A DNA stretch of 63,800 nucleotides, the filler included, from Octopus bimaculoides (Eukaryota), in assembly GCF_001194135.2 (NCBI RefSeq). It is 5 parts of 5 records of this genome, joined end to end, with 100 filler letters (N's around TTAATTAATTAA, not from the genome) between each part and the next. Parts side by side here need not be neighbours in the genome. Positions count along the whole stretch, not along the records: positions 1 to 24,473 come from NC_069006.1; 4 more parts are not named here. The stretch is one strand, 5' to 3'. Below, piece after piece: positions 1 to 63,800 of this stretch. Both the position numbers and the translations under genes were made by a program. The number at the start of each line of letters is the position of its first letter. Within the stretch, counting starts at the first letter, position 1. Below the pieces are notes generated by a model. That model was not told the DNA's origin, searched no databases, and saw only the letters and a program-made list of their open reading frames with translations.

Positions 1-35
1 AAGCGATGTTGGAGGACAAACACAGACACACAAAG

Positions 36-90
<55 letters not shown>

Positions 91-446
91 CACACACATA
101 TGTACGACGGGCTTCTTTCAGTTTTCGTCTACCAAATCCACTCACAAGGCTTTGGTTGGCCCAATGCTATAGTAGAAGACACATGCCCAAGGTGCCACGG
201 AATGGGACTGAACCCGGAACCATGTAGTTGGTAAGCAAGCTACTTACCACACAGCCACTCCTGTATACCATCCATTATGTAATGTGTGTTATGCAATGTA
301 TGCAGTGCAACAAATGTTAGGCAGTGTACATGTTATGCAAGAAACATGTTATACGATGTATGATATGCAATGCGTGTTATGTAATATATACTATGCAATG
401 TGTGTTATGTAATATATACTATGTGATGTGTGTTATGTAATATATA

Positions 447-683
447 CAGTAATCCCTTGCCATATCGCGGTTCACTTGTCACAGTTTATTATTTAAGCTT
501 ACATCGATTCCTCTGTGCTACTTACCACACAGCCACCCCTGTGCTTTATAATAAAATATAAATATACAAATTATAAAAATAATTTTAAAAAATACGCAGT
601 GCAGAACTGTTTCTACTTCACGGATTTTCACCTATCCTGGGGGATTTTGGAATGTAGCACCCATGGTAGTCAAGGGGTTACTG
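447..683. mobile_element. pogo/Tigger-like MITE
   Basis: TA|cagtaatccct...ggggttactg|TA; same family as 5452-5670. Confidence 0.75.
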
Positions 684-1365
684 TACAATGCAATGTGTTA
701 TGTATGTCAATATAATGTATATTATGTAATGTATGTCATGATGCATGCAGTGTAATGTTATACAATGTATACATATATAATGTGTAATGTATGCCAGGTT
801 TTGTTCACTATGTACATTATGCAATGTATAACAGCGGAGACTGTTTATTTAGCTTACCATACTGTTGTAATTTATAAGGTTTTCATATTCTTATGTAGTC
901 TTAAATTAATCTTGCTAAACACAATCTCGACACCTGGTAGTTTTCTTTCAAAATGTTTGTGAAAATATTATTGTTAGCTTTCCCTTTTCAGTAACCATCA
1001 AAATTATTTCATTCTTACCTAACTATGAGCCATTATCTCTGTACAGCCCACCTCTGTACACAGTAATGGAAATCTCGGGAAATATATTGTTTCTGTCTCT
1101 CTGTCAATTTTTCTGTCTATCTGTTTATCTATCTGTATATTTGTCCATCTCCCTGTCTATCAGTCTCTCCTTCTCTCTCTGTTTATCTCTTTGTCTCCCT
1201 AACTATATACCTGCACGCACACCTACACAAAAGATATCATTGTGGTGTGTATGTAAACACATACACACACACACACACAAAAGACAATATTTTGCTGTGA
1301 ATGTTAATAGATATATCCACAAGACATTAAATACCTTGAAATGTATGTATTTATTCCATGTAAGA

Positions 1366-1417
<52 letters not shown>

Positions 1418-2437
1418 AATATGTGTGTAGAGAGAGTGAAGGAAGAAGAGAGAAGCAGTACCTTCAGCAAGTATGTATTATGTAAGCCTGATTGACGTAT
1501 GTACTTGTGTGTGTATATATATATATATATATATACACACACATACACGTGTGTATATTTACATGTATTTTCCTGTTAGATTGTGTGGTATCCACTTGCA
1601 AACATACTCACACATACATACACACATGCATGCATACACACACACATACACATATATGTCAACAGCACAGCAGTTTATTGTCATCATTGTGCCACCTCTC
1701 CCCCTCCTCCTCGCCACCACCACCCCTCCCACCTCCACCACCACCACCTTCCATTAGTATTGTACTTTATTGTCAACCAACCTACTGGATTAAATGTCAT
1801 GTCAGAGTAAACAGCTTCTTCCTTCCATCAGCAGTGTGTGTGTGTGTGTGTATGTGTGTGTGTATGTGTATGTGTGTGTGTGTGTGTGTGTACTTGTGTT
1901 GTCCTTGTATAATGTGAAGTTGTCATACACAAAGATTTTGTATAACAACCTTCTTTTCCTTTTCTGTTTCTATGACTCACCATCATCATTGTCATCGTCA
2001 TCCTTGTCATCATTGTTTTAATGTCCTCTTTTCCATGCTTGCATGGATTGGATGGAATTCATTGAGGAAGATTTTTTCCATGCTCGGATGCTCTTCCTGG
2101 CACCAACACTCGCCTGTTTCCAAGGAAGGTATTACTTTCTCCGTTGCCAGATAACATTTTTCGTGAAAGACTGGAAACAAGCGAGAGTCCTTGTGTACAT
2201 ACATGTGCATGTTTAAACATATCCTGTCAAGCTAGATCCTGTCAAGCTGTCCAACCGATGCCAGCATGGAAAACAGACATTCAATGATGATGATGAACAT
2301 GTGTGTGTGATATAACAACTATTGAAGAGGTTGCAGGACATAACAAAAATTTTAGGAAAAATAAATAAATGAATGGAAACTGAACCGGTGAGTGTGTTAA
2401 GTAATAAGGCACTAAAAGAGAATGACCCTCCCCTGAC

Positions 2438-2468
<31 letters not shown>

Positions 2469-2663
2469 ATTATGTGTATTTCTTCTATCTTAATGAATAA
2501 AAATTCTTCTGATAGAATAAATGGGTTAATAGAAACCAATGTAGCAAAGAACACAAAATAACTGTGGTTTAGTTCCTGTTTGTAAGGCAGGAACTCCTTG
2601 AAATTTTGGGTATTTGAGTATATTTAAGAATTTAAGGATTGGAGAAAACGCATGTTATAATTG

Positions 2664-2762
2664 CATACTTTATTCCTACATATGTTTCAAAGGATTACAA
2701 CCTGTGTGATCCATAGGGATCTTTGATATTAAAATTATAACCTTCTCATCAGGGAAAGCATG
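2664..2762 (-). ncRNA. Type I minimal hammerhead ribozyme (Penelope-like-element type)
   Basis: Minus strand: catgcttt-cc CUGAUGA gaagg...ccttt GAAA catat GUA gg-aat-aaagtatg. Stem III is the palindrome acatatgt. Stem I is cc/gg plus catgcttt/aaagtatg. Stem II is about 10 bp with a long loop. Confidence 0.7.
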
Positions 2763-2807
2763 GGAATCATCTTAAACGTAAGACGCGTTTTCTTCAATCC
2801 TTAAATT

Positions 2808-2868
<61 letters not shown>

Positions 2869-3829
2869 CACTTCTCATTTTCTTTAAATTTTCATTGGTG
2901 TGAAAAGAGGAAATTTCATAGATTATAATAGACTTTTGTGCTGTGTTACTCTATTCGTCTTTTATCAAAAAGGAGAAGAAACCGATATGGTAACAAGTTC
3001 TTGTGATTTGAAACATCATCACTGAAAGTAGCCTGTGTTTATGTGATGCATATTTAGGACACTGGCTTGTGAGAGAGCCCATCCTTTTAGTTTATTTTTA
3101 TGTTTTCAAGCTGCACTTAAGAGAGAAGTAACGGAACTTGGATGTCTAAGTGAACAAAGCATTCATTGGTTCTGTTGTAACTTCTTCGGTTCTTGTAATT
3201 TGTCTGTGACTACTTTTCGTGCCAATTTATGGCTGCATGTACTTGGGCCATTGAGAAATAAATGCCTTCACCACAGACTGAGAACAAAGATGGCTTATCT
3301 TACATATTTGATTACACTAATGCCGTCTTAGTTTTTGCTTTGTGTGAACGAGAAGGCTTCATTCAGAAGTGAGCTTTTTGCAAAATGATATCATTATATA
3401 TTTTGGTTTTATTTTTTGGGATAGGCCATGTATGAGAAATATTACGTTGCTTGGAAACTGGTGAGGGTTGGTGACTGGAAGGACATCGCGCTATAGAAAA
3501 ATCTGCTGTAACACATTTCATCTAATCCATTCATGCATAGAAAAATGGATGTAAAATCATAATGACGAGGATTTGCTGAACTTTTACAAGAACACAAGTG
3601 ACAATGGCTTCAAAGACTTGAAGGATGTCACTTTGAAGTCACTGTTTGCAAAGTATCGAGTGGCTCTTCAGTTTAATGTTAAATTGTTTTTATTATGTCT
3701 CCACATAAAACAAGCATTTGAAGGCTAAAACAATGTGTGGAAGTGCATTGTGATCAGCGGAGTATAACATGAGAGTGTAGTCAATACAATGATTAGAGAT
3801 ATATATGTATATATGTACACATTTATGTG

Positions 3830-3861
<32 letters not shown>

Positions 3862-4521
3862 GTTGGAATCTACTACAAAACAAAAGACGAAGGCAGATGT
3901 AAAAGCAACAAACAGGTGTATTAGTTTAATGCTCGGGAAGGTGAGAAAGTCTTTTACATTTTGAGCCTACGCTCTTCAACAGAAAGGAACACAGAAATAA
4001 ACAGAGAATAAAAAAGCTTTAGTGGCTAGTGGTCAATCATGGCAATATATATGTGTGTGTGTGTGTGTGTATCTCTTTACTCTTTTACTTGTTTCAGTCA
4101 TTTGACTGCGGCCATGCTGGAGCACCGCCTTTAGTTGAGCAAATCGACCACAGGACTTATTCTTTGTAAGCCTAGTACTTATTGTCTCAGTCTCTTTTTT
4201 GCCGAACCGCTAAGTTACGGGGACGTAAACACACCAGCATCGGTTGTCAAGCGATGTTGGGGCGGACAAACACAGACACACAAACACACACACACACATA
4301 TATATACAATATTACATAAGCATTTTATAAGGTTTCTTTCTTTTCTGGAAACTGGCAGCTAATGGCACACTGACTGGCACCGGTCCATAGATCACCACTT
4401 TGAGTGGCACTGATATAGGAGATGACATCAGGTGTGTGTGTGTAGAAGATACGCACATACTCACACACATAAGGTGTGTAGCAGATACGCACACACCCAC
4501 ACACACACATACACACACAAT

Positions 4522-4845
4522 GAGGTGTGTGGGTCTGTGGTTGGGATATTCAGCTCATGATCACAAGGTCATGAGTTTGATATCCAGTGGGACATTGTGT
4601 CCTTGAGCAAGACCTTTCATTTCACGTTGCTCCATTCCAGTCAACTGGCAAAAATGTGTTCTACCAGTAATCCGCAAGGGGCCAGCCTTGCCACAATTTG
4701 TGTCACTCTGAATCTTCTTGAGAACTACATTTAGGGTACACATGTCTGTGGAGGACTCAGCCACATGCACGTTAATTTCATGAGCAGGCTGTTCTGTTGA
4801 TCATTTCAACTGGAAACCTCATCATTGTAACTGATGGAGTGCCAG
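4522..4845 (+). mobile_element. Old SINE with a family-D-like head and a family-E-like tail
   Basis: gtgtccttgagcaagacctttcatttcacgttgctcca (D-like), followed by gagaactacatt...cagccacatgcacgttaatttcatgagcaggctg...ggagtgcca (E-like). Confidence 0.7.
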
Positions 4846-5451
4846 TTTTTTTTATACGTACACACACACACACACACATATATATATGTGCGTGTGTATA
4901 TGTATTTGTGTGTCTGTGTTTGCTCCCCCACCATTGCTTGACAACCAATGTTGGTGTGCTACGTCTCTATAACTTAGCGGTTCTGCAAAAGAGACCGATA
5001 GAATAAGAACCAGGCTTATAAGAAATAAGTCCTGGGGTCGATTTGTTTGACTAAACATGGTGCTCCAGCATGGCCACAGTCAAATGACTGAAACAAGTAA
5101 AAGAATAAAAAATATATAACCATCATCATCATCGTTATCATTTAACGTCCGTTGTCCATGCTGGCATGGGTTGGACAGTTTGACTAGGGCTGGCAAACTG
5201 GAAGGCTGCACCTGACTCCAGTCTGATTTGGCATGGTTTTCTATGGCTGGATGCCCTTCCTAACACCAACCACCCCGAGAGTGTAACAGATGCCATTTGC
5301 ATGACACAAGTATCTGCCTTAACCACAATTTCACTAGGCTTGATGGGTCTTCTTCTCAAGCACGGTATAATGCCAAAGGCCTCAGTCATTCGTCATTGCC
5401 TTTGTGAGGCCCAACACTTGAAAGGTGCTTTTTTTCATACATACATACATA

Positions 5452-5670
5452 CAGTAATCCCTCACCATTTCGCGGTCCACCTATCGTGGTTTATTATTTA
5501 AGCTTACGTCGATTCCTCCGCGGTGTTCTTTTTTGCATTTATAATAAAATAAATCTATACAAATTATAAAAATAATTTTAAAAATATACAGTACTGTTTC
5601 TACTTCGCGGATTTTCACGTATTGCGAGGGGTTTTGGAATGTAACACCCGCGATGGTCGAGGCATTACTG
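5452..5670. mobile_element. pogo/Tigger-like MITE
   Basis: TA|cagtaatccctcaccatttcgcgg...ccgcgatggtcgaggcattactg|TA. Confidence 0.8.
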
Positions 5671-5867
5671 TATATACTTATATACACAACAAAATTACTA
5701 GTCAATACAGCTTTCTTTGTTATAGTACATTTGTATGTGTATGTATGCATGTGTTTTCGTGTGTATATATATATATTGTGTGTGTGTTTGTGTGTATATG
5801 CATTAGTTACGATATACTGTTATGCTCCAATACCGTTACTGCACTTGGTTCTTACTGCACTATGACA

Positions 5868-5881
5868 GTTTCTATGGTAAC
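5868..5881. promoter_or_regulatory. Candidate RFX X-box in the putative aPKC promoter region
   Basis: GTTTCTATGGTAAC resembles the palindromic X-box GTTRCYATGGYAAC. It lies in non-repeat, relatively CpG-rich DNA upstream of a gtaaga donor at 6027. Motif evidence only. Confidence 0.3.
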
Positions 5882-6239
5882 GGTTTATTGAAGAAGAACC
5901 GATCATTACGATCCCATCTTACTTCGCCACCCTTGCTGTCTGATACACGAGTCAGTGTGTGCGTGTGGGTGAAAACCAGTGTGTATATGCGTGTGTGTGT
6001 GTGTGTCTTAAATAATAGATCGTTAAGTAAGAGTTTAAAAAAAGACACGTTGTTATTTTTATTATTTCGTGTTGTTGTTGCTTTTGTTTATGTTTCTATT
6101 CTCTCTCTCTCTCTCTAATTAGTGTAATTAGTATTTACTCCGCTGTAATTGATATCAATCGCCCCTTGATCTGCATACTTGAGTTCCCATGGTGTGGTTT
6201 GTGTTTTTGCGCGCTCTTTCATACTTTAGGTTGCTTTGT

Positions 6240-6765
6240 CGTGTTCTTGTGTGACTTGAGGGAGATTTAACGGCTATTTCTGGTAAGTCGAGTGATTACA
6301 TAATGGCTCTCTAGAATCACGTGCGTGTGCGTGTGTGTATGTTGCCGCAACGTGTGTTCTTGTGTGACATGAGGAAGATTTAGCTGCTACTTCTGGTAAG
6401 TCGAGTGACCACATAATGGCTTTCTTTAACTACAGTTAGTGTGTGTGTGTGTGTGTTGCTCCATGTTGTCTTTACATGTGCATAACACGAAGTTTAACTG
6501 CTATTTCTAGCAAGTCGAGTGACCATATAGCGGCTCTCACATTACCACATTGTTGTTGTTCTATGTTGCCTTGACGAATGTAGGTTATTGCATGATTTGA
6601 AGAAGATTTAGCTGCTATTTCTAGTAAATCAAGTGACCATGGAGTGGTTCTCTCGTTACCACGTCGTGTGTGTTGGTCTATGTTGTCTTGGCAGATGTGG
6701 GTTTTTGCATGGTATGAGGGACATTTAGCTGCTATTTCTGGTAAGTCGAGAGATCACATCCTATT
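6240..6765 (+). repeat. Degenerate tandem array, five units of about 114 bp
   Basis: Core gagatttagctgctatttctggtaagtcgagtgacc recurs, with the gtaagt-equivalent position at 6283, 6396, 6510, 6624 and 6741. Confidence 0.85.
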
Positions 6766-6790
6766 ACCACATTGTGTGTGTGTATATGTG

Positions 6791-6887
6791 GGCGAAGGTG
6801 AAGAATACGCACACCCGGTGTTTAGGATTAGTTTTAGGGTTTAGGTTACACCGAAAACGGGTGGTGCGCGTATTCTTTACTTTCGCC
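6791..6887. mobile_element. Small GG-ended palindromic MITE (Merlin-like)
   Basis: ggcgaaggtgaagaatacgcacacccg / cgggtggtgcgcgtattctttactttcgcc with an internal ttagggtttagg; decayed possible 8-bp TSD. Confidence 0.55.
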
Positions 6888-6922
6888 TTTGTGTGTATGT
6901 ATGTTGTTATGGGTATCACATA

Positions 6923-7486
6923 GGGTACTTTTCGGTTATCTCACCCCCATTAAACAATTGGGTTATCTCCCCCAACTAAAAGATCGTTTAACCTTCAATA
7001 AAACCAAAAAATTAATAAACATGAAAGACGAAAAGATTAAACATCTTAATGAATTAGATAATATTTTTATAGCAAATCATACAAAACTGAAAAAATTAAT
7101 AAACATGAAAACTGAAACGATTAAACATCTTACTGAATCTGAGGTAATTCTATAATAAATCATGGAATGCCTATTGAGGGGGCCAAACGTCAACAATTGT
7201 ATTGAAGTATTGAATCAAAAAGATCTCTTTTAATCCAATCTCTTATCACCACATTAACTCGATTTTTGGTAAATTTTCAGATTAACACCTGCGCGATTTT
7301 CACTAGAGTGTTAGGGTTAGGGTTTTAGGATTAGAGACGGAATCCCTAACCCTAACCCTAAAACTAACCCTAACCCTAACACCTTAGTGAAAATCGTGCC
7401 GGTGTTAATCTGAAAATTTACCCGATTTTTTTAGTGGGAAGATAACCCAGTTTTTTTAATGGGGGTGAGATAACCAAAGAGTACCC
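6923..7486. mobile_element. TIR element hosting the 7268-7422 MITE
   Basis: About 60-bp imperfect TIRs gggtacttttcggttatctcacccccattaaa...gggttatct / agataaccc...tttaatgggggtgagataaccaaagagtaccc. TSD not resolved. Confidence 0.6.
7268..7422. mobile_element. Merlin-like palindromic MITE containing TTAGGG/CCCTAA repeats
   Basis: Perfect 22-bp TIR ggtaaattttcagattaacacc and an exact 8-bp TSD cgattttt (7260-67, 7423-30). GG termini with an 8-bp TSD fit the Merlin/IS1016 superfamily. Confidence 0.7.
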
Positions 7487-7904
7487 ACATACATAACGAT
7501 CCAAAATAGAAATTTTCTTAAAACAGTAAGAAAATATTCCAAATCCTTCGTTTCTGGCACGTGTCCTTGAAATGTGTACAGTAATGTTCAATAAGTATAT
7601 TATACTTCATGATGAGTTTTCTAGGCTTAGGTGTTCTGTTGGGGTTTAAGGATAGCGCTAGGTTGGGGGGTTATGGATTGGATTGTCAAAGGATGGTCAT
7701 CCTAACACATTGACTGACCACTGTACTGGCACTCTGTCGGTTACAGTGACGAAGTGAGTTCCAGTTGATCTGATCAACGGAAACGGCCTTTCTCTCCCTC
7801 CCAGCCACCCCCATCTCTCTAGTTTGTCTTTTGTATTTCTTTCGTTTTTTAACTTTTTTTGTGTTCTTGTGTGTAAACTTACAAACGACTCAAACACTAC
7901 ATAC

Positions 7905-8060
7905 CAGGGGCGGACTGAGCCATCGGTCAACCGGGTACTGCCTGAGGGCCCAGAGCTCTGAGGGTCCCGCACACTACATGTTAACTCTACTGATATCAAT
8001 GCTAAGAGGCCCAGTAAGCAGTTACGCCTGAGGGCCCTTAATACTCTCAGTCTGCCCCTG
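7905..8060. mobile_element. hAT-like MITE
   Basis: 15-bp TIR caggggcggactgag/ctcagtctgcccctg (1 mismatch) and an 8-bp TSD ctacatac/ctacacac. Confidence 0.8.
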
Positions 8061-9299
8061 CTACACACACACACACACACACACACACTTACGCATGCAT
8101 CCCCCCACCCAAGAGAAATGAGAGAATAATTTCCACACATGGAAAACAAGCAGTTCCAATTTCATGAGCACTTCCATCTCCATAGTCTAGCAGTTCAGCA
8201 AAAAAGATTGATAGAATGAATACCAGGCTTAGAAAGGCAAGAAAATAAATACTGGNNNNNNNNNNNNNNNNNNNNNNNNNNNNNNNNNNNNNNNNNNNNN
8301 NNNNNNNNNNNNNNNNNNNNNNNNNNNNNNNNNNNNNNNNNNNNNNNNNNNNNNNNNNNNNNNNNNNNNNNNNNNNNNNNNNNNNNNNNNNNNNNNNNNN
8401 NNNNNNNNNNNNNNNNNNNNNNNNNNNNNNNNNNNNNNNNNNNNNNNNNNNNNNNNNNNNNNNNNNNNNNNNNNNNNNNNNNNNNNNNNNNNNNNNNNNN
8501 NNNNNNNNNNNNNNNNNNNNNNNNNNNNNNNNNNNNNNNNNNNNNNNNNNNNNNNNNNNNNNNNNNNNNNNNNNNNNNNNNNNNNNNNNNNNNNNNNNNN
8601 NNNNNNNNNNNNNNNNNNNNNNNNNNNNNNNNNNNNNNNNNNNNNNNNNNNNNNNNNNNNNNNNNNNNNNNNNNNNNNNNNNNNNNNNNNNNNNNNNNNN
8701 NNNNNNNNNNNNNNNNNNNNNNNNNNNNNNNNNNNNNNNNNNNNNNNNNNNNNNNNNNNNNNNNNNNNNNNNNNNNNNNNNNNNNNNNNNNNNNNNNNNN
8801 NNNNNNNNNNNNNNNNNNNNNNNNNNNNNNNNNNNNNNNNNNNNNNNNNNNNNNNNNNNNNNNNNNNNNNNNNNNNNNNNNNNNNNNNNNNNNNNNNNNN
8901 NNNNNNNNNNNNNNNNNNNNNNNNNNNNNNNNNNNNNNNNNNNNNNNNNNNNNNNNNNNNNNNNNNNNNNNNNNNNNNNNNNNNNNNNNNNNNNNNNNNN
9001 NNNNNNNNNNNNNNNNNNNNNNNNNNNNNNNNNNNNNNNNNNNNNNNNNNNNNCTTCTTTCAGTTTCTTTCTACCATATCCACTCACAAGGCTTTGGTCA
9101 CTCAATGCTGTAGCAGAAGACCCTTGTCCAAGGTGCCACACAGTGGGGCAGAACCTGGAATCATGTGGTTGGGAAGCAAGCCTCTTATCACAGAGCCATG
9201 CCTGTACCTATATATATATATATATATATATAATGTTGCATAATGCGCAAATAAAAATCACATGCATTTGTAAATGTGCATGTTTTAGAATCATGCATT

Positions 9300-9750
9300 C
9301 ACATGTATATACCCCTTCTCACACAAACATGTATACACCCCTTCTCACACATACATGTATACACCCTCTCTCACACATACACATACCCTCTCACACATGT
9401 ATACACACCCTCTCTCACATGTATACACACCCTTTCACACATACATGTATGCACCCCTTCTCACATGTATACACACCGTCTGACACATGTATACACACCC
9501 TCTCTCACATGTATACACACCCTTTCACACATACATGTATACACCCCTTCTCACATGTATACACACCGTCTCACACATGTATACACACCCTCTCACACAT
9601 GTATACACACCCTCTCTCACATGTATACACACCCTGTCACACATGTATACACTCCCTCTCACACATGTATACACACCCTCTCACATGTATACACACCCTC
9701 TCATACATACATGTATACACACCATTTCACACATATGTACACACATCCAC
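9300..9750. repeat. Minisatellite (about 20-24 bp, catgtatacacaccctctcaca)
   Basis: Directly visible tandem units; they produce the spurious HT/YT ORFs. Confidence 0.9.
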
Positions 9751-10810
9751 ACAAGTCAATCAATGTTTGTGTGTTTATGTGTGCAATCGATATATCAATA
9801 TGCAATGAACCAATGTCACACAGCTGCTGCTGCTGCTGCCACTACTACCACTACTTTTACTACTACTCCTGCTATTACTTCTGCTGCTACTACTACTACT
9901 CTTCATTTGCAGTCAACATTGCCTCAGTCGTCCACCCACATTAAAACCATTTTGTTCCTTTTGTCCTTCCATACTATCTTTCCTCCGTTTTCTTTCTTAG
10001 TCTCCATCTTGTTTTTTTTTTNNNNNNNNNNNNNNNNNNNNNNNNNNNNNNNNNNNNNNNNNNNNNNNNNNNNNNNNNNNNNNNNNNNNNNNNNNNNNNN
10101 NNNNNNNNNNNNNNNNNNNNNNNNNNNNNNNNNNNNNNNNNNNNNNNNNNNNNNNNNNNNNNNNNNNNNNNNNNNNNNNNNNNNNNNNNNNNNNNNNNNN
10201 NNNNNNNNNNNNNNNNNNNNNNNNNNNNNNNNNNNNNNNNNNNNNNNNNNNNNNNNNNNNNNNNNNNNNNNNNNNNNNNNNNNNNNNNNNNNNNNNNNNN
10301 NNNNNNNNNNNNNNNNNNNNNNNNNNNNNNNNNNNNNNNNNNNNNNNNNNNNNNNNNNNNNNNNNNNNNNNNNNNNNNNNNNNNNNNNNNNNNNNNNNNN
10401 NNNNNNNNNNNNNNNNNNNNNNNNNNNNNNNNNNNNNNNNNNNNNNNNNNNNNNNNNNNNNNNNNNNNNNNNNNNNNNNNNNNNNNNNNNNNNNNNNNNN
10501 NNNNNNNNNNNNNNNNNNCCCCCCCCCCCCAAGAATCCAGGGTGTCTCTTGCTGGCGGAAGTGTTTGAACAAGCACTCACATTATTTACATTTTATACAT
10601 TCTTCTAACACACACATGCGTGTGCACACACTCACATGTATCCATGTATGTACATACACACATAAGTTTGGCTTTACCCAACAAGATATATAGAACTCAA
10701 TGCATAGTCTAGAGTATGTATGTGGCATTTTTATTAACTGGGAAGCTACACTTGAATAGTTTGATGAATAATTTATCATGAGACTAGCTCCTAGAGTCTT
10801 GTAATTGCTC

Positions 10811-10848
<38 letters not shown>

Positions 10849-13800
10849 GTTTCAAATTTTGGCACAAGGCCAGCAATTTTAGGGGAGGGGGTAAGTCAAC
10901 TACATTGATCCCAGGGTTTCACTGGAACTTGGTTTATCGACCCTGAAAGGATAACAGACAAAGTGGACCTCGGCAGAGTTTGAACACAGAACATTAAAGA
11001 CATACAAAACACCGCTAAGCATTTTGCCCAGCATGCTACCAAATCTACCAGTTCACCACCATAGTAATAACAATGATTTCTTTTAATGGATACAAGGGTC
11101 CAAGGCATTGAAAACAATACGAAAAGGACGAAGCAACAATGAATAATAAATAAAAGTGAATCATTTTTTTATTCACACTTGCTTCTCATCCTTGGGAACC
11201 TTGCCATCTGGCACACACAACAAAGGAGAATAGCTCGCTCTATCTTCCTTGTAGTCTTTTCGTGTTTTTCTAATGTTTATGATTTGTTTTTCTTTAGTGT
11301 TTTGTTTCAGTTGCTTGCTTTCTTATGTCTGAGTTGCTGATGCTCTGGATTCTTTTTCTCATCAAAATGGTGACAATGCACTTCAATGTTCATGGTGCCA
11401 TGTATAAAGCACCCGCGCTGGTGTCACATGGAAAGCATGCTTGCTGGCTTTAATTAAAAGAGCATGTGTGTCGGCACCATGTAAAAAGCTCCCCCAGCTC
11501 GTGTCACGTAAAAAGCACTCATGCTGGCACTAAGTAAAACGCACTCAATACACTTTGTGAAGCGGTTGGCATTAGGAAGGGCATCCCACCATAGAGGCCA
11601 TACCGAAACAGTCAATTGGAGCCTGGTACAGCTCTCTGGTTTTTCCACCGCCTGTCAAACCATCCAATCCTCCATGCCATCATGGAAAACGGACATTAAA
11701 TGATGATGATGATGGTGATGTATCTAGCTGTGATGACAACCGTGTAGAGATCCAATCCAATTACTAACTCTGAGAACCCTTCTCTGATTCCTCTGTCAGT
11801 TCTTTTCTTTTGTTGTTGTTGCCTTAATTTTTTTCCATCACCATATTTCTGCTGTTTCTCATTATTAAGCTAATATTCAGAACAGATTAACATGTAATTT
11901 GGATGGAAGGTTTTAGTTTCGATCACTTTAATCCTTCTGTTGCCATATTTCTGTTGAAAATACACCGACTTTGTTCATGTTAATTTTGAAAATAATGAAT
12001 AACTTAGTAGAATAACTTCATTATTAATAAGCTGGTATTTGGATTGTAAATCGACTTGGAATTTTGATGGAAGATTTTAATTTAGATCTAAGATAGGAAG
12101 TTTGTATCCTATAACTAGGGGTGGTCCCCAGCAGGTTAGTATCAAAAGTGTTAATCTCTGTTGGAAAATAACTTTGTCATTATTAAGCTGCTGTTTGAAG
12201 TATAAATTAACATGAGATTCTAATGGGAGTTCTTAAAGTAGTTTACTTAAACCCTTTTGTAACTATATTTCTGTAGAAATCCACTGCCTTTGTTTCAATT
12301 AATTTTTAAAATAACAAAGAATTCAGTAAAATAACATCCTTAGTAGTAAAGCTGGTATTCTGAACATAAATTAACTTGGAATTTTGGCAGAAGATTTTAA
12401 TTTAGATCCCTCTGAGATAGGAAGTTTGTATCTTAGAACTAGGGTAGGTCCCCAGCAGGTTAGTATCAAAAGTGTTAACCTCTGTTGGAAAATAATTTTG
12501 TCATCATTAAGCTTGTGTTTGAAATATAAATTAACATGAAATTACTTTCAAACAGGAAGCTTGCATCATAGACCCCAACATGGCCTTAGGTGTGTTGGGC
12601 TCAAAGGGGTTAAAATAGGGAGTTTGTATACTAAATCCAAGGATGGTCTCAGTTAGGTCAGTATGAATAAGGTTAGGAGAATCCTCCTTAGGTTTTTATG
12701 GCTTGCTCTTTTCCATTCTATTTCTGGGGTAGAAGTTAAAGGCTGAAACACTTGCCTGAGGATGGGTGGGGTTCAGCTCTCTCAAGAATCTCTTACCACT
12801 ATCTCAGGGACTGGTAAATCATTTAAAGCTGGAATACTACTTCATTGAAGTAAACTTTACTGTTGGGCAAGCCCATATTTCAGGAGGAGGTGAGGGGAAA
12901 TTATTTACTCCATAACTGGTGGGTACATAACATTAGTTAGGTCAGGCTGCTTTTCAGAAGTGGGGTTCGAGGACACCAAGCCTCTATCTTGAGCTTGCAT
13001 GCGTTCATTGAGAGACAGAGGTTATAAAGTATAATTACAGATAATTAGTTAACTAATCTGTGCTCTGAAGTTGATGACTGATGCCGGCAGGCAAGATGGC
13101 TGTACTTGCATGGGCATGTAATATTAATGGATATTATTGTAAAGCGGTGAACTGGCAGAAGTGTTAGCACACTGGCAAATATACATAGCAGTGTTTCATC
13201 CGTTTTTATGTTCTGAGATCAAATTCCCCTGAAGTCGACTTTGCCTTTCTTTCATTTGGGGTTGGTAAAATAAAAACCAGTTGAACACCATTTTGATCCC
13301 TTGCTGAAATTGTTTGCTTTGTGCCAAAATTTGAAACCAATATTAATGGATGGTATATTGCGCGAGTCAGTAGAGTCATTCTCATGCTGAGCAAAATGCT
13401 TAGCAGCACTTTATCCATCTTTATGTTCTGAGTTCATCTACCGTTTCACAAACATTGTTTTCCATTCCTCAGGTCCTCCCCAAACCATCCAACTCACCAA
13501 CAAAGCTTGGTGGTGTTGCCACTTTAGTTGCTGATAGCTTGAAAATGCAACAGGTTGTACTGGGTTGCAATAGCAGCATACATATACGTACATATACATA
13601 TCACTGAATAGCGATGAAAGGACTTTGACTAACAACCAACCAATTGATTGTTTAACCAGCTCATTAAACAATCGATCGATTGGTTAGTTGGTTAGATATT
13701 TAGCAGCAAAGAAGTGATAGTGAAGCAGTGCATGCATTTATTATTATTGGCATAATAACCCTCCCCAAAACACAAGAAGATATATACATGGATATTAGTT

Positions 13801-14419
13801 CTCTAGCTTGTATTTGACTTCTGTTGAAGCCAGTATATTGCAGTCTAATTTATTATGCTATGACAATGTAATGCAGTGATTATGATGTAGTTTAATTATG
13901 CTATGATTGTGGCTCTAGTCATATATATATATATGAGTTAAGCCTTCATTCCTCCTCTCAAGGCTCTTCTTTTCTCTTTTTTTATTTTATGTATTTTTGT
14001 TCACTCTGATGAAGCTCCAAGTTCCACATCGGATGTGTTACAAAATATGAATATTATTCTCAGAGTTTTTTTGGCAACACTGTGGGACATTGGAAGTAGA
14101 AACGGCTGTTAGATGGGATAAAGTTTTGTATTAAAAAATAATAATTGATGGTAGTCAATTGCTGTTAATCAAGATTTCTCCATTTAATTCATATATATAT
14201 ATATATATATATATCTCCTCATTTAATGTCCATTGTCTATGCTGGAATGGGTTGGATGGTTTGACCGGGCTGGCACGGTGGAAGACTGCACCAGACTCGA
14301 GTCTGATTTGGAATAGTTTTCTATGAGGCCCAATACTTGAGAGGAACTCAGCCATTTTGCCCCTGTGAGGCCCAATGTTTGAAAGGAATTCAGCCAGTTT
14401 GCCTATATATATATATATA

Positions 14420-14803
14420 CTTTAACTCGTTTCAGTCATTTTGACTGTGGCCATGCTGGAGCATCACCTTTAGTCAAGCAAATCCACCCCAGGACTTATT
14501 CTTTGTAACCCTATTACTTATTCTATTGGTCTCTTTTGCCAAACTGCTAGGTTATGGGGACGTAAACACACTACCATCAGTTGTCAAGTGATGTTGGGGG
14601 GACAAGCATAAGCACACATACACTTATATATACATATATACAATGGGCTTCTTTCAGTTTCCTCTACTAAATCCATTCAATAGGCTTTGGTCGGCCCGAG
14701 GCTATAGTAGAAGACACTTGCCCAAGTTGCCATGCAGTGGGAATGAACCCGGAACCATGTGGTTAGTAAGCAAGGTACTTACCACACAGCCACTCCTGTG
14801 CCT
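14420..14803 (-). mobile_element. SINE family A, full length
   Basis: Reverse complement of the 50534-50957 structure. Confidence 0.85.
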
Positions 14804-15237
14804 CAAAAGACACCCGTTGTTAATGTCCTGTTATTTGTATTTGTGTACCATTTCTCCGTTTTTTTCTGTCCTTGTTTTCGTATACATTCGCTGCTTTCTT
14901 CCAAGGAATCTAGTGCTCGTAGCTTAGTTTTTCCTTGGGGCTGGTCAGATTGGAGCAATCTCGAGTATAACCAGCCGAAATTGTAAAGATAATCTGGAAC
15001 TCGACTGAGGAAAGAAAACTCCGAATGATGTGTCCTTATTTTCTTTGTATTGTCTGTCTGGATGTTTTGTTGTCCCTTTTTTGTATCACCTAACTGTCTG
15101 GATGTTTTGAGTTCTTGTCCCATTTTTGTATTTTATATATATATATATGATTGTTGTTGTTTAATGAATTATGCTAATGATGTTCAATATCTTAAGAATA
15201 TTTATTATCTCTTGGCTTTTTCTTTGTTTGTTTGCAG

Positions 15238-15308
15238 ACTTCTCAAACTTCCATTATGCTTCAGGAACCAGATGATGACTCAATTCGTATGAAAGTTGGT
15301 TTCAGTGG
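15238..15308 (+). CDS. aPKC: Atypical protein kinase C (PRKCI/PRKCZ orthologue), first visible coding exon, start of the PB1 domain; probable start codon at 15256
   Basis: Pyrimidine-rich acceptor tttgtttgtttgcag|15238 and donor GG|gtgagt at 15309. Translates TSQTSI-MLQEPDDDSIRMKVGFSG. RMKVGFSG aligns with the aPKC PB1 beta-strand motif (human RVKAYYRG) including the conserved Lys. The split codon GG+G joins in frame to the exon at 23776. Confidence 0.85.
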
Positions 15309-15505
15309 GTGAGTCCATCTTTATCACCTCCCTCCCCACCTCCCTTCCTCTCATTCTCTTTTTCTTTCTTCCTTATAGCTTCCTTTCATCTTTCTCTCCT
15401 ATCTTCTATCTTTCTTATCATTTTCCATCTTCTCTTTCTGTCCATCTTTTCCCTTTTATTCCCCCCACCCCTGCCGTATTCTTTTTTTATATTTCTCTTT
15501 TATGC

Positions 15506-15860
15506 TTTTATTCTTTTACTCGTTTCAGTCATTTGGCTGTGGCCATACTGGAGCACCACCTTTAGTACTTATTCTATCGGTCTCTTTTGCCGAACCGCCA
15601 CGTTACAGAGATATAAACACACCAATATCAGTTGTCTAGCAATGGTGGTGGTGGTGGTGGGGGGGGCAAACACAGACACACAAATACATATATATACATG
15701 ATGGGCTTCTTTCAGTTTCCATCTATCAAATCCACTCACAAGACTTTGGTCGGCCTGAGGCTACAGTAGAAGACACTTGCCCAAGGTGCCACGCAGTGGG
15801 ACTGAACCCGGAACCATATGGTTGGGAAGCAAGTGACTTATACCACACAGCTACTTCTGC
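15506..15860 (-). mobile_element. SINE family A, full length
   Basis: Same head, body and tail on the minus strand. Confidence 0.85.
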
Positions 15861-16732
15861 AGAATTTTTTATATTTCTTTATCATTTCACCTCCTCCCCC
15901 TCCACTCCTTATAACCTTTCATCCTTTCTCTTTTCTATTTTTCTACAATGTTCATGAAGCCTTCATTGTTTTCCTTACTTCTTTCTTTCCTCTTCTCCCC
16001 TCTCTTTCTCTCTCCCCCTCTCCTATATTCATTCATTCACCTTTCTCTCTTCCATTCTCTTTCCTTTTCCTTCTCTCTCCCCCCCCTCTTCCTCTTTTCA
16101 CTTTATATTCTCTTTCCATTCTCTCTCTTTCTCTACTTTTCTCTCTTCCTTTTCTTCTCTTTCTCATTCTTTTGCTTCACTTAAATTAATCTCCTCCCAC
16201 CGACCCCCCACCCACACATTTCACCCTTGTCTGACCCTTCCTTCTCTACCACAAAACNNNNNNNNNNNNNNNNNNNNNNNNNNNNNNNNNNNNNNNNNNN
16301 NNNNNNNNNNNNNNNNNNNNNNNNNNNNNNNNNNNNNNNNNNNNNNNNNNNNNNNNNNNNNNNNNNNNNNNNNNNNNNNNNNNNNNNNNNNNNNNNNNNN
16401 NNNNNNNNNNNNNNNNNNNNNNNNNNNNNNNNNNNNNNNNNNNNNNNNNNNNNNNNNNNNNNNNNNNNNNNNNNNNNNNNNNNNNNNNNNNNNNNNNNNN
16501 NNNNNNNNNNNNNNNNNNNNNNNNNNNNNNNNNNNNNNNNNNNNNNNNNNNNNNNNNNNNNNNNNNNNNNNNNNNNNNNNNNNNNNNNNNNNNNNNNNNN
16601 NNNNNNNNNNNNNNNNNNNNNNNNNNNNNNNNNNNNNNNNNNNNNNNNNNNNNNNNNNNNNNNNNNNNNNNNNNNNNNNNNNNNNNNNNNNNNNNNNNNN
16701 NNNNNNNNNNNNNNNNNNNNNNNNNNNNNNNA

Positions 16733-17063
16733 AGGCGCATGGCTCAGTGGTTAGAGCGTCCAGCTTATGATCGTGAGGTTGTGAGTTTGAAACCTGGACT
16801 GGGCTACATGTTGTGTTCTTGAGCAAGACACTTTATTTCTCGTTGCTCCAGTTCACTCAGCTCTAGAAATGAGTTGCGACATCACTGGTACCAAGCGTAT
16901 CAACCTTTGCCTTTCCCTTGGATAACATCAGTGGCGTGGAGAGGGGAGGCCGGTATGCATGGCTGACTGCTGGTCTTCCATACACAACCTTGCCCAGACT
17001 TGTGCCTCAGAGGGTAACTTTCTAGGTGCAATCCCATGGTCAGTCATAACTGAAGGGGGTCTC
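16733..17063 (+). mobile_element. tRNA-derived SINE family D
   Basis: A box tggctcagtgg, B box gagtttgaaac, CORE-like gttcttgagcaagacacttt, then a unique body. Confidence 0.75.
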
Positions 17064-17774
17064 AGCAATATATATATAAGGCGCAGGAGTGGCTGTGTGG
17101 TAAGTAGCTTGCTTACCAACCACATGGTTCTGGGTTCAGTCCCACTGCGTGGCACCTTGGGCAAGTGTCTTCTACTATAGCCTCGGGNNNNNNNNNNNNN
17201 NNNNNNNNNNNNNNNNNNNNNNNNNNNNNNNNNNNNNNNNNNNNNNNNNNNNNNNNNNNNNNNNNNNNNNNNNNNNNNNNNNNNNNNNNNNNNNNNNNNN
17301 NNNNNNNNNNNNNNNNNNNNNNNNNNNNNNNNNNNNNNNNNNNNNNNNNNNNNNNNNNNNNNNNNNNNNNNNNNNNNNNNNNNNNNNNNNNNNNNNNNNN
17401 NNNNNNNNNNNNNNNNNNNNNNNNNNNNNNNNNNNNNNNNNNNNNNNNNNNNNNNNNNNNNNNNNNNNNNNNNNNNNNNNNNNNNNNNNNNNNNNNNNNN
17501 NNNNNNNNNNNNNNNNNNNNNNNNNNNNNNNNNNNNNNNNNNNNNNNNNNNNNNNNNNNNNNNNNNNNNNNNNNNNNNNNNNNNNNNNNNNNNNNNNNNN
17601 NNNNNNNNNNNNNNNNNNNNNNNNNNNNNNNNNNNNNNNNNNNNNNNNNNNNNNNNNNNNNNNNNNNNNNNNNNNNNNNCTTTAGAGAGACTTAGAAATA
17701 TTAATAACTCTATTTCTGAAAACCAGTGGATAGATTCCACTGAAATTAGAACAGACAGTCAGTAGCGCCGCCTG

Positions 17775-17849
17775 GCTGGAGCTTGGCTGCTCTGCATTGA
17801 CAAGGGGCAACACCCTGAAACTAGTCTAGTCTGCAGATGCCAAACCAGC
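17775..17849 (+). ncRNA. Type I hammerhead ribozyme, U3-A8 core variant, in the aPKC intron and sense to the pre-mRNA
   Basis: Stem I tctgca(17791-96)/tgcaga(17832-37), extended by ttggc/gccaa and gctgg/ccagc. Core UUGACAA at 17797-803. Stem II gggg-caaca-ccct. GAAA at 17817-20. Palindromic stem III actag-t-ctagt. GUC cleavage triplet ending at 17831. Confidence 0.8.
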
Positions 17850-18026
17850 AAGGGGAAGCTGCTGACCTCCCCTGTTCGAAGGTTATAAAGGACACAGGTT
17901 TCGTGTGTCACATAGCTAGCTAGAGGCGATGGCTTCTTGGAGCTAATTCACGGCAGCTTTCGTCCTAATTTTGGGACTGCCATGTTGGCTTGGCGATAAC
18001 TATTATATATATATATAGATATATAT

Positions 18027-18396
18027 GCACAAGTGTGGCTGTGTGGTAAGACGATTGCTTCCCAACCACATGGTTCTCGGTTCAGTCCTCCTGCATGGTA
18101 CATTGGGCCAACCAAAGCCTTATGAGTGGATTTGGTAGATGGAAACTGAAAGAAGCCCACCTCTCACACACAAACACACACACATATGTGTGTGTCTGTG
18201 CTAGTCTGCTACAGCTGCTTCACAACCGGTGTTGGTGTATTTACATCCCCATAATTCAGCAGTTCTGCAAAAGAAACTGATAGAATAAGTACCAAGTTTT
18301 ACAAAAAGAAAAAGTGCTGGGGTTTCTTTCTTCAACTAGAATTCTTCAAGGTGGTGCCCCAGCATGGCCGCAGTCTAATGACTGAACCAAGTAAAG
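18027..18396 (+). mobile_element. SINE family A, full length
   Basis: Same head, internal CA/TG tract, body and tail. Confidence 0.8.
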
Positions 18397-18536
18397 AAGA
18401 AATATGTATGTATCTATCTATCGGTCTATCTATCTATCTATCTATCTATCTGCATGTGTGTGTGTATATGTGTGTATATATGTGTGCGTATGTATGTATG
18501 AGTGTACGTGTGTGTATATATATGTACATATATGTG

Positions 18537-18580
<44 letters not shown>

Positions 18581-18755
18581 GATGCAGATGTAGCTGTGTG
18601 GTAAGAAACTTGCTTCCCAATCACATTGTTCCAGGTTCCGTCACACTCTTTGGTATCTTGTGCAAATGTCTTCTACTATAGCCTCAGGCTGTTTCACAAG
18701 TTATTATTTTAAATCGTTTCTCAACATAATTGCCCCATCCTCCCCTCTCTCTCCC

Positions 18756-18796
<41 letters not shown>

Positions 18797-19860
18797 TTTA
18801 GTTCACACTGTAAAGTGACTGGCATTCGGAAGGGCATCCAGCTGTACAAAAGAACCTTGTCAAAACTGACCTTACCTGTGCCACTTAGAAAGCACCAAGT
18901 CCACTTTGATGGGTGGGTGGTTAGTGTTAGGAAGGGCATCCAACTGTAAAAATCCTGCCAAATTAGTCACAGAATTCCTGTCAAAATCTCCCACCCATGC
19001 TGACATGGAAGGCGGGTATCAAACAATGATGGTGATTATCTATCTATCTATATCATCATCATCATCATCGTTTAACGTCCGCTTTCNNNNNNNNNNNNNN
19101 NNNNNNNNNNNNNNNNNNNNNNNNNNNNNNNNNNNNNNNNNNNNNNNNNNNNNNNNNNNNNNNNNNNNNNNNNNNNNNNNNNNNNNNNNNNNNNNNNNNN
19201 NNNNNNNNNNNNNNNNNNNNNNNNNNNNNNNNNNNNNNNNNNNNNNNNNNNNNNNNNNNNNNNNNNNNNNNNNNNNNNNNNNNNNNNNNNNNNNNNNNNN
19301 NNNNNNNNNNNNNNNNNNNNNNNNNNNNNNNNNNNNNNNNNNNNNNNNNNNNNNNNNNNNNNNNNNNNNNNNNNNNNNNNNNNNNNNNAGGTGCAAAATG
19401 GTTGAATGTAGATTTGTCCTTTAATCTGGAGGCTTCCAGAAAAGATTTCTAATGTTGATTCTTCATATTTTGCTGATGGTTCACAGCCGTAAATTTGCGA
19501 AGATATGAAAGTAATACTTGTAATATGATGTGTGGTGGTGAATTTGTGGAAAGAAGTCCAATAAAACTCATCAATTTAGTTAAAAATGGAGAAGACAAGT
19601 GGTTAAAATATATAAGGGAATTTTAATTTTAATTCATGCAGATGATCGTTTCGTACCGAGATACAAAAATAATGCAAATTCATGATTGAATTGAATTAGA
19701 TTAAATTAATTTAATTATATATATTATTGTACTCTTCAGTGCAGGAAGCATAAACAAAATTTACAATGAACTTGAGGAAGGATACAGCAGAATAGAATTT
19801 AGGAGATTCATATTTTTATCTTGTGAGAAAGAGATGTGAGTCAAGTTAGATATTAACTAT

Positions 19861-19913
<53 letters not shown>

Positions 19914-19994
19914 CACATACATACATACATACACACATACACATAAATATATATATACATACATACATACACACACACACACATATATATACAT

Positions 19995-20030
<36 letters not shown>

Positions 20031-21793
20031 CAAAACAAACAACTAAAAAAGGGTGAAAATATACAATAGGATTAGAAATAGTTTAGAAAAATTAAAAGAA
20101 AACATAGATGTCGTATTTCAATTAAATATTAAAAATTTTTTTAACGTCACAGCCCATATATCTATATACGTGTATAATAGTGTCTGTATATTTGTATACA
20201 TATGGATATATATATGTATGTATATGTGTATGTGCATATGAGTATATGCATGTGTGTGTCGCGGGGGGGAGGTATATATGTATGTGTATATATGTTTACC
20301 TTATCCGCCAATCTTGTTTCCACCCCCATCCAGCTTCCAGNNNNNNNNNNNNNNNNNNNNNNNNNNNNNNNNNNNNNNNNNNNNNNNNNNNNNNNNNNNN
20401 NNNNNNNNNNNNNNNNNNNNNNNNNNNNNNNNNNNNNNNNNNNNNNNNNNNNNNNNNNNNNNNNNNNNNNNNNNNNNNNNNNNNNNNNNNNNNNNNNNNN
20501 NNNNNNNNNNNNNNNNNNNNNNNNNNNNNNNNNNNNNNNNNNNNNNNNNNNNNNNNNNNNNNNNNNNNNNNNNNNNNNNNNNNNNNNNNNNNNNNNNNNN
20601 NNNNNNNNNNNNNNNNNNNNNNNNNNNNNNNNNNNNNNNNNNNNNNNNNNNNNNNNNNNNNNNNNNNNNNNNNNNNNNNNNNNNNNNNNNNNNNNNNNNN
20701 NNNNNNNNNNNNNNNNNNNNNNNNNNNNNNNNNNNNNNNNNNNNNNNNNNNNNNNNNNNNNNNNNNNNNNNNNNNNNNNNNNNNNNNNNNNNNNNNNNNN
20801 NNNNNNNNNNNNNNNNNNNNNNNNNNNNNNNNNNNNNNNNNNNNNNNNNNNNNNNNNNNNNNNNNNNNNNNNNNNNNNNNNNNNNNNNNNNNNNNNNNNN
20901 NNNNNNNNNNNNNNNNNNNNNNNNNNNNNNNNNNNNNNNNNNNNNNNNNNNNNNNNNNNNNNNNNNNNNNNNNNNNNNNNNNNNNNNNNNNNNNNNNNNN
21001 NNNNNNNNNNNNNNNNNNNNNNNNNNNNNNNNNNNNNNNNNNNNNNNNNNNNNNNNNNNNNNNNNNNNNNNNNNNNNNNNNNNNNNNNNNNNNNNNNNNN
21101 NNNNNNNNNNNNNNNNNNNNNNNNNNNNNNNNNNNNNNNNNNNNNNNNNNNNNNNNNNNNNNNNNNNNNNNNNNNNNNNNNNNNNNNNNNNNNNNNNNNN
21201 NNNNNNNNNNNNNNNNNNNNNNNNNNNNNNNNNNNNNNNNNNNNNNNNNNNNNNNNNNNNNNNNNNNNNNNNNNNNNNNNNNNNNNNNNNNNNNNNNNNN
21301 NNNNNNNNNNNNNNNNNNNNNNNNNNNNNNNNNNNNNNNATATATATATAGTACAAATAATATGTGAGTATATGCATATATACGTACATGTATGTACATA
21401 CCTACGTCTACACGTATAAATAGATGCATTTCTGGGTACAGGACGTCACAAAAAAACGTGGACAAAATGAGAAACAGAACATAAACAGAGCACAGAAAAC
21501 ACACAGGCCACATAGAGAACATTTCCTTCATCAGCTGCCATGTTTATATGTATATATACTTTATTAAAGTTGTGAAAACATCACAACGATATGACAAAAG
21601 CTGCTACTCAGAGTTTTCATGTCTCTGTTTGCTGGACAGTTGTGATTGGGAATGGGGCAATAATTAAGTTTATATGTATAAATATATTTACACATATAAT
21701 AAAACATATTTACTCTACCTCCGGTATTTGAGTACTATTTTTTCCCACTTTGTTTCACATTTATGTACTTAATCTGGTATATATACATATATA

Positions 21794-21960
21794 TCATCAT
21801 AGTCGTTTAACGTCTGCTTTCCGTGCTAGCATGGATTGGATGATTTGACTGAGGACTGGTGAAACCAGATGGCTACACCAGGCTCCAATCTGATTTGGCA
21901 GAGTTTCTACAGCTGGATGCCCTTCCTAACACCAACCGCTCAGAGAGTGTAGTGGGTGCT
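21794..21960 (-). mobile_element. RTE 3' UTR copy, apparently young
   Basis: Reverse complement is about 90% identical (by eye) to 24690-24850. Confidence 0.85.
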
Positions 21961-22030
21961 ATATATATATATATATGTTTACATTTGTGACCTTCATTTT
22001 CAACTGTCACATGATGTCAAGACAAGGGTA

Positions 22031-22076
<46 letters not shown>

Positions 22077-22351
22077 CACACATAAATGTTTGTCTTTATG
22101 TGGTGTTATGACAAAAACAGTTTCACGTTAAACTGAAGAATCGGTCAATAGTCTATTAGTAGATGATACATTTGGTATAAGACGATTTACTCTATTTATT
22201 ATACTTTGGCAAGAAGAGGGATGATGACTGGGACTTCGAAGTTTCAACCTGCTAACTTTCTTCATTCATCAGACTGTGTGTGTATGTATATGTGTACATG
22301 TATGTATATATACGTGTATGTGTGTGTATATATGTGTATGTGTGTGAAGGA

Positions 22352-22383
<32 letters not shown>

Positions 22384-23404
22384 TCATATAGGTATGTATG
22401 TATGTACATATATGTGTATGTATGTATATATATATATTCTTTTATTTTTTTTTACTTGTTTGTCATTTGACTCTGGTCATGCTGGGGCACCGCCTTTAGT
22501 TGAGCAAATCAACCCCAGGACTTATCCTTTGTAAGCCTAGTATTTATTCTATTGTTTTTTTTGCCGAACCGCTAAGTATTCGAGTACTATTTTTCCCACC
22601 TTGTTTCACATTTATGTGCTCTCTTTCTCTCTCTAATATATATATATATATATANNNNNNNNNNNNNNNNNNNNNNNNNNNNNNNNNNNNNNNNNNNNNN
22701 NNNNNNNNNNNNNNNNNNNNNNNNNNNNNNNNNNNNNNNNNNNNNNNNNNNNNNNNNNNNNNNNNNNNNNNNNNNNNNNNNNNNNNNNNNNNNNNNNNNN
22801 NNNNNNNNNNNNNNNNNNNNNNNNNNNNNNNNNNNNNNNNNNNNNNNNNNNNNNNNNNNNNNNNNNNNNNNNNNNNNNNNNNNNNNNNNNNNNNNNNNNN
22901 NNNNNNNNNNNNNNNNNNNNNNNNNNNNNNNNNNNNNNNNNNNNNNNNNNNNNNNNNNNNNNNNNNNNNNNNNNNNNNNNNNNNNNNNNNNNNNNNNNNN
23001 NNNNNNNNNNNNNNNNNNNNNNNNNNNNNNNNNNNNNNNNNNNNNNNNNNNNNNNNNNNNNNNNNNNNNNNNNNNNNNNNNNNNNNNNNNNNNNNNNNNN
23101 NNNNNNNNNNNNNNNNNNNNNNNNNNNNNNNNNNNNNNNNNNNNNNNNNNNNNNNNNNNNNNNNNNNNNNNNNNNNNNNGGTCGATGCCAGGCTCCTCTG
23201 CTGGTGATACATAAGAAAAGCACCCACTACACTCTTGGAGTGGTTGGTGTTAGGCAGGGCATCCAGCTGTAGGAACATTGCCAGATCAGACTGAAGCCTG
23301 GTGCAGCCTCTTGGTTTCTCAGACCCCCAGTTGAACTGTCCAACCCATGCCAACATGCAAAACGGACGTTAAACAACGATGATGATGATGATGACACACA
23401 CATG

Positions 23405-23615
23405 TACTTCATCCCATGTCTCCCCAGGTCTCCCGCATCCACGTTTTGCGTCTAGTAGTGGAGGAGGATACACAGAGGGTGTGATAGTTAGAATAAGAAA
23501 AAGATGGAAAAAATTCAAAGAGCTGATACCTTTGTTGGCCATGAAAGGCTTCTCTCTCTCTCTCTGAGTGAAAGGAAGATTGTATGATGCATGTATTCTC
23601 ACAAAGCCATCTCCT
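23405..23615. mobile_element. Rearranged RTE ORF2 fragments
   Basis: Minus strand CGRPGETWDEV (about 23405-23447) is joined to plus strand SSGGGYTEGVIVRIRKRWKKFKELIPLLAMKGFSL..KGRLYDAC (about 23452-23600). Confidence 0.7.
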
Positions 23616-23775
23616 TCAACACTACTCCTACTACTACTACTCCTTTTAGTTGTGGGGGTCTTTGTCTTGTGAAGGTCTTGGTTACCTCACTAGTGTTGGT
23701 GCCACATGAAAAGCACACAGGACACTGTATATTTTCATTTATTTCATTTTCATGCTTGTTTTCTATTTGTTACAG

Positions 23776-23897
23776 GGACATTCTGGTGACCAGCATCGGC
23801 AGTAAGATCACCTACGAGAGTCTCCGTAAAGAAATCAGAGATATATGTAAATTTGAGTCTAAACAACCCTTTACAATGAAATGGGTGGATGAGGAAG
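23776..23897 (+). CDS. aPKC: Atypical protein kinase C, PB1 domain exon (122 nt)
   Basis: Acceptor ttttctatttgttacag|23776 and donor G|gtaagg at 23898. Encodes (G)DILVTSIGSKITYESLRKEIRDICKFESKQPFTMKWVDEEG, collinear with aPKC PB1 (human [41 protein letters not shown]), including the OPCA motif WVDEEG. Confidence 0.93.
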
Positions 23898-24473
23898 GTA
23901 AGGGGACCAACTTCTTTTCATTTCATTTTTGTCGTTGATGTTGTTATTTAGCTTTATGCTTCTCTGGATAAACTCTGGTTCATATCTTTTAAGTTTGTTT
24001 TGGGGGAATAGTTTCGCTGTGTTAGTATATGCAGCGAGCTGGCAGAATTGTTAGGATGCTGGGCAAAGCGCTTAGCGGCATTTCATCTGACTTGACATTC
24101 CGAGTTCAAATTCTACCGAGGCCAACTTTGCTTTTCTTCCTTTTGGGCTTGATAAATTAAGTACCAGTTGTGTATTGGGGTCGATGTAATCAACTTAGCC
24201 CCTTCTCTGAAATTGCTGCCCTTGTGGCAAAATTTGAAACCATTATTATTATGATCATCATTAATACTACTACTACGGTAGAAGCTGACGTACTACGACG
24301 AAATACCCAAGATGCAGATAAGATAGAGATTTTTATTTATTTACGGCCTCAAACATCTCAATACCTTGCGCTTTCTTGTTTCTCTCCATGAAATTCAATT
24401 GAATTCAGTTGTTGTCTTAAATTCATGCTTATTCATTTTCTAAGCTTCCTAAATTCATGCTACGTTATATTCT

Positions 24474-24573
24474 NNNNNNNNNNNNNNNNNNNNNNNNNNN
24501 NNNNNNNNNNNNNNNNNTTAATTAATTAANNNNNNNNNNNNNNNNNNNNNNNNNNNNNNNNNNNNNNNNNNNN
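24474..24573. other. Artificial 100-bp scaffold spacer (44 N + TTAATTAATTAA + 44 N); also at 42592-42691, 58936-59035 and 61856-61955
   Basis: Identical construction four times. TTAATTAATTAA puts stops in all six frames. Confidence 0.95.
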
Positions 24574-24846
24574 GAGATCGTTGCCAGTGCCCCTGGACTG
24601 GCTTGTGCGGGTGGCACATAAAAGACACCATTTCGAGCGTGGCCGTTGCCAGTATCGCCTGACTGGCCTTCGTGCAGGTGACACGTAAAAGCACCTACTA
24701 CACTCTCTGAGTGGTTGGCGTTAGGAAGGGCATCCAGCTGTAGAAACTCTGCCAAATTTAGATTGGAGCCTGGTGTTGCCATCCGGTTTCACCAGTCCTC
24801 AGTCAAGTCGTCCAACCCATGCTAGCATGGAAAGCGGACGTTAAAC

Positions 24847-24877
<31 letters not shown>
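24574..24877 (+). mobile_element. RTE 3' UTR copy, apparently young
   Basis: ggaagggcatccagctgtagaaactctgcc...gcatggaaagcggacgttaaac followed by (GAT)n. Confidence 0.85.
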
Positions 24878-25008
24878 TACACTACACTATACCTATAAAA
24901 AAAAATACGTACCCTATGAATATTCTTTTAATGACGAATTTGCTTAACGAAGGAGTTGTTGGAACGTAACTCGGTCGTTAAATGAGGACAGTCTGTATAT
25001 ATATACAA

Positions 25009-25054
<46 letters not shown>

Positions 25055-25109
25055 TCTTTCTTTTGTTGTTTTACCGTTTCTATCAATATATATATATATA
25101 TAAATAATT

Positions 25110-25652
25110 ATTTCTAAATCTCTGAATGAGAGACATTCAGTAACAGTATTCTAGAGTAAAAATTATTTCACAACATAATGTGGCATTCCTGGTTAGGATG
25201 ATTGTTACTGTTATTCAGCCCCAGAAAATATTGTCTCCAGCTGACTATGTGACACACTATCTGCATCCTTATATTTTCGAACCAAGGAGTTTAGCGTCTC
25301 CACTCAGCTCAAAGTAATATCTGTATACCAATGGTTTCTAGGTTATGTCCCTTCATCAGCACAGAATAACTGCTCAACTAGAGATGGGGCCACTAAACTC
25401 TTGTTCGAAATATATACTTTTCAAAGTGACACACAATTACTGATCTAATAAACAGAAAATTATTATTTCTAAATTTCTGAATGAGAGACATTCAGTAACA
25501 GTACTCTAGAGTAAAGATTATTTGCCAACTTAATGTGGAAGTCCTGGTTAGGATAATTGTTACTGTTAGTGTTAGAAAATATAAGGATGCAGATAGTATA
25601 TCGTATAGCCAGCTGGAGACAATATTTCCTGGAGCTAAATAACAGTAACAAT
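25110..25652. mobile_element. Penelope-like element pseudo-LTR remnant (tandem plus inverted copies)
   Basis: About 100-bp direct repeat (25110-25215 vs 25465-25570) and about 80-bp inverted repeat (25200-25280 vs 25570-25652) around a hammerhead. Tandem and inverted pLTRs with hammerheads are characteristic of Penelope-like elements. No ORF is seen, so the assignment is inferred. Confidence 0.55.
25321..25364 (-). ncRNA. Type I minimal hammerhead ribozyme
   Basis: Minus strand: ctgtg CUGAUGA aggg-acataa-ccta GAAA ccattg GUA tacag. Stem I is 5 bp and stem III is the palindrome acca-t-tggt. The stem II closing pair is an A.A mismatch. Confidence 0.65.
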
Positions 25653-25653
25653 A

Positions 25654-25679
25654 TCTATATATATAAAAATGAGAATGCG

Positions 25680-25722
<43 letters not shown>

Positions 25723-27001
25723 GTGAATCCCTAAAACTCGAGAACTACGCAACCAATTTCATTCAAATTTTACACATGCCTTACTTAGGGTTCCAATTGT
25801 GTTTTAGTCAAAAAAAATTATTAACTTCTTGCAGAGTTCGAGCACACGGCAACATAATATCTCCTCCACTATTTAAGTATTACGTGTCAAAAGTGAAACA
25901 AAAACACTCATGTCAAATACTTTCACTTTAAAAATGAAAGTATTCCACTAACTGAAACAATCACATTTCGATACTGTAGTGACAGATACTTTCACAGAGA
26001 GAGAAAGAGAGAAAGAGAGANNNNNNNNNNNNNNNNNNNNNNNNNNNNNNNNNNNNNNNNNNNNNNNNNNNNNNNNNNNNNNNNNNNNNNNNNNNNNNNN
26101 NNNNNNNNNNNNNNNNNNNNNNNNNNNNNNNNNNNNNNNNNNNNNNNNNNNNNNNNNNNNNNNNNNNNNNNNNNNNNNNNNNNNNNNNNNNNNNNNNNNN
26201 NNNNNNNNNNNNNNNNNNNNNNNNNNNNNNNNNNNNNNNNNNNNNNNNNNNNNNNNNNNNNNNNNNNNNNNNNNNNNNNNNNNNNNNNNNNNNNNNNNNN
26301 NNNNNNNNNNNNNNNNNNNNNNNNNNNNNNNNNNNNNNNNNNNNNNNNNNNNNNNNNNNNNNNNNNNNNNNNNNNNNNNNNNNNNNNNNNNNNNNNNNNN
26401 NNNNNNNNNNNNNNNNNNNNNNNNNNNNNNNNNNNNNNNNNNNNNNNNNNNNNNNNNNNNNNNNNNNNNNNNNNNNNNNNNNNNNNNNNNNNNNNNNNNN
26501 NNNNNNNNNNNNNNNNNNNNNNNNNNNNNNNNNNNNNNNNNNNNNNNNNNNNNNNNNNNNNNNNNNNNNNNNNNNNNNNNNNNNNNNNNNNNNNNNNNNN
26601 NNNNNNNNNNNNNNNNNNNNNNNNNNNNNNNNNNNNNNNNNNNNNNNNNNNNNNNNNNNNNNNNNNNNNNNNNNNNNNNNNNNNNNNNNNNNNNNNNNNN
26701 NNNNNNNNNNNNNNNNNNNNNNNNNNNNNNNNNNNNNNNNNNNNNNNNNNNNNNNNNNNNNNNNNNNNNNNNNNNNNNNNNNNNNNNNNNNNNNNNNNNN
26801 NNNNNNNNNTATGTACATGATCACCTTCTTTTACGAAACTTCATTGACTTTCATATATTTATATTGATATACATATATATACGTGTGTTTGGGTGCGTGT
26901 GTGTATATACATCTCTATATATAAAGATGATGCGTAGTCTAGACAGCGTTTTTAGATTTCATTATTCTCTTTAACCCGGGCAACGCCGGGTATTTCTGCT
27001 A

Positions 27002-27002
<1 letters not shown>
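25654..27002 (+). mobile_element. Non-autonomous Helitron (ends visible, middle in an N gap; may be two elements)
   Basis: A|TC 5' end at 25654 with (GTCT)n; 3' hairpin cccgggcaacgccggg followed by CTAG|T at 26999-27003. Confidence 0.65.
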
Positions 27003-27064
<62 letters not shown>

Positions 27065-27070
27065 TACATA

Positions 27071-28050
27071 CATATGCTGATGATCTTGCCATCATAGCAG
27101 ATTCCATATTAGAGCTAGAAGAGAAATTCCAGGTGCGGAAGCAAAACCTGAAATCTAAGGGCCTTAAGGTTAACTTAACAAAGTTAAAAACTGATAGAAT
27201 CCTACCCCACCAGGTAGCCCAGTTTGATTTGTAGGAAAGGTGTAGGCTGGAACTCGATACAATATACCCAATGCAAGCTATGGACACACAAGAGGTGCTG
27301 TGGATTAATAGGAATGTTATCAGCGAAGATAGTTTTCTTATGTGGAAATTGCACAGAATCCATAAAAACTTTAGATACTCAGGAAATTGGTTCTCTCAAA
27401 TGCCCTGGTGGCTCATTAGAAGTAGTAGATAATTTCTGCTACCTAGGGGACCAAATTCGTAGTGGGTTGAGGATTCATGGAGTGTGTAATGGCAAAAATA
27501 AGAATAGAATGGAGGAAATTCAGAGAGCTGTTACCTCTGATAACCATGAAAGGTTTCTCTTTCCAAGTGAAAGGAAGATTGTATGATGCATGTATATGGA
27601 CAGCAATTCTACATGGTAGTTGATAGCTCCATAAAGAAGTGCCGATCTCTCAGAGTCGATGAAACATGTGGAAGTAGGAAATCCAGGAAGACATGGGATA
27701 AGTACTGAAAAATGACCTTAGCTACTAAACCTTTCAGGTGAGATGACAAAGGATCAAGATGTCGGGCACGTTGCTGTACTCAAGAAGACTCATACTCCAC
27801 AGCAGAAGTATTAAAACTGATCCTTCTGGTGGTGTAAAGCACCCGTGCAGTGCCACATAAAAGTACCTGTGCAGCACCACACAAAAGCGCCCATGTAGTG
27901 CCATGTAAAAGTACTCAGCACACCACTCACTCTGTAAAGTGGCTGGCAGTAGGAAGGGCATCTAGCTGTAGAAACCATGCCAAATCAGATTGGAATTTGG
28001 TGCAGCTTCTCAACTGTCCAACCTGTGCCAGAATGGACAACAGGCGTTAA

Positions 28051-28080
<30 letters not shown>
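27071..28080 (+). mobile_element. 5'-truncated, degenerate RTE-type non-LTR retrotransposon
   Basis: RT motif YADDLAIIADSILELEEKFQVRKQNLKSKGLKVN from 27073, Cys/His finger ICRKGVG..CKLWTHKRC..CGNC, then EVVDNFCYLGD and KGRLYDAC. It contains frameshifts and deletions and ends in a 3' UTR with a (GAT)n tail. Confidence 0.85.
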
Positions 28081-28084
<4 letters not shown>

Positions 28085-29107
28085 CACACACACACATAAT
28101 GGATCCCGTTAGATTCCTGATGGTGTCCAGTTGTGTAACCAACTGAATTACCTGTTCATTGAATTAGCATCATCATCATCATCATCATTTAATGTCTGTT
28201 GTCCATGCTGACTTGGGTTGGACAGTTTGACTGGGCTGGCACACTGGAAGGCTGCACCAGGCTTCAGTCTGATTTGGCATGGTTTTCTATGGCTGGATGC
28301 CCTTCCTAATGGCAACCACTCCAAGAGTGTAATGGGTGCTTTTACATGCCACTGGCATGGATGCCATTTGCATGACACCAGGGTGCATTTACATACCAAT
28401 TTGTGTAACAATGTATGTAAATATTCCACAGATCAGTGGGACTGAATCTGAAACCACTTGGTTAGAAAGCATACTTCCTAACCATACAGCCATGTTTCAT
28501 AGTATGTTTCAATATTCTAATTTTTTTTTTTTTTTCATTATTGTCAATGCTTTAGAAGGAACAGGAGATCATGTATGAATCAGTGAATCATCAATAATTT
28601 CATTAAAAGGAACAAAAGATGTCTAGTATTAAAATAACATACACATGGTCAACTTTTCAGACAAAATCTATACTCCCAAAATATGTATATTTAACGTCTT
28701 TTACCCTTTCAGTTATTTTCTCAGATTTCATGGAATCCTTTTCATTGAATAATTTGTGGTTGACATGATAAAGATAGATTATTTTTTTCTGTTTGCTTGT
28801 GTTGTATTTATTTATTGGCTTCCTTCGTTTTGGTTTCTTCCTATTATAATTTTCTCTTTTCATAGATGAGGTCACTAGAGATGATGAAGAAGTAGAAGTA
28901 AAAGGAGAAGAAGAAGGAAAGAAATCATTGCCTCAGTCAGAATTGTGTTTTGGTATAACAAGAGTTTACTACGCTTGTCTGCAAGCAATGGCATTCGTAG
29001 ACATTGTAAATAGCTACGGATGTCTCAGAGCTTCCAGCCTGTACGAAATGAAATGAAATGCAAACACAAATGTACACACACACAGAAACACAGACACACA
29101 CGCACAC

Positions 29108-29162
<55 letters not shown>

Positions 29163-29291
29163 AATAATGTAAATAATTAATTTTCTAGAAACAGTAGAAA
29201 GCTTGGAGGACATAGGTAAGCTTGTTACAGAAAATATAAGCACACACACATTAATAATTGTGTGTGCATATGTGTGTACTATGTATGATGA

Positions 29292-29323
<32 letters not shown>

Positions 29324-29924
29324 ATGTATATATATATGTACCTGTATGTGTGTGTGTGTACATATGTAAGTATATATATATGCAATTATATATCCTAGTA
29401 TGTATATATATTTGTATATATATACATATATTTATCAGCAACAAGTTTACGTACACATGTTCTCCATGTTGACTGATTATCTTCTGGAAGGTTATCTGTT
29501 TACACAACTGGTGGATTCTCTTACTAGTCTTGATGATGAGTATCCAGTTGTTCAACTAGCTGAATTCTTACTCACAAAATTAGTAAATAAATGGCTGAAT
29601 ATTCCAAAGACACAAGTGTCATTTCTAATTTCTGTTTTTATGCATATACTCAAGAGAAAGCTTTAACACAATGTCCTAATCAAATCTGTATCATACAACA
29701 AGGCAAAGCTGGTCCATTCAATTAAAATTACAATCTAGTTACAAATTGGTAAGGAAGGAGAGAAGGAGGCTTATTCTGGGCTAGTACATCATTTATCAAC
29801 CCTGAAAGGATAAAAGCCAAAATGGACCTCAGTAGGATTTGAACTTAATATGCACAGATCCAAAATAATTACTACAAGACATTTTATCTGATGCCCTGAG
29901 GGTTCTGCCTATTCATTATTCATA

Positions 29925-30800
29925 TACTGGGTGTTCAAGCTCCATTTAACAACGTTTTTTTATATCTCCTTTTTTCAGGAACAGCTTGATGTCTTGGTGA
30001 ACAGTCAATGGCATTGGAGAGCATAAAAATTGAAGATGTAGCTGAGAAATAGTTAGCTGACATGGTGGACTGGAAGCCATCTAAATATTGGAAAAGAGTT
30101 ACCTGTATCATGGTGATTTGTGCTGTTAGTTAAAATGCCAACATCATGACTGCTGCTCGGTGCTCTATGAACACTGTAAAAGCTGTGAAACATGACATGG
30201 CCAACTGTGACCAGCAGGAAGAGACACAGTAGGCATTCTGACTGTATCCTCATCCCAAAATTCATCCCCACATCTTTGAACAGAGCCTTAGGCTCAATTC
30301 AGATAGCTATATGATGCTGCTGGAGACTTAGTCAATCCCTGGCAGGAGAGAGCTGCTGCTGGAAGGCCATGTGAATGGCAGGAGGATTCATCTCCTTGCC
30401 ATATCTCTGGAAAAGTTCAGAAGTAGTTGCTGGAGAGTTTCTATCATTTCACTAGCCCCAATTTCTAGCCTTCTAATTTCCCCAGTTGTAATCCCATGGA
30501 TTACTGTGTGGGGAATAATTGAGAAAGAACCAACCACTCTGTCTGCAACACCAAGGTTGAGCTGGAGGACAGCTATTTTGATTAAATTGTTATCTCCCAG
30601 CCATAATCTTGTTGAAATTTTTTAAAATACTTACATTTTTGGATGGAATATTTTATTTTGCTTTCCTATTATGCAAACTGTTGAATTTAGCTTAAACATC
30701 ATGTAAATTGTGTTTTAATTGTTCAGATATCCACAATAATTGAATCCTTAGCTGCATTCAGCTTAAAAGGTGTATCCTTATTTGTTGTTCATAAGCTGTA
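29925..30800 (+). mobile_element. Tc1/mariner (maT/DD37D-like) transposon relic
   Basis: GRPCEWQEDSSPCHISGKVQK*LLESFYHFTSPNF*PSNFPSCNPMDY matches the second and third catalytic regions (WQQDSAPCH..WPPNSPDCNPMDY). The ends are approximate. Confidence 0.7.
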
Positions 30801-31532
30801 TTTTATTTGCAGAGTCGTCACCTGGTGAAGAATTGCTGCAGACATCTAATAAGATTGCTGCAAGGCATTTTAAGAAAGTAAAAGTACTACTTAGTTGTTA
30901 GTTAAGCTATTCTGTCAAGATTAACTATTATAACAAAGAAGTGTTAAACAGTTAATGTAGTATGAATCAAATACCATAATGTACATTTTCAAATCAGCCA
31001 TATATTTATTCTCATTACATTACTTTACTTGACCAGAAAGCTGTTATACTCAGTCAGAGAAAAGTCCTGCGTGGATGAATTAATGATAAACAAGTATTAT
31101 TTCCATTGTCTGTTTTGGGGTATATCCATTAGAGAATGAGATGAAAATTGTGTGTCGACTAAATACATATTTCCTGCTGTCTCGGATAGTGTGTATGTGA
31201 AAAAGAGAAATGGAATAAATGTGAAGGTGAGAGAGAGGTGAGAAAATGTGAACAACTTGTCTCTTGATACTGTTGCAGGTGATTGTAATGCCCAACTGCC
31301 TTTACATGATCTCTGATAAGAATTTTGTGTACAACTTAATTATGGTAAACATGAAATGTTCCAGAATGTTCAATCTGCATTTTGCTATGTAAATATAGCA
31401 GGCTGGAGTAAGTATTTGATGTTCTCTAACAACCTATGACAGTGGCCATGAGATATAATGGGTTGGAATAAATGGTGAAAGTGTAATTTATAGTATTACT
31501 CCAAGTTCAACCATAAAAACAAATTATATATT

Positions 31533-31582
<50 letters not shown>

Positions 31583-31991
31583 ACATGTATATGCATGCAT
31601 GTATATATGTTACTAACCTTGAGAGATCCTCTCATATAGGTGCTTGGTGCATAAAAGCACATATATAGATCATAGTAAATGATAATCGTCTGTCATCGGC
31701 ACCAGAATTCCCATACCACATGATTTCATTCTACTGGAAATGTGATGATCAGATGCTTCTCACTGATGGTTTCCAGTAGAATGAAATTACATGATATGGG
31801 AATTCTGGCATCCATGACAGATGCTTCTTGTCTGCAATGATCTCTATGTGTGTTTTTATGCACCAAAGACTAACAACCCAGTATTTATTGTTTTAACAAG
31901 ACATCCATGTTAAGTTGGATGTAAAGATTTCCTTTTGGTATTGATACTGCTTCTGCCACTAATAATTAACATATGTGTGTGTGTGTATATA

Positions 31992-32049
<58 letters not shown>

Positions 32050-32249
32050 ACAAGTTGTCAAAAGTATTTTTTCGTATTTCAAGTTTTAATCAATAGTTCA
32101 AACAAATTACATATTGACAGCATTTATTCATCAAAATACATCCCATCATATTCTATTGACTGTCACCATCAATGTGCCCAAAGTTCAATTTTATGCTTAT
32201 ACCATTTGGCTGGTTTAGAAGCAAGAACTCCCTGTACCCATTTTTAACC

Positions 32250-32870
32250 TCATGCACATTGTTGAACATCTGTCTGTTTAATAGATGAGTCAGAGTTCAG
32301 AGATACTGCCAGTCTGATGGTGCAAGGTGTAGACTGTGGGCAGGGTGAGGCAGCACTTCCAGTCCATCAAGTTCCTTAAGTTTGTGTTTGGTCACATTGT
32401 CATGCTGTAGGAGTGTGTGTCTTTAACTGACCAATGCTGGATAGCAGGCTTTCAATATTTCATTTACTCACTGCAGTTGTTGGGCACAAAAGTTAGTGTT
32501 CACAGCATGAGCACGTGGGACAAACTCAAAGGGAAACATCCCATGGAATTCCACCAAACACATAACATGACCTTCTGTTGAAACCGCCTTTGTTTAACAA
32601 CAGGTTCTGAAGCCTATCCAGAATGAAACTACTGATTTCTCTCATTAGGATTACAAAAATAGATACATTTTTCTTTCTTAGTTACAATTCAATGCCAAAA
32701 ACAAGCATTTCAAGGATTTGCTAGCAGTTGCTTGCAAATGTTAACACATCATTGAGTCTGGTCATCGGTCAGTCCATGAGGAACTTCTCAACAGTGTCTG
32801 TTGACAAAGCCAAGCTTATGGAGGTGTAGCTAACCCTCCCATCTCCCATATTTTGTAAATATAACTAAAT
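32250..32870 (-). mobile_element. Mariner transposase relic
   Basis: KVMLCVWWNS and LPHPAHSLHLAPSDW (degenerate YSPDLAPSDY). Confidence 0.75.
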
Positions 32871-33834
32871 GAATAAATAAATAAATTGGATTCTTTTAAT
32901 GAAATGGAAGCCAAATTTGTGCAGTGGTCTATCACACAATTTTCTTATGCTATCCTACCAAACTTGTGTTATTTTTAGATATTCATACAGACTGGCACCC
33001 CGTGTATTAAATTTGTATGGAAATCTTTTAAGAAACTGAGGAATTATATAATGAAAGTATACCAAACTTTGGTGCACCATCAGTCATGTTTCTACTTCCT
33101 AATAACACAATGTTCCATTAAATTTCTAATACTGACAAAGATCTTGATGAAAATGTGTAAAACAATTTAACAGTGTATCTGGTTAAAATATTATATTTCT
33201 AAGAAAAATCAGGACTCCTCAAAACTGTTAGTTCCCCCCACTCTATCATAATGCTCCCTTGATATTTGCTGCCCACTTAAAGTGATCCCAAGAGGTGTTG
33301 TTGCTTACATTAAATTGCTGATCTATGTGAAACATAATGAAATGTATCTAATTTCCTTTCGTGTTCTGAAACATATTTCGAAACCTAACACTTTTCCTCA
33401 AAGATATAAATATCCTTAATGTAATCCAATACAATTAATATTGGGTCCAAATTTTGGCTCAAGGCCAGCAATTTCAGGGCTGGATAAGGTCAATTACATC
33501 AGCCCCAATGCTCAACTGGTACTTATTTAATCAACCCTCAAAGGAGGCAGGCAAAGTTGTCCTTGACAGAATTTGAACTCAGAACATAAAGATGGGCAAA
33601 TTGTTACATATATATTGTGATCTATCTCTCTTTCTTTTCTTTTCTTACTCAAAGTATCTTTTCTCTTCCTACTGGATACTTTGCTAGCGTCCTTAACACA
33701 CTCCTTTTTTTCTCCTTTTCTTTCTCTTCATTTTTCTCTTTTTTTTCTCTTTCTCTCGCTCATTTTTACGTTTCTTTTTCTCTCTCGCCTTCCTAAGCTT
33801 AAGGTGCACTTCCCATTTCTCTCGTCTGTAATAA

Positions 33835-34200
33835 CTGACCTGTATATGTATACACCAAGAGATTTTTGTGCGCATGCATCTATGTGTACATATATGTATA
33901 TATGTATTTGTGTATATATTTATGTCTTACATGTATATGTATACACCAAGAGATTTTTGTGCGCATGCATCTATGTGTACATATATTTATATATGTATTT
34001 GTGTATATATTTATGTCTTACATGTATATGGATACACCAAGAGATTTTGTGTGCGTGCATCTATGTGTACATATATTTATATATGTATTTGTGTATATAT
34101 TTATGTCTTACATGTATATGGATACACCAAGAGATTTTGTGTGCGTGCATGTATGCGTACATATATGTATATGGGTATTTGTGTATATATCTATGTCTTA
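33835..34200. repeat. Minisatellite, four units of 90-91 bp
   Basis: tacaccaagag recurs at 33851, 33942, 34033 and 34123. Confidence 0.9.
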
Positions 34201-35148
34201 CATATATATGTCTGTATGTGTATATAACTATGTGCATGCATCTGTGTATTTTGGTGCATATATGTATATTATAGATTGTCTAGTATGTGTATATTCTGCT
34301 GAAGAAATATTTATGTAATACAGCGTGAACATTTTCAATTTTAATTTTAATGTATTTATTAATTTTATTTCGCATATATTTATTTACCATATGTATTTGG
34401 AATCTGTCCTTTGATTTAAAATTTTCTTCGATTTTACAATTTATTCTGAATTTATTTTGTTCATTGCATGCTTAAGACCGTTAACTGAAAGGACCAATGA
34501 AACAAAGCCATTTCAAAGGTGTATCCTTTGTTTGATTATATCGTCATTTCTGTTCCATTCTAACAAAACTCCAACAAAGGGGAACGTGAAACCCTGAGTA
34601 ACAGTTTTTGTGATATTTCTGCTGCTTTTTAATAAAGCATATTACTCTACCTCTGGTATTTGAGTACTCTTTTTTTCCACCTTGTTTCACATTTATGTGC
34701 TTACTCCAGTATATATACATATATATACATATATGTATACACATATATATACATATGTACATACATACATATATATATATATATATACATACATACATAT
34801 ATATATATATACGTATATATACACACACACACACACACATATAAATATATATATATATAAATCAATGGCTAACTAGCCCAATTGACTTGCTTCTTCTTGT
34901 GTTTGTTTCTCCATTCTCCACTCAATTATAATTATAAACTGCGGTTTAAATGATAAATTACCTGCCTCTGGATANNNNNNNNNNNNNNNNNNNNNNNNNN
35001 NNNNNNNNNNNNNNNNNNNNNNNNNNNNNNNNNNNNNNNNNNNNNNNNNNNNNNNNNNNNNNNNNNNNNNNNNNNNNNNNNNNNNNNNNNNNNNNNNNNN
35101 NNNNNNNNNNNNNNNNNNNNNNNNNNNNNNNNNNNNNNNNNNNNNNNN

Positions 35149-35189
<41 letters not shown>

Positions 35190-38100
35190 CTTGTATATAC
35201 ATAGTTGTATTTAGGAATGGTCATGTTGCCAGTTTAGCCAATGAAATCACACACACTATATATTTGATGTTCACTTGCTTCAGCTTTATTTTATATTAAC
35301 TGTATTTCCGCCAGAGTTCTTTCATCACACTTCTGTGACCTCATCAGTGGTCCTTTGCTTTCTTCTTTCTTTTTTGTGTCTCTCCTTACTAATGATCTGC
35401 CAGTTTTTATTCCTATTGTATGTGTCTTTATTTGCACATGTGTATATGCCTGCGTGTGTCTATGTTTAGTAAGTGTGTGTGAGTTGGAATGTGCCTGCAT
35501 TATCAGTATCTCCAGTTTATACATGTTTGTTTAATTTTTATTTATTTTATTCATTTGTTTATATCTACTTACTTTTATATATATATGACAGGCCACTTTC
35601 AGTTTCTGTCTACCAAATCCAATCACAGGGCTTTGGTTGACCTGACACTATAGCAGAAAATACTTTCCTAAGGTGCTACACAGTGGGACTGAACCTGGAA
35701 CTATGCAGGTTCATCAGATAACACTATGTAGATTAGATTGGAGTTCTGCACGCTCATTTGATGATTTTCTGATGCTTAACCTCTTCTGCTAAGATTTTTA
35801 TTTTAATGTTTGATAACGTTTGCAGTGTAATTTCTGTGATCAATAAGGAAAGGCAGGCCCAACACAATATGCTGGAGGACACCACTAATCACCTTTGCTA
35901 GTCTTGAGTAAATACAAGTTGGCTTTTGTTTGCCACTACACTAGCTTTCCGTGGATTCCAGTGTTGGGTAATTTTTGCAGTGGAATGCTTAACAGCATTT
36001 CACCAGTCTTTATGTTCTGAGTTCAAATTCCACTGAGGTTGACTTTTCCTTTCATCCTTTTGGGGGTGGATAAAATGAATACCAGTTCGGCACTAGGGTC
36101 AATGTAATTGACTTATCCCCCCCCACACACACACACACATGAAATTACTAGCCTTGAGCCATTTAAATTAAATTTGAAACCAATTTGTTAGCACACTCTC
36201 AAAACGATGTGAGAGGTTAATGTGATTAGATGCTAATTCACTGAGAGTGATTGATTTCCCTTCAATATATATGTATGTGTGTTGGCAAGAAAGGTGAGCA
36301 GAATCTTATGAGCAGAATCGACACAGGAGGAGTTTCAAGCAAACAACTCTTCTTTATAAACATGTTTTTTGGTCATTTTCTGATGAACAATGCTAAAATT
36401 TTTGCCACCAAAAACATGTACAATGGTAGCTTAGATTAAAAGGAAATACTAACATTGCTCTAAAATGACCTCAAAATTGTATGACCCAGTCTCGTTTTGG
36501 TGTTAAACTTTGTTGCAAGGGATGGTTGCTGTGCAAAATACTTACTTTACGTTGGTAGCTGAAAAATTGCTCAATCTTTTGATATCTCATACAGCAATAT
36601 TGGCAACTCAGTTTCATGGCTACAAATTGGGTAGAAGCTGAAATAGTTCTTACCCATCCCATAATATTTCTTGATAACTGTGAACAACACACATATCCAT
36701 TAGCTTCCATAATGAAAAGGCCATGTTCAAAATTATTATGGTTCTCTGCAAGCATATTTGGTATCAGTTTATATCAATGTTGAGGCCAACAGAATAAAAA
36801 AGGGATTTTTTGGGATGTATGTATATGTACATATATAAGGATATGAGTAAACAGGGTGAGGGAAGTGGGCAGTTTGGCACAAATGTATAGGGATGCAGTG
36901 CTTCTTGAAAATAAATGGGTTGTGTCGGTATGCAGAGGTGGAGCAGTAGTAATGGAGTGATAAATGGCTTCATGGCTGATGAACGGTGAAAGCCTAAGCA
37001 ATAAAGTAAAGTATATTAATAAGTTGCACAAGTAAAGGACTTTGCAGAATCAGGCTGTCCATATCTTAAAACCAAAAGTTTTTTTAAAAAATCAAAAAAC
37101 AGTAGAAAGTTTTGGAATTAGGGGTGGGGAGTAGGGAGTAATATTTTTAAAATATTTTTATTGGATAATCATATTAATTTCATTATGTAGCAGACTGAAT
37201 AAAAAAAAGAATTGTGAAAATTCTTAAAAATGAAAAAAATTATGAGGAGTTTTAAAATGTGCTTCGATCAAAACTCTCCTGACATTTTTTTCCTTTTGTC
37301 ATTTGTGTTTGTGATGAGCATATTTAAAAATCTGATCTTCAATATAAACTTGAAAGGAAGTTTTTTTCAGAAACTGTTGTTTAGCTGTTGTTTCTAGCAT
37401 GTCAAAGGCAAAATTTGTGCCCCACAATTTCTTCAGGTTCCTATGTTTTCCATATAAGAGATTAGGATTATGGCCAAAAAACACGTTTTCAAAATTTGAA
37501 TTTCCCCACTCCCCAACCTAATTTTTAAATTTTAAACTTTTTCAAAAATTTTATTTTATTTTATTTTTTTTTTTTGTAATGCACGTAGAAAAATACAGAG
37601 ATTACGAGTCTTTAAGGATTTTAAAAAATAACTTTCTGAAAGAAACTCAATGTTTCTAGTATGTCGGGTTTTCTGGTGGTGGTCTGATATTTTTGACATC
37701 TGCTATTTCTGTAGAATTCTATGCATGTCTGAAACTTCAGACGAAAGTGAAACATTCTGAGTTTTTAGTNNNNNNNNNNNNNNNNNNNNNNNNNNNNNNN
37801 NNNNNNNNNNNNNNNNNNNNNNNNNNNNNNNNNNNNNNNNNNNNNNNNNNNNNNNNNNNNNNNNNNNNNNNNNNNNNNNNNNNNNNNNNNNNNNNNNNNN
37901 NNNNNNNNNNTGTATGTGGATTAAAAAGAATTTGAAAAAGTTAAAAGTTAAGAAATTATGGTGGGGAGGCAAGGGATTAAAATTTTGAAAATGTGATTTT
38001 TGGGCAAAATCGTATTCTCCTATGTCGAAAACATAGAAATCTGAAGAAATTTCAGAACCCCACCCACGAAGTGGGTGGTACAGAATAGGTACCAATAACT

Positions 38101-38644
38101 GTGCCAAAAAATAGCATGGTTTTTGGTAATTTTCCATTGATGAATAGGGTTTTGTGCATCACAAATGCACTCTTAACACTCCTTGTACATTGCTGCATTT
38201 TTCAACACCAAAAACATTAAAATTGGCAATGTAGATGAGAAACAAATCAAAATATTGCCCAAAAATGACCTCAAAATTGTGCGACCCAACATCATTTTCG
38301 AGGTTATTTTTGTAGTAAAAAAGAGATGCTGTGCAAAAAACATACTTTATTTCATACTTTATTTGATACTTTATACGTCAAAATTGGCAACTTGATTTTT
38401 GAATCCATAAGGAATATATGCAACACACACACACACACACGCACACACACACACACACACACAAACTCTGTTTTACAGATGTAGATAAATGTATGTATGT
38501 ATGTATGTATATATGTAAGTATGTATGCATGTACATAAATTCTCTCCTATGTTTTATTAGTTAAATTCTTCCTTTGAAGGAATTGGTTTCTAAACAAAGA
38601 TACAAAGCTCCATCATTGAAATGTAGATAACAAAAATCATGTTT

Positions 38645-41430
38645 CATTTTAAACTTGAGAAAAGTCTTGCATATTCTTACTGTTCTACTCACAGATTGTG
38701 TTTGTAGTGTATGAGTTACTTGGTAAGTTTGTTTTTCTGAAAATTCTAGCCTATCCAGATTGTTAGTTAGGCATTTACTTACAAAACCGAATGCAACAGT
38801 TATTGTTGGTTAAATGTAAGTTTGTAATCTGAGTATAGAAGCAGTTGTCCATAATTGTCTTCTTTCTCTTTGATTTTCAATGAGATATTCACATCAGCAG
38901 GACAGCTGGTCTCTATGATGGTACACACTTTTTCTTGTCTGTCCCAAACAACAATATCCAGCCCGTTATGCTTACACATGACAAATGTTTTGATGGGAAT
39001 GTTCCACTAGTATTCCTTGTGCTGATATTTGTGTAGATCTTCAATAACAGGGGAATATGCTATATTTTTTTCCAAAACAGCCTTTTATCTGGATAGCATT
39101 GTATATTGTTTTTGCAACAATGTCGTGTCACATCTGCTAAATACATGTGTGATGTGTTCTACAGAAAAATGTCATAATCTACATTTTTGGTTGCATCTTG
39201 CGGCCCCAACAGCTTCACTATCACCTTTAATTACTATTTCATAGCAATTTTCTGTTCTTTGATTGCAAATGCATAGCCTTCAAAGTGTGATGTAATGCAG
39301 TGATCATGAGTTCAAGAGAGGCTTCACTTCATGTCAATACTAATTTTTTCTTCAAGTTTTCAAGGAACATACAAATGTATGGTCTTGCTTGTTTTGTTTT
39401 TTTTTTCTTTGTTTTTTTGATATGCTGAACATTTCATATCCAGGTCTTCTTTGAGGTATTTTAGTCCAACTGTTTTGGCTTGTATGGGAAATCATCAGGA
39501 AGAAAGTACTTCTCAAGGAACTTGCTGCCAACACATAGGATATTGTTCTCTTCACTTTCCAGCACTAAATTAATGTATTTATTTTTGCTACTCTGTGTAG
39601 CAAGTGCTGTCTGAGAGAGACTGTGACATTCAATGCACTGATTTCAAGCCTCTACTGCCTTTATATCTTCTTAGATACAGCCTGCCAATGTCACTATTCC
39701 TGTGGAGATCGCCAGCTGATATCAATATCTTGTTAATTTTAACAACTATAGTGTGGATTCCCTCTACAGACCAGTCAGTGTTGGAATCAGCACTGGAGTG
39801 GCAAATGCATTATAGGCTATTGTCTTGTTGTAAGAGGAGAGTTTCAGCTGCCATATTTTGTAAAGTCTGGTGTAATATTCTAGGGTCAGTCCAGCTTTAT
39901 TCAGTGTTCCTGCATATGACATGTTTTCATCAGTGCCTAGGTACTTGTAGCATACTTTGTCTGTGACAGGAGAAATAGTGAGACCACTGATGCATAGGTT
40001 TTGGATCTATAGGACTGGTTTTCCCTGTTCAACAATCACATATGAACATTTCTTGTGGCCAAATTCCATTAATATGTTAGCTGAAAATATTATTAATTCC
40101 AGCTGATATTGGCATTGTTAATATTTTCAGCATAAATCTTGAGGGTATCTATAAAGAAATGATGGGCAACATTAATATCTCTTGAAGTTGCAGACCCTGG
40201 TGTGTAGTCATTTGATTTTTGTAGCAGGAATGACAATGGATTCAATGCCAAGATGAACAGAATTACAGAAAGACTATCTCCTTGGAATATTCCCTTTGAA
40301 ATGTTTATAACATTGGAGATAATCGTTCTGTTCTTAGTACTAAGTGTAAGAATCATTGCCCAGGTCTTTGTAAGCTTTTCAATGACTGCAATTAAGATAG
40401 CAGGCACTTTTGCCAAATGGAGACACTTCAGCAGCCATGAATGGGAATAGAGTCAAATGGCTTCCTATAATCAGGCCATACTGTTGTAAGGCTCCTATGA
40501 TTTGTTGTTGTTGTTGTTGTTGTTTTTTACCTCAGACAGTACAGCTTTGTTTATCAAAAGTTGTACAGCACATATTCACACCCCCTTCTTCCTGCTGCAT
40601 GCTCATCAGTCATTATGTCATTGAACTTACAATGATCCGAGAGGAATTGATTGAGGCAGCTTGTATACAGTTTGTACATAATATTTAAGCAAGCTGCAGG
40701 TTAATAATTTTCAGCCTACTCAGTGGTTTCATTCTTGGCTACAAGATTTGTCCTTGCTATAGCAGGCTAATTTGGTATGCCAATCTGACCTTCCATAGTG
40801 TTTTTGAATATCCATGTAAGTGGTTTTCTGCTAAATGTCAACCTCTAATACCACTATCCAACTATCAGGTCCCTTCCAGTTATCTTCCCATTATGCAGTT
40901 TGCCTATAACTACAGGGGAAATTTTCTGGGTCAATTGCATATGTTTTACTGTTGATGCTGGTATGCTCTCTTTACTGCATTTAGCCATGTTGCATTAAGG
41001 TTGAGATCCCTCTTTTCATTCCAGATTTTCAAACAGGAGGATTCAAAATGTCTGTGGGTTAGAAGCAAACTTGTGATTTATACAAGCTTATTTAAAAGTT
41101 TGCCTACGGTAGCGAAGATTTTCACTCCGTGTCTTAAGTTCATGTTTTAGAGTAATTAACCTTCTCTCAAGAGCCTATTGTGCAGAGTCACAGCAGGTTT
41201 TGTTAATTTGTTCATAAGATGTAACTCATGAAGTATAAACTCCCTTACATTTTATTATCGTAGTTAGCCATCCAATATGGCAGTGTAGCTTGTTGATGTT
41301 TTCTTTGAGTCATGTTTTCCAACTAAGTTGCTTCTGTTTAGTGGTTTCATTATCATGTATGCTGCAAATTTCTCCTAGGTGTTCTTTAGGAGTGATAGCA
41401 ACTGTGTATTTGATGGTATTAATTTTCCAG
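38645..41430 (-). mobile_element. Degenerate R4/Dong-type (restriction-like endonuclease) non-LTR retrotransposon: RT, CCHC and RLE domains
   Basis: Ordered minus-strand motifs: NWKGPD, ACLNIMYKLYTSCL, QLLINKAVL, GIFQGDSLS, MEFGHKKC, YKYLG, SDIGRLYLRRYKGSRGL, KCRL..EHITH...C, HNGLDIVVWD, CPADVNISLKIKEKEDNY. Many stops and frameshifts. Confidence 0.85.
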
Positions 41431-41436
41431 TAACTT

Positions 41437-41821
41437 ACATGTATGTATGTATGTATGTATGTATGTATGTATGTATGTATCTATGTATGTACGTACATAC
41501 ATACGTATGTATGTATGCATGTATTTGTGTATGTATGTATGTGTGTATGTGTGTATGTACGTATGTGTATGTGTATGTGTGTATGTATGTATATGTGTGC
41601 GTGTTTATGTATGTATGTATGTATGCATGCATGTATGTATGTATGCTTGTGTGTATGTGTTTATATGTTTATGTGTATGTGTACATGTATGTATGTGTGT
41701 ATATATGTATGTGTATGCGTATATGTGTGTATGTATATATGTATGTGTGTATGTGTTTGTGTGCATGTGTATGTGTGTATATGTGTATACATGTATGTAT
41801 GTATATATGTGTGTGTATGTA

Positions 41822-41857
<36 letters not shown>

Positions 41858-41880
41858 TGTATGTATGCACATATGGATGT
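41437..41880. repeat. Compound (TATG)/(TG) microsatellite; many shorter TA, CA, CAT, TAA, CCA and GATA tracts occur throughout the window
   Basis: Directly visible. Confidence 0.95.
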
Positions 41881-41959
41881 ATGTTATGTTATAAAGAAAA
41901 TCATGCTGGATTTCAAGATGAAAAAGAAACAAATGTTTCTTTGATCTTAATAGAGATAG

Positions 41960-42591
41960 TTAATCAAGATAATATTTCCCCTCATTATTGATAACATAAT
42001 CCCATCTACTTAGCAAATTGTTGATCCCTTGGGCTAAAATTCTTCAGGTTTCAAATCAAAGAAGCACTGAGTATAATTTTTAATATCTTCATCATTAATA
42101 AAAATTTTCCCCTCCAAATAATATTGCAATGATCTGAAAAGATGATAGTCAGATAGAACAAGGTCAGGAGAGCAAGAAGGATGAGGTAAAAATTCCATAA
42201 TTAGTGCAATAATCTTTTCCTGAGTGACTCAGGCAATATGTGATCTTGCACTTGACAGCAATATTTCTCCACCATAACTGTTTCATTTTGGTTCAACACT
42301 TCATGATCAATGACACGCTTCATATCCCATCAAATACAGAGCATAACTTTTTTCAGATGTAGCTCTGTTTTGGGGATGAGCTCTCTGTTTTCATTGTGAG
42401 TTACCCATTGTTACTTTCATTGCATATGATTATAGAGGAGCCACTTTCCATCACTTGCGATAATTCTTCTCTAGAATGGTTCTACTCATCAATAACAAAC
42501 AAAGGCAACTTTTTGATCAAACTGAGACACGCTTCATATCCCATCAAATACAGAGCATAACTTTTTTCAGATGTAGCTCTGTTTTGGGGAT
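41960..42591 (-). mobile_element. Mariner transposase relic
   Basis: RIIASDGKWLLYN, KKVMLCI*WD, LPHPSCSPDLVLSDYHLFRSLQ, GINNLLSRWDYVINNEG. Confidence 0.85.
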
Positions 42592-42692
42592 NNNNNNNNN
42601 NNNNNNNNNNNNNNNNNNNNNNNNNNNNNNNNNNNTTAATTAATTAANNNNNNNNNNNNNNNNNNNNNNNNNNNNNNNNNNNNNNNNNNNNG

Positions 42693-42744
<52 letters not shown>

Positions 42745-43086
42745 TGTGTGTGTGTGTGTGTGTCCCACCATCACCGCTTGACAACTGGTGCTAGTGTGTT
42801 CATATACTCGTAACTTGGCGGTCCGGTAAAAGACAGTGATAGAATAAATACCAGACTTTTAAAAACATAAATGCTGGGATTGATACATTTGACTAGAAAT
42901 TCTTCTAGGCCGTGTCCCAGCATGGCCGCAATCTAATGACTGGAACACGTAACATATAAAAGATAAAAGCTATCCTGGGGTAAGCACACAACCAATGCTG
43001 AGCTTGCTAACCTACCACCAATAACAACGGCACTGACTCAACCAAGATTATTGAGGTTGTAGAGATGAGGAGAAAGTACATCAGTT

Positions 43087-43100
43087 GTTGCTATGGAAAC
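43087..43100. promoter_or_regulatory. Candidate RFX X-box
   Basis: GTTGCTATGGAAAC, a near-consensus X-box in unique intronic DNA. Motif evidence only. Confidence 0.3.
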
Positions 43101-43344
43101 CTACTCAAAGTAAATGATCAAGACGAAGACCTCAATTGACCAATTGGGATATAAAACACAGGGATAAAATTAAAAACACATCCTGCTCCAATAAAGAAGG
43201 CAACCCTGTCTAGTGAATGAAGGTCACTTGTTGGTTGTCCAAGTTCGCTCATAGAAGAAAAAAGAAATGCACCAGTAATTAAGTTGTGTCCAGGACACAC
43301 TGATTCAATGTGAGAACTACTTTAAAGGTATACATGTCTGAAAT

Positions 43345-44345
43345 TTGGGGACGGTGTGTATTTAGCCGATGACATCGACCTCAGTGCTTGACAAGCCCTT
43401 ATTTTATCAATCCCCAAAAGGATGAAAGGAAAAGTCGAGCCTGGTTGAATTCGAACTCAGAATGCAAGGACAGACAAAATGTTACTAAGCATGCTAACAA
43501 TTCTGCCAACTCACCACCTTCTTCTTCTTCTTCTTCTTAATAATAATAATAACAATAATAATAACAATAATAATAACAATAATAATAACAATAATAATAA
43601 TAATGATATCGGTTTCAAATTTTGGCACAAGGCCAGCAATTTCGGGGGAGGGGTTAAGTCGACTCCATCGACCCCAGTGTTCAACTGGTACTTACTTTAT
43701 CGACCCTGAAAGGATGAAAGGCAAAGTCGTCCTCGGCAGAAATTGAACTCAGAGCATAAAGATGGACGAAATACCACTAGGTATTCAACCCGGTGTGCTC
43801 ATGATTCTGCCAGCTTATATCGCTTTAATAACGGTTTCAATTTTTAGCACAAGGTCAGCAAATTTCGGGGAGTGGTTAAGTTTGATTACATCGACCCAAG
43901 TACTCAGCTGGTACTTATTTCATCAACCCCCAAAAGAATGAAAGGCAGTGTTGACCTCGGCAGAATTTCAACTCAAAATATGAAGACAGGCGAAACGCCG
44001 CTGAGCATTCAGCTTGGAATACAAACAATTCTGCCAGCTCGCTGCTTTAATAATAATAAAAATCCATTCTACTCCAGGCACAAGGCCTGAAATTTGGGGG
44101 AGGGGCGTAGTCAGTTACATCAACCCCCAATACTCAACTGGTACTTATTTTATTGACCACCAAAAGGGTAAGAGGCAAAGTCGACCTCATTTTTAATATA
44201 GGCACGATGCCTCAAATTTGAGAAAGGAGGCGGGTTGATTTCATCAACCGCATTATTTCACTGGTACTTTATTTTATCCACCCTAGAGGAATGTAAGAGA
44301 AAGTTGACTTCAGTAAGGTCTGAACTCAGAATGTAAAGATTTGGA
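43345..44345 (-). mobile_element. Head-to-tail cluster of five family C SINEs
   Basis: Copies at about 43345-43520, 43611-43818, 43833-44045, 44062-44190 and 44200-44345, all minus strand, separated by AAT-rich tracts. Confidence 0.8.
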
Positions 44346-44853
44346 TAATTATCTTTTTCTTTTACAGCCACAAGGTGACGACAGCATTACAGAACAGGTC
44401 AGAAAAAGTGTGGGAGGTTTACATTAGAAATTTGTATCAATTAAGAGCGGTAAAGAGGAAAAAAAAAGCAAAGGAAACGAAAAAGGAGAAAAAAATGATG
44501 ACAAGGAAAATGTGATAGAAAATATTGAAATATGTGATTAATAATAAAATCAATATTTGGGAGGAAAATTGTTTGCTTATGTAAGCAGCGGAATCTGAAA
44601 ATGTCATGTGAACAATTAACAAGCGCTGTGAATGTTTGGCTCTCACCCTGGCACCTTAGTACAATTAATCATCGCCATCATTATCATCATCAGCAGCAGC
44701 AGCAGCACCACCACCACCACCATCTTCATCACCACCAGCATCATTTGTCTACTGCAAACAGTCAACCATTTAAAGCAATGGGAATACGGCTTCTGCATTA
44801 GATATGGCAAATTAGCTGCATTACGCATGCACATTTATCTCCCCCTCTCTCTC

Positions 44854-44888
<35 letters not shown>

Positions 44889-45204
44889 GTGATGCATCAA
44901 ACACTGTGGCTAAGGGCTACTGCAAGCTGACTCAGCCAGCATGTTTATAGTTTTTTTTGTCAATTCCAAGAAATTTTCTCGATGACAAAATGCAGTTCAA
45001 ATATGCCTGAAGCATATTTGTACTGGTAACTAGTTTTGTCACACATACATAGGCACACATATATGCTGTTGTAAATATTTGAGTTTTCTACAGTTATATA
45101 TATTAATGATTTCTCTCTCTATGTATTTAATGAATGCATGCATGTATTCATCTTCATGTGTGTGTCTGTGTGTGTGCATGCATATGTTTGTGTGTGTCTG
45201 TATG

Positions 45205-45238
<34 letters not shown>

Positions 45239-45557
45239 AGTGTGTGTATGTAATATAAATGTTAACATATGGTTGTTCTCAGATAAAATAAAATATTTGA
45301 AATATGACAAAGAACTTATTTAGAGATGCCTTTATTGTATATCTATATAAAAGCACATACATACATATATACACAAACATCGAGTGTAACACAATTTTTA
45401 GAGAAAGTTATGCCATATCTCTGTGCATTATGTGAAACAAATAAAAAGGCTTGCTGCCATAAAGGGCAACTGGCCATTTAATACTCCCAGAAAAAAATAC
45501 CATTTCACATCCTACGCCAACATGGAAAAACAAATGCAAAAACAAAGATAAGCATGG

Positions 45558-45590
<33 letters not shown>

Positions 45591-46345
45591 NNNNNNNNNN
45601 NNNNNNNNNNNNNNNNNNNNNNNNNNNNNNNNNNNNNNNNNNNNNNNNNNNNNNNNNNNNNNNNNNNNNNNNNNNNNNNNNNNNNNNNNNNNNNNNNNNN
45701 NNNNNNNNNNNNNNNNNNNNNNNNNNNNNNNNNNNNNNNNNNNNNNNNNNNNNNNNNNNNNNNNNNNNNNNNNNNNNNNNNNNNNNNNNNNNNNNNNNNN
45801 NNNNNNNNNNNNNNNNNNNNNNNNNNNNNNNNNNNNNNNNNNNNNNNNNNNNNNNNNNNNNNNNNNNNNNNNNNNNNNNNNNNNNNNNNNNNNNNNNNNN
45901 NNNNNNNNNNNNNNNNNNNNNNNNNNNNNNNNNNNNATATATCGTTGATATTGCGCACAAGTGCCGTAAGTCCAAAACGTTGCTTTTTCAAGAAACGAAA
46001 ACGTAGTTTCACCATTCCATTTCTTTTTACATTAGCAACAGTTTCAGCTTAACAATAATTCTTTGTTGGGTGCACAAAAGCGGAATTCCATGCATGTATG
46101 ATATTTTCAGTGAGAAATATTTATACAAAACTGTCGACTGTGAGATTTACTACACTTGAAAAATGCTAAACCGTTGTACAACTCTGACAATTTTCTTATA
46201 TTGGCATCTGATGTAGCTGGAGATACGATAGTTTGACCAAAAGAACCAGCTATTGCAAGCAAAATTAAATATTGAAAAAACAAAAAAAGCATTTGGCTGA
46301 TTTTGGACATACGACAGTTTAATATAATAGCAACGATATATATAA

Positions 46346-46852
46346 TCTTAATATAAATTTGAGGGATGGTTCTCTGTCCGTTACGTTTTTATATTCGTTA
46401 ACTCCTCCAAGACCGTTGGTGCAAAGACAACGAAATGCAAACCAACAACTCCCCTAATCACAAGGAATGTCCTAAGGGGAGTCTATTTTTTTAAGGGTCG
46501 CCTAATTGGGGCTCCACTAATCCCTTATTTTTACTACATTTTAAACTAAATACATGGCATTGGCGACCAAATCAGAGCAATCACATGAATTTCATACAAT
46601 GAACTCCCAGCCAGTATCGTAAGAAGGTTTAATTTCTGAATAGCCGCTTAAATGGGGCCCCACTAACCCCCGTATTTTTACTGCATTTAACTCGCTCCTA
46701 TGCTTATTGATTAAACTGTGATCAGCATCAGCGCTTAGCACATTTGCAGAAATAAGTTTCATTACAGGATAGAGGAGCCGAAGGTTTCAAAAGTGTCCTC
46801 CACAGGAGCTAGCCTGAATGCTTCCCGAAGGGGGGGGGGGCTTCAAGGCTAG
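46346..46852 (+). mobile_element. Probable non-autonomous Helitron
   Basis: A|TC start, terminal hairpin agcctgaa...ttcaaggct, and CTAG|T end within TA-rich DNA. Confidence 0.55.
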
Positions 46853-47351
46853 TATATATATAATTCATCCTTATCGTTGTTTTCATCATGTCAACCGTTA
46901 ACCCCCAACACATATTTTGTTTTTCCATTTTTTTCTCCCTCTCAAAGAGTNNNNNNNNNNNNNNNNNNNNNNNNNNNNNNNNNNNNNNNNNNNNNNNNNN
47001 NNNNNNNNNNNNNNNNNNNNNNNNNNNNNNNNNNNNNNNNNNNNNNNNNNNNNNNNNNNNNNNNNNNNNNNNNNNNNNNNNNNNNNNNNNNNNNNNNNNN
47101 NNNNNNNNNNNNNNNNNNNNNNNNNNNNNNNNNNNNNNNNNNNNNNNNNNNNNNNNNNNNNNNNNNNNNNNNNNNNNNNNNNNNNNNNNNNNNNNNNNNN
47201 NNNNNNNNNNNNNNNNNNNNNNNNNNNNNNNNNNNNNNNNNNNNNNNNNNNNNNNNNNNNNNNNNNNNNNNNNNNNNNNNNNNNNNNNNNNNNNNNNNNN
47301 NNNNNNNNNNNNNNNNNNNNCACACACACACACACACGTAGACATACATAC

Positions 47352-47562
47352 ACAGAAGGGTGTGCTGAAAAGTTCCTGGCTTTAAGGGTGTTGTGAAAGA
47401 CTTTGTCGGAGGCCCAACCTTCTGAGGGCTTAGAAAAACTGAAGGACCGCTGCAATAAGTGTGTGAATCTGAGAAGGGAATATGTTGAATGAAATCATAA
47501 TTAACTGATCCTCCTGTATTTTCTTTTACCGGCAGCCAGAAACTTTTCAGCACCCCATTGTA
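47352..47562 (+). mobile_element. Internally deleted mariner (MITE)
   Basis: TIRs gtgctgaaaagttcctggct / agccagaaacttttcagcac, ending in TA. Retains the transposase C-terminus EGLEKLKDRCNKCVNLRREYVE*. Confidence 0.8.
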
Positions 47563-48239
47563 GTCTTGGATAAAGAGTACCAGACTCAAAGACAGGATAG
47601 CCACAGTTGAAACTCAGCATGATCAGGAATATTAATTACTGGAGGGTGTTGTGAGGCTGGGCATGGGGAAGGAGGGTGTGGACGATCGTCGTCAACAACG
47701 ACAACAAGACTTTCTTTGATGGTAAGTGTCCTCCAGCTGGATTGCCCAAGGGCTAAATCACAACATCACCAACGAGCCACCAGGAGCATAATGGAAAAAT
47801 ATAAACAACAATCACAACAAGAGCAACCACCAGCACCACTACCAGCACCACTACCAGCACCACAACCAACACCACTAACACTACTACTACCACCACCACC
47901 ACCACCACCACCACCATCATCATCAGCAATTCTCATCAAATGATAGGAAAAACCTTTCAAAGATTTACAACAAAAGGAGTTGATAGAGAGAGTGGGGGTG
48001 TGGGTGGGGAAGAGTATAAAACACTTGTCGGTAAAGTGGATAAGTAAATCTTGGAGTGTTGTCGACATTGATGTTGATGTTGTTGTTGTTGTAGCAGTAT
48101 AATGTAGTCAGACATTAATTTCTCATTTAAACCAAAAGCTTATTACTTTGAAACGATGGTTGGCTGGTTCGGCGGTTGGTTCAGCGGCTGGCTGGCTGGC
48201 TGGCTGGTTGGTTGGTTGGATGGCAGTTTTCTTGGCATT

Positions 48240-48467
48240 AATTAATCATCAGCATCATCATCATCATCATCATCATCATCATAGTCTCTATTATCCATAT
48301 ATAACCATCATCATTATCATGGTAGTGACTGTGAGAGTCATCACCCCCTACTATCATCATCATCATCGATATAAAATATCACCATCATCATCATCATCGT
48401 TATCGTCAACAGCATCACCTTCATTGTTATCATTATCATCGTCATCACTATCGTTGTCATTGCCTGC

Positions 48468-48501
<34 letters not shown>

Positions 48502-48975
48502 CCACNNNNNNNNNNNNNNNNNNNNNNNNNNNNNNNNNNNNNNNNNNNNNNNNNNNNNNNNNNNNNNNNNNNNNNNNNNNNNNNNNNNNNNNNNNNNNNN
48601 NNNNNNNNNNNNNNNNNNNNNNNNNNNNNNNNNNNNNNNNNNNNNNNNNNNNNNNNNNNNNNNNNNNNNNNNNNNNNNNNNNNNCCATCACCATAATATC
48701 ACTATTGTTAACACCATCAGCATCATCGTAATAATAATATCACCATTGTGAACATCATCATCATCATCATCATCATAATATCATAATTGTCATCGTCATC
48801 ATCATCATCATATCAGCATTGTTAACATCATCGTCATCATCATCATCATCATCATAATATCATAATTGTCATCGTCATCATCATCATCATATCAGCATTG
48901 TTAACATCATCGTCATCATCATCATCATATCACCATTCTTAACATCATTGTCGTCATCATCATCATCACTATCAC
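48240..48975. repeat. Degenerate (CAT)n block
   Basis: Directly visible; interrupted by an N gap. Confidence 0.9.
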
Positions 48976-49421
48976 CATCTTATCTTCACCGTTGTTGTTG
49001 CTGTTGTTGTTGTCGTTCTGTCAAAGTTACACCTTTTCCTTGATGGATTATAAACAACTGTTATTAATGGCTGCCAGATTCTTAAATTATGACAGAGAAG
49101 ATAAAAACCTCTACTCAACGCGCGGCGAGTGTGTGCGTGTGCAGGTGTGGGTGTGAGCGCGTGTGTTAGGGTGGGAGGGCAGTGGTGGTGGTGGTGGTGG
49201 TGGTTGTAGGTTAACAAGTAGAAGTAGTAGTATGATGTAGCAATGGGCAGTGATGTATGAACACCAGGGTATGAATGATGATGAGTTTGTGCACTGACAT
49301 CTGTCTCCTTACGAAGATGTATACAGGATGCAGTGGTGGCTTTCATCCTGAACTTGGTTACACATGTCTATAGATAAGACATGTATATGTATGTATATAT
49401 ATATATATATACACACATATA

Positions 49422-49453
<32 letters not shown>

Positions 49454-49473
49454 CAAACATATATATATATATA

Positions 49474-49537
<64 letters not shown>

Positions 49538-50139
49538 AATATATATACATGTACTGGAATAAGCACATAAATGTGCAACAAGGTGGAAAAAAGAGTACTC
49601 AATTACCAGAGGTAGAGTAATATGCTTTATTTAAAAGCAGCAGAAACAGGAACGTAAAACTCTGAGTAACAGTCTTTTGTTATATTTCTGCTGCTTTTAA
49701 ATAAAGTATATATACATATATATATACATACATCGTGATGGTTTAACAACCCTCACCGTCTGTTTTTACTGTTTTGTTTTTACTGTTCTGTTTTTGTTAT
49801 CACTTTAACCCTCTGCAAATCCCAAATTTTATTTAATTTGCTTTGTGAGAAGGACTGTTTTAATGAAGTCACGTCTTGTCCCAACGTTCGAAATGCATAG
49901 TAGACAACACAGGGGACAACTGATGAAGGGATTATTCTTTATATTGCCTGTCTTGTTTCTCTATTTGTTGTTTTTTTTCATTGCTCGAAAAAAAATTGTT
50001 TTCCATGTTTTTGCTTTTCCTGTATATTCATATATATATATTGCAGCCACTCATGTCTGGCCCTGTTAAAAATACCTCCACTGCATCGGGCAATATATGC
50101 TTAAGAAGACTTGTTGAGTCAAATAAAACCAATATTATA

Positions 50140-50486
50140 GCTGTGGCTAGTGCCCCCTGTTTGACTCCCATGCTGGTGGCATGTGAAAAGCACCATCTGA
50201 ATGTGGTGGATACCAGATCCACCTGACTGGGTCCCGTGCTGGTGGCACGTAAGATGCACCAACCGAACGTGGCCGATGCCAGTATCCAGAGACAGGTTCC
50301 CATGCTGGTGGCATGTAAAAATCACCCACTACACTCTCAGAGTGGTTGAGGTTAGGAAGGGCATCCAGCTGTAGAAACTCTGCCAGATCAGACCCGGAGC
50401 TCGGTGCAGTCTCCGGCTCTCCAAACCTCAGTCAAACCGTCCAACCCATGCCAGCATGGAAAACAGACGTTAAACGATGATGATGA

Positions 50487-50489
<3 letters not shown>
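50140..50489 (+). mobile_element. RTE 3' UTR copy; further copies at 1980-2290(-), 5120-5420(-), 11390-11720(+), 14215-14400(-), 18820-19040(+), 23200-23393(+), 28170-28400(-) and 55640-55860(-, old)
   Basis: Same 3' UTR core and (GAT)n/(ATC)n tail, with variable numbers of ggtgccatgtaaaagcac-like subrepeats upstream. Confidence 0.8.
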
Positions 50490-50533
<44 letters not shown>

Positions 50534-50535
<2 letters not shown>

Positions 50536-50689
50536 TGCAGTAGTTGCTGTGTGGTAAGTAGCTTGCTTACCAACAACATGGTTCCAGATTCAGTCCCACT
50601 GTGTGGAATCTTGGGCAAGTGTCTTTAGACTCAGGCCGACCAAAGCCTTGTGAGTGGATTTGGTAGACGGAGATTGATAGAAGCCTGTC

Positions 50690-50728
<39 letters not shown>

Positions 50729-50957
50729 CATATATATGTATATGTATGAGTGTTTGTGTCTGTGTTTGTCCCCACCAGCATCGCGTAACAACCAATTTTG
50801 GTGTGTTTACGTCCCCACAACTTAGCAGTTTGGCAAAAGAGAATGATAGAATAAGTGCTAGGTTTACAAAGAATAAGTCCTGGGGTCAATTTGCTCGACT
50901 AAAGGCGGTGCTCCAGCATAGCTGCAGTCAAATGACTAAAACAAATAAAAGAATAAA
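50534..50957 (+). mobile_element. tRNA-derived CORE-type SINE, family A, full length, with an internal microsatellite
   Basis: tRNA-like head with A/B boxes (gctgtgtggtaag...gttccagattcagtcc), CORE-like ttgggcaagtgtctt, internal (TG/TA)n, a conserved 3' body and an (A)GTAAAAG-type tail. May correspond to published octopus OR SINEs (unverified). Confidence 0.85.
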
Positions 50958-51107
50958 TATTTGATATATATCCAAGAGAGTTAGAGGTTGAGAAACCAAC
51001 CCACTAAGGGATAATATATATCCAACATAATGCTGAGAGGGTACCCAATTATTGTTACACTAGTGTTATACCCAGTGCAATATATACATGTGTGTGTGTG
51101 TGTTTGC

Positions 51108-51143
<36 letters not shown>

Positions 51144-51310
51144 TATGTACACACTAACCCAGGCATACCCACATCTAGACGAATACATATACTAGCATAC
51201 ACATGCATATCAACCACACACATCTATAGAAGTACATATGTATGTGTGTGTGTTTGTGTGTGTGTAACATTCAGTCTCAAATACAAACACATTTTCACAT
51301 ACAAACACAT

Positions 51311-51352
<42 letters not shown>

Positions 51353-52133
51353 TATCAAAGAAGTTGCGAGGGTGGAGGAGCAATATGAAGTATTTATGTA
51401 GAGGGAAGGGTCAGGAAAATATCTAAGATTTCCTAAGGTTTTTTTTTTTAATTTATTTTCTTTCCTCCCTGACTAAATAATATATCATGTCATGCCATAT
51501 TTGTTTGTTTTTGGTTTTGAACAACTGGAATTCTTCAAAGGTACTGAGCCGTTCCTAAGGATTCTTCCCTAAGTCTCCACTATCAGTAGCATGTGGCTCT
51601 GCTAGCTAGGAAACAGCACAAATTACAGATGAAATTGTATCATATTAACAGCAACATGAGGATCTGAAGAGAGAGAAGCTGGAGGGGCATTGAAAGAGAG
51701 AGAACAGGGTGGAGTGGGAGATGGAAAAATAGAAGAAAAAGTGAAGCTTTAATACCCAAATAACTATATATATATGTATATATATATATATATATNNNNN
51801 NNNNNNNNNNNNNNNNNNNNNNNNNNNNNNNNNNNNNNNNNNNNNNNNNNNNNNNNNNNNNNNNNNNNNNNNNNNNNNNNNNNNNNNNNNNNNNNNNNNN
51901 NNNNNNNNNNNNNNNNNNNNNNNNNNNNNNNNNNNNNNNNNNNNNNNNNNNNNNNNNNNNNNNNNNNNNNNNNNNNNNNNNNNNNNNNNNNNNNNNNNNN
52001 NNNNNNNNNNNNNNNNNNNNNNNNNNNNNNNNNNNNNNNNNNNNNNNNNNNNNNNNNNNNNNNNNACACTTATTCAGTAGCCATGATAAAACTCTGAGTT
52101 TCTGATGCCCGGAAATAGAATCTCCGGTGGCTG

Positions 52134-52195
52134 GATAACTGAAGAGATGGTTGGAGTGGAACCCCGCCCGGGCATCGGAAACTCGGAGTTTTATC
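52134..52195 (+). ncRNA. Hammerhead-like motif with a 1-nt insertion before GAAA
   Basis: gataa CUGAAGA gatg...catc g GAAA ctc-g-ga GUU ttatc. Stem I is 5 bp, stem II is 4 bp, and stem III is the palindrome actc-g-gagt. There is an extra G at 52177. Confidence 0.45.
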
Positions 52196-52429
52196 ATGGC
52201 TACTAAATAAGTGTCACATATCTTTACAGATACATTCCTCTATTTGCATAATATCGAGGTCTCTTTCTTTCTTTTGTTGCCATTCCTGCCATATATATAT
52301 AAAGAATACAAAAAATGGGACAAGAACGCAACAGGTGACAACAAGACATCCAGACAGTTAGATGATACAAAATGGGACAAGAAAAAACAAGGATGGGTCA
52401 TTCGGAGTTTATATATATGTATATATATA

Positions 52430-52600
52430 TACCAGAATAAGCAGATAAATGTGAAAGAAGGTGGTGAAAAAATAGTACTCGAATACCGGAGGTAGAGTAA
52501 TATGCTTTATTATTAAAGCTGCCAACACATCACAAAAATATTACAAAAACAACTGCTATTCAGAGTTTCATGTTCCTGTTCATCAGGCAGTTGCCATTAA
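52430..52600 (-). mobile_element. Short hammerhead-associated repeat family (Penelope-like); related copies at 21545-21775, 22580-22615, 34560-34710 and 49550-49710
   Basis: Shared block aataaagcatattactctacctccggtatttgagtactattttttccaccttgtttcacatttatgtg and the gaaactctgagta stem III motif. Copies sit next to (TA)n tracts. Confidence 0.6.
52550..52593 (-). ncRNA. Near-intact type I minimal hammerhead ribozyme
   Basis: Minus strand: caactgc CUGAUGA acaggaacat GAAA ctctga AUA gcagttg. Stem I is a perfect 7 bp and the core is perfect. There are two C.A mismatches (stems II and III) where sibling copies at 34585-34600 and 49650-49670 have G. Confidence 0.6.
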
Positions 52601-53632
52601 GAATGGGAATGTGTGTGTGTGTGTGTCTGTGTGTCTGTGTGTGTCTGTTTTTGTCCCCCACCACCACTTGACACCCAGTGCCGGTGTGTTTACATCCCCA
52701 TGACTTAACAGTTCAGCAAAACAAAATGAGAGAATAAGTTCTAGGCTTAAAAACATAGGTACTGGGGTCAATGCATTTGACTAAATAATTTTCCAAGGCA
52801 GTGTCCCAACCTGGCTGCAATCCAAAGTAAAAGATAAAAGATATATATACGTGTATATATACGTGTATATACTGTTATGTCTGAAGGGAGTCATTTTCTT
52901 TTTGTGTCTTATAATTTAACACACTCACCGGTAAAATTTCAACTTATTCCTTATTTTTATTTTCCTAAAATTTTCAACACACAAACTCACATAAAGAATC
53001 ATGCAAACCAAATCCAAAAACGAAATACGTGTATATATATATATATATATACACATAAATCAACACATATGTTAATTCATATGTCCATAATTCAATGTGT
53101 ACAGCCACACATGCATACACTAATATACACATATATCAAACCAATATACATAAACCTATGCATGCACACATCCACACACATATACCTGTGCACAGATAAA
53201 CCCATAAAGCAGTTCATACATATACCACACACATCTACACAAACTAATATAGCCCCTAATACACCAACATTCACACATCTATACATATACACATGTGTAC
53301 GCAGAAAAAAAGCACATGTCTATATCTAATATTACATAGCTATTAAGAGAGTTACTTGGGTTAAAAAAATGCAGTCGTTTAGTAAACTAGTTATTCTCTC
53401 TGGTTACTATAGCTTGTCCAATAATACTGGCCAATGCCAATAACAGCATATGGACAAACAATCCCTCATTGGCCACTTTCTAATTAACTTAGACACCCTG
53501 GTTTTCTTTTTAAAAAATGGTAAAAAAAAACAGAAAAAAAAAAAAACAGATTTTTATCATTTTTCTAAAATTTTGAGCCCTGTTCAATGCTGAGCAGTTC
53601 ACTCTGAGCAGACTGACAACTTTTGAGACAAT

Positions 53633-53675
<43 letters not shown>

Positions 53676-54817
53676 TAATCAACTGTAAAGTTACTTAAGT
53701 GACTCGAGAACCAAGAATTTTGTGCAGGAAATTCAGCTTTTTACAATCAATCAAAAATGTATTTACTTCTTGGAATGAGTTCTATTTTTCCTGTTTGTCC
53801 CACCAATTCTCATTTTCTTCTCATTTGCATTGGTTACCAATTGAGATTGATAACTAACGATGGATTAAATTACTCTTTTCTTCTGATGATCTGACATTCT
53901 ATGGTGATTATGCAATTGTCTATGTAATGACTACTGTACATATGCACAAGTGGAACACATGTAAAGCTTATGTTATTTATGATGTTATAATAAAGAGATT
54001 CACTGAATCTCTTATTTTATTTATCTCTTGGATAAACACTCTGCAAATAATTCATATGTTTATAATACCAAAGGAAAATCTGAAGACAAATTATATTTGA
54101 TATCTGACTGGAAATTAGACTAACACAGATTTACCCCCACCAGAATCATAATAGCAATTTTTCAACATTTTCTCTCTCTCTCCCTCTCACACACACACTC
54201 TCTCATTGACACACACACACACATACACACACACACAGTATTGGTGCATTAACAATGCCTTTTTCCATACTATACTACACAAATGCATGTTACCAAACAT
54301 TGCAGTGAAATGTAATCACCTTGCTTCTAAATATGGTAACTTTGTGGGCAGAAAAAAGGGGATAATCTAAAATATTTTCTCCCTGTATTAAGACTTCTTA
54401 AGTTACTAAAGACCCTTTTTAGCAGTCTACAGAAACCCACTATTCTTAAGGGCTTAAGTAAAACTAAAGAGAGTACTTTGTATATACAATGTATTTTTGG
54501 CAAGTAATTTTGATTCATAAATTATTGGTGCGTCAGCACACATACACACACACACTATATATATACATATATAAGCATGTGCATATTCATATATGTTAAC
54601 ATGGACATTAGAAACATTATGTAAAAGAGAAATTAATTCTAGCAGACTTTCAAAAACTCTTTGTTTGACATATTTCGTTAGACGTGACTCATTTTAAAAG
54701 CATCATTTATGGAATCAGCTTTCAATGTTTGTATTGAAGCTCATGCATTAGTTTAGTTTTATGAATATGGTTGGTAGAAAGATAGGGGCTGTGCAACAGC
54801 TAATCTAAGTCCTGCTC

Positions 54818-54852
<35 letters not shown>

Positions 54853-55081
54853 ATGTAAATATGTTGTTAGGTAACAATGACATGGTTTATGAAAGAGTTA
54901 AAATGTATTTTTAAGTAATTGCTTAGCCATTAAATTAGAGTTGGTTTTGCCAGCAAAAAATGGATTCTGAATTTTTTTTAATACAAATAAGCAATACATA
55001 AAACAAAAAAAAAATCTAATATTTTACAAAAATATTTTATCCTTAGTTCTTGACCTCTCTGTTGTGAGTGAGTGAGTGTGT

Positions 55082-55117
<36 letters not shown>

Positions 55118-55173
55118 ATATAAGTTTAGTAATGTAAACAGGATAACAGAACCCAAAATATCTTTTAATTTTT

Positions 55174-55545
55174 ATCTTTAACTTGTTTCAGTATTCAGAC
55201 TGCGGCCATGCTGGGGTGCCACCATGAAGAATTTTTAATCAAATTAATTGATCCAGGTATTGTTTTTCTAAGCCTGCTACTTTTTCTATCAATTACAGAG
55301 ACATAAACAAACCAACACTGGCTGTCAAGCAATGCTGGGGGACAAACACACACACACACACACACACACAGATATATATACACACAACGAGCTTCTTTCA
55401 GTTTCCATTTATCAAATCCACTTACAAGGCATTATTTAACCCGGGGCTATTGTAGAAGACACTTGCTCAAGGTGCCATGCCGGGTGACTGAACCCAGAAC
55501 CATGTGGTTGGAAAGCAAGCTTCTTACCACACAGCCACACCTGCA
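55174..55545 (-). mobile_element. SINE family A, full length; partial copies at 1-263(-), 4075-4300(-), 4910-5110(+), 8160-8255(+), 9054-9205(-), 17078-17187(+), 18580-18690(+), 22450-22580(-), 35585-35705(-), 42760-42970(+), 52620-52840(+), 56085-56385(-), 57960-58341(+) and 60851-61050(+)
   Basis: Recurring blocks ccaaatccactcacaaggctttgg and gcggtgctccagcatggccgcagtcaaatgactgaaac. Confidence 0.85.
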
Positions 55546-55999
55546 AACTTTGAAAAGTACCAATGCATAAAAAAATCAACCCTTGCATCACTTTGTAACT
55601 TCTACTATCAATTTAAATAATATACAAAACCCTAGAAATATCATCATCATCATTATCATCATGGTTTTCCATCCAGTTTCCATGCTAAACATTGATCTGA
55701 CAGATCATCATAAAGTCAACAGGTATTTAGAAATGGATGATGCTTCTCTTAGTAAGTTTGCAAACCTCATCTTGTTTATGATGTTTCATTTTTGTCTTGG
55801 TGTCTATGTCTCGATATCTTTCCTAACACCAACTGCTTCACACAGTCTACTGGGTGCATTTTTTTCATGACACCACAACTAGAAAGGTTGCCATAGACTT
55901 GACAAGACCGAAGTACTTTTTACCACAACCCGCCCACCCAATCCCTGTGGCTCTTTCTCTCTCTCTCTGCTATCACTTGAAGTCAAAACAAGGAGCCAT

Positions 56000-56052
<53 letters not shown>

Positions 56053-56394
56053 ACACAAGCATACTCACATATATCTAATACATGCACATACACATGAAGA
56101 GGTTCTTTTAGTTTTCGTCAACTTAATCCATTCACAAGGCTTTGGTTGGCCCAGGGCCAAACTAGGGGACACTTGCTCAACGCACTTCACAATGGCACTG
56201 AACCCAAAGCCATGTGATGGAAAAGCAAACTTAACCAGGTAGCCATGTCTGTGCAAACACGTGTCCATGTGTGTGTGTGTATGTGTGTACCTTTTATATT
56301 TTACTTGTTTCAGTCATTAGAATGCAGCCATGCTGGGGCACTACTTTCAAGGATTTTTAGTTGAATGAATTGACTCCAATACTTGGCTAAAAAA

Positions 56395-56933
56395 GGCATC
56401 AGATGTTGTGTGCAAGAGAGAAGACTGTGCTAGTTTGGTCTTGTGATGTGAATGGATGGGGACAGCTGCATAAAGAAGTACCAAGCTCTAATTGTGGAGG
56501 AAACCTGTGGAAGGAGTAGACCCAGGAAGATGTGGGATGAAGTGGTGAGAAAGGATCTACAGACACTGGGCTTCACTAAAGAAATGAGAAGGGACCGGGA
56601 GTTGAGATGATCTGCTGTACTTGAGATGTGCCAAGCTTAGGAAAATTGCTGTCATACATACAGACAGGTTTGTCTTTTACAGGTGCCAGTGCCACATAAA
56701 ATACACTTGTGCTGGTGCTGCATAAATGCACCTGTGCCAGGAGCATATAAAATGTACCCTGCACAGTCTGTAAAGTGGTTGGCATTAGGAAGGGCATCCA
56801 GCTGTAGAAACCTTGCCCCAACAGATAATTGGAATCTGGACAGCTTCCTGGCTGGCCAGCTCCAATCAAACTGTCCAACTCGTGCTGGCCTGGAAAATGG
56901 ATACTAAGCACTGATGGTGATGATGATGATGAT
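56395..56933 (+). mobile_element. 5'-truncated RTE-type LINE (ORF2 C-terminus plus 3' UTR)
   Basis: GIRCCVQERRL...ETCGRSRPRKMWDEVVRKDLQTLG with stops, then the same 3' UTR (ggaagggcatccagctgtagaaa) and a (GAT)n tail. Confidence 0.85.
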
Positions 56934-58039
56934 TATATGTATTACATAGGAGGGAGAAAGAGGGATAGAGAGAGGTAGATAGGAAGAAAAGAACTAATGA
57001 TATATACACAAGTCAGCAAAAATAATGGAAGATAGACAATGGTGGTGAAAGTGAATAAGTGAAAGAGGAGAAAATGAAAGATAAACAGGCAAATGAATGA
57101 AGGTTTGAAGCAGAAAACATTAAGATTAAGGAAAAGGACGAGGCAGGAATGAACATCATATTTTCATGGGTGATACACACACACACACATGCACACACAC
57201 ACACACACACACACACATGCACACACACACACATAGACACACACGCACACACAGAGTTTGCAATATATCTCATTCCATCTCATAATGTAGGGACACTAAA
57301 AGGATAAAAATTAATAAAATATTTTCTAAAAAAACAAAATTGGATTTGCTTTTATAGTTGTTTTTGCTAATGATATTGTTAATGTTAGTGATGATGATGA
57401 CGGCTGCCTTTTATTTTATTATTTTTTTTTTTTGTGTGTGTGTTGCTATCTGCTGCAGGTCTGGAACATCCTAATTGATTATATATGTTCAAGTTGAGGT
57501 TTATTTCGCTCCAGATCACATTATTTTTTATCTTAATATCTTTCAAAAGCACATAAAGACTTCTTAGACTCTGCTAAATGAATGTTCACACACCCCACAA
57601 GAAAGCTGTTAGGATTTTGGCTCAGAAACATGAAAAAAAAGAAATGGGAGGAAGTGGATAGAAAAGAGGTTTGAAATAATAAATAACTTTAACCATTTTT
57701 TTGTGATGCTCTCATCTATGCTAGACATATCTGTACAGAATATAACACACACACACAGCTCAACAGTTCCTTAAATATGTCATGTCTTAATGATCACTGA
57801 CATTGTCTCAGTCGTCTAGGACCCTGTAAGTATTGATGACACCATATTTCATTGACGAGGATTAATAAAGCTGAAACATGTTCAGAGTTATCTCTGTACA
57901 TGCCAAATATCTCCCATACACTATTACATGATTCCAATGAAAGTTACCTCCTTTAACTTTTTTGGTAGATGGAAACTGGAAGAAGCCCGTCATATATATA
58001 CATATATATANNNNNNNNNNNNNNNNNNNNNNNNNNNNN

Positions 58040-58092
<53 letters not shown>

Positions 58093-59062
58093 ATGTGTGT
58101 GTGTGTGTGTATGTTTGTGTGTCTGTGTTTGTCCCCCCCCCACCAAAAAAAAAAACATCGCTTGACAACCGATGCTGGTGTGTTAACGTCCCCGTAACTT
58201 AGCCTTACCGGTTCGGCAAGAGAGACTGATAGAATAAGTACCAGGCTTACAAAGAATAAGTCCTGGGGTCGATTTGCTCGACTAAAGGCGGTGCTCCAGC
58301 ATGGCCACAGTCAAATGACTGAAACAAGTAAAAGAATAAAAAAATAAAAGAATATGTAGGGTGAACCAAAAATTCCCACACAAAATATGTTCAATATGCT
58401 CTGGAATTCTCAGACATGCTTCAAATTTTCTAAAATTGAATGAAATAAATAAAATAACGATGAATACATGCATCCTTGTACATGATGAACAAAATGAATG
58501 AATGAATAATAATTAACAACATAATATACATAAAATGTTAAATGCTATGGTGCATGACTTTTGGCTCACCCCATATATATATATATATATATATATGTCA
58601 GTAAATAGTGGGGTTGTGTTAACCGCACGTGGAGAAATAATAGGAAAATGAAAAAAAGCCAGAATGCTAAACTGGAAGCATATTTTAATAAAGATTTCTT
58701 CTAACTGGTTTTCATTGCGAAAAGCAAATTATCAAGAAGAAGGAGAATGAAAATGTTTTTTTACAAAGAAATACAAAATGAAGAAAATCATATATAAAAC
58801 AATAATATATAAAAAAATAAATATACCCATACATTATATTGTCTTTGAGCTTTTGTAGTTCAATAGTAGTTCATGTATAAACTAGTAGGAAAAATAAGGA
58901 TGCATGAGAGTTGAGAGTTTTGTTAGGTTTAAAAANNNNNNNNNNNNNNNNNNNNNNNNNNNNNNNNNNNNNNNNNNNNTTAATTAATTAANNNNNNNNN
59001 NNNNNNNNNNNNNNNNNNNNNNNNNNNNNNNNNNNTATTATTATTATTACTATTACTATTAC

Positions 59063-59119
<57 letters not shown>

Positions 59120-59120
<1 letters not shown>

Positions 59121-59650
59121 CGTTTGACTTTTGCTTTGTATTTGTACAAGTTGGCTCCATGTCTCACCCAGAGACCTCAAGGGACAACCAATTAGAAGTT
59201 CACGTTGGTGTTATGCCTAGGGTGTCCTATATTTGGTTTTGCACATTGTATTGTTCTGGAGAATGTTTAAGAAAACACAAGAAAATTATGAGTTTGTTTA
59301 AAAGTTTGAGATTACATAGACAGTATTTTACGTAGGATATGGGCAGTTCCCATGAGCACTACCTTTTGAATTTCTGCTATTTTGGTGTTTCCTGGTATTT
59401 GAGTTAGGTAGCAATCAGCCCCTTTCGCTATCATTCCTAGGGCACCTATGACAACAGATATTGTTTCAGTCTTGAGGTTCCACATTTTTCCAATGTCTAT
59501 TTCAAGATCTTTATACTGGCTCAGTTTTTGGTAGGTCTTCACAGATACATTTATATCGATTGGGACAGTCATATCAATGAAGAGGCATGATTTTTGACTG
59601 AAGTCTTTCAATATAATGTTTGGCCTACTCGCATCTATCTTTCTGTCAGT
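59120..59650 (-). mobile_element. 5'-truncated R4/Dong-type LINE (RLE domain plus 3' UTR) within (TAA)n
   Basis: ORF 59312-59611, CLFIDMTVPID..KLSQYKDLEIDIGKMWNLKTETISVVIGALG..IQKVVLMGTAHILRKIL, is the C-terminal RLE domain. (TTA)n lies on both sides. Confidence 0.85.
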
Positions 59651-59659
59651 TTATTATTA

Positions 59660-59726
<67 letters not shown>

Positions 59727-59759
59727 CATCATCATCATCATTATCATTATTTATTTATT

Positions 59760-59981
59760 TATTGCCCACAGGGGTCTAAACATAGAAAAGGCAAACAAGG
59801 ACAGACAAAGGGATTAAGTCGATTACATTGACCCTAGTGCGTAACTGGTACTTATTTAATCGACACCGAAAGGATGAAAGGCAAAGTCGACCTCGGTGGA
59901 ATTTGAACTCAGAACGTAACGGCAGACGAAATACCGCTAAGCATTTCACCCGGCGTGCTAACGATTCTGCCAGCGCGCCGC
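59760..59981 (-). mobile_element. tRNA-derived SINE family C (young copy, tail variant 1); other copies at 10848-11060(-), 13140-13340(+), 24031-24241(+), 29765-29880(-), 33445-33600(-) and 35960-36182(+)
   Basis: Head gcgctggcagaatcgttagc...gagttcaaattcc; central block gtcgactttgcctttcatcctttcggggtcgataaattaagtaccag; TAA/ATT-repeat tails. Confidence 0.85.
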
Positions 59982-59998
59982 TTTTTTTATTATTATTA

Positions 59999-60052
<54 letters not shown>

Positions 60053-61232
60053 NNNNNNNNNNNNNNNNNNNNNNNNNNNNNNNNNNNNNNNNNNNNNNNN
60101 NNNNNNNNNNNNNNNNNNNNNNNNNNNNNNNNNNNNNNNNNNNNNNNNNNNNNNNNNNNNNNNNNNNNNNNNNNNNNNNNNNNNNNNNNNNNNNNNNNNN
60201 NNNNNNNNNNNNNNNNNNNNNNNNNNNNNNNNNNNNNNNNNNNNNNNNNNNNNNNNNNNNNNNNNNNNNNNNNNNNNNNNNNNNNNNNNNNNNNNNNNNN
60301 NNNNNNNNNNNNNNNNNNNNNNNNNNNNNNNNNNNNNNNNNNNNNNNNNNNNNNNNNNNNNNNNNNNNNNNNNNNNNNNNNNNNNNNNNNNNNNNNNNNN
60401 NNNNNNNNNNNNNNNNNNNNNNNNNNNNNNNNNNNNNNNNNNNNNNNNNNNNNNNNNNNNNNNNNNNNNNNNNNNNNNNNNNNNNNNNNNNNNNNNNNNN
60501 NNNNNNNNNNNNNNNNNNNNNNNNNNNNNNNNNNNNNNNNNNNNNNNNNNNNNNNNNNNNNNNNNNNNNNNNNNNNNNNNNNNNNNNNNNNNNNNNNNNN
60601 NNNNNNNNNNNNNNNNNNNNNNNNNNNNNNNNNNNNNNNNNNNNNNNNNNNNNNNNNNNNNNNNNNNNNNNNNNNNNNNNNNNNNNNNNNNNNNNNNNNN
60701 NNNNNNNNNNNNNNNNNNNNNNNNNNNNNNNNNNNNNNNNNNNNNNNNNNNNNNNNNNNNNNNNNNNNNNNNNNNNNNNNNNNNNNNNNNNNNNNNNNNN
60801 NNNNNNNNNNNNNNNNNNNNNNNNNNNNNNNNNNNNNNNNNNNNNNNNNNTATATTTGTGTGTCTGTGTTTGTATTTATCACCCACCACCACTTGACAGC
60901 CAATGCTAGTGTGTTTATGTCCCCGTAAACTAGCGGTTCGGCAAAACAGACCGATAGAATAAGTACTAGACTTACAAAAATAAATCCTAGGGTCGATTTC
61001 TTCGACTAGTATCCTTTAAGGTAGTGCTCCAGCATGACCACAGTCAAATGACTGAAACAAGTAATAAAGAGTTATGTAGTTTCCTTAAAACTGTAATGGG
61101 TTTTGAATGGTTTGCTATGGGTCAGGATGCCATTTTTTGATGCCCTCGCACCCTCTGGTTTTAGAAGCTGGTTACGGTATTGCTTGCGCGATTGAGTTCG
61201 CCAGTAGTGGTAGTAGTAGTATGAGGAAGGTT

Positions 61233-63800: not shown

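What the first reader, a model, noticed from the sequence alone, without database searches (positions are those of the whole stretch)
17775..17849. Complete sense-strand hammerhead ribozyme with a compensatory U3-A8 core inside the aPKC intron
Seen: all three stems and the core are present (stem I tctgca/tgcaga with two further helices, UUGACAA, stem II gggg/ccct, GAAA, stem III actag-t-ctagt, GUC). Both core changes from CUGANGA (C3 to U, G8 to A) fall at the two positions that form the 3-8 Watson-Crick pair of the active fold, so they covary. Established: 3-8 pair swaps are tolerated, and palindromic stem III hammerheads typical of Penelope-like elements can act as dimers. Inference: because it is sense to aPKC pre-mRNA, it could cut the 8.5-kb intron co-transcriptionally after 17831 and modulate splicing of the two PB1 exons. 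This would be analogous to the intronic CPEB3 ribozyme, here in a kinase family linked to polarity and memory.
Basis: partly seen in the sequence, partly recalled or inferred. Interest (0 to 1): 0.8.

Follow-up and report, generated by a model that had tools for sequence, protein, structure and literature searches.

The report
Hammerhead ribozyme motif in octopus intron
A complete self-cleaving "hammerhead" RNA motif of an already known variant type sits in an intron of a protein kinase gene; it is most likely a leftover of a mobile element, and nothing here shows that the gene uses it.

Summary
At 17791-17837 (+) there is a complete type I hammerhead: helix I 6 bp, core UUGACAA, helix II 4 bp with loop CAACA, GAA, palindromic helix III ACUAG-U-CUAGU, GUC, cleavage after 17831. 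It is the only such motif in the window. None appeared in 8000 shuffled windows at equal stem quality, and none in 3 million shuffles of the 35-nt apex.

Helix I continues as a 130-nt rod (17749-17878) inside a 322-nt, single-copy, strongly structured block (z = -4.0). It is sense to aPKC, in the 8468-nt intron between two PB1 exons (Pfam PB1, E = 1e-6).

The U3-A8 core is not new. Natural U3-A8 covariation was reported in 2011, and about 1300 Schistosoma Penelope-like-element hammerheads carry it (2014).

Rfam hammerhead models give no hit even at E <= 10. There is no second copy, no tandem repeat and no reverse-transcriptase ORF in the visible flanks; a 492-N gap lies 111 nt upstream of the motif.

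As a monomer the active fold is disfavoured (helix III probability about 0.1). A dimer gains about 10 kcal/mol.

Most likely this is a solo retrozyme-like or Penelope-derived hammerhead carried as a passenger. Co-option for splicing control is untested, because no cephalopod genomes were reachable.

The parts
17791..17837 (+). Minimal type I hammerhead motif. Helix I is 17791-96/17832-37; core UUGACAA 17797-17803 (U3 = 17797, A8 = 17802); helix II GGGG/CCCU with loop CAACA 17804-17816; G12A13A14 17817-19; helix III 17820-17830; C17 = 17831. Predicted scission lies between 17831 and 17832.
17749..17878 (+). 130-nt rod: helix I continued through internal loops (loop 1 is UGC on the 5' side and U on the 3' side), with the hammerhead at its tip. 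The hammerhead-constrained fold has 43 pairs, 41 Watson-Crick and 2 G-U.
17680..18001 (+). Single-copy, non-coding, strongly structured block that carries the hammerhead (MFE -117.4 kcal/mol, z = -4.04; GC 47.5% against 39% for the intron). Its 5' limit is unknown because of the gap. Its 3' limit is the (TA)n plus SINE that starts at about 18002.
17188..17679 (.). Assembly gap (492 N), 111 nt upstream of the motif. It hides the 5' part of the element, and any upstream tandem copy. About 290 nt of it should be the rest of the SINE copy that begins at 17068.
15239..15308 (+). aPKC exon with the start codon (ATG at 15256; MLQEPDDDSIRMKVGFSG), donor GG|gtgagt.
23777..23899 (+). aPKC PB1 exon (DILVTSIGSKITYESLRKEIRDICKFESKQPFTMKWVDEEG), acceptor ttacag|G, donor G|gtaagg.
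18002..18412 (+). Flanking (TA)n followed by a full-length copy of the abundant SINE-like repeat. This is not part of the ribozyme element; it marks the element's 3' boundary.

Best explanation
This is a genuine hammerhead-derived sequence: a canonical metazoan type I hammerhead with the known U3-A8 core variant. It sits at the tip of a long helix-I rod in a roughly 320-nt non-coding structured RNA module. Most likely it is a solo copy (a monomer or fragment) of a non-autonomous retroelement that depends on Penelope-like elements, of the non-LTR retrozyme / Sm-alpha kind. It landed in sense orientation in the first coding intron of aPKC and is carried there as a passenger.

In the life cycle of such elements, multimeric transcripts fold two neighbouring ribozymes into a double hammerhead through the palindromic helix III. 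Each ribozyme cuts after C17, releasing unit-length RNA with a 5'-OH and a 2',3'-cyclic phosphate. That RNA is circularised, then copied and integrated by a Penelope reverse transcriptase/endonuclease.

In its present context (one visible copy inside a pre-mRNA) self-cleavage would be slow or absent and without demonstrated consequence for aPKC.

Shown here: motif, coordinates, statistics, strand, intron, dimer-compatible fold, lack of an ORF and lack of other copies in the window. Inferred: transposon origin, family assignment, activity level.
For: All core and helix requirements are met except for the covarying 3-8 pair and a G-U at 10.1-11.1. The match is far beyond chance.

The architecture is a 6-bp helix I followed by internal loop 1 and a closing stem, a 4-bp helix II, and a short palindromic helix III. 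That matches the description of canonical metazoan type I hammerheads, which work as dimers in tandem repeats (PMC4209133, PMC7229834).

The dimer MFE is the double hammerhead, with an 11-bp intermolecular helix III and a gain of about 10 kcal/mol.

The 322-nt block is unusually structured (z = -4.04), as reported for retrozyme RNAs of roughly 170-400 nt.

Both G-U pairs favour the + strand, and the + strand rod folds 3.4 kcal/mol better than the - strand rod.

The U3-A8 core is already documented in about 1300 Schistosoma PLE hammerheads and in other natural examples (PMC4209133, PMC3088659). Octopus genomes carry many Penelope elements (PMC13282606). A squid genome has 235 Rfam Hammerhead_1 hits (PMC6962438).

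The surroundings are a mosaic of SINE insertions. The + strand frames next to the motif hold no protein domain.
Against: No second copy of the block exists in the window, and no tandem arrangement is visible. No RT or GIY-YIG remnant is visible either, so the transposon origin is inferred from analogy and literature only.

Rfam hammerhead models do not report the motif even at E <= 10 on a 57-nt query.

The near-perfect pairing (41 of 43 pairs Watson-Crick) would also fit a sequence under selection in place. Retrozymes are reported as depleted from introns in Xenopus (2026 preprint), so an intronic sense copy is not the typical location.

Copy number in the genome could not be measured. The collections at hand hold no cephalopod genome.
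Confidence: 0.6

Rival explanations
1. Domesticated intronic ribozyme. The hammerhead is kept by selection in the aPKC intron and cleaves the nascent pre-mRNA after 17831. This would tune production of the PB1-containing isoform, as proposed for the amniote intronic hammerheads HH9/HH10 and shown for the HDV-like CPEB3 ribozyme.
For: The motif is in sense orientation inside the intron. It is intact, with 41 of 43 pairs Watson-Crick, among decayed SINEs. The block is single-copy in the window. There is precedent for intronic type I hammerheads derived from retroelements (PMC6155905) and for an intronic ribozyme that affects expression and memory (PMC10919898).
Against: No conservation data could be obtained. 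The monomer active fold is a minority state (helix III probability about 0.1; competing pairing 0.57). The U3-A8 core and the G10.1-U11.1 wobble are expected to slow catalysis, and PLE-type hammerheads show low activity in vitro (PMC4209133). About 35 bp of helix I would hold the two cleavage products together. Slow hammerhead cleavage of an intron does not impair splicing (PMC2995048).
Confidence: 0.08
2. Solo pseudo-LTR of an autonomous Penelope-like element. The hammerhead would belong to a pLTR whose RT/GIY-YIG ORF was truncated at insertion or lies in the assembly gap, and would not be a retrozyme-type non-autonomous unit.
For: All known canonical PLEs carry hammerheads in their pLTRs, and most genomic copies are solo motifs from truncated PLEs (PMC4209133). 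Penelope elements are abundant in Octopus (PMC13282606). A gap lies directly upstream. A (TA)n tract abuts the element.
Against: Metazoan PLE hammerheads are typically minimal: helix I of 4-5 bp, helix II of 6-8 bp, an extra nucleotide after A9, and little or no helix III. This motif has the canonical 6/4 architecture with a 4-5-bp helix III. No RT or endonuclease domain is seen in the + frames of the flanks. About 290 of the 492 gap positions are accounted for by a SINE.
Confidence: 0.2
3. Chance look-alike. The sequence is an ordinary inverted repeat or hairpin whose apex happens to resemble a hammerhead. It would have no ancestry in ribozymes and no activity.
For: Rfam models give no hit. 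The - strand folds almost as well as the + strand (-55.8 against -59.2), as for any inverted repeat. Two consensus core positions are changed. The z-score of the 96-nt fold is only -1.45.
Against: 0 of 3,000,000 apex shuffles and 0 of 8000 window shuffles reproduce the motif. The two core changes are exactly the known covarying pair. Helix lengths and the palindromic helix III match the canonical metazoan type without having been required by the search.
Confidence: 0.03

Closest known systems
Canonical metazoan type I hammerheads of non-LTR retrozymes and SINE-like elements (newt satellite 2, Schistosoma Sm-alpha, coral, mussel and axolotl retrozymes)
   Same: Type I topology. 6-bp helix I followed by internal loop 1 and a closing stem. 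4-bp helix II. Short palindromic helix III that permits a double hammerhead. Embedded in a compact, structured, non-coding unit of about 300 nt.
   Different: Only one copy is visible and there is no tandem array. The core is U3-A8 instead of C3-G8, and 10.1-11.1 is G-U. Helix III is longer (4-5 bp) than the 1-2 bp described. The helix I rod is unusually long. Rfam Hammerhead_1 does not score it.
Minimal hammerheads of Penelope-like element pLTRs, including the Schistosoma Cercyon U3-A8 family (Cervera & de la Pena 2014)
   Same: The U3-A8 covariation in the core. Palindromic 15.2-16.2 positions. Mostly found as solo, dispersed copies. The host phylum and genus carry many PLEs.
   Different: Minimal hammerheads have a 4-5-bp helix I, a 6-8-bp helix II, an unpaired nucleotide between A9 and 10.1, and little or no helix III. 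None of these applies here, and no PLE ORF is nearby.
Intronic hammerheads of amniotes (HH9 in RECK, HH10 in CTCL/C10orf118, DTNB)
   Same: A type I hammerhead in sense orientation inside an intron of a protein-coding gene, thought to derive from retroelement hammerheads.
   Different: Those are defined by deep positional and sequence conservation and have canonical C3-G8 cores that Rfam detects. Conservation could not be tested for this locus.
CPEB3 intronic ribozyme (HDV-like)
   Different: It is a different ribozyme class (nested double pseudoknot). It is conserved across mammals, and its activity and its effect on expression have been shown experimentally. None of that is shown here.

Membership tests
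Hammerhead ribozyme, type I | Conserved core: C3 U4 G5 A6 N7 G8 A9 ... G12 A13 A14 ... A15.1-U16.1, H17 | tested here: met
   U4, G5, A6, A9, G12, A13, A14, A15.1-U16.1 and C17 are present. Positions 3 and 8 are U and A, the documented covarying alternative to C-G (PMC3088659, PMC4209133).
Hammerhead ribozyme, type I | Three helices around the core, with helix I open-ended | tested here: met
   Helix I is 6 bp and continues to about 35 bp. Helix II is 4 bp, with G10.1-U11.1 instead of G-C. Helix III is 4 bp with a 3-nt loop, or 5+5 bp in a dimer.
Hammerhead ribozyme, type I | Score above the Rfam gathering threshold for a hammerhead covariance model (RF00163 and relatives) | tested here: not met
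   No hammerhead family was reported at the gathering threshold, nor at E <= 10 on 300-nt and 57-nt queries.
Hammerhead ribozyme, type I | Loop 1 / loop 2 tertiary contact | tested here: inconclusive
   An internal loop (UGC / U) lies right after the 6-bp helix I, and loop 2 is CAACA. From memory this resembles the Schistosoma UAC bulge and CAAAUA loop, but no alignment or 3D test was possible.
Hammerhead ribozyme, type I | Mg2+-dependent self-cleavage 3' of position 17 | not testable with these tools
   Only thermodynamic prediction is available. The active monomer fold lies 3.4 kcal/mol above the MFE, and the dimer is favoured by about 10 kcal/mol.
Non-LTR retrozyme | Head-to-tail tandem repeats of about 170-400 bp, each with a type I hammerhead | tested here: not met
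   The block is single-copy in the window, with no internal or neighbouring repeat of it. An upstream copy inside the 492-N gap cannot be excluded.
Non-LTR retrozyme | Non-coding unit that folds into a compact, highly paired RNA | tested here: met
   The 322 nt fold at -117.4 kcal/mol, z = -4.04. There are no Pfam domains.
Penelope-like element pLTR hammerhead | Lies in a direct repeat flanking an RT plus GIY-YIG ORF | tested here: not met
   There is no RT or GIY-YIG signal in the + frames of 16732-17187 and 17680-19086. SINEs abut the block. The gap limits this test.
Penelope-like element pLTR hammerhead | Minimal architecture: short helix I, long helix II, extra nucleotide after A9, helix III absent or tiny | tested here: not met
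   The observed stems are 6/4/5 bp with no extra nucleotide.
Domesticated intronic ribozyme (HH9/HH10-like) | Sense orientation within an intron of a conserved gene | tested here: met
   The motif is on the + strand, inside intron 15309-23776 between two PB1 exons.
Domesticated intronic ribozyme (HH9/HH10-like) | Positional and sequence conservation at the orthologous intron across species | not testable with these tools
   A protein search with the exon peptide returned only one unrelated 54-aa ENA fragment. No cephalopod genome is in the collections.

The most novel reading that the evidence does not exclude
The hammerhead is a single-copy, positionally conserved element of the octopod aPKC gene. 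On this reading a retroelement ribozyme was domesticated independently of the amniote HH9/HH10 cases. Its cleavage of the first coding intron would set how much full-length, PB1-containing aPKC is made in neurons.
Probability: 0.06. Interest if true: 0.7.

Novelty: new member of a known kind. Interest (0 to 1): 0.3.

Why it matters
If it is only a transposon passenger, it adds one more example to the tens of thousands of retroelement hammerheads in invertebrate genomes. It also illustrates that U3-A8 variants escape the Rfam models, so counts based on Rfam (for example 235 in the giant squid) underestimate the true number. It would matter more if the element proved conserved at this intron. 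That would be an invertebrate parallel to the amniote intronic hammerheads, in a polarity and memory kinase, and would give a tractable case for how ribozyme cleavage interacts with splicing.

Tried and rejected
1. Rfam at the gathering threshold on the whole piece, and at E <= 10 on 300-nt and 57-nt queries, gave no hammerhead hit; the only hit was a spurious sucA-II match at E = 0.66.

3. A metagenome scan for the helix III plus core pattern returned 16 loci. None is a relative. Most are chance matches, and L005 and L013/L016 are at best canonical CUGAUGA minimal motifs.

4. A viral-contig scan for core plus helix II plus GAAACUAG found nothing.

5. Pfam on the frames flanking the motif found no RT or GIY-YIG domain. 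Only + frames were tested, and the - strand and the rest of the window were not scanned.

6. An apparent second half-motif upstream (CUGAAAA-stem-GAAAUUAG, 17715-17760) was rejected. Outside CTGAAA-TAG the two stretches share little: 22 of 65 columns are identical overall. Its helix I would be only 2 bp and its 3-8 pair is broken.

7. The 324-bp tandem repeat at 11945-12543, which is retrozyme-sized, has no hammerhead core.

8. A tRNA-like or Pol III origin was checked with ARAGORN, which found nothing. The weak A-box and B-box resemblances I saw by eye were not pursued.

9. I considered that U3, A8 and U11.1 arose by post-insertion decay, since C7pG8 and C11.1pG12 would have been CpG sites. 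With one sequence this can be neither shown nor excluded. The near-perfect pairing of 43 stem positions argues against much decay after insertion, although CpG observed/expected in the rod is low (0.28).

10. Supplementary sequence tables of the key papers are not held. Three primary papers could not be read.

Full report
**What is in the sequence**

The stretch reads UCUGCA-UUGACAA-GGGG-CAACA-CCCU-GAA-ACUAG-U-CUAGU-C-UGCAGA on the + strand. In standard hammerhead numbering:

- Helix I is 17791-17796 paired with 17832-17837.
- The first core box is 17797-17803, with U at position 3 (17797) and A at position 8 (17802).
- Helix II and loop 2 are 17804-17816.
- G12 A13 A14 are 17817-17819.
- Helix III is 17820-17830.

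I wrote an independent descriptor: a core with any Watson-Crick 3-8 pair, three helices, GAAA, and A15.1-U16.1 followed by H17. It finds this site and nothing else on either strand of the piece. A looser scan for core plus helix II plus GAAA also finds no other complete motif.

**Is it more than chance?**

- Dinucleotide-preserving shuffles of the 20,386 non-N bases give 0.016 hits per window at relaxed stem lengths.
- None of 8000 shuffles reaches helices of at least 6, 4 and 4 bp.
- The motif sits on top of a long hairpin, so I also held the arms fixed and shuffled only the 35-nt apex. None of 3,000,000 shuffles gives a hammerhead.

The motif is therefore a real descendant of a hammerhead. 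This holds even though no Rfam hammerhead model reports it at the gathering threshold, or at E <= 10 on queries of 300 and 57 nt. The failure is probably due to the two core substitutions and the long helix III, but I could not test that directly.

It continues through small internal loops to 17749/17878.
- The result is a 130-nt rod with the ribozyme at its tip. It has 43 pairs in the hammerhead-constrained fold, 41 Watson-Crick and 2 G-U.
- Both G-U pairs would be A-C mismatches on the other strand. The + strand rod is 3.4 kcal/mol more stable than the - strand rod.
- The rod lies in a 322-nt block, 17680-18001. The block is single-copy within the window, non-coding and unusually structured (-117.4 kcal/mol, z = -4.04).
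- Its 3' edge is a (TA)n tract and a full-length copy of the SINE-like repeat that litters the window.
- Its 5' edge is lost in a 492-N assembly gap only 111 nt upstream of the motif. About 290 nt of that gap should be the remainder of the SINE copy that starts at 17068.

**Gene context**

- The exon at 23777-23899 matches the PB1 region of human PKC-iota (the query was recalled from memory, the alignment was computed).
- An upstream exon, about 15239-15308, carries the start codon and ends at GG|gtgagt.
- The spliced peptide hits Pfam PB1 at E = 1e-6, above the curated cut-off.
- The intron is 15309-23776, 8468 nt including gaps, and the hammerhead is sense to it.

**Predicted behaviour**

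- As a monomer, the minimum-energy fold pairs G5-A6-C7 with G16.2-U16.1-C17. That extends helix I and destroys the active site.
- The active fold lies 3.4 kcal/mol higher. Helix III has a probability of about 0.1 in the ensemble, against 0.57 for the competing pairing.
- Two copies together fold into exactly the double hammerhead. It has an 11-bp intermolecular helix III with a central U-U and both cores unpaired, at -77.1 kcal/mol against -66.8 for two monomers.

This is the behaviour described for newt, viroid and many metazoan type I hammerheads, which cleave efficiently only when two copies are in one transcript (PMC6155905, PMC4209133). These energy models ignore the tertiary core, so they are indications only.

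**Comparison with what is known**

- The U3-A8 pair is not a new observation. Perreault et al. reported natural covariation of C3-G8 to U3-A8, and noted that such variants had been shown active in vitro (PMC3088659).
- Cervera and de la Pena found about 1300 U3-A8 hammerheads tied to Penelope-like elements in Schistosoma (PMC4209133).
- That paper defines canonical metazoan type I hammerheads as a 6-bp helix I, a 4-bp helix II, and a short helix III with a palindromic loop. That is the architecture here.
- The minimal hammerheads of metazoan Penelope pLTRs have a shorter helix I, a longer helix II, an extra nucleotide after A9, and little or no helix III. None of these applies here.
- Canonical type I hammerheads are the hallmark of non-LTR retrozymes: tandem units of about 170-400 bp expressed as circular RNAs (PMC7229834). 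A recent preprint argues these are non-autonomous derivatives of Penelope pLTRs (bioRxiv 10.64898/2026.07.22.740005).
- Octopus genomes carry many Penelope elements (PMC13282606), and the giant squid genome has 235 Rfam Hammerhead_1 hits (PMC6962438).

My best reading is therefore a solo retrozyme-like or Penelope-derived hammerhead module. The defining tandem arrangement, and any adjacent Penelope ORF, were tested and not found in the visible sequence.

**The functional claim**

Nothing here supports, and some things argue against, regulation of aPKC splicing.

- No copy-number or orthologous-intron evidence could be gathered. The protein database returned only one unrelated 54-aa fragment for the exon peptide. 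The metagenome and viral scans returned no relatives.
- Metazoan Penelope-type minimal hammerheads show low activity in vitro (PMC4209133).
- The monomer fold is unfavourable.
- About 35 bp of helix I would keep the two products together after cleavage.
- Hammerhead cleavage inside an intron left splicing intact in vivo, and only a fast ribozyme aborted it (Dye 2006 and Fong 2009, as summarised in PMC2995048).
- Retrozymes are reported as depleted from introns in Xenopus (2026 preprint). That suggests active sense copies in genes are selected against, not recruited.
- In favour of possible constraint is the near-perfect pairing of the rod among visibly decayed SINE copies. A young insertion explains that equally well.

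**On the covariation**

G8-to-A and C11.1-to-U would both be CpG transitions (C7pG8 and C11.1pG12). CpG observed/expected in the rod is 0.28, against 0.43 for the window. With one sequence I cannot tell whether the U3-A8 pair was inherited from the source family or arose in place. Inheritance is my preferred view, given the published U3-A8 families and the otherwise intact stems.

**Verdict**

The regulatory role is unsupported.

The feature is a new member of a known kind. The closest intronic analogues are the amniote HH9/HH10 hammerheads, not the HDV-like CPEB3 ribozyme (PMC6155905, PMC10919898). Interest is modest unless positional conservation across octopods is shown.

Noticed in passing
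window 17068-17187, 18002-18412, 18557-18689 (+); 14404-14803, 15562-15885, 9054-9234, 63-264 (-): Many copies (65-94% identical) of one SINE-like repeat of about 400 bp, often preceded by (TA)n or (CA)n tracts. They make up much of the intron and the upstream region. Two same-orientation copies bracket the hammerhead block.
   Followed up: partly
window 17715-17760 (+): Just upstream of the hammerhead there is CUGAAAA, then a 5-6-bp stem-loop (CAGUGG/CCACUG), then GAAAUUAG ... GUC. It looks like a degenerate second hammerhead half. Outside the CTGAAA-TAG match the alignment shows little identity, and helix I would be only 2 bp, so it is probably coincidence.
   Followed up: yes
window 11945-12543: A 324-bp tandem repeat (1.9 copies, 83% matches, AT-rich). 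It is retrozyme-sized but has no hammerhead core on either strand.
   Followed up: partly
window 9301-9744: A minisatellite with nested periods of 22, 26 and 90 nt (ACATGTATACACCC...), about 19 copies of the 22-nt unit. It produces the long artefactual 'THTCIHTLSHMYTHP' ORFs.
   Followed up: no
window 6263-6744: Two overlapping tandem arrays with periods of 114-117 nt (about 2.2-2.4 copies each, 76-80% matches). Nature unknown.
   Followed up: no
window 15225-15260: The aPKC exon that holds the ATG (15256) is preceded by a good splice acceptor (tgtttgtttgcag|ACTTC at about 15238). At least one 5'-UTR exon should therefore lie further upstream, and the hammerhead intron is not the first intron of the gene.
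   Followed up: no
L001 4275-4310 (+), metagenome contig Ga0209542_10000290: A canonical-looking hammerhead (CUGAUGA-GUUC-GAAA-GAAC-GAAAC...), with helices of 6/4/2 bp by my descriptor. It turned up by accident in a locus fetched for an unrelated pattern match.
   Followed up: no
L005 about 219-252; L013 and L016 (same sequence): Metagenome contigs with CUGAUGA cores followed by the same ACUAGUCUAGUC helix III as the octopus motif. They are possible minimal hammerheads of unknown eukaryotic or other origin, and are otherwise not similar.
   Followed up: partly
P0001 (ENA, 54 aa, contig of 558 bp): The only database protein similar to the aPKC PB1 exon peptide (72% identity over 66% of the query). 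It is presumably a fragment of animal DNA in a metagenome assembly.
   Followed up: no
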